Origin: a virus
Virus record (IMG/VR): IMGVR_UViG_3300020056_000007
Length of the DNA stretch: 64,000 bases
Direction: 5' to 3' (one strand)
Shown: positions 1 to 64,000 of the stretch, in pieces
Numbering within the stretch: position 1 is the stretch's first letter
Layout: every line of letters begins with the position of its first letter
The notes under the pieces: generated by a model
The model's input: the letters and a program-made list of their open reading frames with translations, nothing else
Database searches by the model: none
Told to the model about the DNA's origin: nothing
Position numbers and translations under genes: made by a program

Positions 1-106
1 TGAGCTGCGAGCCCATATCTTGGATCTCTTTGCCCATACTTATAGCTTGTTTTATACCATTATAGGCCGTCGTAGCTAGGCCTATCGCTGTTACTGGATC
101 TATCAT
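1..106 (-). CDS. hypothetical phage protein, runs off window edge (MIDPVTAIGLATTAYNGIKQAISMGKEIQDMGSQL...)
   Basis: Translated by hand from ATG at 106; minus-strand TATAAATA at 179-186 upstream. Confidence 0.65.
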   Translation of the reverse strand, partial: MIDPVTAIGLATTAYNGIKQAISMGKEIQDMGSQL

Positions 107-178
107 TATGAACTCTTTTGTTTAAGTTAAGATAATAAAACTCAAAGTCTTAATGATATACTTTCGCCCTCTACAGTA

Positions 179-186
179 TATTTATA
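179..186 (-). promoter_or_regulatory. T4-type late promoter TATAAATA
   Basis: tatttata on + strand, upstream of the minus-strand ORF. Confidence 0.6.
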
Positions 187-227
187 AACAGTGACACTTT
201 TGTTTATATTAAATAAAAAATAAAGTG

Positions 228-256
228 TTTACATTTCTTAAAAGTTTTGATATAAT
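228..256 (+). promoter_or_regulatory. sigma70-like early promoter of tmRNA
   Basis: TTTACA(228-233)-17 bp-TATAAT(251-256), A-rich upstream. Confidence 0.85.
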
Positions 257-317
257 ATATAGTATGGTAGATGTTAGAGGACAGACAGGACTCGGGGGCG
301 GTACCCGACGCCTCCAC

Positions 318-577
318 CATAAATACACTAGGAGTGATTATGCCCGATGATGAAAACAAAAAAATTGTAGAAGTAAAAAACGAACCAAACTCATTTGAGT
401 TAATGTTAAGAGTTTTAGGAAATGAGTTTATTGGAATTAGATTAGCATCAACAAATGCTAGTGGTAAAATGATTTTATGGGCTATATTACTATTATTCTT
501 TACTTTCATGATTATGGAAGTCTTTGGATTCAATCAGTATTTTACTGGAATTGATTATTACGAGTAGTGTATTTATG
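318..577. repeat. perfect 13-bp inverted repeat CATAAATACACTA (318-330) / TAGTGTATTTATG (565-577)
   Basis: Exact reverse complements, adjoining the tmRNA acceptor stem. Confidence 0.95.
340..567 (+). CDS. 75-aa single-TM membrane protein inside the tmRNA intervening segment
   Basis: AGGAG SD at 330-334, ATG 340, TAG 565-567; hydrophobic ILWAILLLFFTFMIMEVFGF. Confidence 0.8.
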   Translation: MPDDENKKIVEVKNEPNSFELMLRVLGNEFIGIRLASTNASGKMILWAILLLFFTFMIMEVFGFNQYFTGIDYYE

Positions 578-742
578 ATGGGGGCGAACTAGGATCGACT
601 GATGTTTGAGTCTACGAAAAATAACTGCAAACGATAACTTTGCACCTTCAGATTACGCTTTAGCGGCATAATGCTGACGGGTTGGGCACTTACCTTGGAA
701 CAGAAAAGTGTCACCATTAATTTAAATCAAAGGAAGAAAAAT

Positions 743-1126
743 ATGAAAAATATTCTTGTAGCAGCTGCCCTTGTTGCAGTAAGCTCACTAGCCGCTAATG
801 CAAATGAGCTAGGCGGTGGATTCAGTTGGAATTTAGAAACAACAGCTGAACATAACGTAGATACCGAAGTAAGTACATGGACAATCACGCCAGAATTAAA
901 TTATGACATGATGGGTTTGCTTAATTTAGAAGTATCTTCAAAACTTAATTTGTACGATGGTACAGATTGGGCATGGGATGAAACTACTCATCTTACAGAA
1001 CCAACAATTAATTTTGAAGCTTCAAAAGAAGTTGTAGCAAATGCAGAAATTTATGCTAAAACTGGCTATGACTTCAAAACAGATGATATGACAGATGTCA
1101 CTGTTGGAGTTACTTGGAGCTGGTAA
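743..1126 (+). CDS. small outer-membrane beta-barrel/porin-like protein
   Basis: SD AGGA; signal peptide MKNILVAAALVAVSSLAANA; alternating beta pattern; C-terminal VTVGVTWSW aromatic beta-signal. Confidence 0.7.
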   Translation: MKNILVAAALVAVSSLAANANELGGGFSWNLETTAEHNVDTEVSTWTITPELNYDMMGLLNLEVSSKLNLYDGTDWAWDETTHLTEPTINFEASKEVVANAEIYAKTGYDFKTDDMTDVTVGVTWSW

Positions 1127-1203
1127 TATATAAACTATAGGGTCACTACTTAATAGGTGCGCGGTGGGCCACGGTTAGCCCACCATCATATGCATGGATT
1201 AAT

Positions 1204-2136
1204 ATGAATTATTTTGAATTAAAACCTGAAGAAAACACATTTTCAAATATTGTAATAGATCTTACTCATAGATGTAATATGGAGTGCGCTAATTGTTATA
1301 TCCCAAATAGAGATATTCCAGATCTAAATAAAAATAAACTATATGAGTTTTTATCTAAACTTCCTCATAGAACATATATAAGATTAATTGGTGCTGAACC
1401 AACAATGCGTGATGATTTGCCGGAAATTATATCTACGGTTAAAAAGCTTGGTCATCGCCCAAGTGTAACTACTAATGGATTAAAACTAGCTAGAAGAGAA
1501 TATGTAAAACAACTAAAAAATGCTGGTCTTAGATTATTACTTCATAGTATGAATGGTGCCGATGATGATATGGCATATAAAGAATTGGATAATGGTAATT
1601 GGGCTACAGTTAAAGTAAGAGCATTAGATAATATATTTGCTGAAAGACTACCAATTAATACTGGTACTATTATCGCTCGTGGTGTAAATGAATACATAAT
1701 GAATAGACAAGTAGAAGTGTTTGCTGAAAGAGCAATAAAGTCTGGAATCAATTTTAATACTACTGCTCCATATAATAGAATTACACCAGTTTTAAGAATG
1801 AAATCTGTAGGTGCAATCGGTAGATATATGGAAGGAGTGTCTTATACAATTGATGAATTAATTGAAATGGCAAGTTATAGATTAGGCGTAAATAAATCAG
1901 ATATGATTCAAACATCTGCGGGTGTTGTTAAAGCTGGTCCATCAATGGAGGCTTTAACATCTTGGATGTTTCCATATGAAACAGAAGCTGGTAAAATATT
2001 AATTAGACTTATAGATTGGCAAACTGATGATGATGGTGTTATCGATCATGATAATCCAAATAGAGGTAGACTTACCGAAAATTTTACAGTAGCACCTTTC
2101 TTTGAACATGTTAAAGTAAATGAGAACAATTACTAA
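1204..2136 (+). CDS. radical SAM protein (MoaA-like core)
   Basis: CNMECANC CxxxCxxC, GAEPT, TTNG motifs. Confidence 0.9.
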   Translation: MNYFELKPEENTFSNIVIDLTHRCNMECANCYIPNRDIPDLNKNKLYEFLSKLPHRTYIRLIGAEPTMRDDLPEIISTVKKLGHRPSVTTNGLKLARREYVKQLKNAGLRLLLHSMNGADDDMAYKELDNGNWATVKVRALDNIFAERLPINTGTIIARGVNEYIMNRQVEVFAERAIKSGINFNTTAPYNRITPVLRMKSVGAIGRYMEGVSYTIDELIEMASYRLGVNKSDMIQTSAGVVKAGPSMEALTSWMFPYETEAGKILIRLIDWQTDDDGVIDHDNPNRGRLTENFTVAPFFEHVKVNENNY

Positions 2137-2626
2137 ATACGATAAACTTTGGTTTTATGCTTTAGATCAAATATTTGAAATGATTGAAAGAATACCAGAT
2201 AACGATTATCTTAAAGAAAATTATTCTATAGATAATCTGCAATCTCATACATGGGAAGCAGTATCATACGATAAAAATCAATTTTCTTCTATACTCCATA
2301 GAGATTTATGGGGTAACAATTGTAGAATTTTAAATAGATTCTATAAAACTCCAGAATCTAGATTCGAAAATTCAAAAGGGAAAATGTCTCAAGCTACTTT
2401 AGAAATGATTGATCAGCAATTAAAAGTTGCACATAAATTAGGATTTGATTGTGCATTTATGAGCAGAGAAAAAAATCATCAAGCATTTAGACACTATGTT
2501 AAACATTTACCACAAGATTGGTATATAGAAAATTCACCTTATCAAATGACAGAAACAAGTTGGCAACATTTAATGTGGACACCAATAAATAGTAACATAT
2601 TAATAATGGAGAATCAAAATGGTTAA
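2120..2626 (+). CDS. hypothetical, possible GNAT-fold protein
   Basis: RILNRFY...MIDQQLKVAHKLGFDCAFMSRE pattern; overlaps neighbours in operon. Confidence 0.4.
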   Translation: MRTITKYDKLWFYALDQIFEMIERIPDNDYLKENYSIDNLQSHTWEAVSYDKNQFSSILHRDLWGNNCRILNRFYKTPESRFENSKGKMSQATLEMIDQQLKVAHKLGFDCAFMSREKNHQAFRHYVKHLPQDWYIENSPYQMTETSWQHLMWTPINSNILIMENQNG

Positions 2627-3434
2627 AGTGATAGAAAATATTAATTATTCTATTGATGGCCCAAAAGTGGTAGAATATCTTGGCGATCATCGCACTGTAA
2701 TTATTAAAAATAAACAACCAGTAGAACCTGAAACTCTTATAAGTTTTTATAAAACACTTGGTAATGTTATTCAACAAAATGACAAAGTTACAGGAACTAT
2801 TGCGACAGGTGAATTGGTTAAAGTTAGGCAAAACGGTTTATTTGCTGGTAAAGAAGATGGCGAATTAGAATGGCATTCAGCTGGAATGAATAGAACTGGT
2901 CATGATGATATCGTAGCAATGTATATGCATCAACCCGCTGAGAGTGGAGGTGATACTTATTTTACTGATCATCAAACTGCTTGGAACGATCTTGATGAAG
3001 AAACAAAAAATATATGTCGCAGCGTAAAATCAAAAACAGTTACATATACATCTAAAATGAAATTAGAAAAAATGCACTATAAAAATGTATTTAGTGATGA
3101 ACAAACTATGATGGAATTTAGAGATATAGATGGAAAAACTAGTTTTGAAAAACAAACACCTCGTAAAGATTTAGTTACAAAACATCCTATTAATAATAAA
3201 GAAGGATTATATTATCCATGGAGTGTTATTAGAGGTTTTACTGGTTTAGATCGTGATCAACAACATTCTTTATATTATAAATTAAAAAGCCATACATTAA
3301 AATCAAAGTATGTTTATACGCATAAATGGGATAAATATGATATTGTTTTAAGCGACCAACATCATAGCTTACATAAACGTGATGCATATACCGGTGATCG
3401 TGAATTATGGAGGGCTGGAATATGCTTGAAATAG
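2619..3434 (+). CDS. TauD/TfdA-family 2OG dioxygenase-like
   Basis: EWHSAG, GGDTYFTD, HKWDKYDIVLSDQHHSLHKR, RELWR. Confidence 0.85.
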   Translation: MVKVIENINYSIDGPKVVEYLGDHRTVIIKNKQPVEPETLISFYKTLGNVIQQNDKVTGTIATGELVKVRQNGLFAGKEDGELEWHSAGMNRTGHDDIVAMYMHQPAESGGDTYFTDHQTAWNDLDEETKNICRSVKSKTVTYTSKMKLEKMHYKNVFSDEQTMMEFRDIDGKTSFEKQTPRKDLVTKHPINNKEGLYYPWSVIRGFTGLDRDQQHSLYYKLKSHTLKSKYVYTHKWDKYDIVLSDQHHSLHKRDAYTGDRELWRAGICLK

Positions 3435-4150
3435 AATATAAAGATTATCATAAATTTAATCTTAAAGAAGAAGTATTATCTAATGGAATAGTTTGTATTA
3501 GAAATGCTGAGTTAACTATGCCTGAATTTGAAAAAATTGCTGAATCATTGGGTAAATTACTTAAAACAAATAAGCATGCTATAAATGAAAAAAGAAATAT
3601 TCAAGAATTAAGTAATAATGAATTATTAAGAGATGGAGATGTTGATTGGCATAATGATTGGTCATATGGTAGAGGAAACTATTTTGGAACAATGCTGTAT
3701 AATGTTAAGAATGCACACTTAAGTCCAACTTGGTTTGTTGATACTAGTAAAGTTCCATATTGGTTAAAGCTGCATTACATCGATTGTACAGGATATTATT
3801 GGTTGCCTCAGAAAAATAATGAAGTATATGCGTTTGGTACTGATTCTGAAATTAATAAATGCTTTACAGATAAACAATTAAAAATTTTAGAAAAGTATGT
3901 ACAGAAAAGATCATTTGTAATGGATCATTTTAAAACAAATGAAGAACTTTTATATTGTAGTCTTGGCACAATTCAAAAAATGGATAATGAAAAAGAATTA
4001 GATACATTTAGAGATTATTGTGAAAATAATAATTATAAACATGAATGGCAAGAAGGTGATATATTATTATGGGATAATTTAAAAATGATTCATAAAAGAG
4101 TAGCTTTCGAAGGAGACCGTATTTTATGGAGGACTCAATTTTCAATATAG
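3422..4150 (+). CDS. TauD/TfdA-family 2OG dioxygenase
   Basis: WHND, HEWQEGDILLWDNLKMIHKR, RILWR; start moved to ATG 3422. Confidence 0.9.
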   Translation: MLEIEYKDYHKFNLKEEVLSNGIVCIRNAELTMPEFEKIAESLGKLLKTNKHAINEKRNIQELSNNELLRDGDVDWHNDWSYGRGNYFGTMLYNVKNAHLSPTWFVDTSKVPYWLKLHYIDCTGYYWLPQKNNEVYAFGTDSEINKCFTDKQLKILEKYVQKRSFVMDHFKTNEELLYCSLGTIQKMDNEKELDTFRDYCENNNYKHEWQEGDILLWDNLKMIHKRVAFEGDRILWRTQFSI

Positions 4151-4569
4151 CTGTTATTAGTTTTCCAAGAACTGCTAGTAAATCATTAGCAGAATGGTAT
4201 GGTAGAAAATATAATAAATCAGTTGCTCTTGGATCTTTACATACACCAGAATATCTAGGTGAAAATTTATATGACACTAAAAAAATAGTGAAAGATAAAA
4301 CAGACATATTGCATGGCCATTGGCATTCTCTTCATAAATTAGATACGGAAACTTTAGGTGATTTATTTCTTAATTATAAAATTGTAACATGTTATAGAAA
4401 AGAAGAATTAGTAAGAGCATCTATATTGAGAGTTACAGGAAAAGATTTATTTGATAAAACAATGCACCAAACATTGAGAGAAAAAGGTCGATGGAAAATA
4501 TGGAAAGAACATATAGTTAACGGAGATCAAGTTGAAACTGTTAAAGGAATACCACACGGCTATTGCTAG
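4126..4569 (+). CDS. sulfotransferase-like protein (short)
   Basis: N-terminal SFPRTASKSL resembles the PAPS-binding PSB loop. Confidence 0.5.
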   Translation: MEDSIFNIAVISFPRTASKSLAEWYGRKYNKSVALGSLHTPEYLGENLYDTKKIVKDKTDILHGHWHSLHKLDTETLGDLFLNYKIVTCYRKEELVRASILRVTGKDLFDKTMHQTLREKGRWKIWKEHIVNGDQVETVKGIPHGYC

Positions 4570-5170
4570 TGATTATGTTCTTCAATTAAATTATGAAGAA
4601 TATAATTTAAAGAAATTAGAACAATGTTTTTGGAATAAGTATTCTTATAAAGATCCTACGCCAAAAGGTTGGCATAGTCTTCGTGAATTTGATGATATAA
4701 TTCTTAATTGCTTACCTAAAAAATTAATTCCTTATTTAGTTACTAAAGATTTATTTGTATTATATTTTCATAATAAAAGACCTCCACGTCAACTATCAGA
4801 TGGATTAGAACGAACAGTTATTCATCGTGACGGTGGAGACGTTATGAAATGGTATGCTCAAATTAATTTACCAGTTTATAATTGTAATGAAAATAGTAAG
4901 ACTATATTCTGGGACACAGTTGGAGAATATAAAGATTTACCAGGTTTTAAATCTACTATGCTTAAAGAAGGAAATTTAAAGAAATCAATAGAGTTTGCTA
5001 TGACTGATAAACCAGTATTATTTAATAGTCGTAAATATCATTCAGTTGATTTACCTGATTTAAAGGTTGAAAGAGCATCTTTCACTATTAGATTTAAAGA
5101 AGAATATAGTTGGGAAGATGCTAAAAAATTATGTGGAGAATACATTGAAGATACTACATCAGCACCCTAA
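4532..5170 (+). CDS. 2OG-Fe(II)/cupin oxygenase-like
   Basis: IHRD...QINLP...VLFNSRKYHSV...RASFTIRF. Confidence 0.7.
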   Translation: MKLLKEYHTAIASDYVLQLNYEEYNLKKLEQCFWNKYSYKDPTPKGWHSLREFDDIILNCLPKKLIPYLVTKDLFVLYFHNKRPPRQLSDGLERTVIHRDGGDVMKWYAQINLPVYNCNENSKTIFWDTVGEYKDLPGFKSTMLKEGNLKKSIEFAMTDKPVLFNSRKYHSVDLPDLKVERASFTIRFKEEYSWEDAKKLCGEYIEDTTSAP

Positions 5171-5741
5171 TCATAAATCGCATGATTATGTTGTACCTTT
5201 AAATATTAATATATCAAAAGCAAAAGATGTTTTTTTCAAATATTATAATGAAAAGAAAAAAACATTTTTAAATAGTTTTCCTATGAATGAAGAAGCTTTA
5301 TCTATTTTGCCTGAAGAACTTCATCCATGGATAGAATTAAATCAAATATGGATAGGATATTTTCATAGCAAAAGAAAAACTGGTGCATATATTCCAATTC
5401 ATGTAGATAATCATAGATCAAATGTTAAATATCCATGCAGTATTAATATACCTTTAATTGGATGTTCAGAAAATATTACTACAAGTTTTTGGGAACCAGT
5501 TGGAGAAGTAAGAGGATTAGAAAAACCTAAAGCTGAATGGTATGATTATGGACAATTAAATCATGCATTTGAATTTGCTCTAACAGATACTGCAGTACTA
5601 TATAATAATCAAAAATGGCATAGTGTTTTTAATCCAATGCCTCAAGATCATGAAAGAGCAATTATGATTTTTAAATTTAGTAATGAAGTTCCTCAATGGG
5701 AGGACTGTCGTCAATTAACCCATGCTCTTCACAAAGTTTAA
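5145..5741 (+). CDS. 2OG-Fe(II)/cupin oxygenase-like
   Basis: IHVD...SINIP...WHSV...RAIMIFKF; TTG start after GGAG. Confidence 0.7.
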   Translation: MKILHQHPNHKSHDYVVPLNINISKAKDVFFKYYNEKKKTFLNSFPMNEEALSILPEELHPWIELNQIWIGYFHSKRKTGAYIPIHVDNHRSNVKYPCSINIPLIGCSENITTSFWEPVGEVRGLEKPKAEWYDYGQLNHAFEFALTDTAVLYNNQKWHSVFNPMPQDHERAIMIFKFSNEVPQWEDCRQLTHALHKV

Positions 5742-6294
5742 TTGCATCTTCCCAACTAATTCCTGGTTTAAATCTCCAGCTTAATCCAATTCTTAAATCA
5801 TCACTATTATTGTCTACGCTATGTGGCCATTCAGTTCGAAACAAAACTGCATGATCTTTCATTACAAAGCTTTCTTTAATTACTAAATCAGATTTATTTA
5901 CTATATCTCTTGCTGGTATATTTAAATAGATATATTCTAAATCTCTATTATCTTCAAAATCCCAAAAATGTGTAACTACTCGTTCATCACAATTTTTAAC
6001 GGGTATATTAATTGAAACAGTATATGTATTTTCTGGTGTATTAGCCTGCCCATCAGCATGAATTGGTATATTATATTTTGGAAATACATTTAACACGAGA
6101 ACCACATCTCTTAAATATTCACTAATTGGACCAATTGTAGATATTAATTTTTTAGAAACTGGAATATGGTTATTCCATTTTTTCATTCGTTTTAGTAAAT
6201 CTAAATCAGCATTTTTTAAAAAATTTTCATTAATATATTCATAATAAAAATCTTTAGGAATATGAAATCCCTTGAGAGGAACTATATATTTCAT
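5677..6294 (-). CDS. 2OG-Fe(II)/cupin oxygenase-like
   Basis: IHAD...SINIP...PHSVDN...RIGLSWRF. Confidence 0.7.
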   Translation of the reverse strand: MKYIVPLKGFHIPKDFYYEYINENFLKNADLDLLKRMKKWNNHIPVSKKLISTIGPISEYLRDVVLVLNVFPKYNIPIHADGQANTPENTYTVSINIPVKNCDERVVTHFWDFEDNRDLEYIYLNIPARDIVNKSDLVIKESFVMKDHAVLFRTEWPHSVDNNSDDLRIGLSWRFKPGISWEDAIKLCEEHGLIDDSPPIEELHY

Positions 6295-6745
6295 TTAATT
6301 CTCCAACCGTTTGAGTATAACTCAAACTCAATACAACTCTATTAAATGGACTGAGACTATTATCAACTCGATGAGGTATATCAACTCTCCAACATTTCGC
6401 AGTTTTTAAATCTATTGATTCAATCACTTCATCATTTTTCATATATTGAAACATACTAGTATGATGAACTTTAATTGGTATGTTGATTGCAGTAATTCTT
6501 TGTTTTAATCCAGCTTCTGCAGCTTTATTATCAATATGTGTTTTACACACTGTTTTTGCTGGAACCATAATGATAGATGCATATTCTGGTTTTGGTACAT
6601 TTAAATATGATATTTTGTTTAAGTACTCTTCATTTAATCTAAATGGTCTTATAGACCAGTTTGGCTCTGTAATAACATCGCCGATTTTTAAAATCCATTG
6701 TTTATCATTGGGTTTTAAATTCGTTTTCACTTCAAACCATTTCAT
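6254..6745 (-). CDS. 2OG-Fe(II)/cupin oxygenase-like
   Basis: THID...AINIP...PHRVDN...RVVLSL. Confidence 0.7.
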   Translation of the reverse strand: MKWFEVKTNLKPNDKQWILKIGDVITEPNWSIRPFRLNEEYLNKISYLNVPKPEYASIIMVPAKTVCKTHIDNKAAEAGLKQRITAINIPIKVHHTSMFQYMKNDEVIESIDLKTAKCWRVDIPHRVDNSLSPFNRVVLSLSYTQTVGELNEIYSSSQGISYS

Positions 6746-7196
6746 TAACTAATCCTACAATATGATATCTTAATAATTCTTTTTCTCCATTTAAAGCTGT
6801 ATGTGTTTTAGTTGTATCAACACAATAAGCTCTACCAGCATTTAATCTATAAACTTCATCATTTACTACAAATAAACATTTATCACTTGTAATTAAAGGG
6901 AAATGAATTCTAGGGCTTACATCAGTATGAATAGTATAACATGTTTGAGGATGTAAACACATTAGTCGAGAAGTCGACATATTAAATTTAGCAAAAAGAT
7001 AATTTAAATTTGGTAAATCGAAAGTAGGATCTTTCCCCTTTTGTAAAAAAACATTATTGCTTTTATCAAGGGGCCAATCTTCTTCTATTTTTTTATAACT
7101 GTTAGAAATTTCTGGCGTTAATAAAAATTTTACTTCATTTAAAATTTCATTTAAATTTATTTCACCTAAATCATTCACTATATTCTGTAAAGTCAT
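6732..7196 (-). CDS. Asp/Asn beta-hydroxylase-like 2OG oxygenase
   Basis: RLMCLHPQTCYTIHTD..RIHFPLIT...HTALN...RYHIV. Confidence 0.75.
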   Translation of the reverse strand: MTLQNIVNDLGEINLNEILNEVKFLLTPEISNSYKKIEEDWPLDKSNNVFLQKGKDPTFDLPNLNYLFAKFNMSTSRLMCLHPQTCYTIHTDVSPRIHFPLITSDKCLFVVNDEVYRLNAGRAYCVDTTKTHTALNGEKELLRYHIVGLVNEMV

Positions 7197-7491
7197 ATTC
7201 TATCACTTCATCAACATGAGGTAAAGCTGTTAGTGTTGTTCGAATATCAGTTAAACTCATAATGTTTAAAAACTCATCAGCTTTAGTATCTGTCCATACT
7301 CTTTCAACTGTAAGAGTAAGGTTATCTTCTGATAAACTTGGTGGAATATTATCAACAATATGTCCAGTCATCATACCTTCAGCAACGTATTGTCTTAGAG
7401 CTAAATTAATATTAGTTCCGATTGACGCCATTGCAGCTTCAGCATCAGTTTGTGGATTAGTAAATCTAACTACGTATCGCTGTTGTTTCAT
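7171..7491 (-). CDS. hypothetical protein
   Basis: ORF with GGAG SD inside operon; no enzyme motif. Confidence 0.7.
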   Translation of the reverse strand: MKQQRYVVRFTNPQTDAEAAMASIGTNINLALRQYVAEGMMTGHIVDNIPPSLSEDNLTLTVERVWTDTKADEFLNIMSLTDIRTTLTALPHVDEVIEYDFTEYSE

Positions 7492-7505
7492 TCTTTTTCT
7501 CCATT

Positions 7506-8270
7506 TTATTCTGCAAATTCTAACTGTGTCATTTCAATATGTAAAATATTTTGTTGACCTTTATATTCTTCCCATTCAAATTTACAAGGGTTAATCTTAA
7601 AATCTTCTATGCCATCTATAAGAGTTGATATAATCTCTTTCTTATTATATATGGTAACAAATTCTTCTACATTATCCCAATACGTATTTCCTTCTTTATT
7701 TAATTTTTCATAAAATTGCGTAGACTGTACAATTTGATTATTAACCAAATACATTGCCATTGGATCTCCAAAAGATTCTTTTATAAGACTATCGCATTTT
7801 CCATATTTTTGTAATCTTTTATGTTGAAAATATTGTAACATGGGAATATTATCAAAAGTAACAAATGATAATAATAATTCAATTTTTTCATAGCTTTTTT
7901 TATAACCAATTAATGAATTAATAATATCCATCATATTTTCTAAAGTAGTATGTGAAAATACACTATAAGCAACTATTCCTTTAATGAAGTATTTCTTTGG
8001 TAATACTGGTGGAAGATCAGCGCCATTTTTATTATATACGGGATTGTACATATTGAACCATGTAAACTCATAATCTGGAAAATTTTCTCTAGCTTTGTGA
8101 ATATTATTAATATCTACATCAATTCCCAAGTAATTACTTGGATCTATTTTAAAGCTCCTAAGTAAATTACCAGTACCACAGCCATAGTCTATGATTTTTT
8201 CTTCAGGTTTACAAGAAGAAATCATTTTCTTTAAGGCATTACTTTTGATTTTGTACTTTTCTGTATGCAT
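7506..8270 (-). CDS. class I SAM-dependent methyltransferase
   Basis: IIDYGCGTG, YLGIDVD, AYSVFSH. Confidence 0.9.
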   Translation of the reverse strand: MHTEKYKIKSNALKKMISSCKPEEKIIDYGCGTGNLLRSFKIDPSNYLGIDVDINNIHKARENFPDYEFTWFNMYNPVYNKNGADLPPVLPKKYFIKGIVAYSVFSHTTLENMMDIINSLIGYKKSYEKIELLLSFVTFDNIPMLQYFQHKRLQKYGKCDSLIKESFGDPMAMYLVNNQIVQSTQFYEKLNKEGNTYWDNVEEFVTIYNKKEIISTLIDGIEDFKINPCKFEWEEYKGQQNILHIEMTQLEFAE

Positions 8271-8275
8271 GTTTA

Positions 8276-8283
8276 TATTTATA
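8276..8283 (-). promoter_or_regulatory. late promoter TATAAATA driving the methyltransferase/oxygenase operon
   Basis: tatttata 5 nt from ATG 8270. Confidence 0.65.
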
Positions 8284-8327
8284 TCTTATTTTTTTGAAAA
8301 AAAATTGAAAAAAAGTGAAAAAAACGG

Positions 8328-8356
8328 TTTACATTTAAGTGAAACTATGGTAGAAT
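8328..8356 (+). promoter_or_regulatory. T4-type early promoter
   Basis: TTTACA-17-TAGAAT with A-tract UP element. Confidence 0.85.
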
Positions 8357-8396
8357 ATATCTATAAAATGAAAAAAGCCAAAGAGGAGATAATCAT

Positions 8397-8675
8397 ATGG
8401 CACTTACAACTAAACAATTTAGCGAAATCCAAGTTCTTTTTGCTAAAGCTTCTATATCAGATTTTAATCAAATAGCTGATATGTTTAATACAACCCGTAG
8501 AATGGCTGAACGCTCAATCAAACAGAATTTTAATGTTGGTCAAAAGGTTCAGTGGACTGGTCGTAAAGGTTTTCAAACCGGTACGATTACCAAAATTAAC
8601 CGTAAAAACATTGTAGTTGATGCCGGTCAAAACGGCATGTGGAATGTTGCACCTTCACTTTTATCAGCGGCTTAA
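8397..8675 (+). CDS. early hypothetical protein (SH3-like C-terminus)
   Basis: GAGGAG SD; follows early promoter. Confidence 0.8.
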   Translation: MALTTKQFSEIQVLFAKASISDFNQIADMFNTTRRMAERSIKQNFNVGQKVQWTGRKGFQTGTITKINRKNIVVDAGQNGMWNVAPSLLSAA

Positions 8676-8687
8676 GGAGAATATATT

Positions 8688-9644
8688 ATGAGTCATGAAG
8701 TTGAAACAATGGCATACGCAGGAGAAGTTCCATGGCATGGTCTTGGAGTTCCTGTAAGTAACGATCTGACACCAGCTCAGATGATGCAAAAAGCTGGATT
8801 GGATTGGAAAGTCCGTGAAGTAGAATCCTTTGTAGAATACAATGGACGAAAAATGCGTACAGGTCAAAAGTCTCTTATTCGCGAGACTGACGGCAAAATT
8901 CTTACTAATGTTGGTAAGGATTGGAAACCTTTACAAAATTCAGAGGCATTTGAATTCTTTGGTGAATATGTAATGGCAGGTGATATGGAAATGCATACTG
9001 CTGGTTCACTAAAAGGTGGACAAATGGTATGGGCTTTAGCTAAAGTTAAAGATTCATTCGAATTGTTCAAAGGCGATCAGATTGATTCATATTTTCTTTT
9101 TGCCAATCCACATCTATATGGTAAGTCTATTGATATTCGTTTCACACCTATTCGTGTGGTATGTAAAAATACACTTAGCCTTTCACTTAACTCAACATCT
9201 TCAAATGCTGTAACAGTTGGCCATCGTGCTCAATTTAATGCTGATGAAGTAAAAGAAGCTCTTGGCATTGCTTCTGAGAAAATGCAAACTTATAAAGAGT
9301 ATGCTCAATTTCTTGGATCTAAGCGTTTCTCAACTGAAAAGCTTATTGAATACTATAATGAAGTATTCCCACGTACTGCTGATAAGCGTGTACAAGATAA
9401 AAGTCTTTCTATTGAAACACTTTCAAGAAATGCAAAGCTTTGTTATGATGCGCTTGAAACTCAACCTGGTGCAAAATATGCTGAAGGCACTTGGTGGCAG
9501 GCATTTAATTCAGTGACATATATCACTGATCACCATCAGGGTCGTAACTCTGATAATCGGTTATATTCCTCATGGTGGGGTGGTAACCAAGTCCGTAAGC
9601 GTAATGCTTTAGAGGCAGCAATTGAATTCGCGGAAACTGCATAG
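8688..9644 (+). CDS. DUF932 / phage-plasmid conserved protein
   Basis: PWHGLG, AGLDW, TAGSLKGG, TPIRVVCKNT, GTWWQAFNSVT. Confidence 0.85.
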   Translation: MSHEVETMAYAGEVPWHGLGVPVSNDLTPAQMMQKAGLDWKVREVESFVEYNGRKMRTGQKSLIRETDGKILTNVGKDWKPLQNSEAFEFFGEYVMAGDMEMHTAGSLKGGQMVWALAKVKDSFELFKGDQIDSYFLFANPHLYGKSIDIRFTPIRVVCKNTLSLSLNSTSSNAVTVGHRAQFNADEVKEALGIASEKMQTYKEYAQFLGSKRFSTEKLIEYYNEVFPRTADKRVQDKSLSIETLSRNAKLCYDALETQPGAKYAEGTWWQAFNSVTYITDHHQGRNSDNRLYSSWWGGNQVRKRNALEAAIEFAETA

Positions 9645-9654
9645 GAGATATATT

Positions 9655-9918
9655 ATGAACCGCTATACAACTCAAGAGCTTCGGGATATTATTGCCGAAG
9701 CTGAAGCTGAAATTAATCGTAGGGATGAACTTCCACATTTGATTTGTAATAAGGGTGGAATGTTCTTTAAGAATATGACATTTAAGAAGGCTAATAAGAC
9801 TTCTGTTATCCATGAAGATAGTCAGGGTAATGAATATATTACTCGTACTACACGCTTTGAACGTGTAGGCGGTCAGCAGAAGTATAAGGAGAGACTTCCT
9901 ATTACGAGGAATTGGTAA
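9655..9918 (+). CDS. hypothetical protein
   Basis: AGGAG SD before ATG 9655. Confidence 0.65.
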   Translation: MNRYTTQELRDIIAEAEAEINRRDELPHLICNKGGMFFKNMTFKKANKTSVIHEDSQGNEYITRTTRFERVGGQQKYKERLPITRNW

Positions 9919-10145
9919 TGGCAAAGTCTTATCTTCGTAGTGTAAATCGGGATACCCAAGCTATTGGCTTGGGTCTTCCTAGAGTTTTAGCTGAAATTAA
10001 ACACCTTGAAAGCTTAAAGAAAAAAGATCGTTCAGTTAAGAAAAGACTCGAAAGACTTTATACTGCTAAACAACAAATTCAAAATTCTACACCAGAACAA
10101 AGAATTGATTTGGTGAAACAATTAAAGGAGATTAATAGTGGCTAA
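9912..10145 (+). CDS. hypothetical protein
   Basis: ORF coupled to upstream gene. Confidence 0.6.
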   Translation: MVMAKSYLRSVNRDTQAIGLGLPRVLAEIKHLESLKKKDRSVKKRLERLYTAKQQIQNSTPEQRIDLVKQLKEINSG

Positions 10146-10311
10146 AAAGCACGATATTAACATGCTCCATGCTTGGGCTAAAAGTTGGGGTATAAAAGGA
10201 TATGAATATCTAGATCCTCAACTTAAAGAAAAGAACAAGCAACATGCATTAAAGCGTGCTTTATACCGTGAAAGACAAGAAGCAAGACAAAAATTCTTTA
10301 AGAAGAAATAA

Positions 10312-10344
10312 TTTAATATTTCTGTAACATTTCTTAAAACATAA
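10312..10344 (+). promoter_or_regulatory. candidate Pho box (11-bp periodic repeats)
   Basis: TTTAATATTTC/TGTAACATTTC/TTAAAACATAA upstream of phosphate transporter. Confidence 0.4.
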
Positions 10345-10393
10345 AAAGGGTATATAGTTTTATACCCTTTTATAAGATATAAGGATCCTATTA

Positions 10394-10867
10394 ATGTCGT
10401 CAACTAAACTCTGGAAAAAGGTAAAAACTATGGATCTAGGAAATCCCGTAATCACCGCTCTCGTTGGACTGGTGATTTTTTACATTGGCCTCAAAACATT
10501 CTCAGGTGGAATGAAGTCAATGGGAAATATGGACCATCTACAATTTTTTTTAGGTAGTCCAATATACATGTTCATTGGAGGAATCGTTATGACTCTCCTT
10601 TGGCAATCATCATCGTTATCAACAACAGCAATTATTGCTTTAGTTGCATCTGGAGCTTTACCACTTCCAGCAGCGGTTGCAGCAGTATTAGGCGCTAACA
10701 TTGGTACGACAGGTACGATATGGTTAGCTGGCTTTTTCGTCTCAGATGGATGGCCGAAAGGTGATACTCTTCGAATAGCCATGGCCCATACGGGCATGAA
10801 CTTATTGATGGCTCTATCGCTATTACCATTTGTAGGATATATAGCTAAATTCCTTGGTAGATTTTAA
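10394..10867 (+). CDS. Na+/Pi cotransporter family protein (single-repeat; alternative start 10430)
   Basis: TLLWQSSSLST and GANIGTT signature motifs; hydrophobic. Confidence 0.9.
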   Translation: MSSTKLWKKVKTMDLGNPVITALVGLVIFYIGLKTFSGGMKSMGNMDHLQFFLGSPIYMFIGGIVMTLLWQSSSLSTTAIIALVASGALPLPAAVAAVLGANIGTTGTIWLAGFFVSDGWPKGDTLRIAMAHTGMNLLMALSLLPFVGYIAKFLGRF

Positions 10868-10895
10868 AAAAGGGGAGGCTAAGGTCTCCCCTTTT
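10868..10895. terminator. bidirectional intrinsic terminator
   Basis: AAAAGGGGAGGC-TAAG-GTCTCCCCTTTT between convergent genes. Confidence 0.85.
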
Positions 10896-10906
10896 CATTA
10901 TGTGAT

Positions 10907-11137
10907 TTACTTATGATCCCAGATTTGGTATAATACCCATATAGCAATTAAGCCCATGAGTCCTTCTGCACCAAGACCGGCTAGCATTGCACTAACGTTT
11001 GATACAACACTTACATCTGGTAAGAATGGGATTTGATTTATGCCAAGCACTTCAGCAATAATCGATAGGGCTGCAATGGATACACCCATTTCCGCGAGCC
11101 CTTTTGCCCATCCTTTTACTGTATTTAATACTTCCAT
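10907..11137 (-). CDS. small membrane protein
   Basis: GGAGG SD before ATG 11137; two hydrophobic segments. Confidence 0.75.
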   Translation of the reverse strand: MEVLNTVKGWAKGLAEMGVSIAALSIIAEVLGINQIPFLPDVSVVSNVSAMLAGLGAEGLMGLIAIWVLYQIWDHK

Positions 11138-11187
11138 TAATTCCCTCCTAATGGTTAAGTATCTAATATTTATCAATTTTAAGTTAT

Positions 11188-11195
11188 TATAAATA
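11188..11195 (+). promoter_or_regulatory. late promoter TATAAATA
   Basis: Exact T4 late consensus before 11222. Confidence 0.75.
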
Positions 11196-11221
11196 GAGTT
11201 ATTAAAAGGAGCATAAGGCAA

Positions 11222-12280
11222 ATGGCATATACTTTTTTTCCTAAATCAACTGAGGAAATTCAAAATACGTTAAGCAGCAAAGGATTCCCTCAGCCAAATG
11301 TTGAGGAAGTGAAACGGCTATTTAATTTCTTACGTAATAAAGATAAGTCTCCAATTAATTTAGACTTAGAGAAAAAAACAAACGTAAATGTATCTCGAAC
11401 AATTGATGGCGATTATTCAATTGCTGATATTAAAAGAGGTGCAGACATTAGTATACTCAAGTTAAAATTTGGAAATGGATCTTCAGGTAACCGCGGAGCA
11501 AATAACCGCGGTAATTTATTTGAACCTCAATTTGCTGATGCTTTACTTAAATGGTGGGCAGGCGAAGATGTAACAGATAAAAAAATGCTTGCTGCAATTG
11601 AGGATATGAATAAGACTTATAAGATTGAAGATTCCAAAACATTTAAGGTTGATGTTGTTGGAGGTGAAAATACAAGACGACCATTAGTATTTACTCCAAA
11701 CATTCAACTTACAAATCCGAAAGGACGTGGGTACGATGTTGGTCAGTCTGTTACTGATATTACGGTTACTACGGACAAAGGTCCGATCTTTCTTTCGTTG
11801 AAACTTGGTGGAACTACTACGTTCTTTAATGTTGGTGTAAAAACTATTTTGACTAAAAAAGAAATAGAAAATATGAGTATTACAAATCCAAATGGAAAGA
11901 AGCTTCTTAAACTATTTGGAATTGATGAAACCAAATTTTGTGAAGTCTTTAATGGTACACATAAAGGATCTGTAGATCGTAGACCTAAGTTTGATAAATC
12001 TGGTATGGTAAGACTACTTCAATCTGGAATTGGATTCAATTATCATATTATACATAAACTAACCGGTAAAATTTTATCCAAACAAATGGATGAAAAAGCC
12101 ATGAAACGAGCAGCCACTGTAAATGCTCCAATAATTTATTACGGTGGTAAAGGCGGTAAGGGTAAACGCATTGATATTGAAATGCAATCGCCAACATATA
12201 CATTTAAACTTAATTTAAGAGATACGCAAGGCAAGGATGGTTATCCAACTCGTCTTATGTGTGATTTCAAATATAGGTAA
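11222..12280 (+). CDS. hypothetical, PD-(D/E)xK nuclease-like fold
   Basis: GNLFE...VTDITV...FLSLK motif. Confidence 0.5.
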   Translation: MAYTFFPKSTEEIQNTLSSKGFPQPNVEEVKRLFNFLRNKDKSPINLDLEKKTNVNVSRTIDGDYSIADIKRGADISILKLKFGNGSSGNRGANNRGNLFEPQFADALLKWWAGEDVTDKKMLAAIEDMNKTYKIEDSKTFKVDVVGGENTRRPLVFTPNIQLTNPKGRGYDVGQSVTDITVTTDKGPIFLSLKLGGTTTFFNVGVKTILTKKEIENMSITNPNGKKLLKLFGIDETKFCEVFNGTHKGSVDRRPKFDKSGMVRLLQSGIGFNYHIIHKLTGKILSKQMDEKAMKRAATVNAPIIYYGGKGGKGKRIDIEMQSPTYTFKLNLRDTQGKDGYPTRLMCDFKYR

Positions 12281-12283
12281 ACC

Positions 12284-13060
12284 ATGCCAATACAAAGACA
12301 TTTTGCAAATTCTGATTTAGCCGAAATGGTTGACATTTCTAATGGAATGGTAATTAATACCGATTTCATTCATAAGTTTGGTCGTAATCCAAATATAGGT
12401 GGTGCACCTGAAACTATTTGGATGAACGGTGGAATTTATACATATTTGGATGCTCCTTCTACTGTTTATGTTACAAGTAATAGTGCTGATGATGCTGCTG
12501 CTGGAACTGGAGCAAGAACCGTTACAGTCCAAGGATTAGATAATAATTATGAACAAGTAGAGGAAACGCTAACAGTAGGTGGACCTGTTTCAACAATAGA
12601 ATTTTTAAGAATATTTAGAGCTTTTGTTGAAACGGCAGGATCTATTAAAACAAATGTTGGTAATGTGAAAATTACAACAGGAGCTGGTGGAACTGGAACA
12701 GTATTAGCAGATATTGGCATTATAGGAACTGGAACAACTTTTGGATTGGGCCAAACACAACTTGCTTTATATACAATTCCAGCACATTGTACTGGATATT
12801 TAACACGATGGAATAATGGAGTTGGAGCTTATAACTCTTCAGCAACCATAACACTTCTTACAAGACAAATTGAAGAAGTGACTAAAGCATTTAGAACAAG
12901 AGATATTATGGATGTTCCTGGTGGTTGGCATGTTCGAGATTACGAAATCCCAATTAGGTTACCACCAAAAACAGATGTAGAAATAAGAGCAATTGCCTCG
13001 ACTGGTTCAAATGTTTCTTCATCTTTTGATATAGTATTAGTCACAGGACCAGGACAATGA
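12284..13060 (+). CDS. hypothetical, probable virion protein
   Basis: Gly/Thr-rich beta protein (KFGRNP, GTGARTVTVQGLD) in late operon. Confidence 0.55.
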   Translation: MPIQRHFANSDLAEMVDISNGMVINTDFIHKFGRNPNIGGAPETIWMNGGIYTYLDAPSTVYVTSNSADDAAAGTGARTVTVQGLDNNYEQVEETLTVGGPVSTIEFLRIFRAFVETAGSIKTNVGNVKITTGAGGTGTVLADIGIIGTGTTFGLGQTQLALYTIPAHCTGYLTRWNNGVGAYNSSATITLLTRQIEEVTKAFRTRDIMDVPGGWHVRDYEIPIRLPPKTDVEIRAIASTGSNVSSSFDIVLVTGPGQ

Positions 13061-14280
13061 ATTTCTCAGAGTTTATAACAGAACAAAAGAATACACATAT
13101 GACTCACATAGAGGATAAAGTTATCTATGGTGGAGTCAAAGGAACACGTGATGCAATTCTTGCTTTACGAATGTTGAGAGACACATTAGGTGGTGTGAAA
13201 GATGGAAACGTTACTGTTAAATGGGATGGTGCTCCTGCTATATTTGCTGGTACTGATCCTCGTGACGGAAAGTTTTTTGTCGCCAAAAAAGGTATCTTTA
13301 ACAAAAACCCTAAAGTCTACAAAACTCCTGCTGATGTTGACGCTGATACTTCTGGTGATCTTAATGTTAAACTAAAAGCAGCATTAAAAGAATTGCCTGC
13401 ATTGGGTATTAAAGGAATTATTCAAGGTGATTTCCTTTTTGGACCAGGTGATGTAAAGACACAAAAAATTAAAGGAAAGAAATATGTTACATTTCATCCT
13501 AATACTATCGTCTATGCGTTGCCAGCTGAGTCGGATGGAGCTCGCGATGTTAAGAAATCAAAAATTGGAATCGTCTGGCATACAGCCTATACAGGTAACT
13601 CCTTCGAGTCTCTCAAAGCTTCGTATGGAGTTGATGCCTCTAAGTTGCGACCAAGCCGAAATGTGTGGAGCCAAGACGCAACGCTTAGGGATATGACTCG
13701 CTATACTATGTCTAAAAAAGACACGGAGGAAGTCAATGGTTATTTGTCTCAAGCTGGAAAAATTTTCAATCAAATCAGTGGTACAACTCTTCGCGAATTG
13801 GAAGCTAATCCAAAACTTGCTCAAATGGTGGAAACCTTCAACAACACCTACGTCAGAAGAGGCGAGGTCGTGGGAAATACAACACAGCATACAAATAACC
13901 TTATCAGATGGATCAACCAAAAATTTGACCGTGAGCGAATGGCACGTAAATCGGCACGGGGACAATCAGCCGTTGACCAAAGAAGAGAAGAAATCTTAAA
14001 GTTTTTTAGTCCTGCAAATAAAAAATCACTCATAAAAATGTTTGATTTGCAAAAAGTTATAGTTCTAGCAAAACTAAAAATTATAAATATACTTAATAAA
14101 CTTAATAATGCTAAAACCTTTTTGAAAACAAAAAAAGGTTATCGAATTACAGGCCAAGAAGGTTATGTAGCTATCGATAAACTTGGTGGTGATGCGGTTA
14201 AAATTGTTGACAGAATGGAATTTTCATTTGCCAACTTTAGCCCGAATATATTAAAAGGATGGGATAAACCTGGGAGATAA
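13057..14280 (+). CDS. DUF6267-like protein, ATP-dependent ligase/nucleotidyltransferase fold
   Basis: KWDG (motif I), IQGDFL, EGYV, VKIVDR. Confidence 0.7.
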   Translation: MNFSEFITEQKNTHMTHIEDKVIYGGVKGTRDAILALRMLRDTLGGVKDGNVTVKWDGAPAIFAGTDPRDGKFFVAKKGIFNKNPKVYKTPADVDADTSGDLNVKLKAALKELPALGIKGIIQGDFLFGPGDVKTQKIKGKKYVTFHPNTIVYALPAESDGARDVKKSKIGIVWHTAYTGNSFESLKASYGVDASKLRPSRNVWSQDATLRDMTRYTMSKKDTEEVNGYLSQAGKIFNQISGTTLRELEANPKLAQMVETFNNTYVRRGEVVGNTTQHTNNLIRWINQKFDRERMARKSARGQSAVDQRREEILKFFSPANKKSLIKMFDLQKVIVLAKLKIINILNKLNNAKTFLKTKKGYRITGQEGYVAIDKLGGDAVKIVDRMEFSFANFSPNILKGWDKPGR

Positions 14281-14283
14281 CAA

Positions 14284-14889
14284 ATGCCAATAGGCTTTAA
14301 AGATTATTTGTCTGTAGATTATAAACCTGGCGCTACAGATCAAGAAAAATATAACGCTAAAAAGCGTAAAAGGTCAGATGTCGAAGAAGCATCAATGAAA
14401 GGCATGTGCTGCAAAAATTGTGGCGATAAGTTTGGTAAACCAACAAATGAAGATTGCCAATATGATGCATATGATCCCAATGGTAAAAATTGGGTAAAAG
14501 AATATTCTGAGAAAACTGAATGTCCAGAATGCAATGGTAAAGGTTGTGATCATTGTGATGGTAAAGGTTTTCATGAAGCATTGAATGTTCAACAAAGACT
14601 ACGCCGTTCAAGAGCAATGAAAAAAATGAAAGCCCGTATCGCAATGGGTAGACGTAGAGCTCAGAAAAAAATGGCTAGCAAAGATAAATTAGTAAAAAGA
14701 TCAAGACGTGCAGCTCGGACGGCCATTCTTAAAAAGCTTACAAAGGATGTACCAAAGGGTGAATTAAATTATGCACGTAGACAAGAGATTGAAAAGCGTT
14801 TAGATAAGATGGGACCTCGTATAGACAGATTAGCTAAAAAAATGTTCCCATCCATTCGCAAAAAGGAAGTGATGAGGAAAAAAGGTTGA
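14284..14889 (+). CDS. basic protein with Zn-finger (CxxCxGxG repeats)
   Basis: CPECNGKGCDHCDGKG; Arg/Lys-rich C-terminus. Confidence 0.7.
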   Translation: MPIGFKDYLSVDYKPGATDQEKYNAKKRKRSDVEEASMKGMCCKNCGDKFGKPTNEDCQYDAYDPNGKNWVKEYSEKTECPECNGKGCDHCDGKGFHEALNVQQRLRRSRAMKKMKARIAMGRRRAQKKMASKDKLVKRSRRAARTAILKKLTKDVPKGELNYARRQEIEKRLDKMGPRIDRLAKKMFPSIRKKEVMRKKG

Positions 14890-16157
14890 GCTTTAGTTCA
14901 TTTAAAACATTTTTAGTAGAAGAGGAAAAAACGGCATACTTTACGTTTGGCCGTATGAATCCTCCTACAATTGGTCATGAAAAATTATTAAATAGTTTAT
15001 ATATGAAAGCTGGAAAAAACCCATATCGTGTTTTTTTATCTCAATCAGTTGACCCAAAAAAGAATCCATTACAATATCAAATGAAAGTAAAAAGTGCTAG
15101 GAAAATGTTTCCTAAGTATGCGCGTTCTATTATGTTAAATAAAAAAATAAAGAATGTATTTGATGTAGCAGTACAACTATATAATGAAGGATTTAAAAAT
15201 GTTGTAATGGTAGTAGGATCAGATAGAGTTCGTGAGTTTGAATTATTATTAAATAAATACAATGGTAAAAAAGGTAGACACGGATTTTATAATTTCCAAA
15301 AAGTAAATGTAATGTCTGCAGGAGCAAGAGATCCTGATGCTGAAGGTGTTGAAGGTATGTCAGCATCTAAAATGAGAGCTGCAGCATCATCAAATGACTT
15401 TACTGCATTTTCCCAAGGCCTACCAAAAAGCGTAGCTAATGCTGAAGCAAAAAGAATATTTAATGCTGTTCGTAAAGGCATGGGGTTAAAGGAAGAAAAT
15501 GAATTTAAAAGACATGTTCAACTTAAGCCCGTATCAGAAATTAGAGAAAACTATGTTAATGGCATGCTCTACAATATCGGAGATACAGTTATCAACAAAG
15601 ATACCGGAGAAATCTCAGAAATCAAAAGACTTGGAGCCAACTATGTTATCATTGAAGGTAGTGGAAATACATACCGTAAATGGTTAACAGACATTGAACA
15701 TCTAAAAGAAGAAATTCCTGTAGCTCCATTTTCTGTGGCAAAAGAAGGTCTTTCTGAAGGTACTGACAAATGGTATAAAGATCAACCAGAATGGGGAACA
15801 CCAGAATCAACTAAAAAGGCTGAAAAAATAACTCCAGGCCAAAGTGAAGGTGCTGCATATCATAAAGGTTTATCAAAATCTACTATGGCAAAAAGAAAAG
15901 CTCATTTTAAAAAAGGAGCAAAGATGGATGATGATAACCCCGCAGCATATAAGCCAGCGCCTGGAGATGCTACTGCTAAGACAAAAACTTCAAAGCATAC
16001 AATCAGATTCAGACAGATGTATGGTGAAAAAAATTCTCAAGTTGACATTGCTAAGGCGAGAATTGATAGAGAGAAAGAATCAGATGCTAAAAGGCATGAC
16101 CGAATGATGGATCGAGCAAGAATGCGAGATGTTAAGAAAACCAATAGGGAAAACTAA
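14886..16157 (+). CDS. HxGH nucleotidyltransferase (cytidylyltransferase-like) with C-terminal extensions
   Basis: TFGRMNPPTIGHEKL, VVGSDR, SASKMR. Confidence 0.85.
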   Translation: MSFSSFKTFLVEEEKTAYFTFGRMNPPTIGHEKLLNSLYMKAGKNPYRVFLSQSVDPKKNPLQYQMKVKSARKMFPKYARSIMLNKKIKNVFDVAVQLYNEGFKNVVMVVGSDRVREFELLLNKYNGKKGRHGFYNFQKVNVMSAGARDPDAEGVEGMSASKMRAAASSNDFTAFSQGLPKSVANAEAKRIFNAVRKGMGLKEENEFKRHVQLKPVSEIRENYVNGMLYNIGDTVINKDTGEISEIKRLGANYVIIEGSGNTYRKWLTDIEHLKEEIPVAPFSVAKEGLSEGTDKWYKDQPEWGTPESTKKAEKITPGQSEGAAYHKGLSKSTMAKRKAHFKKGAKMDDDNPAAYKPAPGDATAKTKTSKHTIRFRQMYGEKNSQVDIAKARIDREKESDAKRHDRMMDRARMRDVKKTNREN

Positions 16158-16405
16158 TGTTAAAATTTAAAGCATATATTCATGAAGATGCCACTGCAGG
16201 TTTGAAGAAAAAAGCAGAGAAATCTGGTATGCCAGTTGGTATTCTTCGAAAAGTTTATAACCGTGGTGTTGCGGCATGGCGGACGGGCCATCGTCCCGGA
16301 ACTACCCCCCAGCAGTGGGGCATGGCCCGAGTTAATTCATTTGTAACAAAATCGTCTGGCACATGGGGCAAGGCGGATAAAGATTTAGCAGCGAGAGTAA
16401 AATGA
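16157..16405 (+). CDS. DUF5824-like small basic protein
   Basis: VYNRGVAAWRTGHRPGTTPQQWGMARVNSF. Confidence 0.7.
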   Translation: MLKFKAYIHEDATAGLKKKAEKSGMPVGILRKVYNRGVAAWRTGHRPGTTPQQWGMARVNSFVTKSSGTWGKADKDLAARVK

Positions 16406-18165
16406 AATCATTCAACGATTTAAGAGAAGGATATGTTTCCCATGCTCAGCGTAAAGCGGTATGGGCATCTAAAAAGGATGGCGGTAAAGGACATCCTGAT
16501 AATAAAAAGGAAGATTCTTCTCATTCAGACGCAGTAAAAGCATTTCTTGCCAAAGGTGGTAAAATTAAAAAGCTTCCACCCGGTAAAGCTCAAGGATGGC
16601 ATGGAAAGTCTGATCCCGGAAATCGCGTGAAGGGCATGCTAGATAAGCCAGATTCTTCTAAGATGAAAAATAGAGGTAAGCATTTAGATACTTCTACACC
16701 AACTCATAAAGAAGGTAAAGAAGAAGATATAAAAGCAACAATTGATAGACACCAAAAAGCTCATGATCATCATCAGCAAATGAGTAAAGAAGCAGATAAT
16801 CGTAGCGATACAGTAAAGCATATGAATGCACAAATGGCTCATGCTAAATCATTAAAACGGGCTAAAGAAAGATTAGCTAAGATCCAAAATGAAGGAAAAG
16901 CGTACGGTCCAACTGGAGTAAGCTATTACGTACCATCAGGTCATAAGGATGAAGTAGATCCAAAAACTGGAAAGAAATATCCTGAAAGGCAAAAACCTGG
17001 ATATAAATCGCCTAAAGAAGCTTATAATGAACCACAAGGTCAAGCAAAACGGATGATGTCTCCATTACAAAAAATAAGACAGGATAAAGAAAAAGCTGAT
17101 CGTGATCATGATGGTAAACTAAAAAGAGGTCGTTCATCTTTAAGTAGGCTTAGAGATATACAGAATAAATCAAATGCAATGGCGGCTAAGCCTCGTAAAG
17201 AAGAAGTAGAACAGCTTGATGAATTATCTCCGCGTACTAAAGCTTCTTATTATAAAAAAGCAAAAGATCAAAATAAATCAACTCAAAAAGCATATGATAA
17301 AAGTGTAAAAAGTAGTCCTGATAAATTTTTTGGTCAAGATGATCCTAAGGATCAAGCTCGTGCTAAAACTATGGATAAACGCCAAAGGGGTATGGCAATG
17401 GTAAAAGGCCGTAAATATGGCCAAAGATATGAAGCTACGATTAAAGAACTTGACGAAGGTAACATGATGTCGGCTGCTAAAGAGTTGGAAGCTTATGCAC
17501 GTAAGTCTGGAGGAATTGATAAAAACGATTTTATGAAAGCTGTCATGATGATGAAGAGAAATCAAAGAAAACAGCTTAATAAGTTTGTTGATGAGTTGGA
17601 TACAGAACCGCGTGAAAAGATTTTATCAGTTATGCATAAACACATTAAAGAAGAAAATGAACTAAATGAAGAAATGACATTTAGAGTTGAAATTGATGGA
17701 TTACCTGCAATGTTTATGTATGCTGCTGGTCCAGGTGCTTTAAAACAAGAACTTCGTAAAATTGTTAAACAACCTTCAATGGTTAAATCTGTAAAAAGAG
17801 TTACAGATGCTACTGTTAAAAAAACATTTCGCTTAAAAGCACAAGGGCGAGATGATGATAGTGATGGCGAAATAGATAGTAGGCAAGAACAAACAAATGA
17901 AGCTCGTGGTGAAGATGCAAAGGGACATAAAAGAGCAACTGAAAAGGGTGCTGGGTTAACACAAAAAGGTGTAGATGCTTATAGAAGAGCAAACCCAGGA
18001 TCTAAATTGCAGACTGCTGTAACAGGTAAAGTTAAACCTGGAAGTAAAGATGCTAAAAGAAGAAAATCTTTTTGTGCGCGAATGAGTGGAATGCCTGGAC
18101 CAATGAAAGATGAAAAAGGTAGACCAACTAGGAAAGCAATGTCTTTAAGAAGATGGAAATGTTAA
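16402..18165 (+). CDS. multi-module basic protein, probable internal head protein, with DUF6321-like C-terminus
   Basis: Repeated LDE/LNE junctions; RRKSFCARMSG...SLRRWKC. Confidence 0.7.
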   Translation: MKSFNDLREGYVSHAQRKAVWASKKDGGKGHPDNKKEDSSHSDAVKAFLAKGGKIKKLPPGKAQGWHGKSDPGNRVKGMLDKPDSSKMKNRGKHLDTSTPTHKEGKEEDIKATIDRHQKAHDHHQQMSKEADNRSDTVKHMNAQMAHAKSLKRAKERLAKIQNEGKAYGPTGVSYYVPSGHKDEVDPKTGKKYPERQKPGYKSPKEAYNEPQGQAKRMMSPLQKIRQDKEKADRDHDGKLKRGRSSLSRLRDIQNKSNAMAAKPRKEEVEQLDELSPRTKASYYKKAKDQNKSTQKAYDKSVKSSPDKFFGQDDPKDQARAKTMDKRQRGMAMVKGRKYGQRYEATIKELDEGNMMSAAKELEAYARKSGGIDKNDFMKAVMMMKRNQRKQLNKFVDELDTEPREKILSVMHKHIKEENELNEEMTFRVEIDGLPAMFMYAAGPGALKQELRKIVKQPSMVKSVKRVTDATVKKTFRLKAQGRDDDSDGEIDSRQEQTNEARGEDAKGHKRATEKGAGLTQKGVDAYRRANPGSKLQTAVTGKVKPGSKDAKRRKSFCARMSGMPGPMKDEKGRPTRKAMSLRRWKC

Positions 18166-18186
18166 AAAATGAAACTGGAGCAACAA

Positions 18187-18465
18187 ATGGCACAAACAAC
18201 AGAAGCTCGGTTAGAGAGAATCGAGGATAAGCTTGATCAGTTAACTGATGCGATGGTGTCATTAGCTCGAGCAGAAGAGAAGATCGGCAATTTGCAAGAC
18301 GACCATAATAAACAATACGAGCGGATAAACCGCTTATCACAAAAACTAGATGAGATAGAAAGGGTGGTTTTAGAAAACCATCGTACAGTATGTTTCATTC
18401 AGAAATTATTCTGGGTGGTTGTAATAGCAGCCGCCGGTGCAATAGCCACTAATATTTACATGTAG
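18187..18465 (+). CDS. coiled-coil protein with C-terminal TM
   Basis: RLERIEDKLDQL heptads; FWVVVIAAAGAIA; GGAG SD. Confidence 0.7.
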   Translation: MAQTTEARLERIEDKLDQLTDAMVSLARAEEKIGNLQDDHNKQYERINRLSQKLDEIERVVLENHRTVCFIQKLFWVVVIAAAGAIATNIYM

Positions 18466-18474
18466 GAGAAGAAA

Positions 18475-19185
18475 ATGGCAAATGTTAAAGAAATTTCAAA
18501 AGGATTGGCCGGCCGCTATATTAAAAAAGCAAATATTAGCACAGCCGATGCTGCGGATAAAGTAGCACGTTCAGCTAATGAATACGATCCCAATGAAAGA
18601 AAAAGAAGACAAAAGCAAGGTATTAAAACGTTTATAAAACGTAAACACGGAATTGATAAAGCTGTAGATAAACTTACTGGTAAAGCAAAAGTACCAGCAA
18701 AAGAATCGTTTATAATTCCTGAAACAATTAAGGCAAATGAACGTACAGCTTTTCATGGTGCGGCAGCAGCAGCACATAAAGCAGGTAAAACTTCTTTTAC
18801 CTTTAATGGTAAAAAACATCCGGTAACTATGAAAAAAGATACCGCAAATGCAATTAAAACAGAGAGTGTAAAGATGTCTATTAGAGAAAAATTGATGTCT
18901 ATCTGGGAAGGGGATAAACATACTAAAGGAGCAATGCCTTCCGAACCGCACGGCACATATGATTCACCGGGTGGTAAAAAAATGAAAAAAGATATGAAAG
19001 CGGATGGTAATCCTGAAACCGGCATTAATGGTAAAGATGTAGAACAGCTTGGACATGATGATGCATCTAAAGCTGGACGCGCTGGACCAAACGCGACAAA
19101 AAGACCAAATGATGGCAAGATTGGTGATAAACAAATCATCAATCGAGTTGCAGCAGCTTATAAGGAGATGAAGAATGGCAATTAG
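18475..19185 (+). CDS. hypothetical basic protein (probable internal protein)
   Basis: Shares E(I/L)S...Y.KKA module with 16402 ORF. Confidence 0.7.
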   Translation: MANVKEISKGLAGRYIKKANISTADAADKVARSANEYDPNERKRRQKQGIKTFIKRKHGIDKAVDKLTGKAKVPAKESFIIPETIKANERTAFHGAAAAAHKAGKTSFTFNGKKHPVTMKKDTANAIKTESVKMSIREKLMSIWEGDKHTKGAMPSEPHGTYDSPGGKKMKKDMKADGNPETGINGKDVEQLGHDDASKAGRAGPNATKRPNDGKIGDKQIINRVAAAYKEMKNGN

Positions 19186-19561
19186 TCCTCCTAATTATCA
19201 AAAAGATGCCATTCCAACGCCTCAAGGTTGGAGACATCCACGAACAAATGAACTACTTATTGCACGTAAAATTAGTCAAGGTGAAATTGATGAATACTTA
19301 GGTGTTACACCTGAGCCACTTGAAGAATATGAATTTGATGTAGTTGTAGACGATGCTCCAGAAGTAGTAACATTGTCTGATAATGCGCATGAAGAAGATC
19401 CGAATTGGCATGATGGTTGCCATGAAGCAGATCCAACTTTATATGAAAATATGTCTAAGACAGAATTAGAAGAAATTGGAAGAGAGCATGGAATTGAGCT
19501 TGATCGCAGAGAAAGAAAATCAACATTGATTGAAAAATTGAGAGCAGTAACCGGCGTATAA
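19175..19561 (+). CDS. acidic protein with Rho-N/HeH-like C-terminal domain
   Basis: MSKTELEEIGREHGIELDRRERKSTLIEKL. Confidence 0.65.
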   Translation: MAISPPNYQKDAIPTPQGWRHPRTNELLIARKISQGEIDEYLGVTPEPLEEYEFDVVVDDAPEVVTLSDNAHEEDPNWHDGCHEADPTLYENMSKTELEEIGREHGIELDRRERKSTLIEKLRAVTGV

Positions 19562-19578
19562 TAGCCATAAATAATATT

Positions 19579-19947
19579 ATGCTAGTTTTTGATCAATTAA
19601 CAGAAGATAATCTTTTTCTATACGCGGCTAAACATTATCGGAATCCTGCGTTTTCTGATATAGATGAGTTTTATGAAGATTTAAAAAGATACAAGTATAT
19701 TAAAAGACTTGTAAATCGGTATTTAGATACAGGGCAATTATCTGAAAGACTTATATTAAATCATATTATCGTAATTTTTAACTCATTTGGAATAGAGGCA
19801 GGTTTAGAAATATTAAAATTAAAACTAAACGAAAAGCACTGGCCGGTTATTAAACCGTTTTTAATATTTTTAAAATATATAAAGAATAATGAATTATTGG
19901 GTATAGAACAAGATAAAATTGTAATAGAAGCATTAAGGAAAATCTAA
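19579..19947 (+). CDS. conserved T4-like hypothetical protein
   Basis: LYAAKHY..P...EFYEDLKRYKYIKRL...ERLILNHII; CATAAATA upstream. Confidence 0.8.
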   Translation: MLVFDQLTEDNLFLYAAKHYRNPAFSDIDEFYEDLKRYKYIKRLVNRYLDTGQLSERLILNHIIVIFNSFGIEAGLEILKLKLNEKHWPVIKPFLIFLKYIKNNELLGIEQDKIVIEALRKI

Positions 19948-20534
19948 TGGGAATAGTGAAATCAGCTGCAGACTTAACATATGCATTTAGATTTGTAAGA
20001 ATGCTAGTTATGAAATGGGAAAATTGGGATGCATATAAAGAAGGTATCATTGATCAAGATGGTAAACGCATTAAAAACGTTAGACTTGACACTCCCGAAA
20101 AAATTGCTAGCTATACTCCTTTCATTCGCTTGTGCGCTAACATTAAAAGGCTCTTATCAAAAATCCCAGGAGGAGGCACCAAACTTGGATCTTTTGCGGC
20201 CGCGCTCTATCTCCTTAAAGAAAAACATGGAATTGCAGAAAAAAAGTTAGAATCTATTTTAATAGAACACCAAATTGATATTACAGATTTTTTAAAAGAA
20301 AACACAGAATGGTTTGTACTAGAAGATAAACAATTATCTCCAGGTGTTTATAGAATTAATAATCATAAAATTTTAAATTCTACATTTGAAGAAATGGTAA
20401 ATCCTTATGATCAAATAAGGGTTAAAGAAGATTGTTATCCAGTTGGATCGTTATTTGGAATTGACATATATGAAGCAATACATGTAAATACTAATCAGCC
20501 CGTGTATGTGTGCCCTACGGAAATATTCAAATGA
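19947..20534 (+). CDS. conserved T4-like hypothetical protein
   Basis: YAFRFVRML..W..WDAYKEGIID. Confidence 0.75.
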   Translation: MGIVKSAADLTYAFRFVRMLVMKWENWDAYKEGIIDQDGKRIKNVRLDTPEKIASYTPFIRLCANIKRLLSKIPGGGTKLGSFAAALYLLKEKHGIAEKKLESILIEHQIDITDFLKENTEWFVLEDKQLSPGVYRINNHKILNSTFEEMVNPYDQIRVKEDCYPVGSLFGIDIYEAIHVNTNQPVYVCPTEIFK

Positions 20535-20551
20535 GTTAAAATTTTTTTATT

Positions 20552-21157
20552 ATGAAAATATATGAAGAAATTGCAAAAGTAAATTCAAATAAAATTAAAA
20601 AACGCATATTTGTATTAAATCATTTTTATGGTATGCCAGGATTAGAAGATGGATTAACGCGAAAATCTAGATATGTAAATTTGCTTAAATTACTTGGTAA
20701 TTTTGATGAAATTAGCTTTAAAAAAATGCAATCAATAAGCAATAGTTTAATTTTATATAATCAAGATTGGGATAAAGAATTTTTAGAAATATTACATATT
20801 GCTAAAACACATGGTTGGGATACGCAATATATTGATGAAAAATATGGTAATTGTACTTTACCACAAATATTAGAAGATTTTAAAATTAATTGTAATCCAG
20901 ATGAAACACATATTATTTTAGGTGGAACAAATCTTTCTGGGTGTGTAATGTTTAATTCAAATCTTTCTTTATTTAGTTGGATTAAATTAAACTATAATGT
21001 TACTGTAGAATTATCATTATGTAGTGAATATCAACACGCTGATGTCACACAAGCATTAAAAAACAATTTTGCTTTTAGCGAATTATATAATTTTATAAAA
21101 GCAAATAATTTTTGGAATAAAGTTGATGTCGGACACGATATAAATAAATGGAGATAA
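20552..21157 (+). CDS. hypothetical protein
   Basis: 201-aa ORF, very AT-rich. Confidence 0.6.
   Translation: MKIYEEIAKVNSNKIKKRIFVLNHFYGMPGLEDGLTRKSRYVNLLKLLGNFDEISFKKMQSISNSLILYNQDWDKEFLEILHIAKTHGWDTQYIDEKYGNCTLPQILEDFKINCNPDETHIILGGTNLSGCVMFNSNLSLFSWIKLNYNVTVELSLCSEYQHADVTQALKNNFAFSELYNFIKANNFWNKVDVGHDINKWR
21139..21146 (+). promoter_or_regulatory. late promoter TATAAATA
   Basis: Consensus upstream of 21171. Confidence 0.7.
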
Positions 21158-21170
21158 GAAGGATACTAAA

Positions 21171-21458
21171 ATGAAACAGGGGCTTTGGGCTAACATTTGG
21201 GCTAAACGTCGTAGAGGCGAACGTATGAGAAAAAAAGGTGAAAAGGGTGCACCTACACCAAAAGCTATTCGTCAAGCTCAAGGCAAAGAATCTGTTGAAG
21301 AAGATGCACCCACTATGAATACTGGAGCTATTCCAGATCCTAAAGCTACAGCAATGGGACCTCGATATAAAACACAAACGGTGACTGATCGTCGTCGTAA
21401 AAAAGACATGGTCTTATTAAAAAGATTTAGGAGATATATGGAAGATGAACACAGGTAA
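21171..21458 (+). CDS. small basic phage protein
   Basis: GLWANIWAKRRRGERMRKKGEKGAPT motif. Confidence 0.7.
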   Translation: MKQGLWANIWAKRRRGERMRKKGEKGAPTPKAIRQAQGKESVEEDAPTMNTGAIPDPKATAMGPRYKTQTVTDRRRKKDMVLLKRFRRYMEDEHR

Positions 21459-21762
21459 AACACGATATGAAATTACACATAATATTGCGGGGTTAATATT
21501 TTTAATTGTAGGTACCGCCTGGTGGTTGATACCAATGATATTAGTACATATGGGAACACACCACGAAATGCCAGATGGAACACTTATGTCAGGTCATATG
21601 CATCATGGAGAAATGCCAGAAATAAATCATAATGATCATGGTCCAACATTTTTAGGTCTTACTGAAATGACATGGATGTGGTATGTTATGGCAGTGGTTC
21701 ATTTCCTTATTCATGATTGTATGAAATTATGTACAGGTTGTAAAAAGAAATTAAATGATTAG
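21445..21762 (+). CDS. His/Met-rich two-TM membrane protein
   Basis: HHEMPDGTLMSGHMHHGEM loop between TMs. Confidence 0.65.
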   Translation: MNTGKTRYEITHNIAGLIFLIVGTAWWLIPMILVHMGTHHEMPDGTLMSGHMHHGEMPEINHNDHGPTFLGLTEMTWMWYVMAVVHFLIHDCMKLCTGCKKKLND

Positions 21763-22132
21763 AATTTATATTGCATTAGGTATTTTGTTATTTATGGGCT
21801 CTGCTGCATACGGAGCTTACTATTATTATACTGATACTCAAGAGAGATTAGCAGTATTACATGAAAATAACGCGAAGCTTGAGACTGCAGCAAAAGCAAA
21901 AGATGCAATGATTGATGCATTAGAGGCAACTCAAGAAGAATTAGAAGCAATTAATAGTCAATTAGCTTTAGACTTACAATCAGCAACTGATTATACTGAT
22001 GAGCTAAGAAAGAAATTGCAAGAACACGATCTCACAAGGTTAAGTTTAAAAAAACCTGGAATGATTGAAAAGAGAGTAAATGATGGTACAAAAGATATTA
22101 TTAGTGAGCTTGAGTCTATTACTTCTCAGTAG
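21755..22132 (+). CDS. i-spanin (Rz-like)
   Basis: N-terminal TM followed by coiled coil. Confidence 0.75.
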   Translation: MIRIYIALGILLFMGSAAYGAYYYYTDTQERLAVLHENNAKLETAAKAKDAMIDALEATQEELEAINSQLALDLQSATDYTDELRKKLQEHDLTRLSLKKPGMIEKRVNDGTKDIISELESITSQ

Positions 22133-22466
22133 TTGTACAAAAGTTCCCGAACCGACAATTGTTACGGTTCCAGAAATTATAGAAAAAGATATTCCAATTG
22201 TCGAAAGACCAAAAGGATTAAGCTTAACTTCACCATATTTTCATGTAGTAACAAGTGAAAACTTGGATGAATTTATTGAAAAGTTTAAAAAGTCAAATGG
22301 CAGTGAATTAGTATTTTATGCTATATCTGTTCGTGACTATGAAAACTTATCATTAAACTTAGCAGAGTTAAGAAGATATATTGAACAACAACAGGCTATT
22401 ATAGTCTATTATGAAACAGCAATTGATGGAGATGATGATGTCATTCAAAACAGCACAGATAATTAA
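22080..22466 (+). CDS. o-spanin (Rz1-like lipoprotein)
   Basis: Lipobox LLSSC; overlaps i-spanin 3' end. Confidence 0.75.
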   Translation: MMVQKILLVSLSLLLLSSCTKVPEPTIVTVPEIIEKDIPIVERPKGLSLTSPYFHVVTSENLDEFIEKFKKSNGSELVFYAISVRDYENLSLNLAELRRYIEQQQAIIVYYETAIDGDDDVIQNSTDN

Positions 22467-22650
22467 AGAAGGCCTTGTAAAACATTACGAAGGTGTTATT
22501 GCATTAGCAGAAGCTAATGTGAAAATTTATATGGAACAAAGTGTAGGTATTGGTGAGCATGCCGATATTTTAGAAGCGGTTGACGGTGAGCTAGAAAAGA
22601 TTGCTTCTGCTCAAGATAAAATTGATATGTTAGAAAAATATTTTGCATAA
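22411..22650 (+). CDS. small conserved hypothetical protein (true start probably slightly downstream)
   Basis: SVGIGEHADILEAVD motif. Confidence 0.7.
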   Translation: MKQQLMEMMMSFKTAQIIKEGLVKHYEGVIALAEANVKIYMEQSVGIGEHADILEAVDGELEKIASAQDKIDMLEKYFA

Positions 22651-22666
22651 ACGTCATATATTAGGG

Positions 22667-22695
22667 TTTACAAAAACCGAAAACTAATATATAAT
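22667..22695 (+). promoter_or_regulatory. sigma70-like promoter of RNR
   Basis: TTTACA-17-TATAAT. Confidence 0.75.
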
Positions 22696-22735
22696 ACTAC
22701 AATCAAAGAAATTACATATTTAAAGAGGTATTACG

Positions 22736-24952
22736 ATGGCAACACCAAACGTTGACACTAGGAGATTTTTGTCCGAAACGAAGTTTTATGATAGTTATTC
22801 ACGATTTATAGATGATGAAGAAAGATATGAAACTTGGAATGAAGCAGTCGATAGAGTTATCGAAATGCATTCCAATTATTATGAAAGTCAACACAATAAT
22901 TTGGTGCCATATTTAGAAGAAGCTAGACAAGCATATAAAGAACAACGAGTACTAGCTGCTCAACGATCATTGCAATTTGGTGGAGAACAATTATTAAAAC
23001 ACCAAATGAGAATGTATAATTGTACATCTTCATATGCTGATCGACCTGCATTTTTTGGTGAAGTATTTTATATTCTTTTATGTGGTGCTGGAGCAGGGTT
23101 TTCTGTTCAAAAACACCATATCAAAAAACTTCCTAAAGTTCAATCCCGGTATAAACAAGCAAAAGGTTATATTGTAGATGATTCAATCGAAGGTTGGGCT
23201 AATGCAGTTGATATTCTTTTAAGCTCATATTTTGTTGGAGGTGGTAAACACCCAGATTATGAAGGTCGTAGAGTTTTCTTTGATTTAAGCCAAATTAGAC
23301 CAAAAGGTGCTAAAATTTCTGGTGGTTTTAAAGCACCAGGACCAGAAGGTTTACGTAGAGCTTTAGATAAAATTGAACATTTAATTCAAAGTTTAGTAAT
23401 GGATGTAAAAGAACCAATTAATTTGCGTCCTATTGATGTATATGATATTGTTATGCATACAGCTGATGCTGTATTATCTGGTGGTGTTCGCCGTTCAGCC
23501 ACTATTTGTTTGTTCTCACCAGATGATGAAGAAATGATGAATGCAAAAACTGGTAATTGGTTTATGGAAAATCCACAACGTGGAAGATCTAATAATTCAG
23601 CAGTAATTGTAAGAGATAAAACCACACCTGAACAATTTGGAAAAATTATGGAGTCTGTAAAACAATTCGGTGAACCCGGTTTTGTTTTTGTTGAATCAAC
23701 TGAACATACAACCAATCCTTGTGTTGAAATTGGTATGTTCCCACAAATTAAAGGTAAATCTGGTTGGCAAGGTTGTAATCTTACTGAAATCAATGGTGGT
23801 TTATGTAATACTGAAGAAGATTTTTATAAAGCATGTAGAGCTGCTGCTATTCTTGGTACATTACAAGCCGGATATACGGATTTTAAATTTTTAGACAAAT
23901 CATCTAAAGAAATTTTTGATCGTGAAGCTTTATTAGGTGTATCTATTACCGGGTGGATGAATAATCCAGAAATTCTCTTTAATTCTCAAATTTTAGAAAA
24001 AGGAGCCGAAATTGTCAAAAAAATCAATAAAGAAGTTGCAAAAATTATCGGAATCAATCCAGCGGCTAGAACAACATGTGTCAAACCAAGCGGCAATGCT
24101 TCGGTCCTTTTACAAACGGCTAGTGGTATTCATGCTGAGCATTCTAGCATGTATATTAGGAACGTTCAAATGAATAAAGAGTCTGAAATTACTCAGGCTA
24201 TTCAAAAATCAAATCCATATATGGTTGAAGAAAGTGTATGGTCTGCAGGTGGAACTGATGTCGTAGTGTCGTTTCCTATTATTCCACATAAAGGATCATA
24301 TTTCAAAGATCAACTTCTTGGTGTAGAGCATTTAAAATTAGTTCAAAAAGCTCAAAAGCACTGGGTTATTGCTGGAACTGAAGAAAAATTATGTGCAGAT
24401 AAAGGTATACGGCATAATGTATCAAATACTATTATTGTAGATGATTGGGATGAAGTAGAGAAATTTGTATTTGAAAATAGATATTCATTTGCAGGTATTT
24501 CATTCTTACCTATGTCTGGTGATAAAGACTTTAATCAAGCGCCTAATACTGCAGTGATTACAGCAAAAGAAATGGTAAAGAAATATAATACTGCAGCCAT
24601 TTTTGCTTCAGGCATGGTAGTTGATGCTCTTAAAGTATTTCCTAATTTATGGGATGCTTGTGCCACAGCTCAAGGTATGGGTCTTGATATATCTTTAGAA
24701 TCTTCTGAAAATTCATCAAGAGCAGATTGGGTTAGAAGATTTGAAAATTTCTCTCAAAACTATTGTGATGGCGATATAAAAAAGGCAGAACATTGTTTAA
24801 AAGATTCATATCTTTTACATAAATGGAATAAAATTCAAACAAATCTTCAAGAAATAAATTGGGAATCTGATTTAATTGAAAAGAAATATACTGATGTTGA
24901 TACTCTTGGAGCCGCAGCTTGTGCTGGCGGAGCATGTGAGATTGACTTTTAA
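22736..24952 (+). CDS. nrdJ: class II (adenosylcobalamin) ribonucleotide reductase, monomeric RTPR-like
   Basis: YNCT, GGVRRSA, TNPCVEI, CNLTEIN, TCVKPSG, C-terminal CAGGACEIDF; no nrdB adjacent. Confidence 0.88.
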   Translation: MATPNVDTRRFLSETKFYDSYSRFIDDEERYETWNEAVDRVIEMHSNYYESQHNNLVPYLEEARQAYKEQRVLAAQRSLQFGGEQLLKHQMRMYNCTSSYADRPAFFGEVFYILLCGAGAGFSVQKHHIKKLPKVQSRYKQAKGYIVDDSIEGWANAVDILLSSYFVGGGKHPDYEGRRVFFDLSQIRPKGAKISGGFKAPGPEGLRRALDKIEHLIQSLVMDVKEPINLRPIDVYDIVMHTADAVLSGGVRRSATICLFSPDDEEMMNAKTGNWFMENPQRGRSNNSAVIVRDKTTPEQFGKIMESVKQFGEPGFVFVESTEHTTNPCVEIGMFPQIKGKSGWQGCNLTEINGGLCNTEEDFYKACRAAAILGTLQAGYTDFKFLDKSSKEIFDREALLGVSITGWMNNPEILFNSQILEKGAEIVKKINKEVAKIIGINPAARTTCVKPSGNASVLLQTASGIHAEHSSMYIRNVQMNKESEITQAIQKSNPYMVEESVWSAGGTDVVVSFPIIPHKGSYFKDQLLGVEHLKLVQKAQKHWVIAGTEEKLCADKGIRHNVSNTIIVDDWDEVEKFVFENRYSFAGISFLPMSGDKDFNQAPNTAVITAKEMVKKYNTAAIFASGMVVDALKVFPNLWDACATAQGMGLDISLESSENSSRADWVRRFENFSQNYCDGDIKKAEHCLKDSYLLHKWNKIQTNLQEINWESDLIEKKYTDVDTLGAAACAGGACEIDF

Positions 24953-25107
24953 TGGAAGATTATATTATTGAATGTGAGGAATGCGAAGAAACCTCATACG
25001 CTGCATCATATAAAAAACCAAATTTCTGTCCGATATGCGGTCGTCGGGCAGAAGTAGAAAAAAGATCGATAGACGTAGATTCATGGGATTATGAAGATGG
25101 AGATTAA
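24952..25107 (+). CDS. 51-aa Zn-ribbon protein
   Basis: CEEC...CPICG; translated by hand, coupled to nrdJ stop. Confidence 0.7.
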   Translation: MEDYIIECEECEETSYAASYKKPNFCPICGRRAEVEKRSIDVDSWDYEDGD

Positions 25108-25321
25108 TTCAATTAATATAATAAATCAAACTATGCTTGAAGGGGCTAGTCGTAATATGCCTATGAATATTCCTAACGAACAACAGTCACTAAAAGGTGT
25201 CAGTAAAAACATGCCTTTTAATTATGATCCAACACGAGAGACCTATTATAATTATAATTCTAAAGGTGAAAGAGTAATGATTCGTCAAGTAGGTCATATG
25301 GTTGATATTACGGTACTATAA
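25091..25321 (+). CDS. hypothetical protein
   Basis: ORF in series. Confidence 0.55.
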   Translation: MKMEINSINIINQTMLEGASRNMPMNIPNEQQSLKGVSKNMPFNYDPTRETYYNYNSKGERVMIRQVGHMVDITVL

Positions 25322-25324
25322 ATA
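25317..25324 (+). promoter_or_regulatory. late promoter TATAAATA
   Basis: Consensus 5 nt before ATG 25330. Confidence 0.65.
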
Positions 25325-25329
25325 AATGT

Positions 25330-25749
25330 ATGTGGTATTATGAACAAAAAGAATTCACCGAAACTCCAACTGACTTTGCCGGGTTTGTCTACCTCATTAC
25401 GGACACATTTAACGGACGCAAGTACGTCGGAAAGAAATTATTCACTCGATCTAAAATCCTACCTAAAAATTCGAAACGAGCACGCAGATCCAGACAAACC
25501 GTCGACTCTGACTGGAGAACGTATTGTGGATCTTCTAAACAAGTCCAAGAACTCGTCGAAGAACACGGATTAGATCGGTTTAAAAGAGAAATACTTCGTC
25601 TATGTAAAACTAAAGGCGAGATGTCATATTACGAAGCAAAAGAACAATTTGATCGTGACGTATTATTTAGTGATGAATATTACAATGAATTCATAGGTTG
25701 TAAAATTCATGCAAAACATGTACGTAACTCCGTGCCGACAAGTTTGTAG
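25330..25749 (+). CDS. GIY-YIG family endonuclease-like
   Basis: GFVYLIT...KYVGKK, WRTYCGSS, YYN. Confidence 0.8.
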   Translation: MWYYEQKEFTETPTDFAGFVYLITDTFNGRKYVGKKLFTRSKILPKNSKRARRSRQTVDSDWRTYCGSSKQVQELVEEHGLDRFKREILRLCKTKGEMSYYEAKEQFDRDVLFSDEYYNEFIGCKIHAKHVRNSVPTSL

Positions 25750-25915
25750 ATTAAATAAGAACGATATATGTGTTGGATGCGGTAGGACAAAAAAAGAAAT
25801 AACGGAATGGCCAAAGTACCATTATTATCAACGTATGAAAATTATGGAAAGGTTAGGCTATGGTAACAGACGAGGTAGATCTTACCGTATACGTAATGAT
25901 GTTAAAAGCTCATGA
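25709..25915 (+). CDS. DUF1289-like Cys-rich protein
   Basis: TPCRQVC...CVGCGRTKKEITEW. Confidence 0.75.
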   Translation: MQNMYVTPCRQVCRLNKNDICVGCGRTKKEITEWPKYHYYQRMKIMERLGYGNRRGRSYRIRNDVKSS

Positions 25916-26156
25916 GTCTCAGCGGGCAAGCTTTAATCAAAGAATGGAATTTTGGAATAAATATCCAGAATTAAAAAATGCTTGTAAATTATTTTGGACT
26001 GTAAAAGGACATTTACCTGCAGAAGATACAATTTTAGCTTCTGCAAATGGTTATTTCAAAAGACTTTGGCATGATGAAGAGGCATATATTCATGAAGAAG
26101 GGTGGGAAGAAGCTTTTTTTCAATTTATTGAAAAAAACTATGTACATTCCGATTAA
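25860..26156 (+). CDS. hypothetical protein
   Basis: ORF in series. Confidence 0.55.
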   Translation: MVTDEVDLTVYVMMLKAHESQRASFNQRMEFWNKYPELKNACKLFWTVKGHLPAEDTILASANGYFKRLWHDEEAYIHEEGWEEAFFQFIEKNYVHSD

Positions 26157-26169
26157 ACTGTGGTAGAAT
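26141..26169 (+). promoter_or_regulatory. T4-type early promoter
   Basis: TGTACA-17-(TGTGG)TAGAAT. Confidence 0.8.
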
Positions 26170-26194
26170 ATATTATATAATGAAGGAGAAAAAT

Positions 26195-26407
26195 ATGTAC
26201 ACAATCACCACAGATTTACCTTATACAACATCTAAATCTGATATCGAACTATTCGCTAAAACCCACGGTTGCACCATTTCAAATTTTACATTTAATGGAC
26301 CAGCCGGTGGAAACCATTTAGTTACATTCCAATCTAATAATTATGACCATATTCAGGAATTAACTGAACAACTCTCATTACCACTTGAAAGAATTACGGA
26401 AATTTAA
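26195..26407 (+). CDS. early hypothetical protein
   Basis: AGGAG SD; GPAGGN motif. Confidence 0.7.
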   Translation: MYTITTDLPYTTSKSDIELFAKTHGCTISNFTFNGPAGGNHLVTFQSNNYDHIQELTEQLSLPLERITEI

Positions 26408-26409
26408 TT

Positions 26410-27249
26410 ATGATTATTATGGATTTTAATGGAATTGCCTTTGGCTCTATAATGGCTAATGGTAAAAATGAAGAACCAATGATTCGTCATATGGTATTCA
26501 ATACTATTCGAATGTATAAGACTAAATTTGAAAAAGAATACGGCGATGTTGTAATTGCTTGTGATGGAGCTAACAATTGGCGTAGAGGTGCATACCCTCA
26601 ATATAAAGCCAACCGTAGAAAAAATCGTGAAGCATCAACTCACGATTGGGATGAATCATTCCGCATCTTAAACGATTTACGCACAGACCTTATGGAAAAC
26701 TTTCCATATAAAGTTATTCATATTGAAGGTTGTGAAGCCGATGACATCATCGGTTGCTTAGTAGAAAGATCTCAAGATTTTGGCAATATGGAAGACATTA
26801 TGATTGTCTCTGCCGATAAAGATTTTGTTCAGCTACAAACATACGGCAATGTCCGTCAATTTTCTCCTCTTACCAAAAAGTTTGTAGCTGAACAAAACCC
26901 ACATTTATATCGTCAAACCCACATCTTTAAAGGTGATGCTGGAGACGGTATACCCAATGTATTGAGTGGTGACAATACATTTGTAGAGGGTTTACGTCAA
27001 ACACCTATGTCTAAGAAAAAAATGACTATGTTAATTGATAACCCTCATTCGCTAGGTGATGAGGTTTATCGCAATATTCAACGTAATGAAAAATTAATTG
27101 ATTTGCGAAATACTCCTAATCATCTAAAACAAGAAATTATAAATAACTATGAAAGCCAAGATCCTTGGGAAAACAAAGGTAAAGTGTTCCCATATATGGT
27201 GAGTAAACAAATGAATATGTTGATTGAAAGTGTTGAGGAATTTTTATGA
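26410..27249 (+). CDS. rnh: T4-type RNase H / 5'-3' exonuclease
   Basis: YPQYKANR, EADDII, SADKDFVQL, GDAGDGIPN. Confidence 0.92.
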   Translation: MIIMDFNGIAFGSIMANGKNEEPMIRHMVFNTIRMYKTKFEKEYGDVVIACDGANNWRRGAYPQYKANRRKNREASTHDWDESFRILNDLRTDLMENFPYKVIHIEGCEADDIIGCLVERSQDFGNMEDIMIVSADKDFVQLQTYGNVRQFSPLTKKFVAEQNPHLYRQTHIFKGDAGDGIPNVLSGDNTFVEGLRQTPMSKKKMTMLIDNPHSLGDEVYRNIQRNEKLIDLRNTPNHLKQEIINNYESQDPWENKGKVFPYMVSKQMNMLIESVEEFL

Positions 27250-27668
27250 CATTATTAGTATATGAAGTTTTGGAAAAAGCTGGTAAAGCTAGAAAAAAGT
27301 CAGAAAAGATTGAAATTCTACAAAAGAATGCATCTTGGGCTTTAAAGGATATTTTACGCGGAACATTTGATGAAAGAATAAAGTGGAATCTTCCAACAGG
27401 TTCCCCGCCATATAGACCAAATGATGGCCACAATGCACCCGCCAATCTTCTCAGAGAAAATACAAAATTTAAATATTTCGTAAAAGGTGGTTTAGGCGAT
27501 AAAATGCTTAAACCTAAGCGCGAAAATATTTTTATTGGTTTGATAGAAGGCATCCATCCAGAAGATGCCAAATTGGTTATTGCTATGATTAACAAACAAA
27601 AGCCTTATGGTCTTACTAAAAAAATCGTTGATGAGGCATTTCCAGATTTAAAATTAGGAGGATCATGA
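27246..27668 (+). CDS. conserved T4-like hypothetical protein
   Basis: LPTGSPPY, RENIFIGLIEGIHPEDA. Confidence 0.75.
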   Translation: MTLLVYEVLEKAGKARKKSEKIEILQKNASWALKDILRGTFDERIKWNLPTGSPPYRPNDGHNAPANLLRENTKFKYFVKGGLGDKMLKPKRENIFIGLIEGIHPEDAKLVIAMINKQKPYGLTKKIVDEAFPDLKLGGS

Positions 27669-27689
27669 GCCAACAGGAGAAAAAAATAC

Positions 27690-27851
27690 ATGCAACAAGC
27701 TCTGCTCGAAAGACTAAAACAAGACGATTTAGAATTAGAAGTTTATGCTAAAAAGCTCGAAAAAAAAGGTAATTTTGATAGAATGAGGCTTATTTTAGAA
27801 AAACAACTTTATCTTAAAGATCGTATAGCAGAGGTATCTTTTTCCACGTAA
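27690..27851 (+). CDS. small hypothetical protein
   Basis: AGGAG SD; 53 aa, translated by hand. Confidence 0.55.
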   Translation: MQQALLERLKQDDLELEVYAKKLEKKGNFDRMRLILEKQLYLKDRIAEVSFST

Positions 27852-27864
27852 CTAAAAAAAGGAG

Positions 27865-27893
27865 TTTACAATTCCGGCTAACTGTGGTATAAT
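27865..27893 (+). promoter_or_regulatory. T4-type early promoter overlapped by inverted repeat
   Basis: TTTACA-17-(TGTGG)TATAAT. Confidence 0.8.
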
Positions 27894-27920
27894 ATATCAT
27901 GTTAGCCGGAGTTTTATATT

Positions 27921-28487
27921 ATGAATATTTTTATCTTACATGACAATCCAATCAAAGCTGCTCAACTTCAATGTGATAAGCATGTCGTAAAAATGATTGT
28001 TGAATCTGCTCAAATGTTATCCACTGCTCATCGTATGCTCGATGGCTATATGGAAAAACGTCCATCTAAATCTGGTAAGCGTATGGTTAACTATTGGGTT
28101 CATCCAAATAAAAATCTAGAAAATACGTTATACAAAGCTGTACATCATGGTCACCCATGTACCAAATGGACTATGGAATCTTTACAAAATTATATCTGGC
28201 ACTATGAACATTTCTATGCTTTATGTGTCGAATATACCTACCGTTATGGTAAAACCCATAGCACAGAAACTTTACTCGGTGAAGTGCTATCTATCCCTCC
28301 AAAGAATATAGATAATAAAGGTTTAACTAAATTTGCTCTTGCAATGAAAAATGAACCACAATGTATTCATGAGGCTGATCCAGTACGATCTTATCATGAA
28401 TACTATCATACTAAACAAGACCGCATGCCAATGATTTGGACCAAGCGGCCAACTCCGGAGTGGTGGAATGCCAACGTATACTGTTAA
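27921..28487 (+). CDS. pyrimidine-dimer DNA glycosylase (DenV)-related protein
   Basis: MNIFIL...DKHVVKMIVESAQMLSTAH...HPCTKW...EYTYRYGKTH. Confidence 0.7.
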   Translation: MNIFILHDNPIKAAQLQCDKHVVKMIVESAQMLSTAHRMLDGYMEKRPSKSGKRMVNYWVHPNKNLENTLYKAVHHGHPCTKWTMESLQNYIWHYEHFYALCVEYTYRYGKTHSTETLLGEVLSIPPKNIDNKGLTKFALAMKNEPQCIHEADPVRSYHEYYHTKQDRMPMIWTKRPTPEWWNANVYC

Positions 28488-28704
28488 AAAAGCTGATTCA
28501 GATAGTGATCATACATGGGAAGTCTTTTGCTCACATAAAGAATTAGTAGATATGTGTGATGAATATGGGTTACAACAAGTATTATCTGCACCAAAAATTG
28601 TAAGTGGGGTTGGTAGTGTACTTAGTAAAACCGATAATGGTTGGAAAGATCATTTAAAAAATATTAAGCAAAATTCTGGAAAAGGCAATACTATTAAAGT
28701 ATGA
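28468..28704 (+). CDS. FmdB-like small protein
   Basis: MPTY start; typical position before phoH. Confidence 0.6.
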   Translation: MPTYTVKKADSDSDHTWEVFCSHKELVDMCDEYGLQQVLSAPKIVSGVGSVLSKTDNGWKDHLKNIKQNSGKGNTIKV

Positions 28705-29399
28705 CTAAAAAAAATAATTCAATGGTTGTAAGGGCGGATGATCTATATACATATGAGCCCTTAACTCCTAATCAAAAGAAAGCCTTTGATGCTTGGGATG
28801 AAGGAGATAATTTAGTTTTATCAGGATCAGCCGGAACTGGTAAAACGTTTATGGCAATGTATTTAGGAATGGAGAGTGTTCTTGATAGACAAGAATCACA
28901 AAACAAATTAATAATAATTAGATCTATGGTTCCTACTAGGGAAATTGGTTTCTTACCTGGATCTAAAGAAGAAAAAGAAGCCGCATATATTTCTCCATAT
29001 CGATTAATTTGCGATGAGCTTTTTAATGAGAAGAATGCTTATGGTAAATTAACCAGCTATAAACAATTGGAGTTTCATTCAACTTCTCATATAAGGGGCA
29101 TCACAATTGATGATGCTGTGGTGATTATAGATGAAATGCAAAATCTTACATTTCATGAACTCGATTCTGTCATCACACGAATCGGAAGGAACTGTAGAGT
29201 CATATTTTCTGGAGACTATCTTCAAACCGATTTTAAACGAGATGATGATAGAAGCGGGTTGTTTAAATTCATGGCCATTGTTGAGCGTTTAAAAGATTTT
29301 ACAATGGTAGATTTCAATTGGGAAGATATTGTCAGATCTGATTTTGTAAGAGATTATATTATGACAAAAGAAATGCTTGGAATATCAAACGATGGTTGA
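28701..29399 (+). CDS. phoH: PhoH-family ATPase
   Basis: GSAGTGKT, IGFLPG, DEMQN, GDYLQTD, DIVRS. Confidence 0.95.
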   Translation: MTKKNNSMVVRADDLYTYEPLTPNQKKAFDAWDEGDNLVLSGSAGTGKTFMAMYLGMESVLDRQESQNKLIIIRSMVPTREIGFLPGSKEEKEAAYISPYRLICDELFNEKNAYGKLTSYKQLEFHSTSHIRGITIDDAVVIIDEMQNLTFHELDSVITRIGRNCRVIFSGDYLQTDFKRDDDRSGLFKFMAIVERLKDFTMVDFNWEDIVRSDFVRDYIMTKEMLGISNDG

Positions 29400-29985
29400 A
29401 GTTAGAGCAAAAGCAGAATTTCCTGGATTTAAAATGGAAATTAAAACTCATGAATTTTATTTGCGTGAAGATTTAATTGATGATATTAGAAATTATGTTA
29501 TAGGTGTTAATTGGGATGAATGGGATAGCTATAATTTATTTGATAATCCAGAAAATTGTATTAAAAAATTAGCTGAAGTTTTACATAATGAAGTTTCTCA
29601 ATTTAATCATTACGCAGAAAAAAGATACGATCTTTGGATTAATGGTTGGATAAATATTTTACATAAAAATGATAGTATAAAACCTCATTGGCATAGTGCT
29701 GAAAAACAATCTTACTATTCATGTAATATTTGCCTTGATAATTATGAAAGCAAAACTATTTTTTATCCTCCCTGGGGAGATCGTAATGGCCATATTATAG
29801 AACAAAAAAATACAAAAGGCGCAGGAATGTTTTTCCCTCCATGGCTATGGCATGAAGTTCCACCGATTAGTGATCCAATTAGATATACCATAGGATTAGA
29901 CATCCATACTGATAAGTGTATGGAAAATCATGATAAAAATGCTCCAATAGCTAGAAGTAGAAGGCTACATGAAGTATATTCATAA
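29377..29985 (+). CDS. 2OG-Fe(II) oxygenase
   Basis: WINI...PHWH...FFPPWLWHEV...RYTIG. Confidence 0.8.
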   Translation: MEYQTMVEVRAKAEFPGFKMEIKTHEFYLREDLIDDIRNYVIGVNWDEWDSYNLFDNPENCIKKLAEVLHNEVSQFNHYAEKRYDLWINGWINILHKNDSIKPHWHSAEKQSYYSCNICLDNYESKTIFYPPWGDRNGHIIEQKNTKGAGMFFPPWLWHEVPPISDPIRYTIGLDIHTDKCMENHDKNAPIARSRRLHEVYS

Positions 29986-30802
29986 TTGGCAAGAAATTAT
30001 AGATTTAAATGAAACTAATTTACCATTAACAATTGGTGGCTATCCAAGAAGTGGTACAACTTTTTCTTATAGATCTTTATATAATTTTTTTAAAGATAAG
30101 ATGTTTCTGGAACAATATTTTAATACGGAATACCAATATAGACAAAGTACTAAAGAATTGTTTATTGATATTGCTGCTACAAAAGCTAAAAAAAGTGGTT
30201 TAACTGGTATAGAATCAATGAAACATAATAAGCCAATTAGTTCTTTGAAAAAATATAGATATTATCATTATTTAGAAAATTATGAAAACTGGGATAAAGC
30301 ATTTATTAAATCAATAACATTTGATTTGCATGATTTATTAGTAGAAGATCCAAAAGCTTATTATAATTTTTTGAAAAGTCATTGGTGGTTATATACAATT
30401 AGAAAAGATTGGTTTAACATGATCTTAAGTAATTTATATGGAGAGCATTTTAAGAAATTTCATTATTATGATGATGAACCATTAAAAACAGATCCGTTTG
30501 AACAAAACATAGACGATTTAAAATTTTATAAAAAACAATTTACAAATTTAATGCATATCATGAAAAATTCTAAAGGTTACTTAATGTATACAGAAGATAT
30601 TTCTCATCTAAATATTGAGCATCCATTAGTTCGTTTACCAAGGTATGATGAAAATAAATCTGAATTATTTAAATCTGTATTTTTAAATTATGATGAATTA
30701 TATGATTCAGCTTATAAAATGGCAAAAGAAGTAGAAAGTGAAACTAATGAATTTTTTAAATTTACTAAAAAAGAAGTGATAGTTAATGGAATTTATACAT
30801 GA
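29969..30802 (+). CDS. sulfotransferase-like protein
   Basis: GGYPRSGTT PSB loop; IRKDWFNMILS. Confidence 0.65.
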   Translation: MKYIHNWQEIIDLNETNLPLTIGGYPRSGTTFSYRSLYNFFKDKMFLEQYFNTEYQYRQSTKELFIDIAATKAKKSGLTGIESMKHNKPISSLKKYRYYHYLENYENWDKAFIKSITFDLHDLLVEDPKAYYNFLKSHWWLYTIRKDWFNMILSNLYGEHFKKFHYYDDEPLKTDPFEQNIDDLKFYKKQFTNLMHIMKNSKGYLMYTEDISHLNIEHPLVRLPRYDENKSELFKSVFLNYDELYDSAYKMAKEVESETNEFFKFTKKEVIVNGIYT

Positions 30803-31451
30803 AAAAGTTGATCTTGGATATGATGACTTGGACGCTGAAACATTACCTAGTGGTAGAGTCTATCACACTCCTGACGGTGATTACCCTAGCGTCACTACGG
30901 TTCTCTCTATCTTAAGTGAAGAAGCCATTGCTAAATGGCGTAAACGAGTTGGAGAAGAAGAGGCAAACCGTGTTGGAGGTAGGGCTGCAGCTCGTGGTAC
31001 TCAGGTTCATGCAATAATAGAAAGGTATCTTAAAAATGAAGACACAACAGATTATCTCCCACATATTAGACAAAGCCTTGAAAACGTCAGGCCAATTCTT
31101 GATAGATCTATCGGAAAAATCTTTCACCTCGAAGCTCCTCTTTATAGTCGGCATCTTGGTCTTGCTGGTCGCGTTGATTGTGTAGCTGAATTTGATGGTG
31201 TTCCATCAATCGTTGATTTTAAGACTAGTAAACGAGTAAAGAAAAAAGAAAGCATTTCAAACTATTTTTGCCAAATGGCTGCTTATGCTATTATGTGGGA
31301 AGAAAGAACTGGAATGCCAATTGTCAATACCATAATTGTTATGGACGTTGACGATAATGAACCTCTTGTATTTAAAGAACACCGTGATAATTGGACAAAT
31401 ATGCTAACAGATACAATTAAAGAGTATAGAAGACGTAAATTATTTCACTAA
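30786..31451 (+). CDS. PD-(D/E)xK exonuclease (Cas4/RecB-like)
   Basis: YPSVTTVL, RGTQVH, AGRVDC, DFKTS, QMAAY. Confidence 0.9.
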   Translation: MEFIHEKVDLGYDDLDAETLPSGRVYHTPDGDYPSVTTVLSILSEEAIAKWRKRVGEEEANRVGGRAAARGTQVHAIIERYLKNEDTTDYLPHIRQSLENVRPILDRSIGKIFHLEAPLYSRHLGLAGRVDCVAEFDGVPSIVDFKTSKRVKKKESISNYFCQMAAYAIMWEERTGMPIVNTIIVMDVDDNEPLVFKEHRDNWTNMLTDTIKEYRRRKLFH

Positions 31452-31466
31452 AAGTGAAAAAAGTCC

Positions 31467-31495
31467 TTTACATTTCCTCAAAACTGTGGTAGAAT
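31467..31495 (+). promoter_or_regulatory. T4-type early promoter
   Basis: TTTACA-17-(TGTGG)TAGAAT. Confidence 0.85.
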
Positions 31496-31523
31496 TAAAC
31501 ATGATTAAAAAAGAGGAAAAAAT

Positions 31524-32048
31524 ATGAATACAATTTATTTAGATATGGACGGGGTAATTGCTGATTTTTTCGGTGGCCTTGAAAAATTCTATGGTGTAGA
31601 CCATTGGAAAATGCTTAAAGATGAATCAATCTTAGGATTAAAAGGTACTGATTTTTTCAATATTTTAGAACCATTTGAAACATCAGGATCATTAATAGAT
31701 TATGTAAGAAATATTCCTGGATGGAATTATGGCATTTGCTCTTCTCCTTTAAGAGATGATCATTATAATTCAGGATACTGGAAAAGAGTATGGTTAACTG
31801 ATAGATCATGGTTACCTCAAATTGATAAATTAATCTTTACAACGAGAAAACATAGATATGCTGTAAATAGATTAGACGGCAGTCCTAATATTCTCATTGA
31901 TGATAAGCCTACAAACATTAAGGCTTGGAATGAAGCTGGTGGTATTGGTATTCGCTACCAAGCTAATGAAGATGATTTAGAAGAATACTTATATGTTAAA
32001 TTGGAGGAAGCTTTTGAGTCTGTTCGAAATTTTAAATATTCGATATAA
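31524..32048 (+). CDS. HAD 5'(3')-deoxyribonucleotidase-like
   Basis: LDMDGVIADF, ILIDD. Confidence 0.88.
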   Translation: MNTIYLDMDGVIADFFGGLEKFYGVDHWKMLKDESILGLKGTDFFNILEPFETSGSLIDYVRNIPGWNYGICSSPLRDDHYNSGYWKRVWLTDRSWLPQIDKLIFTTRKHRYAVNRLDGSPNILIDDKPTNIKAWNEAGGIGIRYQANEDDLEEYLYVKLEEAFESVRNFKYSI

Positions 32049-32238
32049 CTATGAAGAGGCAGTGAAGAAGTTTTCATTGCCTTCTTATGATTCTGATATA
32101 AATAGTGTTGAATGGTTTTTAGAATTTGGTCATAAATCGAACTCACTTCGTAATGGTTATGGCGATGCTGTGAAGTACGCACAACTAATTAAGGAGTATG
32201 CCGATGGCACCTGCAAAGAAGTTAAGCCCAGACTCTAG
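31993..32238 (+). CDS. hypothetical protein (start uncertain)
   Basis: Fills gap between genes. Confidence 0.5.
   Translation: MLNWRKLLSLFEILNIRYNYEEAVKKFSLPSYDSDINSVEWFLEFGHKSNSLRNGYGDAVKYAQLIKEYADGTCKEVKPRL
32097..32104 (+). promoter_or_regulatory. late promoter TATAAATA
   Basis: Consensus upstream of 32198 and the glycosyltransferase operon. Confidence 0.6.
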
Positions 32239-32587
32239 ATGGGCCCATTTAGATAGAGATGGTGATGGTGTAATTACCGATGAAGAAATTGCTATGGAAG
32301 AGCGCATGATTGAATTAGAAGATCTACGATCCGATATGGAAAATGAAGATAAAAAACAAGATGCTCAAAGAAACATGGCATGGTTTGCTTTATTTGGAAT
32401 GTTATTATATCCATTTTCAGTAGTATTAGCAATATGGCTAGGATTAGAACAAGCTGGTAAAATTCTTGGAGATATGGCAGCAGTATATTTTGTTTCTGTT
32501 GCAGCCATTGTTGCAGCATTCTATGGAAAAGAAGCCATTGCACAGAAAAACAAACCGGCACCTAAGAAACCTATAGATAATAGGTAA
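32198..32587 (+). CDS. EF-hand plus two-TM membrane protein
   Basis: DRDGDGVITDEE; two hydrophobic helices. Confidence 0.75.
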   Translation: MPMAPAKKLSPDSRWAHLDRDGDGVITDEEIAMEERMIELEDLRSDMENEDKKQDAQRNMAWFALFGMLLYPFSVVLAIWLGLEQAGKILGDMAAVYFVSVAAIVAAFYGKEAIAQKNKPAPKKPIDNR

Positions 32588-32605
32588 ACAATAAAAGGTT
32601 TTGTT

Positions 32606-33394
32606 ATGAAACGTTTGATATATCAAGTGTACGTTGGATCTCGTTCTAAATTATATGATCACTGCACCGCTTCAGTTGCAGATTATTGTAATTATTACAG
32701 TATAGATCATAAGATCCAACGTACTCCAATTCTCCGAATAAAACCAGATGTTTTCTCAACTAATCGTAGTAAAGAGTCATATGAAAAACATGGTGGTTAT
32801 CTCCCAATATTTGAAAAAGAAAATGCATTCCATTATTTTGATGAGTATGACCAAATAGCTATTATTGATTCTGATATTTGGTTTAGACCAGGATGCCCAG
32901 ATGTATTTGATTACCTTGATAGCCAATCTGATTGTGGATTTGTTATGGAAAGACAAATGCCAATTACAGATGCATATAAAGCAAAGATAGCCAATTATTC
33001 AAGAATGCAATATGGTATGCCATCGATCAATAAATTATTTGATTGGAATGCAAGTGGTGCCGATTTCTATAATATGGGAATGATGGTTATGAATAAGAGT
33101 TTTGCTAAATACTTAAACGGTGAGACTCCTAGACAATTTTTAGCTCGTCCCAAATTTAAACCTTTCATTGATGGTATGGGAGCGTGGAAATGGTCTACTG
33201 ATCAAACTCTTTTGAATGTATGGATTAAAGAAGAAGGTATAAAAGTCAAAAATTTAGACTGGAAATGGAATGGACTTTTTACAGGTATACATATGAATAG
33301 AATTAAAGAAGCACATTTTGTTCATTTCTTTTTGAAAGATAAATTGCCAAATAGAGGTGAAGATGTTAAAAAATTAATGGAGTATGTCCAATGA
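32606..33394 (+). CDS. GT-A glycosyltransferase (GT8-like)
   Basis: IIDSDI DxD, YNMGMM, DQTLLN, FVHF. Confidence 0.8.
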   Translation: MKRLIYQVYVGSRSKLYDHCTASVADYCNYYSIDHKIQRTPILRIKPDVFSTNRSKESYEKHGGYLPIFEKENAFHYFDEYDQIAIIDSDIWFRPGCPDVFDYLDSQSDCGFVMERQMPITDAYKAKIANYSRMQYGMPSINKLFDWNASGADFYNMGMMVMNKSFAKYLNGETPRQFLARPKFKPFIDGMGAWKWSTDQTLLNVWIKEEGIKVKNLDWKWNGLFTGIHMNRIKEAHFVHFFLKDKLPNRGEDVKKLMEYVQ

Positions 33395-33963
33395 TGAGAG
33401 GTATTAATACCAACTCTTTAGAAACCGTAAAAAGAATACCTTCGAACAGCATTGGGGTTGAACTTGGTGTATGGATAGGTGATAGTTCAGAAAAGTTTTT
33501 AATGAAAACTAAAAAACTAACACTTGTAGATTCTTGGAGTGTTGAACCATACAAAGAAAGTAATGAAACTTGGGAAAGATATATCAATCGATATAAACAA
33601 ATGGTTGGCGGAGAAACTGAAGAAGATTTTAAAAATTATTATGATAATATTTACGATACAGTAGTTGAAAGATTTTCAACTCGAGTAAATGTTAATATTT
33701 TAAGAATGTCCACTGATTCTTTTTTTGCACAATTAGAAGAACCAGTGGATTGGTTTTATGTAGATGCATCTCATGAAGAAATGGGTGTTTATAAAGATTT
33801 AGTTAATTCATATAATCACTTAAAAAAACATAACGGTGGATATATTTTTGGTGATGATTATGGTAATAAGCCAGGCGTGGTAAAAGGAGTTGATAAGTTT
33901 GTAAAAGACTATAAATTATCAATTAAGAAATTTGCGGTAAATCAATATGAGATAAAGATATGA
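33391..33963 (+). CDS. SAM methyltransferase (Methyltransf_24-like)
   Basis: VELGVWIG, YVDASH, GDDY, GVVKGV. Confidence 0.85.
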   Translation: MMRGINTNSLETVKRIPSNSIGVELGVWIGDSSEKFLMKTKKLTLVDSWSVEPYKESNETWERYINRYKQMVGGETEEDFKNYYDNIYDTVVERFSTRVNVNILRMSTDSFFAQLEEPVDWFYVDASHEEMGVYKDLVNSYNHLKKHNGGYIFGDDYGNKPGVVKGVDKFVKDYKLSIKKFAVNQYEIKI

Positions 33964-34514
33964 AGATTCATAAATACGAAAATTATGAAGATTATGTTGA
34001 AGCTCAAACAGAAGCAAACGTTAGAAAATTACAAGTTGTTTGGGTAAGGCCAGAAACTATACAGTCAATTCATAAATTACAACCATTTGCATCTAAAATT
34101 TTATGTCATGGTACTAGGAATGCTAGAGAACAAACATTGTTTAAGCAATTATATCCTACTGCTGAAATTTTAGGAACTGAAATATCTCATACTGCCACTA
34201 AATTTCCAATGACAATTCAACATGATTTTCATGAGCATCTTGATGGTAAATGGGACATAGTATATACTAATTCATTTGATCATAGTTATGATCCAGAAAA
34301 AGCACTTACAACTTGGAAATCTCAAATTGCTCCAGGAGGATCTCTTTATTTAGAGCATGCATTTGGTGAAGAAGTAAATAGAGCAAGAAGGTCTGATCCT
34401 CTTCAAATAGATGCAGATGAATTATTACAATTAATTGATAAATTAGGAATGAAAACCTCTGATAATTTTATAACAGTAAAACAAGTAAGTAGAGTTTACA
34501 GGATTACATTATGA
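33960..34514 (+). CDS. SAM methyltransferase-like
   Basis: LCHGTRN, DIVYTNSFDH, PGGSLYL. Confidence 0.75.
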   Translation: MKIHKYENYEDYVEAQTEANVRKLQVVWVRPETIQSIHKLQPFASKILCHGTRNAREQTLFKQLYPTAEILGTEISHTATKFPMTIQHDFHEHLDGKWDIVYTNSFDHSYDPEKALTTWKSQIAPGGSLYLEHAFGEEVNRARRSDPLQIDADELLQLIDKLGMKTSDNFITVKQVSRVYRITL

Positions 34515-35182
34515 AATCTTATGTGATATATGTAAAAGGACATAAAGCATCGGAAAAGCAAGCTGAAAAAGCTAGAGCTAGTTGTTATCAATCAGGATTT
34601 GATGTTACAATGATTGAAGGCATAACACCTTCAACGCTTGGCCAATATCCTGATTGGCCAGATGCATTAAATGGCAGGGTAACACATTTTAAACGAGAAA
34701 ATATGTCTACTTATACTCATAAAAAATCTTGCTTTGCTAATCATTATAGATTATGGAAAGAATGTGTCGACATTAATGAACCAATTGCATTTTTAGAACA
34801 TGATGTTGGTAATATTAGAAAATGGTTGCCTGACACTAAATTAAATGAAGTTCTTATATTAAATGCTGAATCTGCTTTTAAACAGCCAGTATTTGATCAT
34901 GTAAGAAATAAACCTTGGCTTAAATTTGGTGTCAATGAATATAATGAAACCCCTCTTAGATATAAATTTAATAATCAATGGCATGGTGGATTAATGATTC
35001 CTGGAACTGGCGCATATGTAGTAACACCAAAAGGTGCTGCAAAATTATTAGAAGCTTTAGAAGATTATGGATGGGAACAAAGTGACTTTTTTATTAATTC
35101 ATTAAATGTAGATATAGATTATATCGTACCTGAATATTTTACATTTAAATCAACAAATCTGAATACATCGCATGGATATTGA
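34511..35182 (+). CDS. glycosyltransferase family 25-like
   Basis: SCFANHYRLW, FLEHD, AYVVTPKGAAKLL. Confidence 0.85.
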   Translation: MKSYVIYVKGHKASEKQAEKARASCYQSGFDVTMIEGITPSTLGQYPDWPDALNGRVTHFKRENMSTYTHKKSCFANHYRLWKECVDINEPIAFLEHDVGNIRKWLPDTKLNEVLILNAESAFKQPVFDHVRNKPWLKFGVNEYNETPLRYKFNNQWHGGLMIPGTGAYVVTPKGAAKLLEALEDYGWEQSDFFINSLNVDIDYIVPEYFTFKSTNLNTSHGY

Positions 35183-35873
35183 AGCTCATATTATAACACT
35201 TTCTAATAATGAAATTTCTCAAAAGGGATCTAAAGCATGTATTGAATCTTCAAAAGCAGTAGGTAATGATTTTGAAGTGAATATGTTTGAAGCTACTCAC
35301 ATGGATAATGTGGGTGTATATATGATTGAACATGATCTTGAATGGAATTATCCGTGGGAAGGATCTGTAATAGACTTTGCAACTGGCTTAACTAAATCAG
35401 CTTATCGTACAACACATCCAAGTGCACGAGTTGCTTGTTCCATAAGCCACTATAGGTTATGGAAGGCGTGTGCACACGGTGCAGCTGCTTATTTGGTGTT
35501 AGAACATGATGCTATTTTTACCGCTAAACTTGATACAAATATTATCGAAAATGACCGTTTTGAGATCATTGGTATCAATAATCCACTGTACGCGACTAGG
35601 AAATCAAGGGATTATGCTTATGCTATAAACAGCGCCAAAAACCATGACATCTTACCAGTCCCTACGGTTGATAAACACGATGTTCCTCAAGGGTTGGCTG
35701 GAAACTCGGCATATATAATTAAACCAAGTGGAGCACAACAGATGCTTAACCTTGTAAAACAATATGGACTTTGGCCAAATGATGCATTAATGTGTAAACA
35801 ACTAGTAAAAGGATTGGGTGTAACTCGTAAATACTATACAAGAGTTCAAGGGTTACCATCAACTACTACATGA
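35172..35873 (+). CDS. glycosyltransferase family 25-like
   Basis: ACSISHYRLW, VLEHDA, AYIIKPSGA. Confidence 0.85.
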   Translation: MDIEAHIITLSNNEISQKGSKACIESSKAVGNDFEVNMFEATHMDNVGVYMIEHDLEWNYPWEGSVIDFATGLTKSAYRTTHPSARVACSISHYRLWKACAHGAAAYLVLEHDAIFTAKLDTNIIENDRFEIIGINNPLYATRKSRDYAYAINSAKNHDILPVPTVDKHDVPQGLAGNSAYIIKPSGAQQMLNLVKQYGLWPNDALMCKQLVKGLGVTRKYYTRVQGLPSTTT

Positions 35874-36088
35874 AACCAAACACTAAATTTGAATTATCAA
35901 TTAGGGATATTGAAATCATAGAAGTTGCTTTAAGAGCAAAAGCTGGCCGTAGAGGTATTGCTATTGCTACTGGTTCATCCTCAAAAGAATTTAAAAAAGA
36001 AATGCATGAAATCCAAGATTTACTTGGTAGAATTCATAATCAAAAGCATTGGTTTCGTCCCAAAGATAAAACATATGTAGGTGGATAA
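35870..36088 (+). CDS. hypothetical protein
   Basis: Coupled ORF. Confidence 0.7.
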   Translation: MKPNTKFELSIRDIEIIEVALRAKAGRRGIAIATGSSSKEFKKEMHEIQDLLGRIHNQKHWFRPKDKTYVGG

Positions 36089-36735
36089 TGTTAAAAAATT
36101 ATGTAATCACAATAAAAGATAATGATAAATCAGTTGCAGCTGCAGAAAGATGTATTCAATCTGGATACCAAAATGGTATGAACATTAAAATGTTTTCTGC
36201 TATTACGCCAAAAGATAAACCTAGTGTTCTTATGGCGGAAGAAGGAATTCCTACAAAAAATTTCGATGAAAAATATTCACGTACCGAAAATTGTATGGCA
36301 GCATTCATGTCTCATTATTATTTATGGAAAGAGTGTCAAGAATCTAATGTGCCTATAACTATATTTGAACATGATGCAGTGATCGTAAATAGTATACCAA
36401 CTGATATGCGATTTAAAACTGCTGTAAATCTTGGAGCTCCATCTTATGGAAAATTTATTACTCCATCTTTTTTAGGCGTAGGTAAACTTACATCTAAACA
36501 TTATTTTCCTGGTGCACATGCGTATAGAATAAGTCCAAGCGGCGCTACTGAATTAATAAATGTAGCAAAAAAAGATGCGGGCCCAACAGATGTATTTCTT
36601 CATATTTTAAGATTTCCAGATTTGGAAGAAAGATATCCTTGGCCAGTAGAGTGTAAAGATTCATTTACAACAATTCAAAATGAAACGGGATGCTTAGCTA
36701 AACATAATTACAATGCACAATACGAAATTATCTAA
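36088..36735 (+). CDS. glycosyltransferase family 25-like
   Basis: FMSHYYLW, IFEHDA, AYRISPSGA. Confidence 0.85.
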   Translation: MLKNYVITIKDNDKSVAAAERCIQSGYQNGMNIKMFSAITPKDKPSVLMAEEGIPTKNFDEKYSRTENCMAAFMSHYYLWKECQESNVPITIFEHDAVIVNSIPTDMRFKTAVNLGAPSYGKFITPSFLGVGKLTSKHYFPGAHAYRISPSGATELINVAKKDAGPTDVFLHILRFPDLEERYPWPVECKDSFTTIQNETGCLAKHNYNAQYEII

Positions 36736-37321
36736 ATTATTCATTACTGGTTGTGATTCTAAAACTAGATGGCAACTCCCTTGGTTTCAAGAAAACTTTA
36801 AAAAGCATAATCCAGATGCTACATTATATGTTTATGATTTTGATACAGATTTTCCTGAAGAAGCTGGTTGGTTTAAAAAACCGTCTGCAATGATTAACGC
36901 TTCTAAAAAAGCTGATAATATATGTTGGCTTGATACTGATTGTCAAGTATTACAAAATCTTGATGAAATTTGGAATCATATAGAACCCAATAAAATAACG
37001 ATGGCCCAAGATATGCCATGGACTACAAGATCAGGTGAAACTTGGCATAACTCTGGTGTAGTTTTATTTAATGATATACCAAGAATATTATGGATATGGA
37101 AATCTTTAATAAAAAATCAAGCCGTTCAAGGTGATCAAGAAACTTTACATATGTATTTAAAAGATGGCTTAAATAGAATGATACATATTAATGATTTACC
37201 AAGAAGATTTAATGTTTTAAGGATTGATCATTTAGATAATACAGTTCCAAAAAATCCAGCAATTTTTCATTGGACAGGTTATAAAGGAAATTTAAAAATA
37301 AAGGAAATGATAAATGGCTAG
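36713..37321 (+). CDS. GT-A nucleotide-diphospho-sugar transferase
   Basis: WLDTDC, NSGVV, GDQETL, IFHWTG. Confidence 0.8.
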   Translation: MHNTKLSKLFITGCDSKTRWQLPWFQENFKKHNPDATLYVYDFDTDFPEEAGWFKKPSAMINASKKADNICWLDTDCQVLQNLDEIWNHIEPNKITMAQDMPWTTRSGETWHNSGVVLFNDIPRILWIWKSLIKNQAVQGDQETLHMYLKDGLNRMIHINDLPRRFNVLRIDHLDNTVPKNPAIFHWTGYKGNLKIKEMING

Positions 37322-37961
37322 AGTAGTACAAGTTATAGGAAATGGTGATTGGGCTCATTTATATCAAAGAGAACCCCGTAAAGGTTTAAAACTTACATGT
37401 AATTTACCTCCATTTCCAGTTCCTGGAAATTATGCTACATGCATTGTAGATTTTAAATTTATGAAAGCTTTAACAGAAGGAATTATTGATGTACCTGGAG
37501 ATTGGATATTAGGATTTAGGCCAAAAATTTGGATGGATAAACATCCAAAATTTTATGTAGATAGAGCTAAGCAAGTTAAAGAGTTCTATACAGAATTACC
37601 AAAATATGCTATTCCTCCTGGTGGAAAAATAGGTCTTGGATATACTAATTTTAGTTGTGGTCATATGGCAGTTCATTATGCAGCAAATAAATTAAAAGCA
37701 GATGAAATCCATATGTGGGGATTTGATTCTATATTTGATTTTAATTTAAATAGTTGTTCTGATTTTTACTTATCTTCTGTTAGAGATCCTCAACAAAATA
37801 ATAAATTATCAAGTAATTGGAGACCTCTATATTCTAATATGTTTAAAGATTTTAGTAATACCAAGTTTGTTATTCATCATATACATAATAAATTTAAAAT
37901 ACCTCACGTTCCAGATAACGTAGAAGCTTGTGTTCACGAACAAAAAGTGAAAAAAATGTAA
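37314..37961 (+). CDS. GT29/Maf-like transferase-related protein
   Basis: VIGNG...SCGHMA...IHMWGFD motifs. Confidence 0.5.
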   Translation: MARVVQVIGNGDWAHLYQREPRKGLKLTCNLPPFPVPGNYATCIVDFKFMKALTEGIIDVPGDWILGFRPKIWMDKHPKFYVDRAKQVKEFYTELPKYAIPPGGKIGLGYTNFSCGHMAVHYAANKLKADEIHMWGFDSIFDFNLNSCSDFYLSSVRDPQQNNKLSSNWRPLYSNMFKDFSNTKFVIHHIHNKFKIPHVPDNVEACVHEQKVKKM

Positions 37962-37988
37962 AAAAATGCATTTTAATGAAAAAAACGG

Positions 37989-38017
37989 TGTACATTTCCT
38001 CAAAACTGTGGTAGAAT
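37989..38017 (+). promoter_or_regulatory. T4-type early promoter
   Basis: TGTACA-17-(TGTGG)TAGAAT. Confidence 0.85.
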
Positions 38018-38042
38018 ATATCTATAATCAAAAAAGAGGAGA

Positions 38043-38327
38043 ATGATTATGATTAATTATGTAACTGGAAACGAATATACCGGTCAAAACTATAACACCT
38101 TAGCTGCTTTGGGTTATAGCGATGACGATGCATTCGTAACATTTAAGCAGGCTATTAAAATTGATGGTCTTTCTGGTAAAGCTTTAAAGGGTATCAAAAA
38201 AGCTGCTAGCTTGGTACGCTATTCTAAGCATAATACTGAAATTGATGAAACTGGCAAAGAGGTTACTAAGCCTATTTATTTTTCAGTTTTTGACATTAAA
38301 GACGTCCTCGCACGGAGGGAATCATAA
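38043..38327 (+). CDS. ArdC N-terminal-like ssDNA-binding protein
   Basis: NYVTGNEYTGQN...FVTFKQA...FSVF. Confidence 0.55.
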   Translation: MIMINYVTGNEYTGQNYNTLAALGYSDDDAFVTFKQAIKIDGLSGKALKGIKKAASLVRYSKHNTEIDETGKEVTKPIYFSVFDIKDVLARRES

Positions 38328-38527
38328 TGGGTAAAGTAAAGTCACTTATAATGGACGGTGAAGAATTCGCTCAAGAACATTATAATATACCCGAAGCTGA
38401 TTTTAAGCAAAAAGTAAAAGAAAAATATGGCAATGTTCTAACGATCGAAGCCAGATCAGCTATTGATCATTGGTTTGAAATTCAAATGGAATTGAAAGGT
38501 TTTTTTCGTGATGAATGTCCTTACTAA
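38327..38527 (+). CDS. hypothetical protein
   Basis: SD; MGKVK start. Confidence 0.65.
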   Translation: MGKVKSLIMDGEEFAQEHYNIPEADFKQKVKEKYGNVLTIEARSAIDHWFEIQMELKGFFRDECPY

Positions 38528-38620
38528 TTTTCTTGGTTATCTTTTACTTCTCATCTTTTCCTTAAGCTGGATAGATTTCCTTTGGATTTTTGGGGTAGTA
38601 AATAGTCAAGATTACACTAT

Positions 38621-39022
38621 GTGGAAACTTATTCAATTTATGAGTCATTGATGATTTTTGTTACAGGTGGAAATAAAAAATTGAAAGAGGCGGCTTATGA
38701 GGCTGCCTCTTTTTCGTGGAAACAATTATTTCCTAGAATAAATAACTGTAGTATAGAAATTCAATTAATGAATTTAGATGGTAAAACAGGTGATTGCTTA
38801 CAGTGCGATGATAGAGAATTTGAAATACGAGTTGATAAAAATCAAAATTTTGATGATTTTATGACATGTATTATACATGAAATGGTTCATGTTAAACAGC
38901 ATATTCGCAATGAATTTAACAGCTATGATTTTAAAACATATGATGAGTATATTAATCATCCAGCTGAAAAAGAAGCATATGCTTTACAGGAGGAGTTATA
39001 TAAAAAATGGAAGATTTCATAG
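38621..39022 (+). CDS. HExxH zinc metallopeptidase-like (start probably ~38651)
   Basis: IIHEMVHVKQ...PAEKEAY. Confidence 0.75.
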   Translation: METYSIYESLMIFVTGGNKKLKEAAYEAASFSWKQLFPRINNCSIEIQLMNLDGKTGDCLQCDDREFEIRVDKNQNFDDFMTCIIHEMVHVKQHIRNEFNSYDFKTYDEYINHPAEKEAYALQEELYKKWKIS

Positions 39023-39207
39023 ATACGTCTCAAAAAGATGGTTGGAAAAACCATGAAGAAGTTCCTGAAGAAAAATATAGGAAAGCCATGGTTGGCTTAA
39101 CTAGCGAAATTACTTTATTAAAAGAAGAAATTGCCATGCTTGAGTCAAGTCGGTATCAATTAATGAAAAGAATTAAAGAGCTTACAGATGCAGCTAACAG
39201 TAACTGA
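39007..39207 (+). CDS. hypothetical coiled-coil protein
   Basis: GGAGG SD. Confidence 0.6.
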   Translation: MEDFIDTSQKDGWKNHEEVPEEKYRKAMVGLTSEITLLKEEIAMLESSRYQLMKRIKELTDAANSN

Positions 39208-39472
39208 TTCAGCAAAAGAATATTTAAAAAAAGTAGGTAAACCAAATGTATCTCTTTCAGTAAAAGGAGGAGGATGTTCAGGTTTTCAATATGAGTGGGG
39301 AACAACTGATAAGAAACCCACTGTCGCCAATCTATGGTTAGATCCATTAGCAGAAATGTTTGTATTTGGATGTACTGTAGATTATGTAGAGGAACTTGGT
39401 GGTTCGTATTTAAAAGTATTAAATCCTAATGCGACTGCTTCTTGTGGATGTGGAGAAAGTTTTGCAATATAA
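39188..39472 (+). CDS. iscA: HesB/IscA A-type Fe-S carrier
   Basis: GGGCSGFQY, NPNATASCGCGESF. Confidence 0.93.
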   Translation: MQLTVTDSAKEYLKKVGKPNVSLSVKGGGCSGFQYEWGTTDKKPTVANLWLDPLAEMFVFGCTVDYVEELGGSYLKVLNPNATASCGCGESFAI

Positions 39473-39716
39473 AATTTATTCAAAAGCTGGTTGTATATTC
39501 TGCGATGCTGCTATGGAATTATTAGAAAAGCATAATATAGAATATGAAGAAATCAAAGTCCTTGGTAATGAAAAAGCAATGGAGCTTTTCAAACAGAGAA
39601 AATTTAAAACAGTTCCTCAAATTTTTGATAAAGAAGGTAGACACGTAGGTGGATATCAAGATTTAAAACAGAGGTTTGAGTGGCCTGATAATCCAGCAGA
39701 GAGCTATGCAATATGA
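39462..39716 (+). CDS. glutaredoxin
   Basis: CIFC, TVPQIF, VGGY; TTG start after GGAG. Confidence 0.9.
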   Translation: MQYKIYSKAGCIFCDAAMELLEKHNIEYEEIKVLGNEKAMELFKQRKFKTVPQIFDKEGRHVGGYQDLKQRFEWPDNPAESYAI

Positions 39717-39961
39717 ATTGGGAAGATTTTGAAGAAAGGGATTTTTCAGAGGTCTATAATCATTATGTTAATTTAACGATGGATTTAGTTGGTGAAGATA
39801 AAGATCCCTTATTGATTGCAGCTATACTTGTCAGCACGGGTCTTAGTATGTATAGAACATTGTTGAATGAACGCGATTATGATAAAATGGTAGACCAGAT
39901 TGCGTTTTTTAAAGATGACATAACTAGTTTCGAACAAGTCAAAAAAGGTCATTTACATTAA
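39713..39961 (+). CDS. hypothetical protein
   Basis: Coupled ORF. Confidence 0.65.
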   Translation: MNWEDFEERDFSEVYNHYVNLTMDLVGEDKDPLLIAAILVSTGLSMYRTLLNERDYDKMVDQIAFFKDDITSFEQVKKGHLH

Positions 39962-39989
39962 AAAAAATGAAAAAAATCGCATTTAACGG

Positions 39990-40018
39990 TTTACATTTAT
40001 TCAAAACTGTGGTAGAAT
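39990..40018 (+). promoter_or_regulatory. T4-type early promoter
   Basis: TTTACA-17-(TGTGG)TAGAAT. Confidence 0.85.
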
Positions 40019-40051
40019 ATATCTATCAAATGGAAAAAGAGGAGAAACATT

Positions 40052-40393
40052 ATGGAATATGTAGTAGAAACACAAGGTCTTGAGAATTATGGCGCCCATA
40101 GTGAGTCTGGCAAATTTGCCGATTCAACTCACTATTGGAAGTTTAAGGGAGGCACAAATTACATCGTGTCTGGTCTTGATCGCCCTCAAGACGCTATGGC
40201 TTTCATTGCCGCTATTGGTATGGAAAATGGCATTGGCTGGAAAGAGTGGCCTTGCCAAGTCCAAACACTTGCAGAGTGGGAGCAGCAGTTTGATATGAAC
40301 GATCCTTGGGATGTCCAACATCATGAATTCAAACTTTCTATTATGAAACGGGTTAGTCCCGGTGAAATGATCAAAAGCAAGAAAGCGGCGTAA
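40052..40393 (+). CDS. early hypothetical protein
   Basis: GAGGAG SD; ENYGAH...YWKFKGG. Confidence 0.75.
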   Translation: MEYVVETQGLENYGAHSESGKFADSTHYWKFKGGTNYIVSGLDRPQDAMAFIAAIGMENGIGWKEWPCQVQTLAEWEQQFDMNDPWDVQHHEFKLSIMKRVSPGEMIKSKKAA

Positions 40394-40624
40394 TGGAACG
40401 CTTCCGTATTGAAGGTCTAAAAAAATATCAAGTCCAACTCCTTGATCAAATGTGGGAATGTGAAACTCCAAATGACTTATTTGAATTTAGATCAAGTCTT
40501 AATCCTGCCATGCAACAAGAAGTTGATACTCTTGTTACACTCGTACATCTATCTCAAATAGATTATGAAGTTGAACAAATGTCAAGGTTTCCAGTAGTTG
40601 AAGCTCTATTGAAAAAAATTAAAG

Positions 40625-40638
<14 letters not shown>
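40393..40638 (+). CDS. hypothetical protein
   Basis: Coupled ORF. Confidence 0.65.
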
Positions 40639-40867
<229 letters not shown>

Positions 40868-40885
40868 ATTATTAAGGAAAGTGAA

Positions 40886-40999
40886 ATGGCAGCAAAAAAT
40901 GCAAAGAAAACTTCTATCGGTGGTAGAAATCAAAAAATGTCTTCTATGAATAAATCTAAAAAACGTGGCTTTAAAAAATATAGAGGTCAAGGGAAATAA
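40886..40999 (+). CDS. 37-aa Lys/Arg-rich peptide (…KKYRGQGK)
   Basis: AAGGA SD; translated by hand between tRNAs. Confidence 0.7.
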   Translation: MAAKNAKKTSIGGRNQKMSSMNKSKKRGFKKYRGQGK

Positions 41000-41076
<77 letters not shown>

Positions 41077-41079
41077 ATA

Positions 41080-41164
41080 GCCTCCGTGATGAAATAGGTA
41101 GACATAACAGACTTAAAATCTGTGGCCAATTGGCGTGCCGGTTCGAGTCCGGCCGGAGGTACCA
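41080..41164 (+). tRNA. tRNA-Leu (TAA)
   Basis: ACAGA-CTTAAAA-TCTGT; long variable arm; CCA. Confidence 0.95.
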
Positions 41165-41167
41165 ACT

Positions 41168-41584
41168 TTGTTAAAAGGTAATCATCTTTTAAATATTTGT
41201 AATTATACCAAATGGGATTGGCGAGTATCAAATAAAAATCAAATTATAAGAATAAATAAATTGGCTCCTATTATAGAGAAGCTAGAACCCGTTTTGATTC
41301 ACCATGATGAAATATGTTGGAAATATATGGCTGATCCAGAACAAAGAAAATTAGAAAGTAAGGTAAGATATAATAATGCTAACGTAATGATTCCTGGAAT
41401 ATTGGCAGAAGTGCCTAATCCATGTAATCTTAAATATAGAATGATCGACGGCGGACATAGAATGTGTAAATTAAAACTTGAAACAAATTTTACTAAATCT
41501 ATGTTTTATATCATAGATGCGAAAGATTTTTATAATTTGCTTGAAGACTTACCTACAGAAATGGAGAAATATGTTTATTATTGA
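41168..41584 (+). CDS. ParB/Srx-like domain protein (start uncertain)
   Basis: YRMIDGGHR. Confidence 0.6.
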   Translation: MLKGNHLLNICNYTKWDWRVSNKNQIIRINKLAPIIEKLEPVLIHHDEICWKYMADPEQRKLESKVRYNNANVMIPGILAEVPNPCNLKYRMIDGGHRMCKLKLETNFTKSMFYIIDAKDFYNLLEDLPTEMEKYVYY

Positions 41585-42149
41585 TAATTATTTAGATGAA
41601 GAGACTTTCAATGGAATGAAGAATACTATGTTGTCAAGTAGCTTTCCATGGAATTACGCTCAAGTCAAATCTGGAAAAAATACTCACAATACGCCTCAAG
41701 AAGAAATAGAACATTATTCTAATCAACAAATGTACCATGAATTTCATGGATTTGAGCACGCTATTCATAAAACCCATAGTCAAACAATGAAAATCATATG
41801 GCCGCTATTAAAGAAAATTCAACCAGCCGTATTAGGAAGAATTAAAGCCAATCTGCAATTTCATACACAAACTCAATATCAAAGTCCTTTTCATACAGAT
41901 ATGACATTGATGCCAAAAGATGTACCATATTATACTGCTGTATTTTATTTAAATACAAATGATGGGTATACTATACTTGAAGATACTGATGAAAAAATTT
42001 ATTCATATGAAAATAGATTTGTTGTATTCGATGGTCATAGAGCTCATGCTGGATCAACATGTACAGATTCTAAAATTAGAGCTGTAATTAATCTTAATTT
42101 TATACCTAGTGTAGATACAAAATTTGCAGATAATATCATATATAGTTGA
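41571..42149 (+). CDS. 2OG-Fe(II) oxygenase
   Basis: RIKAN, FHTD, TAVFYLNTNDGYT, HAGST, RAVINLNF. Confidence 0.85.
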   Translation: MFIIDNYLDEETFNGMKNTMLSSSFPWNYAQVKSGKNTHNTPQEEIEHYSNQQMYHEFHGFEHAIHKTHSQTMKIIWPLLKKIQPAVLGRIKANLQFHTQTQYQSPFHTDMTLMPKDVPYYTAVFYLNTNDGYTILEDTDEKIYSYENRFVVFDGHRAHAGSTCTDSKIRAVINLNFIPSVDTKFADNIIYS

Positions 42150-42189
42150 TTTTAAAGAAAACTTTTTTTCATTAAAATGCATTTTTTCC

Positions 42190-42218
42190 TTTACATTTGC
42201 TAAAAACTGTAGTAGAAT
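42190..42218 (+). promoter_or_regulatory. T4-type early promoter
   Basis: TTTACA-17-TAGAAT. Confidence 0.8.
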
Positions 42219-42250
42219 AGTACTATAAAATGGAAAAGAGGATAAAGCAA

Positions 42251-42484
42251 ATGTCAAGAATAGTACACCTAGAAGATGGTACAGCAATCAAAGCAGACGT
42301 AATCGAATGCTTTGATATCGCCGTTAAAGATGAATTCAACACACGTAACGGTGTTGGTACAACTGACTTTTGGAATTTTGTAGAGTCAGACATGTATATG
42401 GGTCTTCGCATCTTCTACAATTCTGAATATATTGATGCTTGCTTTAACAAACTTGCCGATATCTTTGAAGGAGAACTTGTATAA
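42251..42484 (+). CDS. early hypothetical protein
   Basis: GAGG SD after promoter. Confidence 0.7.
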   Translation: MSRIVHLEDGTAIKADVIECFDIAVKDEFNTRNGVGTTDFWNFVESDMYMGLRIFYNSEYIDACFNKLADIFEGELV

Positions 42485-42714
42485 TGCAAACTAAAGCTGA
42501 ACGCCTAGCAATGATCAAAGCTGCTGCTGAAAAATTCAATAAAAAGCAAAAGCGTAATCGTCGTGTCCGTGAATCTGAAACATCATTTATGGACAGATAT
42601 TCTGGACTAGATGGTGAAAATATTAACCACTATACAGATGCATCCAAATACGCCAAAGAATACTATGGCGAAACAATGTTTGAAACAACGAGGTTTGATA
42701 ATGATTGGGATTAA
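42484..42714 (+). CDS. hypothetical protein
   Basis: Coupled ORF with SD. Confidence 0.7.
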   Translation: MQTKAERLAMIKAAAEKFNKKQKRNRRVRESETSFMDRYSGLDGENINHYTDASKYAKEYYGETMFETTRFDNDWD

Positions 42715-42792
42715 TGAAATCTTTTGGGGAATGATCATAGGATTATCTTTGGTCGCAATAGATGCTTGGTTTATACCAGGAGGAATGTATTA

Positions 42793-43059
42793 ATGTCTAT
42801 TGGCATTAATCAAGAAATACGTAATAGAATTCGTCTTTCAGTTGCAGCATATGCATATGAATATGACGATAATTCTATTATGTCTGATGCAGAATTTGAT
42901 GAATTGTCTAAAAAAATAAATCCATTTGAAAAAACTGGTAATAAGTTAATGGATAATTTTTTCAAAGAGCATTTTCATCCTGATACTGGAATGTGGATAA
43001 GAAATCATCCAGACATCAATGGCATTAAAAGAATATATAAGGAATTCTATAAGAAATGA
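42793..43059 (+). CDS. stand-alone NAD-dependent DNA ligase Ia-like domain
   Basis: AAYAYEYDDNSIMSDAEFDEL. Confidence 0.65.
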   Translation: MSIGINQEIRNRIRLSVAAYAYEYDDNSIMSDAEFDELSKKINPFEKTGNKLMDNFFKEHFHPDTGMWIRNHPDINGIKRIYKEFYKK

Positions 43060-43225
43060 GAGTTGTACACTATTTAGAAATATTTGCAATGCCATTTGCT
43101 GTTGTGTTGTCTTTAATTGGTGGTCTTTTGATTGGATATGAATCTCATCCTTACGAAAGTTGTAAACGTATGTATAAAACATTCGAAGATATTAGTGAAT
43201 GTGTTTACTTAAAGGAGACTCCGCA

Positions 43226-43420
43226 ATGAGAACTGTACACTATGTTGGATTTAGAGGTGACGAATACACCAGAGCTTATCGCATTTGGGGTGGTCCTGCT
43301 ATGATCCACAAAGTTTACGATGATCGTGTATTCACTGAAGTTGGAGATGACGATGTTGTTATCTTTGGACCAAAACATAAATATGTCCCATATGTTTGGG
43401 ATGCAAGTGGAGATATGTAA
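43226..43420 (+). CDS. hypothetical protein
   Basis: AGGAG SD. Confidence 0.65.
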   Translation: MRTVHYVGFRGDEYTRAYRIWGGPAMIHKVYDDRVFTEVGDDDVVIFGPKHKYVPYVWDASGDM

Positions 43421-43776
43421 TGTCTATGCACCTTATACGTGGTATGACAACTAATTCTTCGAAGCGCCGTAAGACCAACCGTAAACCCGGTTGGCAGGCA
43501 GCCGAAGAAAAGCATAATAAATGGCTTAAAAAAATGGGTGTACATCCAGATCAATTGAAAGGTAAGGAACGTAATGCGGGTCTCTCAATTCCGGACTATT
43601 CAGAAAATCGTCCAACAATCAAAACGTCGGACGCAATTCCAGGTTATTCGCCGAAATCCAAAGCTAACGAATACACCGGTGATTATATTATCGGGATCGG
43701 GACCATGCACAAATCAAACATGGTCCCCGTTACCAGAAAAAAAGATGCAGTAGAAATGGCAAAAATGCGAAGATAA
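43420..43776 (+). CDS. conserved phage hypothetical protein
   Basis: YTG..IIGIGTMHKSNMVPV motif. Confidence 0.7.
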   Translation: MSMHLIRGMTTNSSKRRKTNRKPGWQAAEEKHNKWLKKMGVHPDQLKGKERNAGLSIPDYSENRPTIKTSDAIPGYSPKSKANEYTGDYIIGIGTMHKSNMVPVTRKKDAVEMAKMRR

Positions 43777-43788
43777 TGAAAAAAACGG

Positions 43789-43817
43789 TGTACATTTGTT
43801 GAAAACTGTGGTAGAAT
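43789..43817 (+). promoter_or_regulatory. T4-type early promoter
   Basis: TGTACA-17-(TGTGG)TAGAAT. Confidence 0.85.
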
Positions 43818-43847
43818 ATATCTAGAATTGAAAAAGAGGAGTATAAT

Positions 43848-44975
43848 ATGGCAGCACGTAAAATGAAAGCAAAGGCTTCAAAACGCAGAATTGGTACAAC
43901 ACAGATTCCAATCGATAAAGGTTGGGAAGCTGTAAAATATTATTTCCATCTTGAAATGGAAAAGAAAGATTTGGCACATACTATCAAAACGTATATTAAA
44001 AATACTTACAATAAGTCTGATGTTAAATCTATTTTTGCCAATCCTGAATATTGCTTTACCATGTATACTCATCATTCATGCACAGCATTTTGGGTTAATA
44101 ATAAACTAGATATAGATGCTAATGAAAAAATTCCTGGCTACATTAATTCACTTAAAAAGTATTGTGATAGCCTTATACCAAAAGGGAAACAGATTTTGAA
44201 TGAAAAAGCTCTTGAAGCTAAAGTTCAAAGTAATATAGTAGTATTATCTCCACAACAGCGACTTCAAAAGAAAATTGGTGATACTATTATGCAAGATCTC
44301 ATGGAACTTGAAGATGAATGGATTGAAGGTGAAAAAACTACCCGCGATATCTATAATCTTTTTAAGAAACATGGGCTACCGGCCAGTGCAACGCTACCGG
44401 TTAGATCGATGATTGATGGTTGGTTACTTGATTATGAAGATGCTTATCACAAGCGATGCCCTCAAGCTGTGGAAGGCTATTCACACCTGAAAAGACCAGA
44501 AATTAATCGTCGAATCAAAGCATGCCAAGACATGCTTATGGATCTGGATAGGATCAAGTCTAGTGCTAAGGCTACTCGCAAAATACGCGTAAAAAGGCCC
44601 GTGGCAGCAGATAAGCAAGTTGCTCGTGTTCAATTTTGTCAAGCGAACAAAGAGTTCAAGTTAACATCAATTAATCCAATTATGATAATTGGTCAAACTA
44701 GACTCTATACGTTCAATGTGAAAACACGGATCCTTACAGAATATCTTACCCAAAGCCCAGGTGGGTTCACCATTAGCGGTAGTACCCTTAAAGGAATTGA
44801 TATGGATAATTCTAGATGTACTAAACTTCGGAAACCTGAACAATTCCTATCTGTGGTTTTGGGTAAGACTCCTAATCAAATTAATAAAGAGTGGCAGTCG
44901 CTTTCAACTAAGACTAACACTCCTAATGGACGTATCAATAAAGATACTATCCTACTAAGAGTATTGGACCGCTAA
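43848..44975 (+). CDS. conserved T4-like hypothetical protein
   Basis: EGYSHL, KLRKPE, PNGRINKDTILL. Confidence 0.8.
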   Translation: MAARKMKAKASKRRIGTTQIPIDKGWEAVKYYFHLEMEKKDLAHTIKTYIKNTYNKSDVKSIFANPEYCFTMYTHHSCTAFWVNNKLDIDANEKIPGYINSLKKYCDSLIPKGKQILNEKALEAKVQSNIVVLSPQQRLQKKIGDTIMQDLMELEDEWIEGEKTTRDIYNLFKKHGLPASATLPVRSMIDGWLLDYEDAYHKRCPQAVEGYSHLKRPEINRRIKACQDMLMDLDRIKSSAKATRKIRVKRPVAADKQVARVQFCQANKEFKLTSINPIMIIGQTRLYTFNVKTRILTEYLTQSPGGFTISGSTLKGIDMDNSRCTKLRKPEQFLSVVLGKTPNQINKEWQSLSTKTNTPNGRINKDTILLRVLDR

Positions 44976-45208
44976 TGATTGAAGATCAATTTTTAACTAA
45001 ATCCAAATTTACAAAGTTGGTGGAAGCTACTGTTATTGAACTTAAGATTCCATATATGGAAGCTATCCTTCATCTTTGTGAAAAGAATGATATTGAACCT
45101 GAAGATGTAAAGAAATTTATATCTCCAATTATAAAAGATAAGCTTGAGGCAGAAGCTCGTAATTTAAATTTTTTGCCTCGACAAAATGCACTTGAACAGT
45201 TTATGTGA
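44975..45208 (+). CDS. gp33: late-transcription coactivator gp33
   Basis: YMEAILHLCEKNDIEPE...KLEAEARNLNFL; precedes gp32. Confidence 0.88.
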   Translation: MIEDQFLTKSKFTKLVEATVIELKIPYMEAILHLCEKNDIEPEDVKKFISPIIKDKLEAEARNLNFLPRQNALEQFM

Positions 45209-45214
45209 TATGTG

Positions 45215-45255
45215 TATAAATAAACCTGTACAACAACGTATGAATGTTGTATAAT
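45215..45255 (+). promoter_or_regulatory. tandem late (45215-45222) and sigma70-like (45227-45255) promoters of gp32
   Basis: TATAAATA; TGTACA-17-TATAAT. Confidence 0.7.
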
Positions 45256-45288
45256 ATTTCAGTAGATACAAGCAAGACGGAGTAACAT

Positions 45289-46170
45289 ATGAGCTTTGAA
45301 AATCTAAAAAGAAACCGTGATCAGATTTCTAAACTGGTCCAAGCCGCCGAAAAAGTTGGTGGCAATACCGAAACAAAATCCTACGAAGATAACCGCATTT
45401 GGAAACCCACAGTAGATAAAGCTGGTAATGGGTATGCCGTACTACGGTTTCTTCCTGCAGCTGAAGGTGAAGAACTACCTTGGGTTCGTTATTGGGATCA
45501 TGGCTTTAAGGGCCCAACAGGTCTTTGGTACATCGAGAATAGCTTGACTTCAATTGGTCAAAATGACCCAGTTGGTGAATTGAATTCTCGTCTCTGGAAT
45601 TCAGGCATTGAGTCTGATAAAGATAAAGCCCGTACCCAAAAGCGTAGGTTGCATTATGTGACTAATGTATATGTTGTTGAAGATCCATCTAATCCAGAAA
45701 ATGAAGGTAAAGTTTTCCTTTATAAGTTTGGTAAGAAAATCTTTGATAAGATTATGGATGTCATGCAGCCAGCATTTCAGGATGAAACACCCATCAATCC
45801 ATTTGATTTTTGGGAAGGTGCTAATTTCAAACTAAAGATTCGAAATGTTGAGGGTTACCGCAACTATGACAAATCTGAGTTTGCAAGTGCATCTCAACTC
45901 GCTGAAGACGATAAGTTAGAAGCAATTTATGATAAAATGTATTCTCTTAAAGAGTTTACCGATCCAAGTAACTATAAAACATATGATGAACTTAAAACAA
46001 AATTGATGCGAGTTCTTGGTGAGGAAGCTACTGCTGGAGCATACACTGTGAAAGAAGAAGCAAAAATAAATGAACCTATTCCAGCATATGAACCAATTAC
46101 GGCTGAGCAGGTTGATACATCTGAAGATGACACTATGTCATATTTTGCTAAACTGGCACAGGAAGACTAA
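45289..46170 (+). CDS. gp32: ssDNA-binding protein gp32
   Basis: GNGYAVLRFLPA, WYIENS, GKKIFDKI, NYDKSEF, acidic tail. Confidence 0.96.
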   Translation: MSFENLKRNRDQISKLVQAAEKVGGNTETKSYEDNRIWKPTVDKAGNGYAVLRFLPAAEGEELPWVRYWDHGFKGPTGLWYIENSLTSIGQNDPVGELNSRLWNSGIESDKDKARTQKRRLHYVTNVYVVEDPSNPENEGKVFLYKFGKKIFDKIMDVMQPAFQDETPINPFDFWEGANFKLKIRNVEGYRNYDKSEFASASQLAEDDKLEAIYDKMYSLKEFTDPSNYKTYDELKTKLMRVLGEEATAGAYTVKEEAKINEPIPAYEPITAEQVDTSEDDTMSYFAKLAQED

Positions 46171-46312
46171 GGCGAACGGGGAAAGCCTGGCAATCAAGCC
46201 GAATGTACCCAAGCAAATCCATTCTTGTAGTCTGCAGCTCTTGGATGGTCGGTAAAAGCGCTGGTACCGTAGAAGAAAATCCAGCCGGTTGCTGCATACG
46301 TCAAATGCAGAT
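46171..46312 (+). ncRNA. candidate structured ncRNA of unknown family
   Basis: GC-rich non-coding stretch with several hairpins (ATCCA/TGGAT, GCTGG/CCAGC, CTGCAT/ATGCAG). Confidence 0.5.
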
Positions 46313-46314
46313 AG

Positions 46315-46350
46315 AAGGGGAGGTACCTAGGAAGGCCTCCCCTTTGATTT
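46315..46350. terminator. intrinsic terminator between convergent units
   Basis: AAGGGGAGG...CCTCCCCTT then TGATTTTT. Confidence 0.8.
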
Positions 46351-48339
46351 TTAATTTTCTGGATCTAATATATTAGCTGTATTTATAGTACCAATAACCA
46401 ATGGAGTAGTATTCATTGTGCTTTGATCTTGATTAAACACTATTGCATTGCCGCCGTTTCTATCTGCAAAAGCTTTCATAATAGCTAAAAAATTGTTATA
46501 TTCATTAGCACCTGTATTCCCTTGACTATGCTTGAAAAATTCTGGGAATAGTGTATCTATATCTTGTCTAAGGTTTGATGCTCTGAAAGTGTTCTTATTG
46601 AAAGTTCTGGTAACATTATATCCAGCTGCTCTTAATTCTGGGTATGAAAGAGCCCCGTCACCATCAGTATCAGCTCCCATTAATCGTGCCAATGCCGCAG
46701 TCTTTTCTCTAGCTACGTTTTCTGCTTCTGCTCTATCAATTTCAGCTTGAACTTCAGGCGGTGTTTCGAAACCGAACCATGATCTTGCCCAGTCTGGGAC
46801 TAAAGATTCAATGGTTTTACTAATTCCTTCTTTTATCTCAGTCATAGTTGGTAATAGACTTCCAATGTAGTCAAATAGATCTGTAACCCAGTTCTTTATT
46901 ACACCGCCTAAGCTATCGGCCTCATTTTTCTCGAGAAATTTATTATAAGCATCTGTAACATATCCTACAGGATCGCCAAAGAATTTAGTAAGTTCTTCAA
47001 ATGCGGCTGTAATGAATCCCCATGCACCTTCTATAAAATTATCAATGAATTCTACAAATGAGAAGTTTTGTAACTTAACACCAATGTCACCAGCCAAACC
47101 TTGCCCTGGTATTATTTTTCCATTCTCATCGGTTTCTAAGCCAAATAGTTTTTTGTATATCCAGGTCAATCCCATCTTTAATAGATCTAATGGTGCACCA
47201 ACAAAATCACTAACAAATGCAGATATAGCACTTACTACTCTATCACCCATAGTCATATCTGGATTATCTGCATTCTTTAACCAATCTTGCACAGCTTCAT
47301 ACCCAGAAAAAATAAGACCAATTGGCCATAATAATTTACTAACTAATTTTAAAAAGCTTCCACCGATATTAACTATACCTTTTCCAAGTTCAGTAATTCC
47401 TAAAAATTTTGCGGTTGCAGCAAATGTTTTTATAAATGTATTAAAAGTACTTCCAATTGCATCACCTATTAAAACCATTGGTTTTGTAATTTTTCCAAAA
47501 GCATCTACTATTGTGCTAAATGCTTTTCCAACTTTACCACCGTCTGCCGCAGCATCACCTAGTTTTAAAGTATCTGCTAAAGAATCAGCGGCTTTAATGT
47601 CTTTTGGATCTAATTCTGGTATGTTAATTTTCATTTTACCAGCTTCATCTAGCTCAACACCGAGTATTCTAGATACTATTCCATTCTTTGCTTTAACTAA
47701 AGCTTCTTCAAACATTTGTAATGTTGTTTTAAGTTGAAACCCTTTGGCAAATTTTCCTTTTTCACGATTTTGTACTTTTTTTCCATCTTCATCTGTAAGG
47801 AACTCATCAATATCAAAGCCTTTTAGACGATTTCTAATAAAGTCATCTAGTTTTGTAGTAAAATTAGTCATACCCAACTTTAAATTTTCAGGTAAATTTT
47901 TCGCAAAATCTGTTAACTTAAGAAGTGCACCGGCTTCCCAACCTCTTAAACCCTGTGATGCTAGTTCAAGTGCAGTAAGGCCTGCAAGAATAGGTGCAAT
48001 CATGCGTGTTAAAGCTCCAAGCATTCTACCTAAAATAGATCCACCTAATGCTCCACCCAGTCCACCGAATGCTGATTTAGCCCAGTCTGGGAATCCAAAG
48101 CCACTTTTACCTTTTTGTTCCGAACCAGCACCTCCAACACCACCACCTTTTCCTAAGGCTGCAGCTAATTTTTTCATAGATTCACGTTGGTCTTCAAGAT
48201 CTTTTAATCTATTTGTTTTTAATGTTTCAAGATAATTTTGAAGAAGCGTATTGCCCTTATTAACCGCAGCGGTTGTTTCCTGCTGCGATTTCTTATTATC
48301 TTTTAATTGACCAATAATGTGATCTAATGTTGCTGCCAT
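46351..48339 (-). CDS. tape-measure/baseplate hub protein (gp29-like)
   Basis: Long Gly/Ala-rich amphipathic helical protein directly after gp26/gp51. Confidence 0.65.
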   Translation of the reverse strand: MAATLDHIIGQLKDNKKSQQETTAAVNKGNTLLQNYLETLKTNRLKDLEDQRESMKKLAAALGKGGGVGGAGSEQKGKSGFGFPDWAKSAFGGLGGALGGSILGRMLGALTRMIAPILAGLTALELASQGLRGWEAGALLKLTDFAKNLPENLKLGMTNFTTKLDDFIRNRLKGFDIDEFLTDEDGKKVQNREKGKFAKGFQLKTTLQMFEEALVKAKNGIVSRILGVELDEAGKMKINIPELDPKDIKAADSLADTLKLGDAAADGGKVGKAFSTIVDAFGKITKPMVLIGDAIGSTFNTFIKTFAATAKFLGITELGKGIVNIGGSFLKLVSKLLWPIGLIFSGYEAVQDWLKNADNPDMTMGDRVVSAISAFVSDFVGAPLDLLKMGLTWIYKKLFGLETDENGKIIPGQGLAGDIGVKLQNFSFVEFIDNFIEGAWGFITAAFEELTKFFGDPVGYVTDAYNKFLEKNEADSLGGVIKNWVTDLFDYIGSLLPTMTEIKEGISKTIESLVPDWARSWFGFETPPEVQAEIDRAEAENVAREKTAALARLMGADTDGDGALSYPELRAAGYNVTRTFNKNTFRASNLRQDIDTLFPEFFKHSQGNTGANEYNNFLAIMKAFADRNGGNAIVFNQDQSTMNTTPLVIGTINTANILDPEN

Positions 48340-48340
48340 A

Positions 48341-48514
48341 TTATTGCCTCATTTGCTGTGCTCTTTGAGCTTCTTCTTGTCTTTTCAAATGTTCTTCTAG
48401 CATTCCCATATATATTTCCCTTTCCCAAGGTAGCCAATGGTCTATCTCACTCAATGAATAATTATGATGTTGAACCAGGGCGAAAGTCATTTGGTAATAT
48501 ACCGCTAGGTTCAT
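48341..48514 (-). CDS. gp51: gp51-like baseplate hub assembly protein (possibly expressed by -1 frameshift from gp26)
   Basis: YYQMTFALVQHHNYSLSEIDHWLPWEREIY. Confidence 0.85.
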   Translation of the reverse strand: MNLAVYYQMTFALVQHHNYSLSEIDHWLPWEREIYMGMLEEHLKRQEEAQRAQQMRQ

Positions 48515-48528
48515 GTGAGATAGACCTA

Positions 48529-49236
48529 CTAGAAAAAACTTTGCACTCCTTCTAAATCCATTGAAATTTCTTCTCCGCAAGAATTACAGGTATATTCAAT
48601 TTTATGTGATAGCTTTGGAATAGTATCAATAAAATCTCTAATTTTCTGAAATTGCTCTTGTGACATAGATTCAATAAATTCGTTTAATTCTTGTTGACTT
48701 ACATCAGTTGATTTAATATTTTCATCTTCTGTTTGAATACTATCAATACATAATGAAATTAAATTAAAAACTGTATCTGTACTACTGCCTTCAACAATAT
48801 CAACATCTGACATTTCCACAAAACTTGGTGCCTTTAAATTAATAAAAATATTATTTCCTAAATCTACTTTTTGTTGACCAAGATGATTACCTTCAGGTGG
48901 TTCAATGGTGTCTAAATTAATTGTATGTCCTTGTGAAGCTTCACACTTTGGACATTTTAAACTAATTTCAGATGTTTCACCTACTGATTTTGCTCTTACT
49001 TTTAAAAAACAATATTCAACATCAACAGGTGCTAAATTTTGTTTTTCTACACCTTCTACACAGCTTTCAACCATGTCGGCTAAGGCATGAATCATTTGCT
49101 TAGAATCCTGAGATTCCTGAGCTATTAGTAACACCTTTTCTTCTTTAACAAGAAAAGGCCGAAACCTATGCTTCTGTTTAGTGGTAGGCATAGTCAGTTC
49201 ATATTTTGGTTCGGCATTAAGCTTTGGTAAAGCCAT
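48529..49236 (-). CDS. gp26: gp26-like baseplate hub subunit/chaperone
   Basis: MALPKL, FRPFLVKEEKVLL, RAKSVGE, CxxC pairs. Confidence 0.88.
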   Translation of the reverse strand: MALPKLNAEPKYELTMPTTKQKHRFRPFLVKEEKVLLIAQESQDSKQMIHALADMVESCVEGVEKQNLAPVDVEYCFLKVRAKSVGETSEISLKCPKCEASQGHTINLDTIEPPEGNHLGQQKVDLGNNIFINLKAPSFVEMSDVDIVEGSSTDTVFNLISLCIDSIQTEDENIKSTDVSQQELNEFIESMSQEQFQKIRDFIDTIPKLSHKIEYTCNSCGEEISMDLEGVQSFF

Positions 49237-49250
49237 TATATACTCCTAAA

Positions 49251-49931
49251 TTATATTCCAATATTAAAGTCAAATAGTTGACCGGCTGATAAATTAATAT
49301 CTTTTCCTTTCCATTTGGTGTATGAAAAAGATACTACTAATTGAACGAGTCCGTCTAAGTCATTACTTAAATCAATACCATTCACAGTTGTAGGAAATGC
49401 ATCTTCTAAAACGCATGAATAAACACTTCCTCCGCCTAGTCCTAAATTTAAATTAAGTGGACCAATATTTTTACTTAGACCAGCTAAAGGTCTTCTTAAC
49501 TGATGTATTACAATTCTTTTTTCATATTTATCTTTATATTTTACTGTACCACTTTCTTGATCTAAAATGGTTTCATACCATGCATCAAAATAATTCTTAA
49601 CTCCATAATCATTCATAAGATAAAATGTCATTGATACTTCTGGTACAGCATATCCATATGCAACCTTTGACATTTCCATGCCAATTCTTCTATCTGATGT
49701 TAATACTTGTCTACCAGGTAAGGTTACATTAGAACATAAAATATTCATGTCTCTTGTACTAGGATTACTTTGTGCCACACCAGGAAAAGATGGCAAAGGA
49801 AGTAAACTTGCTAAAAATCCACCGAATCCACCTCCGCTACCAATTGCAGGAAGCTCAACCATAAATTGATTATTTTTGGCAAATCCAAATTTAGCATTAG
49901 ATATGGTTTTTAATTCTTCTATAGTACTCAT
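49251..49931 (-). CDS. tail-tube initiator gp54 / gp19-fold protein
   Basis: LCSNVTLPGR, AFPTTV, VSFSY. Confidence 0.75.
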   Translation of the reverse strand: MSTIEELKTISNAKFGFAKNNQFMVELPAIGSGGGFGGFLASLLPLPSFPGVAQSNPSTRDMNILCSNVTLPGRQVLTSDRRIGMEMSKVAYGYAVPEVSMTFYLMNDYGVKNYFDAWYETILDQESGTVKYKDKYEKRIVIHQLRRPLAGLSKNIGPLNLNLGLGGGSVYSCVLEDAFPTTVNGIDLSNDLDGLVQLVVSFSYTKWKGKDINLSAGQLFDFNIGI

Positions 49932-50518
49932 GAATTAATTACTTTCTTTGAATCTGAATAAACTCTTGATGCTGAAGCTTTTCTCCATTGTGCTGTTGGA
50001 AGAAAAGTAGCAATTTCCCATTCAGATGGTTGCACCACAGAAAATCTACTTTTTACATGGTTGGTCAAATAATGTTTATAGCATGGTTCATAATATTTAA
50101 ATTTTGCTGCAGACTTCAATAGTCTAGCTGAAACATTAAATTTTGTTGAGTCATCATACGCCATATTATTTGTAACATCCAATAGGCTATCCAATAATTT
50201 AGCTCTAAGAATTGGGGGAAGATAATGTAGATTTAATCCAAAAAATCCGCCAGGAGCTCGATCAACAACAACTGTAAGAGGAAACTTATCGTAATAAGGT
50301 AATGTTTCTTTATGCTTTGGGTCATAAAAATACATCATCATTCTTCCTGGACCAAATGTATCAGCCTTGGTTAATTCTGGTTCATTTAATAATGCACTTC
50401 TATTAACACGTGTTAACTTTTGAATCCTACGGCGAAACCAATCCCTGGACTCACGAGTCCGTGGTTGTATTCCTCTACGGAATGCTTCAATTTCTAGCTT
50501 TTGAAATAGATTACTCAT
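49928..50518 (-). CDS. gp2: DNA end protector gp2
   Basis: YDPKHKETLPYYDKFPL, GLNLHYL, KHYL. Confidence 0.9.
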   Translation of the reverse strand: MSNLFQKLEIEAFRRGIQPRTRESRDWFRRRIQKLTRVNRSALLNEPELTKADTFGPGRMMMYFYDPKHKETLPYYDKFPLTVVVDRAPGGFFGLNLHYLPPILRAKLLDSLLDVTNNMAYDDSTKFNVSARLLKSAAKFKYYEPCYKHYLTNHVKSRFSVVQPSEWEIATFLPTAQWRKASASRVYSDSKKVINS

Positions 50519-50523
50519 ACTTG

Positions 50524-50531
50524 TATTTATA
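50524..50531 (-). promoter_or_regulatory. late promoter TATAAATA
   Basis: tatttata 5 nt from gp2 ATG. Confidence 0.7.
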
Positions 50532-51033
50532 TCTTTTTCTTACGTTTTTTTCTAGTATAAGGTTTCATTGGTTTAAGCGGTTTTAATTTTCCAGGAATAG
50601 GTTTAGCTAGCAAACCCATTTGAGCTAGAGTTTTTTCTGTCCATATTTGAAACTCCCAACCGCGGTCTTTACAATATTCATTTGCTGCTTCCCACTTATT
50701 CATATTTTTAACATATGTCATTCCTTCAGTAATATATCTTTTGGTTCTTTTAGGACCAATTGGAGGAACTGTTTCTTTTTCAGGTTTTATTTCAATAAGT
50801 ATAGTTTTATCTTCCATAAATACTAATAAATCTGGAAAATATCTATGATATTTTTTATCAACTTCATAATAATATGGGATAATAAGTTCTTCTGATGACC
50901 ATTTTTTTACTTTAGGATTTTGATCACACCATTGAAAGCATGCTTTTTCCCATAATGAACGATAGATGACATTATCAAAATCACCCTTATACTTCTTAAT
51001 ATTGTTTACTTTATATCTTCCAGAATATGGCAT
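50527..51033 (-). CDS. gp4: head completion nuclease gp4
   Basis: MPYSGRY...KYKGD...YRSLWE...HRYFPD...EIKP; start moved to ATG 51033. Confidence 0.92.
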   Translation of the reverse strand: MPYSGRYKVNNIKKYKGDFDNVIYRSLWEKACFQWCDQNPKVKKWSSEELIIPYYYEVDKKYHRYFPDLLVFMEDKTILIEIKPEKETVPPIGPKRTKRYITEGMTYVKNMNKWEAANEYCKDRGWEFQIWTEKTLAQMGLLAKPIPGKLKPLKPMKPYTRKKRKKKI

Positions 51034-51040
51034 GTTTTCA

Positions 51041-51048
51041 TATAAATA
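51041..51048 (+). promoter_or_regulatory. late promoter TATAAATA
   Basis: Consensus before gp48. Confidence 0.75.
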
Positions 51049-51086
51049 AGAGAAAATAGTCTTACTTTTATTTATTAGGAAAACAA

Positions 51087-52226
51087 ATGGCAGAACTTTC
51101 TTATCCACTAAATTTGAATCCCGCCACTCAAGCTAGAATTGGATTTAATTGCTATAAAGCTCAACCAATCGATATGGCAAGTAGTGCTGCAATTCAAGAA
51201 GGATTTTCAGGCATATTATCCGCTGGTAAAGGTGCGTTACTTAATAGTATACAAGCCAATAACACTTTCGCTGATTTTCTCGGAATTGGTGGTGAAAAAC
51301 AAGAAGGGGATGAGGGGAAAACTGCTGAAGAAGCAAAGGCGGATGCTGAAGCTGCTGCTGCACAAAAAAATGCATCAACTCAAAAAATATTAGAAGGATT
51401 GCAAGGATTTAAATATTTTTTAGATACTAAATCTCCGAAAGTGAGTATGTATGTTCCTTTATCACTTGCATATAATGATAATATAATTTATGATAATGTA
51501 AATCTTGGTGCTGCAGGTGCTGCATTTGGCAGAGCACTTAATGAAGGTAGTGGATTAATTGGTGCAATTGGCCAAGGTTTTTTTGATGGATTAAGTAATG
51601 CTACAGAAGTTTTATCAAAAGGAATTGGTGCCGTTGGAGAAGGTGCTGCTGGTAGATTAGCAGCTCAAAGAACTGTACAATTAGCGTCTGGGAAATTATC
51701 TCCTGGTATAGCTAATACCGCAACTCTTGCATTACAAACAACAGTTAATCCTAATACAAGAAGTATGTTTAGAGGGGTTGCTATTAGAGAATTTACTTTT
51801 ACATTTCAAATGGTGCCGAGAAGTGAAAGAGAAGCTAGAGAAGCTCAAAAAATAATTCAATTTTTTAGACAAAGAATGTATCCAACTACGTTCAATCCGT
51901 TTTCACAAACATCAACAATTCCAATTGGATATGAATTTCCAGACTTATTTAGAATTTCATTCAAAATTGGTAACACAAGAATAAAAATTCCTAGAATTCA
52001 TTTAGCATATTTAAGAAATTGTCAAGTAAATTATAACCCAACTGGTTCTAGTTTTCATGATGATGGACAACCGAACGAAATGACAATAACATTGAACTTT
52101 ATGGAACACAAAACATTAAGCCGTAAAGAAATTGGTAATGCTAGTGGTGATGAGTCCGAATTAAGTGAAAGACAAGAAGTAACTAAAAGAATTTACGGTG
52201 CAGGAATGTCAAGTGATGGGTATTAA
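51087..52226 (+). CDS. gp48: baseplate tail-tube cap gp48
   Basis: NPNTRSMFRG, REFTFTFQMVPRS, VNYNP, LNFME. Confidence 0.85.
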   Translation: MAELSYPLNLNPATQARIGFNCYKAQPIDMASSAAIQEGFSGILSAGKGALLNSIQANNTFADFLGIGGEKQEGDEGKTAEEAKADAEAAAAQKNASTQKILEGLQGFKYFLDTKSPKVSMYVPLSLAYNDNIIYDNVNLGAAGAAFGRALNEGSGLIGAIGQGFFDGLSNATEVLSKGIGAVGEGAAGRLAAQRTVQLASGKLSPGIANTATLALQTTVNPNTRSMFRGVAIREFTFTFQMVPRSEREAREAQKIIQFFRQRMYPTTFNPFSQTSTIPIGYEFPDLFRISFKIGNTRIKIPRIHLAYLRNCQVNYNPTGSSFHDDGQPNEMTITLNFMEHKTLSRKEIGNASGDESELSERQEVTKRIYGAGMSSDGY

Positions 52227-52228
52227 AA

Positions 52229-52954
52229 ATGTATTTTAAAGATTACGAAAAAATTAGATATAGTTTTGGAGATGAAACAACCAGAACTCTTTTTCAGAAT
52301 TTAACATTATACACTGATATACTTGATCAGATAAAAGATGATTTAAGTTTTTATGATGTTAAATTTATACAAGAAGGCGAAAGGCCTGATCAAACTTCAG
52401 TGAGATTTTATGGAACACCAATTTATTATTGGACTTTCTTTTTACTTAATGATAAATTAAGAGCAAAAGGTTGGCCAATTGATCGAGTTCAATTATTGCA
52501 AAAACTAAAAACAGAATATAGTAAATTTACTCTTACTTTAAGGCGAGATTTATCTCAAACATTTACACTAGGAGTATATGTTACCGGTAACACTAGTGGT
52601 GCAAGAGGAAAAATTATTCATAGAAATTTAGATAGTGGTCAAATTATAGTTGAATTAGATGATGAGACAGTTAAATTTTTACCAGACGAAGTAGTAACAA
52701 TACTTCAACCTACAACAATTACTGAACAATTGTATGGTGCATCCGAAGAATATTTAGCAGCCAAATATTATAGAGATGGAAGTAAGACAAGAGTTGATTA
52801 TGATCCAATTGTTGGTCCTGGTGCATTATTAGAAGAAGTAACGGTACTTGATCATTATAATGAACAAAACGAAGATTTGAGAAGAATTAAAGTATTGAAA
52901 CCAGAATATTTGGAAAAACTAGCATCAGCATATACACAAGCGGTACAATCATAA
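52229..52954 (+). CDS. gp53: baseplate wedge gp53
   Basis: GERPDQ...FYG..YYW...LN...WP; NEDLRRIKVLKPEY. Confidence 0.9.
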   Translation: MYFKDYEKIRYSFGDETTRTLFQNLTLYTDILDQIKDDLSFYDVKFIQEGERPDQTSVRFYGTPIYYWTFFLLNDKLRAKGWPIDRVQLLQKLKTEYSKFTLTLRRDLSQTFTLGVYVTGNTSGARGKIIHRNLDSGQIIVELDDETVKFLPDEVVTILQPTTITEQLYGASEEYLAAKYYRDGSKTRVDYDPIVGPGALLEEVTVLDHYNEQNEDLRRIKVLKPEYLEKLASAYTQAVQS

Positions 52955-54352
52955 ATGCCTCAAGAAAATTCAAGACAACCGGCTCAGCCGTTCATATTTT
53001 CAAGAGCTGATCTTATATCAACGCGAACTGGTGTAGCTAATCGGTTTGTAAGTCATGATATAAGAGATGCGCTGGTTGATGTAATTATATATGAACAATT
53101 AAATAAACCATATACTACATGCATGATCACATACGTTGATAATGCTGATACGCTATCAAGTTTAGATATTCAAGGTGGAGAAATACTTCATTTAGAGGTT
53201 AAACCTTCAGTAGATCCTCAAGCACCTGGAATAAAAAAAGATTATTATGTTATGAGTGTAACAAATTCTGTAAGGACAAGTGATCTTATGGAAACACAAA
53301 CCTTACTTTGTGTTGATAAAAATTATTTTGAATCTATTAGAAAAAATTGCAATGATGTACTTACTGGTACACCATTAGATATGATATTATCAATAGCGAC
53401 GGATTATTTCAATGACTTAAATGTCTTACACAATTTTAATGATTATCAAGAACTTCATAAAGTTATTGTACCCAATAAAACTCCTTTACAAGCTATGACA
53501 TGGATCAATTCTATGAATATGACATCAGTTGGTCTACCATATTTCTTATACGCCACTATGGGAGACGATACTCTTCGTTATTTTAGTTTAGAAGATCTTA
53601 TCACTCAAGATACGTTTAATGTTGATAAACCTTTAACATATGGTTTTCATACAACAATGGAAACAGTGCAAACCAATGATGTACTTCAAAATTCTTTTAG
53701 TATTCAGCAATATGATTATAAAAACACTCACAAATTAAAAGATTTGATTGATGGAGGATTTACATCAGCTATTCATAGATATTATGATACAAATGTAAAT
53801 AAACATTTTGTTACAGAGTTTTCTGCTGTAGATGCAATGGAACAACTTCATACAAATAACATATATTCAAAAGGTCAAACACGATATAATATTCCAGCTG
53901 GTCAACAATTTGAAGATGAAGGTTTTTTTGATAATTATCATAGAGTCTTTCAACATATAAGTAGTTCAAGACCATACACTGGTTATCTTTCATATCATCA
54001 AAAAGCAAATGAAGCAAATTATCATAAAGAAACAAATAGACGAGCTTACAGAAACTATTTGGTAAAAGAACCACTTAGTGTACAATTTGATGGTAAGTAT
54101 CTTGGAGTTTTGCATGGCATTTTAAGAAAAGAATATCCATCTGCACCTCATTTAATAGGACAAAAAATAAGAATATTATTTAAAAGAACAGCTGAAAATC
54201 CTTCAAGAGATAACGCTGCACTTGATATTAAAAAATCAGGTGATTATATAGTACATTCTGTAAAACACATCTTACAGCGAGAAAGATACGATATTCAAAT
54301 GACTGGCGTAAAAATACAAAGTTATGATGATGGAAGGACGGTGGCTAAATGA
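52955..54352 (+). CDS. baseplate hub protein (gp27-like)
   Basis: Position between gp53 and gp5; SGDYIVHSVKH. Confidence 0.6.
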   Translation: MPQENSRQPAQPFIFSRADLISTRTGVANRFVSHDIRDALVDVIIYEQLNKPYTTCMITYVDNADTLSSLDIQGGEILHLEVKPSVDPQAPGIKKDYYVMSVTNSVRTSDLMETQTLLCVDKNYFESIRKNCNDVLTGTPLDMILSIATDYFNDLNVLHNFNDYQELHKVIVPNKTPLQAMTWINSMNMTSVGLPYFLYATMGDDTLRYFSLEDLITQDTFNVDKPLTYGFHTTMETVQTNDVLQNSFSIQQYDYKNTHKLKDLIDGGFTSAIHRYYDTNVNKHFVTEFSAVDAMEQLHTNNIYSKGQTRYNIPAGQQFEDEGFFDNYHRVFQHISSSRPYTGYLSYHQKANEANYHKETNRRAYRNYLVKEPLSVQFDGKYLGVLHGILRKEYPSAPHLIGQKIRILFKRTAENPSRDNAALDIKKSGDYIVHSVKHILQRERYDIQMTGVKIQSYDDGRTVAK

Positions 54353-55368
54353 GCGCAAAGACTCACTTCTATGGTGATAACGTAAGATGGTTTATTGGCC
54401 AAGTTGCACGTAATACTTCACCTGATCCAACTCGAACTGGAAGAATAAAGGTTAGAATTTTTGGTATACACGATTCTTATGATATTCGTGAAGCTGATCT
54501 TCCGTGGGCTCAAGTGATATCGCCAAGTGTTTTTGGTGGTGGATCTGGGCTAACACCTGGAACTCGTATAGAAGCTCAGACTCTAGTGTTTGGATTTTTT
54601 CTTGATGGTGAGCATTCTCAACTTCCTCTCGTCATTGGTTCTATACCAACTCGTGAGTCTCTTGTAACTCCTCAATATCAATATGGAGATACTCAAAATA
54701 AAATAAACGAAACAACTGTATTTTCAGATGCAGAAAATGAACAATTTTCATCATATGGATTTGATGAAAATGCTGAAGGAGGTATGGCAAATCCTGGACC
54801 AGATAATTATGATGTAACTCGAGGATCTGATGTCTTATTCGGCCAAGACAATTTAGAAAGAGCATGGTATTGGTTTAGAAGTGTAACTGGTGGAGATTAT
54901 AGTGCTGAAGCAACTGCAGGTCTTCTTGGAAATTTTTGGATAGAGTCAGGTCCACCTGCTGGTGGATTGCCAGATGATATTAACCCAGACGCAAGGAATG
55001 ACACAGATGAACAATCTTATGGAATTGCACAATGGAATCCTTTTAATGGTGGTAATAGAGCCTATGTTAATCCTAAGTCTCGATTAGCAAAATATTATGC
55101 ATTTGTTGCTGATTTCGGTGGAGATATGCAAGTAGAATGGTTGCTTCCTCAGCTCATGTTTGTAACTTATGAACTCGAACATGACCCAGTTCATGGTTGT
55201 AGCGCTGAATTACATGCTGCTACTACTCCAGAAGAAGCAGCTCGTATTGTAGAAGTTCATTACGAAAAACCAGAATTCTATGATAAACCTAATCATCCAA
55301 GATCGAGTAGCTTTGCTCGGCGTGCAGCGGCTAGAAACATTTATAAAAGATTCACAGGGACTGATTGA
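54349..55368 (+). CDS. gp5 N-terminal OB domain fused to phage-tail lysozyme domain
   Basis: DP..GRIKVRIFGIH..LPWA..VFGFFLDG; AGLLGNFWIES..YGIAQW. Confidence 0.85.
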   Translation: MSAKTHFYGDNVRWFIGQVARNTSPDPTRTGRIKVRIFGIHDSYDIREADLPWAQVISPSVFGGGSGLTPGTRIEAQTLVFGFFLDGEHSQLPLVIGSIPTRESLVTPQYQYGDTQNKINETTVFSDAENEQFSSYGFDENAEGGMANPGPDNYDVTRGSDVLFGQDNLERAWYWFRSVTGGDYSAEATAGLLGNFWIESGPPAGGLPDDINPDARNDTDEQSYGIAQWNPFNGGNRAYVNPKSRLAKYYAFVADFGGDMQVEWLLPQLMFVTYELEHDPVHGCSAELHAATTPEEAARIVEVHYEKPEFYDKPNHPRSSSFARRAAARNIYKRFTGTD

Positions 55369-57380
55369 TGCCAGAAATTAGAGCGTATAATACAAATATA
55401 GTTCAGCTTGATTTGAATACTTCGAGTATTGTAAAGGTTCAAACTAAAACAAAAGCTGATAATAACTTTTTCGGAACCACGACACAATTTACACTTTCTG
55501 GTTCAGTTCTTGTATTACGAAAAAAATATGCAGAGATCGTAGTTGAATATACTGTAAGCGATCAGAAAAGAGAACTTGAGCAAAGACTTCCTACTACTGA
55601 ACTCGAAAAAAAGCTGAATAATTTAGCAAATTCACCTGAAGCTCTTACACTAAAAAACAAAGCAAATGAGGTAGCAGCCAAACTGGTTGGCCAAGAAGGA
55701 GCGCTTGCAAAAGCACTCGGAGAAGATCTCAATGGATTTAAAGCATTGGGCGAAGCATTCGAAGAAAATGTCAAAACAACTATGCAAGCGTTACCAGTTC
55801 TTTCTACTTCAAGTAGTCTTGGCGCAGCCAAGACTTCGCTCGAGAAGGCCAATTCGGATTTAATTACAGGTAAGTCTACAGGCAACGGAGCACCAAACTT
55901 TGTCGTAGCCCAAGGTTCTCCAAAGGCATTGAATGAATTATTCCAAGGTGCAAATAAGATCTTCGAAGCAGCAAAGCCAGAATTGACTACACTTCTCAAG
56001 GAAGTATCAGCAGTCGCCGAAGAGATTGATGCAGATAAAGTATTGAATGATGTAGCAACCGAAGCATCGACTGAAATCAAAAAGACCGTAAAAGCTTTCA
56101 TGAAAGACATTACACCGAACGAACCATTCGTACAAGCAAAGGAAACTTCATTCGGAAATCTTCTTGCTACTGTAGTCGGAGCTGCTCGGTCTCTTGAACA
56201 AGCAGCATTTGATCTTCCTCTTCAAGGGCTAAAAGAAGATCTACCTGATCTCATAGATGAATTCAAACAGACTAATATATCAAAAAATGTTATCAACGGA
56301 TTGTATTCAGATCCATCGACTAAGACTCCTCTGACAAACGTGATTCAAAAACTTGGAGGAGAGATAAACGAATTTGGTACTTCGAGACAAAAGTTCGATC
56401 TGGTTGATACTATCGAAGAATTTCAGTACGACATCGCTACATGCAAAAGAGATATTACCGCATCAGTTATTCATTGGACTAAATCATTCTCTGATCAGTA
56501 TCTTACTGCATATGATATTGACTTGAATCATAAAAAATTGCAAATTGCAAAACTCGGAGATGAGGAAGTTGCAAATGCAAAAAACAAAAGTGGAATCATG
56601 TGGCATTATGTTATATTAAAAGATGGATCACTACAGAGAGGTCGACCACTTGAACTTGAAACGATTCCAGAGTCACCTTGGCCTACAAGAACCATTCATA
56701 TAGGGTTTGTAGCTGGATATACAATACCATTTGGAGAACAATCTGCCACAATCTATCCATCATCAGAGTCTATTACATCTGCTCAATGGAATACATTTGA
56801 CAAAATAGTAGAATCTCTTATACTACTTAAGCCAGGAATAGCAATCACTGGACATAATACAATCCATCGAGTGACCGCATGTCCAGGCTTCGATGTACAA
56901 TCTTATGTAGAAAGAAAATACAACTACTATACTCCATACACCTCAGAGTATCTCGATCGTGATGAACCATTTACTATAGAAGAACTCGCATCAGTGCCCG
57001 CTAAGAAAATTGCAAACGCGCAAAAGGGCTTCGAACCCTCTAGTGTCGTCGCTGATGTCTTAGCAAAGCGGAACACAAACACGGACAAAAAAACAGGTGA
57101 GACTAAGTTGCCTACGGAACAGGAAATCACCGATGCTATTAGCGAGTTTAAAACCAAAGTGAAAGAACTCGATACTCAAGATATTCAACTTAAAATAAAA
57201 GAAGCTAAAGCTCAGCTCACAGAGCAGTTCAGTAATCCTCGCTCTGAGCTCAATACAGAGATTCAGAAGTTAGCGAACCAAAAGGATGAGATAGTATCCT
57301 CTTTAGAAAGCGCGCGGAAGACATTAGTGAACAGCGGATATGAGTATAGCTCAAAGGAGAACACATGGCTGAAAAAATAA
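55365..57380 (+). CDS. virion protein with N-acetylmuramoyl-L-alanine amidase (T7-lysozyme-like) domain
   Basis: VIHWT, WHYVILKDGSLQRGRP, IGFVAG, GHN, ACPGFDV. Confidence 0.8.
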   Translation: MMPEIRAYNTNIVQLDLNTSSIVKVQTKTKADNNFFGTTTQFTLSGSVLVLRKKYAEIVVEYTVSDQKRELEQRLPTTELEKKLNNLANSPEALTLKNKANEVAAKLVGQEGALAKALGEDLNGFKALGEAFEENVKTTMQALPVLSTSSSLGAAKTSLEKANSDLITGKSTGNGAPNFVVAQGSPKALNELFQGANKIFEAAKPELTTLLKEVSAVAEEIDADKVLNDVATEASTEIKKTVKAFMKDITPNEPFVQAKETSFGNLLATVVGAARSLEQAAFDLPLQGLKEDLPDLIDEFKQTNISKNVINGLYSDPSTKTPLTNVIQKLGGEINEFGTSRQKFDLVDTIEEFQYDIATCKRDITASVIHWTKSFSDQYLTAYDIDLNHKKLQIAKLGDEEVANAKNKSGIMWHYVILKDGSLQRGRPLELETIPESPWPTRTIHIGFVAGYTIPFGEQSATIYPSSESITSAQWNTFDKIVESLILLKPGIAITGHNTIHRVTACPGFDVQSYVERKYNYYTPYTSEYLDRDEPFTIEELASVPAKKIANAQKGFEPSSVVADVLAKRNTNTDKKTGETKLPTEQEITDAISEFKTKVKELDTQDIQLKIKEAKAQLTEQFSNPRSELNTEIQKLANQKDEIVSSLESARKTLVNSGYEYSSKENTWLKK

Positions 57381-58831
57381 TTGTAGATGATGAATATAAT
57401 TACTATGGACCAACTCAACGAGAAGAAGCGACTCGCGGAAAAACAAATAATTCGGTACGTGCTGATAAAACTCATGAGTTCCCTAAACTCCCATATTCAC
57501 ACCAATCTTCGGTAAATAAAACATCGCGTGGTGGTAGGAAAAACTATGTCTATACCGGTGGTGGAGATAAAATAGTCGACTATGTAGACGCCATTCCAGC
57601 GTCGCGAAGATCGAGCTCACAGTATGGTAAGACGTCTGTACATGAGACTATATCTGGTCATACCATTGAATACGACGATACGCCTGGTTCAGAAAGAATC
57701 ATGATATACCATAAGACAGGATCTGGTGTAGAACTTCTTGCCGACGGAACTTCTATCTATAGTAGTGTAGGTAATACAGTGCGCGTGGTACAGAAAGATG
57801 AGAAGGTTGTAGTAGAAGGAGACGCGCACTTAAGTTATAATGGCAATTTAACATTAGACGTCTCTGGTGACTTTAATGTGAAGGTTGGTGGTAACTATAA
57901 CGTTGAGGTGGGTGGAAATGAAGTAAGGAAGACTGATGGCTCGGTCGGTGTCACGATAGGGAAGAAGCACCAAAAGACTGTAAAAGGTAATGAAGTCTCT
58001 ATGGTAGCGGGATCTATTACTGATCAGACTCTCGGTCAACGGTATAGCGTAACAAAGGGCGTTTTTACGGTGCTAGCTGAAGGTGACTATATACAGGCCT
58101 GTAAAGGTACGTTATCTTTGACATCGGAAGATGAAGTTATTCTCTCAAGCCCAGACATGAATATAGCAGCGAATGATTTATCCGTTTTTGGTGCCACTGG
58201 AACGTTTGGTGGAGATACTATAACGGGATATTTCCAGAATGTATTTTGTAAGAGTGGAAGTTTTACTGAGGGAGTAACAGCCCCTACATTCCATGGGGAT
58301 TTAACTGGTAGGGCAGATGAAGCTATAGCTTCTGATACTGCGGTATATGCTTCTTATGGAGGTGGACCAGGTAGTGCGGAAAATTGGACTAATACAAATA
58401 CTGCCACAGACCTTACCGAAACAGCGAGACCTACAAGTGCAATTTTATCAGACTATTTAGATAATAGTGATAGAGCATATATTAGAGTATCTATAGATCC
58501 AGGTGACTATATGAAAAAAGCTATTAATAGAAGTGATTTTTACGGTGGTATTACTGATAAGGATCCTAATATATCTGAGGTACGGGCTTTATTAAAAGAT
58601 CCAGATAATACAAATAATGATACATTTCTTGGTAATTTATTAGCAGCTGGAAAAATATCGAGTTTATATAGCAATGTAGTTCCTTTATATACAGGCAGGC
58701 AAGTAAATCCTGTAGATGCATTATTAACTGGTAGTACAAATCTTGGACAAACTACTCGAGGTGGAAGTAAACAATTTACAATGGGTACAAATACTCGACT
58801 CGAAGATCAATTAAAGAAAAGAGGATTATAA
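57365..58831 (+). CDS. gp5 C-terminal beta-helix spike protein
   Basis: ETISGHTIEYDDTPGSERI..YHKTG; VxG repeats. Confidence 0.85.
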   Translation: MAEKIIVDDEYNYYGPTQREEATRGKTNNSVRADKTHEFPKLPYSHQSSVNKTSRGGRKNYVYTGGGDKIVDYVDAIPASRRSSSQYGKTSVHETISGHTIEYDDTPGSERIMIYHKTGSGVELLADGTSIYSSVGNTVRVVQKDEKVVVEGDAHLSYNGNLTLDVSGDFNVKVGGNYNVEVGGNEVRKTDGSVGVTIGKKHQKTVKGNEVSMVAGSITDQTLGQRYSVTKGVFTVLAEGDYIQACKGTLSLTSEDEVILSSPDMNIAANDLSVFGATGTFGGDTITGYFQNVFCKSGSFTEGVTAPTFHGDLTGRADEAIASDTAVYASYGGGPGSAENWTNTNTATDLTETARPTSAILSDYLDNSDRAYIRVSIDPGDYMKKAINRSDFYGGITDKDPNISEVRALLKDPDNTNNDTFLGNLLAAGKISSLYSNVVPLYTGRQVNPVDALLTGSTNLGQTTRGGSKQFTMGTNTRLEDQLKKRGL

Positions 58832-58832
58832 T

Positions 58833-59495
58833 ATGGCAGGTGTACAATTTGTAGTAGATCAACAATATAATCCAGAATGGCAAGCTAATATTACGAGTGG
58901 TACAAAATTAGCTGCTGGAATAAGTATGGCAAAATTTATATATGGAAGTAGTAATCCAAATGGTATAGATCATATTACCGAAAATGTATCTGATGAAAAT
59001 AAATATAAACTTGCGAAACAATATATTATGCAAGCGACAGCCCTTTTATCGTGCCGTATAAAACCCTTCTCTCGATATAGGGTTAAAGTGGCAGAGGGTT
59101 ATTATAGAATAACAGATAAAAGTCGTGTATATGATGTAGATAGTATATTATATCTACGAAATAAAGGCCGGGCAGTAGTATATGAAATATATGGTGAAGA
59201 TGGAAATGTCGATAATTTAAAAAGTTTTGATTTAGCTCTCCATTTTTCTACTCATAGATATGGCGGTGTTATGCCAGCCAAAACTATTTTATCTTATGAC
59301 AATTATAATCCAAGCGGAAAACTCCATTCTCAAGTTACTCTCATTATGCCCGAAATTCAAGATGGATGGAATGTAAGATATTCATTTACACCGAATCAAG
59401 TAGAAACAAAATATAATGGACATAATCTCACAACTGGTGAATTTGTAGAAGTACTTGAACAACCAAGTGATGGAACAGTTTTATATGGAACATGA
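58833..59495 (+). CDS. hypothetical baseplate-region protein
   Basis: ORF between gp5 and gp25. Confidence 0.7.
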   Translation: MAGVQFVVDQQYNPEWQANITSGTKLAAGISMAKFIYGSSNPNGIDHITENVSDENKYKLAKQYIMQATALLSCRIKPFSRYRVKVAEGYYRITDKSRVYDVDSILYLRNKGRAVVYEIYGEDGNVDNLKSFDLALHFSTHRYGGVMPAKTILSYDNYNPSGKLHSQVTLIMPEIQDGWNVRYSFTPNQVETKYNGHNLTTGEFVEVLEQPSDGTVLYGT

Positions 59496-59506
59496 TCTCT
59501 TTGCGG

Positions 59507-59514
59507 TATAAATA
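59507..59514 (+). promoter_or_regulatory. late promoter TATAAATA
   Basis: Consensus before gp25. Confidence 0.75.
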
Positions 59515-59534
59515 GAAAGAAAGGATAATTACAC

Positions 59535-59990
59535 ATGGCTGTGAGAGCTTTTGCTGCAGAAGATAACCCTACCGATGCTTCCTTTGTTGTTACACGGGAG
59601 AAAAAGTTTTCGGACGTTGATTTTGATTTTCGGAATATCGAAAATGATAATAATGTTCGTACTGATCTTCGCAAAGTACAGGATCTTAATTCAGTAAAAC
59701 AAGCTGTGAAAAATATCCTTTTAACAAATCAAGGTGAAAAACCTTTTATGCCAGTATTTGGTAGTCAATTAAACTATCTTTTATTTGAATTAGATACAGA
59801 ACTTGATGAAGATATAATTGAAGAAGAAATTGCGAATAGTTTAGAAATATATGAACCAAGAGCTATTTTAAGAAATGTTGAAATAGACATGAATGGTGAA
59901 CAAAACAAATGCGATGTAACCGTAGAATTTCAAGTAGTGAATACCGGTGAAATTGCACAAGTCACAGTAGATATTACGAGGATCAGATGA
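59535..59990 (+). CDS. gp25: baseplate wedge gp25
   Basis: VKNILLTNQGEKPFMPVFG, YEPR. Confidence 0.93.
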   Translation: MAVRAFAAEDNPTDASFVVTREKKFSDVDFDFRNIENDNNVRTDLRKVQDLNSVKQAVKNILLTNQGEKPFMPVFGSQLNYLLFELDTELDEDIIEEEIANSLEIYEPRAILRNVEIDMNGEQNKCDVTVEFQVVNTGEIAQVTVDITRIR

Positions 59991-61828
59991 CCACATCAAT
60001 AAAATCTTCCGATCTTGATTTTGCGAATATTAAAGCAGAATTAAAAGATTATTTAAAACAAAAGTCTGAATTTACAGACTATAATTTTGAGGGATCTGCA
60101 CTCAGTAACATTCTGGATGTATTAGCATATAATACTCATCTAAATGGATTAATTGCTAATTTCTCTACAAATGAATCTTTTCTCAATACCGCACAATTGA
60201 GAAGCTCAGTGATTTCCTTAGCTACTGCACTTGGTTATGTTCCTCGGTCAGTTACAACTAGTCAAGCTATTGTAAATTTATCGATTAATATACTTGATGC
60301 AGTGAGACCATCTTCAGTATTTATGCCAAAGAATTTTCTTTTCAACACATCGGTAGAGGGAAGATCTTATACTTTCAGAACTCTTGAGAAAATCTCAGCA
60401 AATGATAATGGTAATGGATTTTATTCTTTTACACTCTCCGATGGATCTGATCTTGTATCTCTATACGAAGGCGTGCAAAAAACGAAAACATTCTATGTCG
60501 GTGAACTTGCTGATGAACAAGTATATGTCATTCCTGATAAAACAATTGATACCGCAACTGTGGAAGTAAAAGTATATCCAACTGCTGCTTCTCCAGATGA
60601 AGATGCTGAAGCTTATACACCAATTAAAGATGCGGTGCGAATCACAGCAGATAGTACTCATTATCAAATTCGCGAGGTCCCTAACGGGACCTATGAACTA
60701 GTATTTGGCGATGGCATCGTAACAGGTAAAAGACCTGTTAGCGGTAACAAAATTATAGTAACATACTTATCATCTATAGGTGCTCCAGCAAATAATGCTA
60801 CAGTATTTACCGCAGCTTCTCAACTTTCGGTTTCTGGTTATGGTAACTACAATGTAAATGTAACAACTGTATCTGAATCGGCAGGAGGAGCTAAAAAAGA
60901 ATCTATAGATTCAATTCGACAAAACGCTCCAATCGCTTTTTCTTCTCAACAAAGATTAGTTACAGCCGAAGACTATACAGCGCAGATTTTATCTCGCTAT
61001 GGAAACGTTCTTGATGATGTTATTACATGGGGTGGTGCTGATAATGATCCTCCTAAATATGGCGTAGTTTATGTAGGACTTAAATTTAAAGCATCTACAA
61101 GTGATGTTATTAAAGCTCAAACAAAAGACGATATTGTAAATTTACTTACAACCAATTTAGGAATTATGTCTATTGGTACAGAGTTTACTGATCCAATAGA
61201 TACATTTATTGAATTAAACTGTCAATTTAGATATGATCCAGACTTATCAGCTATTACACCTAGAGCAACACAAAATGCTATTGTTCAAGCTATGAAAGAT
61301 CATTTTGTGGAAAACTTAAATAAGTTTGGTACAGTTTTTAGACGGTCAAAATTGCTTGCTGAGATTGATGACTTGGATGCCGCCATCTTAAATTCATCAA
61401 TTACTGTAAAAGTTCAGCAAAGATTTTTACCAATAACTAATAAATCTTTAGGTTATAAATTAACATTTCCAATGCAAATAGCTGCGCCAGATGATGAATT
61501 TCATAGAGTTACTTCTGCTCGTTTTTCAATAGCAGGAATTAGTTGCTTTATTAGAAATAGACTTAAAACAAATATTTTAGAGATAGTATCAGTTGGTGGT
61601 GATATTATAAAAGATAATGTTGGTTATTATGAAGAAGGTAGTGGTATAGTTCAATTAGAAGGATTTAATCCATCTACAATTGATGGTGGTGGAGAACTAA
61701 AAGTTTCAGTTGTTCCTGCCAATCAAAGTACTGTTGCACCATTACGTAATTATACTTTAAATTTTGATGAATCATTGAGTTCAGCAAGCGCTATCTTAGA
61801 CTATCAAGAATTACAGGTAACTCTCTAA
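59987..61828 (+). CDS. gp6: baseplate wedge gp6
   Basis: DYNFEGS, LAYNTH, FGDG, QQRLVTAEDY. Confidence 0.95.
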   Translation: MTTSIKSSDLDFANIKAELKDYLKQKSEFTDYNFEGSALSNILDVLAYNTHLNGLIANFSTNESFLNTAQLRSSVISLATALGYVPRSVTTSQAIVNLSINILDAVRPSSVFMPKNFLFNTSVEGRSYTFRTLEKISANDNGNGFYSFTLSDGSDLVSLYEGVQKTKTFYVGELADEQVYVIPDKTIDTATVEVKVYPTAASPDEDAEAYTPIKDAVRITADSTHYQIREVPNGTYELVFGDGIVTGKRPVSGNKIIVTYLSSIGAPANNATVFTAASQLSVSGYGNYNVNVTTVSESAGGAKKESIDSIRQNAPIAFSSQQRLVTAEDYTAQILSRYGNVLDDVITWGGADNDPPKYGVVYVGLKFKASTSDVIKAQTKDDIVNLLTTNLGIMSIGTEFTDPIDTFIELNCQFRYDPDLSAITPRATQNAIVQAMKDHFVENLNKFGTVFRRSKLLAEIDDLDAAILNSSITVKVQQRFLPITNKSLGYKLTFPMQIAAPDDEFHRVTSARFSIAGISCFIRNRLKTNILEIVSVGGDIIKDNVGYYEEGSGIVQLEGFNPSTIDGGGELKVSVVPANQSTVAPLRNYTLNFDESLSSASAILDYQELQVTL

Positions 61829-62848
61829 ATGCCTCATACGCTTAAAAATACTGGAAGAAAAGATGAACTCTTTTTCAATCGTAAAGTTGATGAAGCTTTA
61901 CCTGAACATATAAAAGAGAATCATCCAAAAATTGTAAGCTTCTTAAATGAATATTATAATTTTTTAGATTCTGATGGTGCTAAAGCATTTCAATCTGATA
62001 TTCATAATATTCTTTCATTTAGAGATGTAGAAGAAATACCAAATGATTTATTAAATTTATTGGTATATGAAATTGGATCTAAATTAGAAAATGTAGATAA
62101 ATTTAATGATGAAAGATTTGCTTTAGGAAGACTTCCATATTTTTATAGAGATAAAGGAACATTAAAAGGTACTGAAGAATTTTTTAAATTATTTTTTGGA
62201 ACTGAAGTTGAAGTTGAATATCCGAAGAAAGATATTTTTATTGTAGGTCAAGATGAAATTGGTCCTGATTATGAAAACTATATACAAAACTATGCAAGGT
62301 ATCAAACATATTCTATTCTTTTAAAAATTGGTTTATCAGTTTCTCAGTATAGATCTCTGTATAAAAAGTTTGCACATCCAGCTGGTTGGTATTTTGAAGG
62401 ATTGGTTTCATTTGCAACTGAAGCTAATTTAAATCTATTTGCACAAGAAGCTTTGCAAGATTCAATCTTTGTATCTTCAATTACTGAAGTTTATCAACCA
62501 TTGTTCCACCAATCACGTTATACGGGTTCTGTATCAATTGGGCAGGATGATGTAAGTTATGCAGAATTTGGCGGTACTATAAAGGTAAGAGATGGCAGAA
62601 TTACTAATCAACCAGATCAAAAAGATTCAAGTGAAGATCATTATATTATGACTATTATTGATAAATATCAGAATGTCACTGCTGAGGAATTGGCAAGACA
62701 TTATGTGGTTGGAGAAATAGGTCATCCAAATTCAAGAACATTTGATGAAGACTCTTCAGCTGATCCAGTAATGAGCTTCGATAATGATAAAGAAACATTA
62801 GATGAAGATATGTTTACAAGATATGACGAACAATATCACTATAGATGA
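61829..62848 (+). CDS. baseplate wedge gp7-like (short)
   Basis: YRDKGT...FFKLFFG; HPAG; follows gp6. Confidence 0.7.
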   Translation: MPHTLKNTGRKDELFFNRKVDEALPEHIKENHPKIVSFLNEYYNFLDSDGAKAFQSDIHNILSFRDVEEIPNDLLNLLVYEIGSKLENVDKFNDERFALGRLPYFYRDKGTLKGTEEFFKLFFGTEVEVEYPKKDIFIVGQDEIGPDYENYIQNYARYQTYSILLKIGLSVSQYRSLYKKFAHPAGWYFEGLVSFATEANLNLFAQEALQDSIFVSSITEVYQPLFHQSRYTGSVSIGQDDVSYAEFGGTIKVRDGRITNQPDQKDSSEDHYIMTIIDKYQNVTAEELARHYVVGEIGHPNSRTFDEDSSADPVMSFDNDKETLDEDMFTRYDEQYHYR

Positions 62849-62857
62849 TAATTTTTA

Positions 62858-62865
62858 TATAAATA
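62858..62865 (+). promoter_or_regulatory. late promoter TATAAATA
   Basis: Consensus before 62890. Confidence 0.75.
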
Positions 62866-62889
62866 GAATTAAATTTTCAAAGGTTTAAC

Positions 62890-63933
62890 ATGGCAAAGCA
62901 AGCAATATCACTAGGCACTGTAGCCAACGATGGAACAGGAGATACATTAAGATCTGCTGGTTCTAAAGTAAATGCTAATTTTGATGAGATTTATACACAA
63001 TTTGGAGATGGTAATGCATTAACAACTGGTTTACAATTTTCATCTAATGGTATTATTTTTGAAGGTTCAGTACCAGATAATAATGAAACTACTCTTACTG
63101 TTGAAAATCCAACAGCCGATAGAATTGCAACGCTTCCTGATCATACAGGAGCTATATTAGTTGATAGCGCAATTCAAACTATTGCAAATAAAAGAATTGT
63201 TAGACCTGAAATAGATAGTGCTCAATTAAATGGTTTATTAATAAAAGATAGAGATTCTTCTCACGATTATAATATTATTTCTGGATCATTAACTTCAAAT
63301 GTAAATGTTACTTTACCAAATATTAGTACAGATGATCAATTTACATTTAATAATGCAACTCAGCAATTAAGTAATAAGACTTTATATAGACCTAGAGTTG
63401 AGCAAATGATTTCCGATAGTGTCGGTGAACCATTGCTTGAATTTTTAAGAGTAGGCACGGCTAGTCATATTAGATTTACAAATGCAGATAATCCAGTTAT
63501 CGAAGCCCAAACTACTCTTACAAATGCTCATTTAAATATCGATGCGGCTGGAACTGGATCGGTGGAAATAAGTAAAGTGGCACATGCCACATTAGAAATT
63601 TCTACAGGTGGAGATACAGTAGGTGCACCAGTAACTTCTGGTAACAATGCCAACTTCCAACCAAGCGGACATATACGAGGAGATAAAGCTACATCACTTT
63701 ATATTCAACAACATAATGGAACAATAAATGGTGAAACCAAAGTATATACTAATGGTGGATCAGGAAATATTGAAGTTGCGTTTCCAACCGCAAATAATTT
63801 TGCACAAGGTACTTCTCTCACCATTCATCCAAATGGAGCAGCACAACTTATTTGGAGTGATGATAGATGGTTCATCATGGGTGGACTAGATAGTGACCAT
63901 AATGGAAACAGATTATTGACTATTAACGCATAG
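62890..63933 (+). CDS. gp9/gp10-like baseplate-fibre connector protein
   Basis: MAKQAISLGTVANDGTGDTLR..KVNANFDEIY. Confidence 0.8.
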   Translation: MAKQAISLGTVANDGTGDTLRSAGSKVNANFDEIYTQFGDGNALTTGLQFSSNGIIFEGSVPDNNETTLTVENPTADRIATLPDHTGAILVDSAIQTIANKRIVRPEIDSAQLNGLLIKDRDSSHDYNIISGSLTSNVNVTLPNISTDDQFTFNNATQQLSNKTLYRPRVEQMISDSVGEPLLEFLRVGTASHIRFTNADNPVIEAQTTLTNAHLNIDAAGTGSVEISKVAHATLEISTGGDTVGAPVTSGNNANFQPSGHIRGDKATSLYIQQHNGTINGETKVYTNGGSGNIEVAFPTANNFAQGTSLTIHPNGAAQLIWSDDRWFIMGGLDSDHNGNRLLTINA

Positions 63934-63942
63934 GATTAAAAA

Positions 63943-64000
63943 ATGCCAGCAGTATTAACAGATAAAATTAAAAGAAACATTTTGCAAGTAATGTACGATG
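63943..64000 (+). CDS. probable baseplate wedge gp8, N-terminal fragment
   Basis: AGGA SD; MPAVLTD start and gene order. Confidence 0.5.
   Translation, partial: MPAVLTDKIKRNILQVMYD

What the first reader, a model, noticed from the sequence alone, without database searches (positions are those of the whole stretch)
309..586. Protein-coding gene nested in the excised intervening segment of a permuted tmRNA, clamped by a dedicated 13-bp stem
Seen: between the acceptor CCA (317-319) and the coding-piece 5' end (580) are 260 nt holding one complete cistron: SD AGGAG (330-334), ATG 340, a 75-aa TM protein, TAG 565-567. The perfect inverted repeat 318-330/565-577 continues the 7-bp acceptor stem, starts at the stop codon on one side and ends at the SD on the other, so the ORF is looped out exactly. 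Established: in alphaproteobacterial permuted ssrA this spacer is normally short and is removed by RNase P and 3' trimming. Inference: tmRNA maturation would release a stem-closed mini-mRNA, coupling production of a membrane protein to tmRNA processing. The left arm also contains CATAAATA (late-promoter variant), so the ORF and coding piece might be transcribed late without the acceptor piece. I do not know of this architecture being described.
Basis: partly seen in the sequence, partly recalled or inferred. Interest (0 to 1): 0.9.

Follow-up and report, generated by a model that had tools for sequence, protein, structure and literature searches.

The report
Membrane-protein gene inside phage tmRNA spacer
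An uncultured marine T4-like phage carries a two-piece ribosome-rescue RNA (tmRNA) gene whose cut-out spacer holds a real, selected 75-codon membrane-protein gene, and related phages use the same stem-closed spacer as an exchangeable slot for about twenty other small genes.

Summary
Window 267-715 is a permuted (two-piece) tmRNA: acceptor piece ends CCA 317-319, coding piece starts G580, and the tag reads ANDNFAPSDYALAA. The 260-nt spacer holds SD AGGAG, ATG 340, a 75-aa ORF and TAG 565-567, closed by a perfect 13-bp helix (318-330/565-577) stacked on the acceptor stem.

- **The ORF is a real gene.** It has 76 homolog clusters. dN/dS is 0.07-0.12 in unsaturated nested pairs.
- **The same gene family sits elsewhere.** In other related phages it is an ordinary stand-alone gene.
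- **The nested state is not one clade** (AU p = 2e-5). One phage population holds both forms around an identical protein: nested, and un-nested after a tmRNA replacement.
- **The helix covaries but is not dedicated to the ORF.** 78 of 89 spacers of 30-266 nt, with or without an ORF, have it in the same register.
- **Cargo swapping is real.** 31 of 34 spacers of 120-299 nt carry a sense ORF, about 21 families. Some hold two genes. The cultured phage Melnitz has an unannotated one.
- **The late-promoter idea is not supported.**
- **Untested:** release of a stem-closed mini-mRNA, and translation itself.

I found no description in the searchable papers. This scan has noted the same layout before on other phage DNA.

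The parts
228..256 (+). Sigma-70-type promoter TTTACA-17-TATAAT with TG extension, just upstream of the tmRNA 5' end
   Evidence: 11 of 12 consensus matches, the best site in 1-1300. Function is inferred.
267..319 (+). tmRNA acceptor piece: T arm 292-308, acceptor 3' strand 309-315, discriminator A316, CCA 317-319
   Evidence: Rfam alignment; sequence. The exact 5' end is not determined.
320..579 (+). Intervening segment (spacer) absent from mature two-piece tmRNA
   Evidence: Modelled by Rfam as one insertion in the acceptor loop. The boundaries follow from the CCA and from G1 of the acceptor stem.
318..330 (+). Left arm of the 13-bp closing helix (CATAAATACACTA); its last base is the first base of the SD
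   Evidence: Covariation.
330..334 (+). Shine-Dalgarno AGGAG, 5 nt before the ATG
   Evidence: A purine-rich motif sits at the same place in the nested relatives.
340..567 (+). ORF-B: 75-aa small membrane protein, with a charged N-terminus, an amphipathic helix, and a hydrophobic helix carrying an invariant Glu60
565..577 (+). Right arm of the closing helix (TAGTGTATTTATG); it begins with the stop codon
578..579 (+). AU spacer before G1 (U at -1); with A316/C317 it forms the small interruption between the two helices
   Evidence: GAT is the 3' end of 63 of 94 spacers.
580..715 (+). tmRNA coding piece: acceptor 5' strand 580-586, GGATCGAC 591-598, short region before the tag, 3' tail pairing with the acceptor piece 5' end
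627..671 (+). Tag reading frame ANDNFAPSDYALAA plus stop
743..1126 (+). Next gene downstream on the same strand: 127-aa protein with a signal-peptide-like N-terminus and a weak outer-membrane beta-barrel match. Context only.
   Evidence: PF13505, E 0.0017, below the cut-off. No terminator-like site lies between it and the tmRNA.

Best explanation
The window comes from an uncultured marine T4-like myophage, distantly related to the pelagimyophage/Melnitz group. It carries its own alphaproteobacterial-type two-piece tmRNA gene behind a strong early-type promoter.

In this clade of phage tmRNAs the spacer between the CCA end and the 5' end of the coding piece is closed by a helix of about 12-14 bp. 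That helix continues the acceptor stem after a two-nucleotide interruption. Its apical loop tolerates any insert, because the spacer is discarded during maturation. It has therefore become a slot for small accessory genes.

Here the slot holds ORF-B, a 75-aa membrane protein. Other related phages encode ORF-B as an ordinary stand-alone gene.

**Shown:** the gene is under purifying selection while nested. The helix and the tmRNA parts are kept by compensatory changes. Cargo differs between phages and can be stacked. Cargo is almost always on the sense strand and carries its own ribosome-binding site but no promoter of its own.

**Inferred:** ORF-B is transcribed from the tmRNA promoter as part of the tmRNA precursor. 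It is translated from that precursor and/or from the excised spacer. RNase P cuts at U579/G580 and 3' processing trims back to CCA319, giving the two mature pieces. Cargo is exchanged between phages by recombination in the conserved tRNA-like flanks.

The biochemical role of ORF-B is unknown. My best guess, at low confidence, is an early-expressed inner-membrane protein of host takeover or superinfection exclusion.
For: **A tmRNA with all its parts**
- Rfam scores lie above both cut-offs.
- G3-U70, T arm, ACCA and an ALAA-ending tag are all present.
- The acceptor pair at columns 5/283 switches between A-U and G-C among nested loci.

**Phage context**
- gp6 and gp5 baseplate proteins and ribonucleotide reductase.
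- Nearest isolates: Phage C48C1 at 42% and Melnitz/HTVC008M at 33% gp6 identity.

**A real gene**
- 35 viral loci and 76 protein clusters hold homologs.
- 20 columns are invariant.
- dN/dS is 0.07-0.12 in unsaturated nested pairs: L008-L009 7 synonymous to 2 non-synonymous changes, L008-L012 12 to 5, window-L004 24.5 to 17.5. Synonymous sites are saturated in most other pairs.

**Stand-alone copies**
- Tightly packed between other genes, with no inverted repeat, in L014, L015, L018-L027, L033 and L034.

**More than one nesting event**
- The tree needs 3 changes of state. The AU test rejects a single nested clade, p = 2e-5.
- Nine independent assemblies encode the identical 76-aa protein. It is nested in L163, L164, L168 and L169. 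In L001, L162 and L165-L167 it lies just upstream of an uninterrupted, different tmRNA allele.
- The un-nested form lacks the 48-nt acceptor piece but keeps ACCA and both helix arms.

**The helix**
- 13 pairs, 8 with changes on both sides, 94% of cells paired against 39-47% when the partners are slid by 1-3 columns.
- Family-wide, 78 of 89 unique spacers of 30 nt or more have at least 10 of the first 12 positions paired. Several pair types occur per position.

**The slot**
- 18 of 35 non-redundant spacers of 100-300 nt have a sense ORF over at least 70% of their length. Only 2 do on the antisense strand. Shuffled sequences average 0.375.
- 31 of 34 spacers of 120-299 nt carry a sense ORF of 30 codons or more, in about 21 families.
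- L060 carries a DUF6356 gene (Pfam E 4e-11).
- L002/L003 carry that gene plus ORF-B in one 443-nt spacer.
- L097 carries two other genes in 499 nt.

**Promoter and fold:**
Against: - There are no RNA or protein data. Transcription from the tmRNA promoter, the cleavage sites at 319/320 and 579/580, and translation are all inferred.
- A helix that pairs the 5' leader of the coding piece with the 3' trailer of the acceptor piece might be expected to hinder RNase P. How it is opened is unknown.
- In the closest analogue, the ORF-bearing spacer of Coxiella 23S rRNA, the ORF appears not to be translated and the excised RNA is degraded fast (PMC4990558). Presence in a spacer therefore does not prove expression.
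- The sample is biased. L001-L035 were collected through ORF-B itself.
- Some GC-rich 'cargo' ORFs (L077, L079, L038) may be chance frames in bacterial-type tmRNA genes.
- ORF-B has no family assignment and only a low-confidence model (pLDDT 64).
Confidence: 0.78

Rival explanations
1. The 13-bp stem is a device dedicated to the ORF. tmRNA maturation releases a stem-closed, nuclease-protected mini-mRNA, so that production of the membrane protein is coupled to tmRNA processing. A CATAAATA late promoter in the left arm can additionally transcribe the ORF plus the coding piece without the acceptor piece.
For: - The SD abuts the left arm and the stop codon lies in or at the right arm in all nested relatives.
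- After cleavage at 319/320 and 579/580, both ends of the spacer RNA would be base-paired. The fold of 320-579 keeps 11 of those pairs.
- The helix is kept by covariation.
Against: - The helix is equally present in short, ORF-less spacers. Examples: 32 nt with 13 bp, 45 nt with 15 bp, 50 nt with 14 bp. It predates the cargo and is independent of it.
- ORF-B works as a stand-alone gene without any such stem in many phages. It is kept unchanged in the natural un-nested variant.
- In several relatives the cargo frame has no stop in the spacer and runs into the mature coding piece: L002/L003, L044 and Melnitz. Cutting at G1 would truncate that message.
- CATAAATA is at chance frequency and is not conserved. 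The phage's likely late promoters read TATAAATA directly before late genes.
Confidence: 0.15
2. The ORF together with its inverted repeat is a mobile cassette. It hops into and out of the tmRNA, and the repeat arms are its termini, not an RNA helix.
For: - L001 and L162 have ORF-B flanked by the same repeat outside a tmRNA.
- The nested state is scattered on the ORF-B tree.
Against: - The alignment of the two forms shows that the outside copy still carries the ACCA of a lost acceptor piece. It differs from the nested form by a 48-nt deletion plus replacement of the segment from the right arm to the resume-codon region by another tmRNA allele. That is a tmRNA replacement, not a transposition of the cassette.
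- The arms are in a fixed register with the acceptor stem in 78 of 89 spacers, whatever the cargo.
- The other stand-alone ORF-B copies have no repeat.
- No transposase or nuclease is present in this spacer.
Confidence: 0.04
3. The tmRNA gene is a pseudogene broken by insertion of a gene, or the ORF is a chance or decaying frame.
For: - Rfam scores of the nested genes (57-75 bits for the window-like ones, up to 97.5 bits for L029-L032) are lower than those of the uninterrupted relatives (90-125 bits).
- ARAGORN does not call it.
Against: - The score loss comes from the one long insertion. Every defining tmRNA part is intact.
- The acceptor stem shows a compensatory change among nested loci.
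- The tag frame is kept in all nested relatives.
- The ORF shows strong purifying selection in the nested state.
Confidence: 0.03

Closest known systems
Phage-encoded two-piece (permuted) tmRNA of marine T4-like myophages: OM43 phage Melnitz and pelagimyophages (PMC9004378); Rfam RF04321 and RF01849 (PMC11915505)
   Same: Same gene form: acceptor piece first, then a spacer, then the coding piece. Same alphaproteobacterial type, same kind of phage, an early-type promoter, and an ALAA-ending tag.
   Different: Those papers treat the spacer as discarded sequence. The Melnitz record annotates only a tmRNA feature over it, and the paper does not use the word 'intervening'. The 2025 tmRNA database paper singles out one spacer with a tRNA gene and one with a repeat element as curiosities, and does not use the term 'ORF'. 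Here the spacer holds a selected protein gene. Melnitz itself has an unannotated 54-codon frame there.
ORF-bearing intervening sequences of bacterial 23S rRNA (Coxiella burnetii IVS with the S23p ORF; PMC4990558)
   Same: A stem-closed segment inside a stable-RNA precursor is cut out without religation. The mature RNA is left in pieces held together by base pairing. The segment contains a protein ORF.
   Different: - That IVS lies in rRNA helix 45 and is excised by RNase III.
- Its ORF lacks a good ribosome-binding site, appears not to be made in vivo, and is decaying.
- Here the host RNA is tmRNA and the expected enzymes are RNase P and 3' processing nucleases.
- The ORF has an SD and is under purifying selection, and the cargo is exchangeable among about 20 families.
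Group I introns with homing-endonuclease genes in the T loop of tmRNA genes (PMC11915505)
   Same: A protein gene sits inside a tmRNA gene without destroying it.
   Different: - Introns self-splice and religate, sit in the T loop, and carry selfish nucleases.
- Here there is no intron core: Rfam gives no intron match in the window.
- No religation is needed, the position is the natural break of the permuted gene, and the cargo is a small membrane protein.
Promoter-early stem-loop (PeSL) cassettes that shuffle small ORFs in hyperplastic regions of T4-type phages (from my own memory of Arbiol, Comeau, Krisch and co-workers, 2010; not checked here)
   Same: Small accessory ORFs of T4-like phages are exchanged between genomes by recombination at short conserved flanking motifs.
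   Different: PeSL motifs are intergenic promoter-plus-hairpin units. Here the conserved flanks are the two halves of a tRNA-like domain and its closing helix, and the ORF lies inside a stable-RNA gene.

Membership tests
Permuted (two-piece) tmRNA, Rfam RF04321 / RF01849 | Covariance-model score above the curated cut-off | tested here: met
   67.5 bits (cut-off 47) and 60.3 bits (cut-off 50).
Permuted (two-piece) tmRNA, Rfam RF04321 / RF01849 | tRNA-like domain: 7-bp acceptor stem with G3-U70, T arm, encoded ACCA at the end of the upstream piece | tested here: met
   309-315 pairs with 580-586, including G582-U313. T arm 292-308. ACCA 316-319.
Permuted (two-piece) tmRNA, Rfam RF04321 / RF01849 | Tag reading frame with an alanine resume codon, ending in a hydrophobic ALAA-type tail and a stop | tested here: met
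   ANDNFAPSDYALAA plus stop, at 627-671.
Permuted (two-piece) tmRNA, Rfam RF04321 / RF01849 | The precursor is cleaved into two RNAs and the spacer is removed | not testable with these tools
Permuted (two-piece) tmRNA, Rfam RF04321 / RF01849 | Works with SmpB (host or phage) | not tested
   No host genome is held. I did not search the window for smpB.
23S rRNA intervening sequence with an S23p ORF | Located in 23S rRNA helix 25 or 45; ORF of the S23p (23S rRNA IVS protein) family | tested here: not met
   The host RNA is a tmRNA. Pfam at E up to 1 gives only a sub-threshold SurA_N_2 match for ORF-B.
Group I intron in tmRNA | Group I catalytic core inserted in the T loop | tested here: not met
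   There is no intron family match in the window at Rfam gathering thresholds. The insert lies after the CCA, not in the T loop.
T4-type late promoter at 318-325 | TATAAATA consensus, conserved position upstream of a late gene | tested here: not met
   The site reads CATAAATA, which occurs at chance frequency. It is not conserved in nested relatives. Sites matching TATAAATA exactly lie directly before other genes.

The most novel reading that the evidence does not exclude
The spacer of phage two-piece tmRNA genes is an evolved expression device, not just a safe place to park a gene.

- RNase P and 3' processing would release a small mRNA whose two ends are locked in the closing helix. That would shield it from end-dependent nucleases and bring the stop codon next to the ribosome-binding site.
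- A ribosome reaching the stop codon inside the right arm would melt the helix. That would expose the RNase P site and the CCA trailer.
- tmRNA maturation and translation of the cargo would then control each other. One early transcript would serve both as messenger and as stable-RNA precursor.
Probability: 0.2. Interest if true: 0.85.

Novelty: new variant of a known kind. Interest (0 to 1): 0.72.

Why it matters
- **A 'discarded' spacer that codes.** tmRNA genes are annotated as purely non-coding, and the spacer of the permuted form is treated as waste. Here, and in many related marine phages, that spacer carries selected protein genes. One transcript would be both a stable-RNA precursor and a messenger.
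- **Missed annotation.** Such tmRNA genes can be missed: ARAGORN does not call this one. Where the tmRNA is annotated, the small gene can be missed: the Melnitz record has no CDS there.
- **A new route of gene exchange.** The conserved tRNA-like flanks give phages a ready-made site for swapping small genes by recombination. This would be a new route of accessory-gene shuffling in the most abundant ocean myophages.
- **A test system exists.** The cultured phage Melnitz has a cargo frame in its spacer, so the idea can be tested at the bench.

Tried and rejected
- **RNA evidence.** No whole genome is held for the window.
- **Function of ORF-B.**
  - PHROGs gave nothing.
  - Pfam gave only a sub-threshold SurA_N_2 match at E 0.13.
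  - The ESM Atlas returned only viral hypothetical clusters.
  - There was no match in 50,697 phage isolate records.
  - The AlphaFold model had pLDDT 64, too weak for a fold search, so none was run.
- **DNA search against phage isolates.** blastn with window 200-760 found only a 36-nt chance-like match.
- **Late-promoter idea.** Rejected.
- **'Stem travels with the ORF as a mobile cassette'.** I entertained this. I dropped it, which shows that the outside copy is a relic of a nested gene whose tmRNA was replaced.
- **The longer 98-aa frame from ATG 271.** Rejected as the true start. The extension is the acceptor piece read as protein and is not conserved as protein. All relatives start at the SD-preceded ATG.
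- **Original two-piece tmRNA papers.** PMC16621 and PMC516066 are not held. Whether bacterial permuted tmRNAs have the same closing helix was not checked.
- **Strict counting of consecutive pairs** under-called the helix, because many members have a mismatch at position 3. It was replaced by per-position counts.

Full report
**1. The observation.**
- Acceptor 3' strand 309-315, A316, CCA 317-319.
- A 260-nt segment, 320-579.
- The acceptor 5' strand GGGGGCG at 580-586, which pairs with 309-315 and includes the G3-U70 pair.
- Inside the segment: AGGAG at 330-334, ATG at 340, a 75-codon frame, and TAG at 565-567.
- The inverted repeat 318-330/565-577 is perfect over 13 bp and is the top inverted repeat of the region.

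Rfam calls a permuted tmRNA over 267-671 (RF04321, 67.5 bits) and an alphaproteobacterial-type tmRNA over 224-715 (RF01849, 60.3 bits). Both place the ORF as one long insertion in the loop closed by the acceptor stem. ARAGORN does not find the gene. The tag frame at 627-671 reads ANDNFAPSDYALAA.

A promoter-like site TTTACA-17-TATAAT with a TG extension (11 of 12 matches) lies at 228-256. The minimum-energy and centroid folds of 262-720 both contain the acceptor stem extended by A316-U579, a C317/A578 mismatch, and then the 13-bp helix.

**2. Context.**
The window encodes T4-like baseplate proteins (gp6, gp5) and ribonucleotide reductase. It is about 33% G+C. Its gp6 is 42% identical to that of Phage C48C1 and 33% to those of OM43 phage Melnitz and Pelagibacter phage HTVC008M. 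It is therefore an uncultured marine T4-like myophage. Two-piece tmRNA genes are known in that group (PMC9004378).

**3. The ORF is a real gene.**
- tblastn-confirmed relatives lie in 35 viral contigs at 53-87% identity. There are 76 protein clusters, all from marine metagenomes.
- The alignment has 20 invariant columns. They include a glutamate inside the hydrophobic helix.
- Among nested copies, synonymous sites are saturated in most pairs. The unsaturated pairs give dN/dS of 0.07-0.12: L008-L009 7 synonymous to 2 non-synonymous, L008-L012 12 to 5, window-L004 24.5 to 17.5.
- No family, fold or function could be assigned.

**4. Where the gene sits in relatives.**
Rfam scans of the loci and inspection of the flanks give three situations.
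- **Nested as in the window:** L004-L013, L035 and L029-L032, the last group with an ORF only 53% identical.
- **Ordinary stand-alone gene:** tightly packed between other genes, without any inverted repeat, in L014, L015, L018-L027, L033 and L034. Some lie a few hundred bases to 1.5 kb downstream of an uninterrupted tmRNA (L016, L017, L024).
- **Directly upstream of an uninterrupted tmRNA:** L001.

On a tree of ORF-B the nested state needs three changes. The AU test rejects a single nested clade (p = 2e-5).

**5. A natural pair of forms.**
The 76-aa protein of L001 is encoded, letter for letter, on 22 contigs. The eight places shown, together with L001, give nine independent assemblies.
- In L163, L164, L168 and L169 it is nested in a tmRNA.
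- In L001, L162 and L165-L167 it is not.

The alignment shows nearly identical flanks and ORF. The un-nested form lacks 48 nt, the whole acceptor piece up to CTCC. It keeps ACCA, both helix arms and the ORF. From the right arm to the region just before the resume codon it carries a different module: a -10-like box, another acceptor-piece allele, a 103-nt spacer with its own closing helix, and a longer pseudoknot-bearing 5' part of the coding piece.

So the stem around the outside copy is a relic of a recently nested state. The tmRNA was replaced, and the membrane-protein gene was kept unchanged. This argues that ORF-B does not need to be inside the tmRNA. It also shows that these modules recombine in nature.

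**6. The helix is real but generic.**
On eight sequences the 13 pairs are 94% paired, and 8 pairs change on both sides. Sliding the partners by 1-3 columns drops pairing to 39-47% and the covariation score from 0.375 to 0.10 or less.

Spacer lengths run from 4 to 499 nt.

Of 89 unique spacers of 30 nt or more, 78 have at least 10 of the first 12 positions paired in the same register. That register starts at the second C of CCA and leaves two nucleotides, usually AU, before G1. Several pair types occur per position, for example AT 31, GC 17, TA 12 and GT 12 at position 6.

Spacers of 32, 45 and 50 nt are simple hairpins with 13-15 bp. The helix therefore belongs to the tmRNA precursor, not to the ORF. 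The ORFs lie in its apical loop.

**7. The spacer is a slot.**
- Among 35 non-redundant spacers of 100-300 nt, a sense-strand ORF covers at least 70% of the length in 18. On the antisense strand that holds for 2. The mean longest-ORF fraction in shuffles is 0.375.
- Counting frames that run on into the coding piece, 31 of 34 spacers of 120-299 nt hold a sense ORF of 30 codons or more. They fall into about 21 families by BLASTP. A few GC-rich ones may be chance.
- Examples: a 75-aa protein in L107, a 63-aa DUF6356 protein in L060 (Pfam E 4e-11), membrane peptides in L069/L109, L127 and L135, and a basic 55-aa protein in L113. L111 holds a cysteine-rich frame.
- L002/L003 carry the DUF6356 gene and ORF-B together in one 443-nt spacer. 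There ORF-B has lost its stop and reads 15 codons into the mature coding piece.
- L097 has a 499-nt spacer with a 34-aa ORF and a 120-aa membrane protein. That protein belongs to the same family as the neighbour of ORF-B in the stand-alone loci.
- A purine-rich ribosome-binding motif follows the left arm in nearly all cases. The stop codon lies in or next to the right arm.
- The strong sense bias and the lack of own promoters fit expression from the tmRNA promoter.

**8. A cultured example.**
Melnitz has its tmRNA at 46013-46345. The GenBank record shows only a tmRNA feature there. Its 142-nt spacer has GGAG, an ATG and a 54-codon frame that runs into the coding piece. L130 has the same protein with an in-frame 8-codon insertion. 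The first ORF of L097 shares the motif KIPKYLSG.

**9. What is not supported.**
CATAAATA occurs 9 times in the window against 8.8 expected. It is on both strands here only because it is part of a palindrome. Nested relatives read CAAAATTG, CATAATTA or CATAAATG at that place. Exact TATAAATA sites sit directly before many other genes. Release of a protected mini-mRNA, and coupling to maturation, remain untested.

**10. Literature.**
- The Melnitz paper never uses the word 'intervening' and does not discuss the spacer in the tmRNA passages I read.
- The 2025 tmRNA database paper mentions one spacer with a tRNA gene and one with a repeat element as unusual, and does not use the term 'ORF'.
- Three further full-text searches found no description of protein genes in tmRNA spacers.
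- The nearest described analogue is the ORF-bearing intervening sequence of Coxiella 23S rRNA. It is excised by RNase III, degraded fast, and its ORF is apparently not translated (PMC4990558).
- Earlier notes of this scan report the same layout in other phage genomes. I tested cargo swapping and read-through frames independently here.

**11. Verdict.**
The thing is a new variant of a known kind: a phage permuted tmRNA gene whose stem-closed spacer serves as an exchangeable slot for small protein genes. Here it holds a selected 75-aa membrane protein of unknown role.

Shown by comparative evidence:
- the ORF is a real, selected gene;
- the helix is conserved;
- the cargo is exchangeable.

Inferred:
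- co-transcription with the tmRNA;
- the processing sites;
- translation of the cargo.

Noticed in passing
L163:661-1148 versus L162:1501-2090 (also L001:296-885): One phage population holds two forms around an identical 76-aa ORF-B. In one form ORF-B is nested in the tmRNA. In the other the 48-nt acceptor piece is deleted and a different complete tmRNA allele, with its own promoter-like box and a 103-nt spacer, lies right behind the ORF.
   Followed up: yes
L159:1584-1748 (Melnitz MZ577097.1, about 46096-46260): The cultured OM43 phage Melnitz has an unannotated 54-codon frame with an SD in its tmRNA spacer, running into the coding piece. L130 has the same protein with an in-frame 8-codon insertion.
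   Followed up: partly
L002:2798-3270 and L003: A 443-nt tmRNA spacer carries two genes: DUF6356, then ORF-B overlapping its end. ORF-B has no stop in the spacer and reads through the helix arm and the acceptor 5' strand into the mature coding piece. The usual AU spacer before G1 is missing.
   Followed up: partly
L097 (reverse strand), spacer of 499 nt after the CCA: The tmRNA spacer holds a 34-aa ORF and a 120-aa multi-pass membrane protein. That protein is of the same family that neighbours ORF-B in phages where ORF-B stands alone. This spacer lacks the usual closing helix.
   Followed up: partly
window 587-626: The stretch between GGATCGAC and the resume codon is only about 27 nt in the window, L004, L005 and L163. 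In L001, L029, L097 and Melnitz it is about 75 nt. The short type may lack pseudoknot 1. Another first-stage note on this stretch says the same.
   Followed up: no
window 40791-41164: A cluster of three tRNA genes: Arg-TCT, Pro-TGG and Leu-TAA.
   Followed up: no
window 1204-2136: A 310-aa radical SAM domain protein lies about 0.5 kb downstream of the tmRNA, after the 127-aa gene at 743-1126. A run of small same-strand genes follows it.
   Followed up: no
window 271-339: The ORF-B frame is open back to ATG 271, through the acceptor piece. Public gene calls include this 98-aa version (P0002). It is most likely an over-extended call.
   Followed up: partly
L159:1860-1920 (Melnitz): Downstream of the Melnitz tmRNA lies a sequence resembling the glutamine-riboswitch motif reported in PMC9004378. 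The window has nothing like it between the tmRNA and the next gene.
   Followed up: no

What the first reader, a model, noticed from the sequence alone, without database searches (positions are those of the whole stretch)
1204..8283. Convergent 11-gene tailoring-enzyme island resembling a biosynthetic cluster in a phage
Seen: + operon (radical SAM, GNAT-like, TauD x2, sulfotransferase-like, 2 oxygenases) meets a - operon (methyltransferase, one motif-less 106-aa protein, 3 oxygenases); nearly all genes overlap their neighbours. The - operon starts 5 nt from a perfect TATAAATA. Established: marine T4-like phages often carry 2OG-Fe(II) oxygenases of unknown substrate. Inference: late timing points to chemical decoration of virion proteins or glycans (hydroxylation, sulfation, methylation) rather than replication-coupled DNA modification; the 7171-7491 protein is a candidate substrate or scaffold. 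The first TauD has HSA in place of HxD and may be a catalytically altered partner of the second.
Basis: partly seen in the sequence, partly recalled or inferred. Interest (0 to 1): 0.7.

Follow-up and report, generated by a model that had tools for sequence, protein, structure and literature searches.

The report
Phage oxidative tailoring-enzyme gene island
An uncultured marine T4-like phage carries an optional 7-kb block of twelve tightly packed genes, and the core of this block also occurs in other phages and in some bacteria, often beside fatty-acid enzymes, so it most likely reshapes a lipid-like or other small host metabolite rather than decorating the virus particle, though its product is unknown.

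Summary
Positions 1204-8283 carry 12 real genes (not 11) in two convergent arms, and 10 of 11 junctions overlap.

**Gene content**
- One radical SAM enzyme.
- One GNAT-fold protein.
- Two TauD enzymes. The first has an invariant HxA in place of HxD.
- One sulfotransferase-like P-loop protein.
- Five small AspH-like HxD..H..R cupins.
- One 106-aa protein with a compact ferredoxin/ABM-like fold.
- One methyltransferase.

**What the interpretation gets right and wrong**
- The core order (radical SAM, GNAT, TauD, TauD) is syntenic in about 20 viral contigs.
- Late timing is supported at best for the minus arm. In three relatives the plus arm follows consensus sigma-70 (early-type) promoters.
- The 106-aa protein looks like a folded small enzyme or binder, not a substrate peptide.

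**Wider context**
- The radical SAM's closest solved relative is a lipid-tail-coupling enzyme.
- Across phages and bacterial chromosomes it recurs next to TauD or DesA-like desaturases, AspH-like hydroxylases, GNAT proteins and acyl carrier proteins.
- The island is accessory. Only 1 of 30 anchored relatives has the radical SAM, and the nearest relative holds a different cassette in the same slot.

**Best reading (about 0.4):** a small-molecule, probably acyl or lipid, tailoring pathway. The scan has noted similar islands in other phage genomes.

The parts
1163..1184 (+). G+C-rich hairpin just upstream of the first gene. It looks like a terminator or a PeSL-like stem-loop.
   Evidence: The fold gives a 7-bp stem. 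The same hairpin, with compensatory stem changes, a conserved loop and a T-run, precedes the radical SAM gene in L001, L002, L007 and L021. It is unique in the window.
1204..2136 (+). o01, a radical SAM enzyme of 310 aa with a CxxxCxxC motif and only 3 Cys, so a single cluster.
   Evidence: PF04055, 55 bits. The best NCBIfam hits are TrsS, Tes and MoaA, all far below their cut-offs. A profile search gives GDGT-MAS 7TOL at E 3e-25 as the closest solved structure, then MoaA. There are 103 viral relatives.
2120..2626 (+). o02, a 168-aa GNAT-fold protein from an orphan family.
   Evidence: No Pfam, PHROG or PDB sequence hit. The AF2 model has pLDDT 91.6. GNAT matches: Foldseek E 3e-6, and Z 10.4 with 317 chains at Z>=8. 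The family is found in 33 of 58 distinct radical SAM loci. All 43 database relatives are unnamed metagenomic proteins.
2619..3434 (+). o03, a TauD/TfdA-family Fe/2OG enzyme whose metal motif is H86-S-A88 (no carboxylate). H252, R261 and R265 are retained.
   Evidence: PF02668, 103 bits. WHSA aligns to the WHTD of RdpA. H, A, the distal H and both R are invariant in 13 orthologues of 51-81% identity. In the wider clade the position is N in 64, D in 46 and A in 13 of 133 aligned sequences (131 library hits plus o03 and o04).
3407..4150 (+). o04, a canonical TauD-family Fe/2OG dioxygenase (HND...H...R...R).
   Evidence: PF02668, 79 bits. The motifs are invariant in 24 sequences, down to 30% identity. 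This is the most constant TauD partner of the radical SAM, also in bacteria.
4126..4569 (+). o05, a 147-aa P-loop-fold, sulfotransferase-like protein.
   Evidence: Invariant NIAVISFPR..S, LHGHWH and R91-x7-S99. Atlas structure neighbours are shikimate kinases (TM 0.62-0.67) and a Sulfotransfer_5 cluster (TM 0.70). Atlas feature neighbours include Sulfotransfer_1 clusters at 0.90-0.91. No Pfam or PDB sequence hit.
4532..5170 (+). o06, a small AspH-like cupin Fe/2OG oxygenase with a TTG start.
   Evidence: No Pfam hit. It aligns with o07-o10 and their orthologues with invariant H-x-D, I..P, H and R. The family profile weakly matches the beta-hydroxylase Cpz10, 7V4F, at E 5.6e-4.
5067..5741 (+). 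o07, a small AspH-like cupin and paralogue of o06 and o08. The start is TTG at 5067 or ATG at 5118.
   Evidence: The orthologue in L089 is 59% identical.
5677..6294 (-). o08, a small AspH-like cupin. Its 3' end overlaps o07 by 65 nt, convergently.
   Evidence: Orthologues are 47-54% identical.
6254..6745 (-). o09, a small cupin Fe/2OG oxygenase of a second subfamily.
   Evidence: One search shows the HxD..H..R motif. Orthologues in 9-11 loci are 45-64% identical.
6732..7196 (-). o10, an AspH-family (PF05118) cupin oxygenase.
   Evidence: PF05118, 38.4 bits against a cut-off of 22.6. This cluster is found in 21 of 58 radical SAM loci.
7171..7491 (-). o11, a 106-aa acidic protein with a compact beta-alpha-beta-beta-alpha-beta (ferredoxin/ABM-like) fold.
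   Evidence: No family hit. Five orthologues are 30-37% identical. The AF2 model has pLDDT 93.0. The best matches are ABM monooxygenases: TM about 0.55 at E 2.6e-3, and Z 7.4 to ActVA-Orf6. There is a weak profile link to a 94-107-aa family in distant loci (hhalign probability 23%).
7506..8270 (-). o12, a class-I SAM-dependent methyltransferase and the first gene of the minus arm.
   Evidence: Several Methyltransf_* hits near threshold over the DYGCGTGN motif. It is found in only one island relative (L082, 36%).
8276..8283 (-). TATAAATA box 5 nt upstream of the o12 ATG, a candidate late promoter.
   Evidence: Comparable boxes lie upstream of the minus arm in L083 (25 nt, followed by GGAG), in L081, and with one mismatch in L082. 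The motif count in the window is at chance level.

Best explanation
The island is an accessory, horizontally exchanged metabolic cassette. It most likely makes or remodels a small molecule in the infected cell, probably one with an acyl or lipid-like chain or an N-acylated amino compound. It is less likely to decorate virion proteins or DNA.

**Proposed logic**
- Shown: the families, folds and motifs of the enzymes.
- Inferred: every catalytic step and the substrate.
- The single-cluster radical SAM enzyme o01 activates an unreactive C-H bond. Its closest solved relative, GDGT-MAS, does this on lipid tails.
- The GNAT-fold o02 transfers an acyl group.
- The canonical TauD o04 and the five small AspH-like cupins add hydroxyl groups.
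- The carboxylate-less TauD o03 (HxA) performs altered chemistry. It may take an anion or a substrate ligand at the open iron site, and halogenation is the known precedent.
- The sulfotransferase-like o05 esterifies a new hydroxyl, and o12 methylates.
- The ABM-like o11 acts as a small oxidase, isomerase or binder.

**Timing.** The plus (core) arm is probably transcribed early from sigma-70-type promoters. The minus arm may be transcribed late.
For: **Linkage**
- The core order is conserved in about 20 contigs, down to 50% radical SAM identity, with overlapping reading frames.

**Guilt by association over 58 distinct viral radical SAM loci**
- GNAT-like o02 family in 33 loci.
- TauD in 25.
- DesA-like FA_desaturase in 23.
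- AspH-like cupins in 21, 17 and 9 (three clusters).
- PP-binding acyl carrier proteins with the DSLD motif in 11.
- B12 radical SAM methylase-like genes in 7.

**Bacterial chromosomes**
- Bdellovibrionota: desaturase, radical SAM, AspH.
- Geminicoccaceae: ABC exporter, radical SAM, TauD.
- Sedimenticolaceae: radical SAM, haem-oxygenase-like di-iron oxidase, MBOAT.
- A 1.9-Mb contig: TauD, TauD(HxN), radical SAM, TauD, TauD.
- A module shared with cells cannot be specific to virions.

**Other support**
- The closest solved radical SAM is the lipid-coupling GDGT-MAS (E 3e-25).
- The island is dispensable. One of 30 DUF932-anchored relatives has the radical SAM.
- The nearest relative carries another tailoring cassette in the same slot: AMP-binding, PhyH, NTP-transferase, M6P-isomerase/cytidylyltransferase, methyltransferase.
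- Catalytic motifs are invariant across orthologues, so the genes are under selection.
Against: - No substrate is identified, and nothing here is biochemical.
- This window has no acyl carrier protein or desaturase. tblastn with those families was negative over the 64 kb. The lipid link is therefore by association through the radical SAM family only.
- o01 lacks the auxiliary clusters of GDGT-MAS and scores far below every curated family cut-off.
- TauD and small AspH-like enzymes also act on amino acids, nucleoside antibiotics (Cpz10) and proteins.
- The GNAT and P-loop assignments say nothing about the substrate.
- Pelagiphage Mosig has an analogous island next to tail-fibre genes, which keeps a virion role possible.
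- A PAPS source for a sulfotransferase was not looked for.
Confidence: 0.4

Rival explanations
1. One reading: a late-expressed enzyme set that hydroxylates, sulfates or methylates virion proteins or glycans, with the 106-aa protein as substrate or scaffold.
For: - TATAAATA lies directly upstream of the minus arm here and in L083, L081 and (one mismatch) L082.
- The AspH family includes protein hydroxylases.
- The Mosig island abuts tail-fibre genes.
Against: - The plus arm has consensus sigma-70 promoters in L008, L015 and L016.
- The box count is at chance level.
- Here the island lies between a tmRNA gene and DUF932, not among structural genes.
- The same module occurs in bacterial chromosomes and with ACP and desaturase genes.
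- o11 is a compact folded domain.
- The island is missing from most close relatives, which presumably build similar virions.
Confidence: 0.12
2. A RiPP-like peptide maturation cluster: the radical SAM, hydroxylases and methyltransferase modify a ribosomal precursor peptide.
For: - Radical SAM plus Fe/2OG hydroxylases plus a methyltransferase is a known RiPP enzyme set (for example proteusins; from general knowledge).
- An ABC exporter sits next to the pair in Geminicoccaceae.
- Relatives carry SPASM and twitch radical SAM genes nearby.
Against: - o01 has no SPASM, twitch or RRE domain and only 3 Cys.
- The genes overlap, so there is no room for a small precursor ORF.
- The only small protein, o11, is a well-folded alpha+beta domain with no leader/core pattern.
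- The acyl carrier protein and desaturase partners do not fit a peptide substrate.
Confidence: 0.1
3. Not one pathway: a hyperplastic-region pile of independent auxiliary genes (2OG oxygenases for repair or nutrient scavenging, and others) that only travel together.
For: - Marine T4-like phages are known to hold many 2OG-Fe(II) oxygenase genes in hyperplastic regions (PMC3037559, listed).
- The cupin complement, o11 and o12 vary among relatives.
- The slot holds a different cassette in L124.
Against: - The order radical SAM, GNAT, TauD, TauD is kept at 50-88% radical SAM identity.
- The radical SAM plus oxidase pairing holds across phages and three bacterial lineages.
- The reading frames overlap, as in operons with translational coupling.
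Confidence: 0.15
4. Post-replicative DNA or nucleotide hypermodification.
For: Phage thymidine hypermodification pathways use radical SAM, acyl and aminotransferase-type enzymes (from general knowledge). The context is a phage genome.
Against: - No kinase, glycosylase, DNA-binding or dNMP-modifying gene lies in or next to the island.
- The island is present or absent among close relatives.
- Cellular homologues sit with lipid-type partners.
Confidence: 0.06

Closest known systems
Tailoring-enzyme island of Pelagibacter phage Mosig EXVC030M (MT647606, genes 72-84), and the 2OG-Fe(II) oxygenase-rich hyperplastic regions of marine T4-like cyanophages
   Same: Both lie in marine T4-like myophages. 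The Mosig block holds two MoaA-like radical SAM genes, two Asp_Arg_Hydrox genes, TauD, a methylase, an N-acetyltransferase and FA_desaturase, as annotated. Function is unknown in both.
   Different: Only the TauD is detectably similar (28% identity). The window's radical SAM has no tblastn match in 50,697 phage records. The window's island adds the HxA/HxD TauD pair, the P-loop protein and five cupin paralogues, and it is not next to tail-fibre genes.
GDGT-MAS / Tes tetraether lipid synthase (PDB 7TOL; NCBIfam NF045702)
   Same: It is the closest solved relative of the o01 family (E 3e-25 over the radical SAM core). Both are radical SAM enzymes, and this one works on unactivated lipid C-H bonds.
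   Different: o01 is 310 aa against 526 aa. It has three cysteines and therefore no auxiliary clusters. It scores 62.7 bits against a family cut-off of 450. It is not a member.
Fe(II)/2OG halogenases (SyrB2, WelO5 and BesD types)
   Same: o03 has the defining loss of the metal-binding carboxylate (HxA) while keeping both His residues and the 2OG-binding Arg residues. These are invariant in its clade.
   Different: o03 belongs to the TauD/TfdA family. Its nearest solved relatives are hydroxylases (RdpA/SdpA, TfdA, CarC). No halogenase appeared among the sequence matches. The sister clade carries Asn at this position, which is not a halogenase signature. Activity is untested.
Cyanophage-encoded lipid desaturases (Roitman et al., ISME J 2018, PMC5776448)
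   Same: They are a precedent for phage genes that remodel host membrane lipids. DesA-like desaturases are the commonest alternative partner of this radical SAM family.
   Different: That paper does not contain the terms radical SAM, acyl carrier, synteny, neighbor or adjacent. The window itself has no desaturase.
Cpz10-type small AspH-like beta-hydroxylases of nucleoside antibiotic pathways (PDB 7V4F; PMC9814697)
   Same: They are about 180-aa cupin Fe/2OG enzymes that act on a small molecule. This is the best solved match of the o06-o10 profile.
   Different: The match is weak (E 5.6e-4), and no other caprazamycin pathway genes are present.

Membership tests
TauD/TfdA Fe(II)/2OG dioxygenases (PF02668) | Profile score above the curated threshold | tested here: met
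   o03 scores 103 bits and o04 79.1 bits, against a cut-off of 27.
TauD/TfdA Fe(II)/2OG dioxygenases (PF02668) | 2-His-1-carboxylate facial triad (HxD/E...H) | tested here: not met
   This applies to o03: H86-S-A88...H252, with Ala invariant in 13 orthologues. o04 meets the feature, with HND...H invariant in 24 sequences.
Fe(II)/2OG halogenases | Carboxylate ligand replaced by Ala or Gly, with both His residues and the 2OG-binding Arg kept | tested here: met
Fe(II)/2OG halogenases | Sequence or clade relationship to a proven halogenase | tested here: inconclusive
   The PDB sequence search returned only hydroxylase-type TauD/TfdA/CarC chains. The related clade mostly has Asn at this position. 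No structural comparison of o03 was made.
Fe(II)/2OG halogenases | Halide-dependent C-H halogenation | not testable with these tools
   This needs an enzyme assay.
Radical SAM superfamily (PF04055) | CxxxCxxC cluster motif and profile score | tested here: met
   CNMECANC at residues 24-31. The score is 55 bits against a cut-off of 29.5.
Tes / GDGT-MAS tetraether lipid synthase | Curated family score and additional Fe-S clusters | tested here: not met
   62.7 bits against a cut-off of 450. The protein has only three Cys.
GNAT acyltransferase superfamily | GNAT fold | tested here: met
   Model pLDDT 91.6. Foldseek E 3e-6 and Z up to 10.4, with 317 chains at Z>=8.
GNAT acyltransferase superfamily | Acyl-CoA pyrophosphate-binding motif (Q/R-x-x-G-x-G/A) | tested here: inconclusive
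   The motif is not evident in alignment A2. The conserved basic residues R69, R73, K76 and R81 lie in the corresponding region. There is no Pfam hit.
Sulfotransferases | 5'-PSB loop, catalytic His and 3'-PB R-x7-S in order, plus a profile hit | tested here: inconclusive
   Motif-like invariants are PR..S at 14-18, HGHWH at 63-67 and R91/S99. Atlas neighbours include sulfotransferase clusters but also shikimate kinases. There is no Pfam or PDB hit. The protein is half the usual length.
Asp/Asn beta-hydroxylase-like cupins (PF05118) | Profile score, and the HxD...H plus Arg motifs | tested here: met
   o10 scores 38.4 bits against a cut-off of 22.6. o06-o09 have no Pfam hit but share the invariant H, D, H and R columns with o10.
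RiPP biosynthetic cluster | Precursor peptide gene and a peptide-recognising maturase (RRE or SPASM) | tested here: not met
   There is no room for a small ORF. o11 is a folded domain. o01 lacks SPASM and RRE.
T4-type late transcription unit | TATAAATA at about -10 with a leader and ribosome-binding site before the gene | tested here: inconclusive
   The box is present but only 5 nt from the ATG, and the motif is not enriched in the window. L083 has the canonical spacing. The plus arm shows sigma-70-type promoters in relatives.
ABM / dimeric alpha+beta barrel proteins (for o11) | Ferredoxin-like beta-alpha-beta-beta-alpha-beta fold matching ABM members | tested here: inconclusive
   The top matches are ABM proteins, but at middling scores: TM 0.52-0.55 at E 2.6e-3, and Z 7.4.

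The most novel reading that the evidence does not exclude
The island encodes a phage-borne pathway to a hydroxylated, halogenated and sulfated acyl or lipid-like metabolite, reminiscent of chlorosulfolipid chemistry. In this reading the invariant-HxA o03 would be, as far as I know, the first Fe/2OG halogenase of the TauD/TfdA family and the first in a virus. It would work beside its HxD hydroxylase paralogue, a lipid-synthase-like radical SAM enzyme and a minimal sulfotransferase.
Probability: 0.08. Interest if true: 0.9.

Novelty: new variant of a known kind. Interest (0 to 1): 0.58.

Why it matters
- Marine T4-like phages are among the most abundant viruses, and their many 2OG-oxygenase genes have had no assigned substrate for over a decade.
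- This analysis turns one such pile of genes into a defined, testable module. It is a conserved radical SAM plus non-heme-iron oxidase core with a GNAT-fold protein. The core is shared with bacteria and repeatedly linked to acyl carrier proteins and desaturases.
- If the product is a modified lipid or metabolite, phages would be shown to carry multi-step specialised-metabolite pathways, not only single auxiliary genes.
- The conserved HxA and HxN TauD clades next to radical SAM genes are also candidates for new iron-enzyme chemistry.

Tried and rejected
**Searches that found nothing**
- DNA searches of the island and of 14 kb of the neighbouring genome against 50,697 phage records found nothing.
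- tblastn of the radical SAM against the same records found nothing.
- PHROGs gave only generic radical SAM hits and nothing for nine other proteins.
- Profile searches of o02, o05 and the unknown 205-aa family (cluster 12) against PDB sequences found nothing useful.
- A database search with the o02 profile returned only unnamed metagenomic proteins, with no Pfam domain or name among hits of 90-371 residues. Longer, fused forms were not searched.
- tblastn of the partner families (ACP, desaturase, B12 radical SAM and others) against the window gave one weak hit to an unannotated family and none to ACP or desaturase. The window itself lacks them.
- Literature searches found no description of this module.

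**Ideas tested and dropped**
- o02 is not related to cluster 12 (hhalign probability 0.2%).
- The link between o11 and the small cluster-10 proteins is only weak (probability 23%).
- A riboswitch upstream of the radical SAM gene: Rfam found only the tmRNA.
- o11 as an acyl carrier protein: rejected, because there is no invariant Ser and the fold is different.

- No whole genome is held for this window, so PAPS-synthesis, ACP or desaturase genes elsewhere in the phage could not be sought.

Full report
**What the window is.** The 64-kb window is part of an uncultured marine T4-like myophage.
- It encodes a gp6-type baseplate wedge protein that is 42% identical to Phage C48C1 and about 33% identical to OM43 phage Melnitz and pelagiphage HTVC008M.
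- It also encodes ribonucleotide reductase, tail and NAD-salvage-type genes, three tRNAs and a permuted tmRNA.
- No DNA-level relative exists among 50,697 deposited phage genomes.

**Check of the observation.** There are twelve, not eleven.
- On the + strand: o01 1204-2136, o02 2120-2626, o03 2619-3434, o04 3407-4150, o05 4126-4569, o06 4532-5170 and o07 5067/5118-5741.
- On the - strand: o12 7506-8270, o11 7171-7491, o10 6732-7196, o09 6254-6745 and o08 5677-6294.
- Ten of eleven junctions overlap. The two arms overlap convergently by 65 nt.
- G+C falls to 0.24-0.33 inside the island, against 0.32-0.44 to its right.

**Pfam results.**
- Confirmed: radical SAM (o01), two TauD proteins (o03, o04), Asp_Arg_Hydrox (o10) and a class-I methyltransferase (o12).
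- o06-o09 have no Pfam hit. With their orthologues they align to o10 with invariant H-x-D, a distal H and an R, which are the Fe(II)/2OG motifs. The island therefore holds five small AspH-like cupins in three subfamilies.
- Their profile weakly matches the small-molecule beta-hydroxylase Cpz10 (E 5.6e-4).

**The three proteins without a family.**
- *o02.* The model is confident (pLDDT 91.6) and has a GNAT fold: Foldseek E 3e-6, Z up to 10.4, and 317 chains at Z>=8. The classical CoA-binding motif is not evident. All 43 database relatives are unnamed metagenomic proteins.
- *o05.* It has invariant PR..S, HGHWH and R-x7-S elements, in the order of the sulfotransferase PAPS-binding and catalytic motifs (the comparison with SULT motifs rests on general knowledge). 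Its Atlas neighbours are P-loop kinases and sulfotransferase clusters. I call it sulfotransferase-like but unproven.
Its best matches are antibiotic-biosynthesis-monooxygenase (ABM) proteins, at middling scores: TM about 0.55, and Z 7.4 to ActVA-Orf6. This is a globular small protein, not a precursor-like peptide.

**The HSA motif.**
- In o03, WHSA aligns with the WHTD metal motif of RdpA, and the distal His aligns too.
- H86, A88, H252, R261 and R265 are invariant in 13 orthologues of 51-81% identity.
- o04 keeps HND...H...R...R in 24 sequences, down to 30% identity.
- A profile search of 1.84 billion representatives found 1630 relatives. I aligned 131 of the best 150 hits together with o03 and o04 (133 sequences), and the carboxylate position is N in 64, D in 46, A in 13, E in 3, G in 2, H in 2 and C in 1.
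- The nearest clade is HxA (one member has HxC). An HxA member sits in another T4-like phage with no adjacent radical SAM gene; a distant SPASM-type radical SAM lies about 6 kb away.
- HxN members lie in bacterial chromosomes beside radical SAM genes.
- Loss of the carboxylate is therefore old and clade-specific while the rest of the site is kept. This argues for altered catalysis rather than decay.
- HxA is the halogenase signature, but o03's solved relatives are hydroxylases, and the Asn clade does not fit that signature. Halogenation is possible but unproven.

**Co-occurrence.**
- The radical SAM has 103 relatives in IMG/VR.
- In about 20 contigs (50-88% radical SAM identity, including 146-375-kb contigs) the order radical SAM, o02, o03, o04 is kept. 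It is usually followed by o05 and cupins that converge on a minus arm containing o09, o10 and o11. The core does not assort independently.
- The cupin number, o11 and especially o12 vary. Relatives add further radical SAM, SPASM, SDR-like and aminotransferase-like genes.

**Partners of the radical SAM family.** I clustered all neighbours within 5 kb of 58 distinct radical SAM genes. The recurring partners are:
- the o02 family, in 33 loci;
- TauD, in 25;
- a short DesA-like FA_desaturase, in 23;
- AspH-like cupins, in 21, 17 and 9 loci (three clusters);
- acyl carrier proteins with the DSLD motif, in 11;
- a 94-107-aa protein family, in 9;
- KedN5-like B12 radical SAM genes, in 7.

**Bacterial homologues.** A scan of one genome per prokaryotic species found 27 loci. 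The neighbourhoods are shown.
- In Bdellovibrionota chromosomes the order is desaturase, radical SAM, AspH.
- In Geminicoccaceae it is ABC exporter, radical SAM, o04-type TauD.
- In a Sedimenticolaceae genome it is radical SAM, haem-oxygenase-like di-iron oxidase, MBOAT.
- A 1.9-Mb contig has two o03-type TauD genes (one HxN), a radical SAM that is 46% identical, and two o04-type TauD genes.
- The gene is sporadic in bacteria: 2 of 151 genomes sampled from the phylum of the Bacteriovoracaceae hit.
- The closest solved structure of the radical SAM family is the tetraether lipid synthase GDGT-MAS (E 3e-25), ahead of MoaA. However, o01 has a single cluster and fails every curated family threshold.

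**The island is dispensable.**
- Eighty relatives were anchored on the downstream DUF932 gene (72-83% identical). Thirty of them have at least 8 kb of upstream sequence, and only one of those has a radical SAM of this family.
- The nearest relative, L124, is 78-84% identical in DNA from position 8673 onward but unrelated upstream.
- In the same slot L124 carries a different cassette: AspH-like, NTP-transferase, AMP-binding enzyme, PhyH dioxygenase, mannose-6-phosphate isomerase/cytidylyltransferase and a methyltransferase.
- No long direct repeats flank the island here.

**Timing.**
- TATAAATA lies 5 nt before the o12 ATG. That leaves no leader, and the motif is at chance frequency in the window (14 against 13.0).
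- Late-type boxes do recur upstream of the minus arm in relatives: L083 (25 nt, then GGAG), L081, and L082 with one mismatch.
- In L008, L015 and L016 the radical SAM gene is directly preceded by TTGACA-, TTGACT- or TTTACA-17-TATAAT. This is the early promoter type of T4-like phages (established knowledge).
- In the window and four relatives a conserved G+C-rich hairpin with compensatory changes lies there instead.
- So the core arm is probably early or read through from upstream. Only the minus arm is plausibly late.

**Interpretation.** The evidence fits an accessory, exchangeable metabolic cassette that acts on a small molecule.
- The repeated company of acyl carrier proteins, desaturase-like enzymes, MBOAT or GNAT acyltransferases and a lipid-synthase-like radical SAM points to an acyl or lipid-like substrate.
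- I put this at about 0.4. The window itself has no ACP or desaturase, and every catalytic step is inferred.
- The rivals are virion decoration (0.12), a RiPP-like pathway (0.10), an unlinked pile of auxiliary genes (0.15) and DNA modification (0.06).

**Comparison with what is known.**
- The nearest described things are the annotated but unstudied enzyme island of pelagiphage Mosig and the oxygenase-rich hyperplastic regions of cyanomyophages (PMC3037559).
- Cyanophage lipid desaturases are a precedent for lipid remodelling, but the paper that describes them does not contain the terms radical SAM, acyl carrier, synteny, neighbor or adjacent.
- I found no paper that describes this module.
- Earlier notes of this scan report similar islands in other phage genomes. 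One is a repeat-flanked cassette that is present or absent among near-identical relatives. Another is a TauD plus radical SAM pair inserted as an add-on in giant phages. My presence/absence and jumbo-contig results agree with those notes.
- I class the island as a new variant of a known kind. It is real and well defined, but its product is unknown.

Noticed in passing
window 1127-1203; also L001, L002, L007 and L021 upstream of the radical SAM gene: A conserved G+C-rich hairpin precedes the radical SAM gene. Its loop is CACGGTTA, the stem shows compensatory changes, and relatives add a T-run. In L021 a TGGTATAAT box lies upstream of it. It may be a terminator of the upstream unit or a promoter-early stem-loop (PeSL)-like junction.
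   Followed up: partly
L081, L007, L084, L008 and L089, at the C-termini of the o03 orthologues: Some orthologues of the HxA TauD carry a 15-40-aa C-terminal extension ending in a conserved W-(T/S)-C-(E/A)-S-L motif. The window's copy lacks it.
   Followed up: no
window 4532-5170 and 5067-5741: o06 has no in-frame ATG before residue 104, so it probably starts at TTG inside o05. o07 overlaps o06 by 53-104 nt, depending on the start codon. These are unusually long same-strand overlaps.
   Followed up: no
L121 (2.2-Mb bacterial contig) and L123 (1.9-Mb contig): A large clade of TauD-family proteins has Asn in place of the metal-binding Asp (WH-x-N-G). They are encoded in bacterial chromosomes next to radical SAM or B12 radical SAM genes. 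I know of no described Fe/2OG subfamily with this motif.
   Followed up: partly
L124 1-9990: The closest relative has a different tailoring cassette in the same slot upstream of DUF932: AspH-like, NTP-transferase, AMP-binding enzyme, PhyH dioxygenase, mannose-6-P isomerase/cytidylyltransferase and a methyltransferase.
   Followed up: partly
window 224-715 and 671-1126: A permuted alphaproteobacterial-type tmRNA gene lies immediately upstream (Rfam RF01849 at 60 bits, RF04321 at 67 bits). A 151-aa ORF with a weak outer-membrane beta-barrel hit sits between it and the island. In L003 the tmRNA tag region directly abuts the radical SAM gene, and in L087 a tRNA does.
   Followed up: no
L048, L050, L057, L058, L061, L068, L072 and L073: In distant radical SAM loci, an unannotated family of about 205 aa (conserved YYKFW...HNIRN...KYS...RY) always accompanies the phage acyl carrier protein and desaturase-like gene. 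It has no Pfam, NCBIfam or PDB match.
   Followed up: partly
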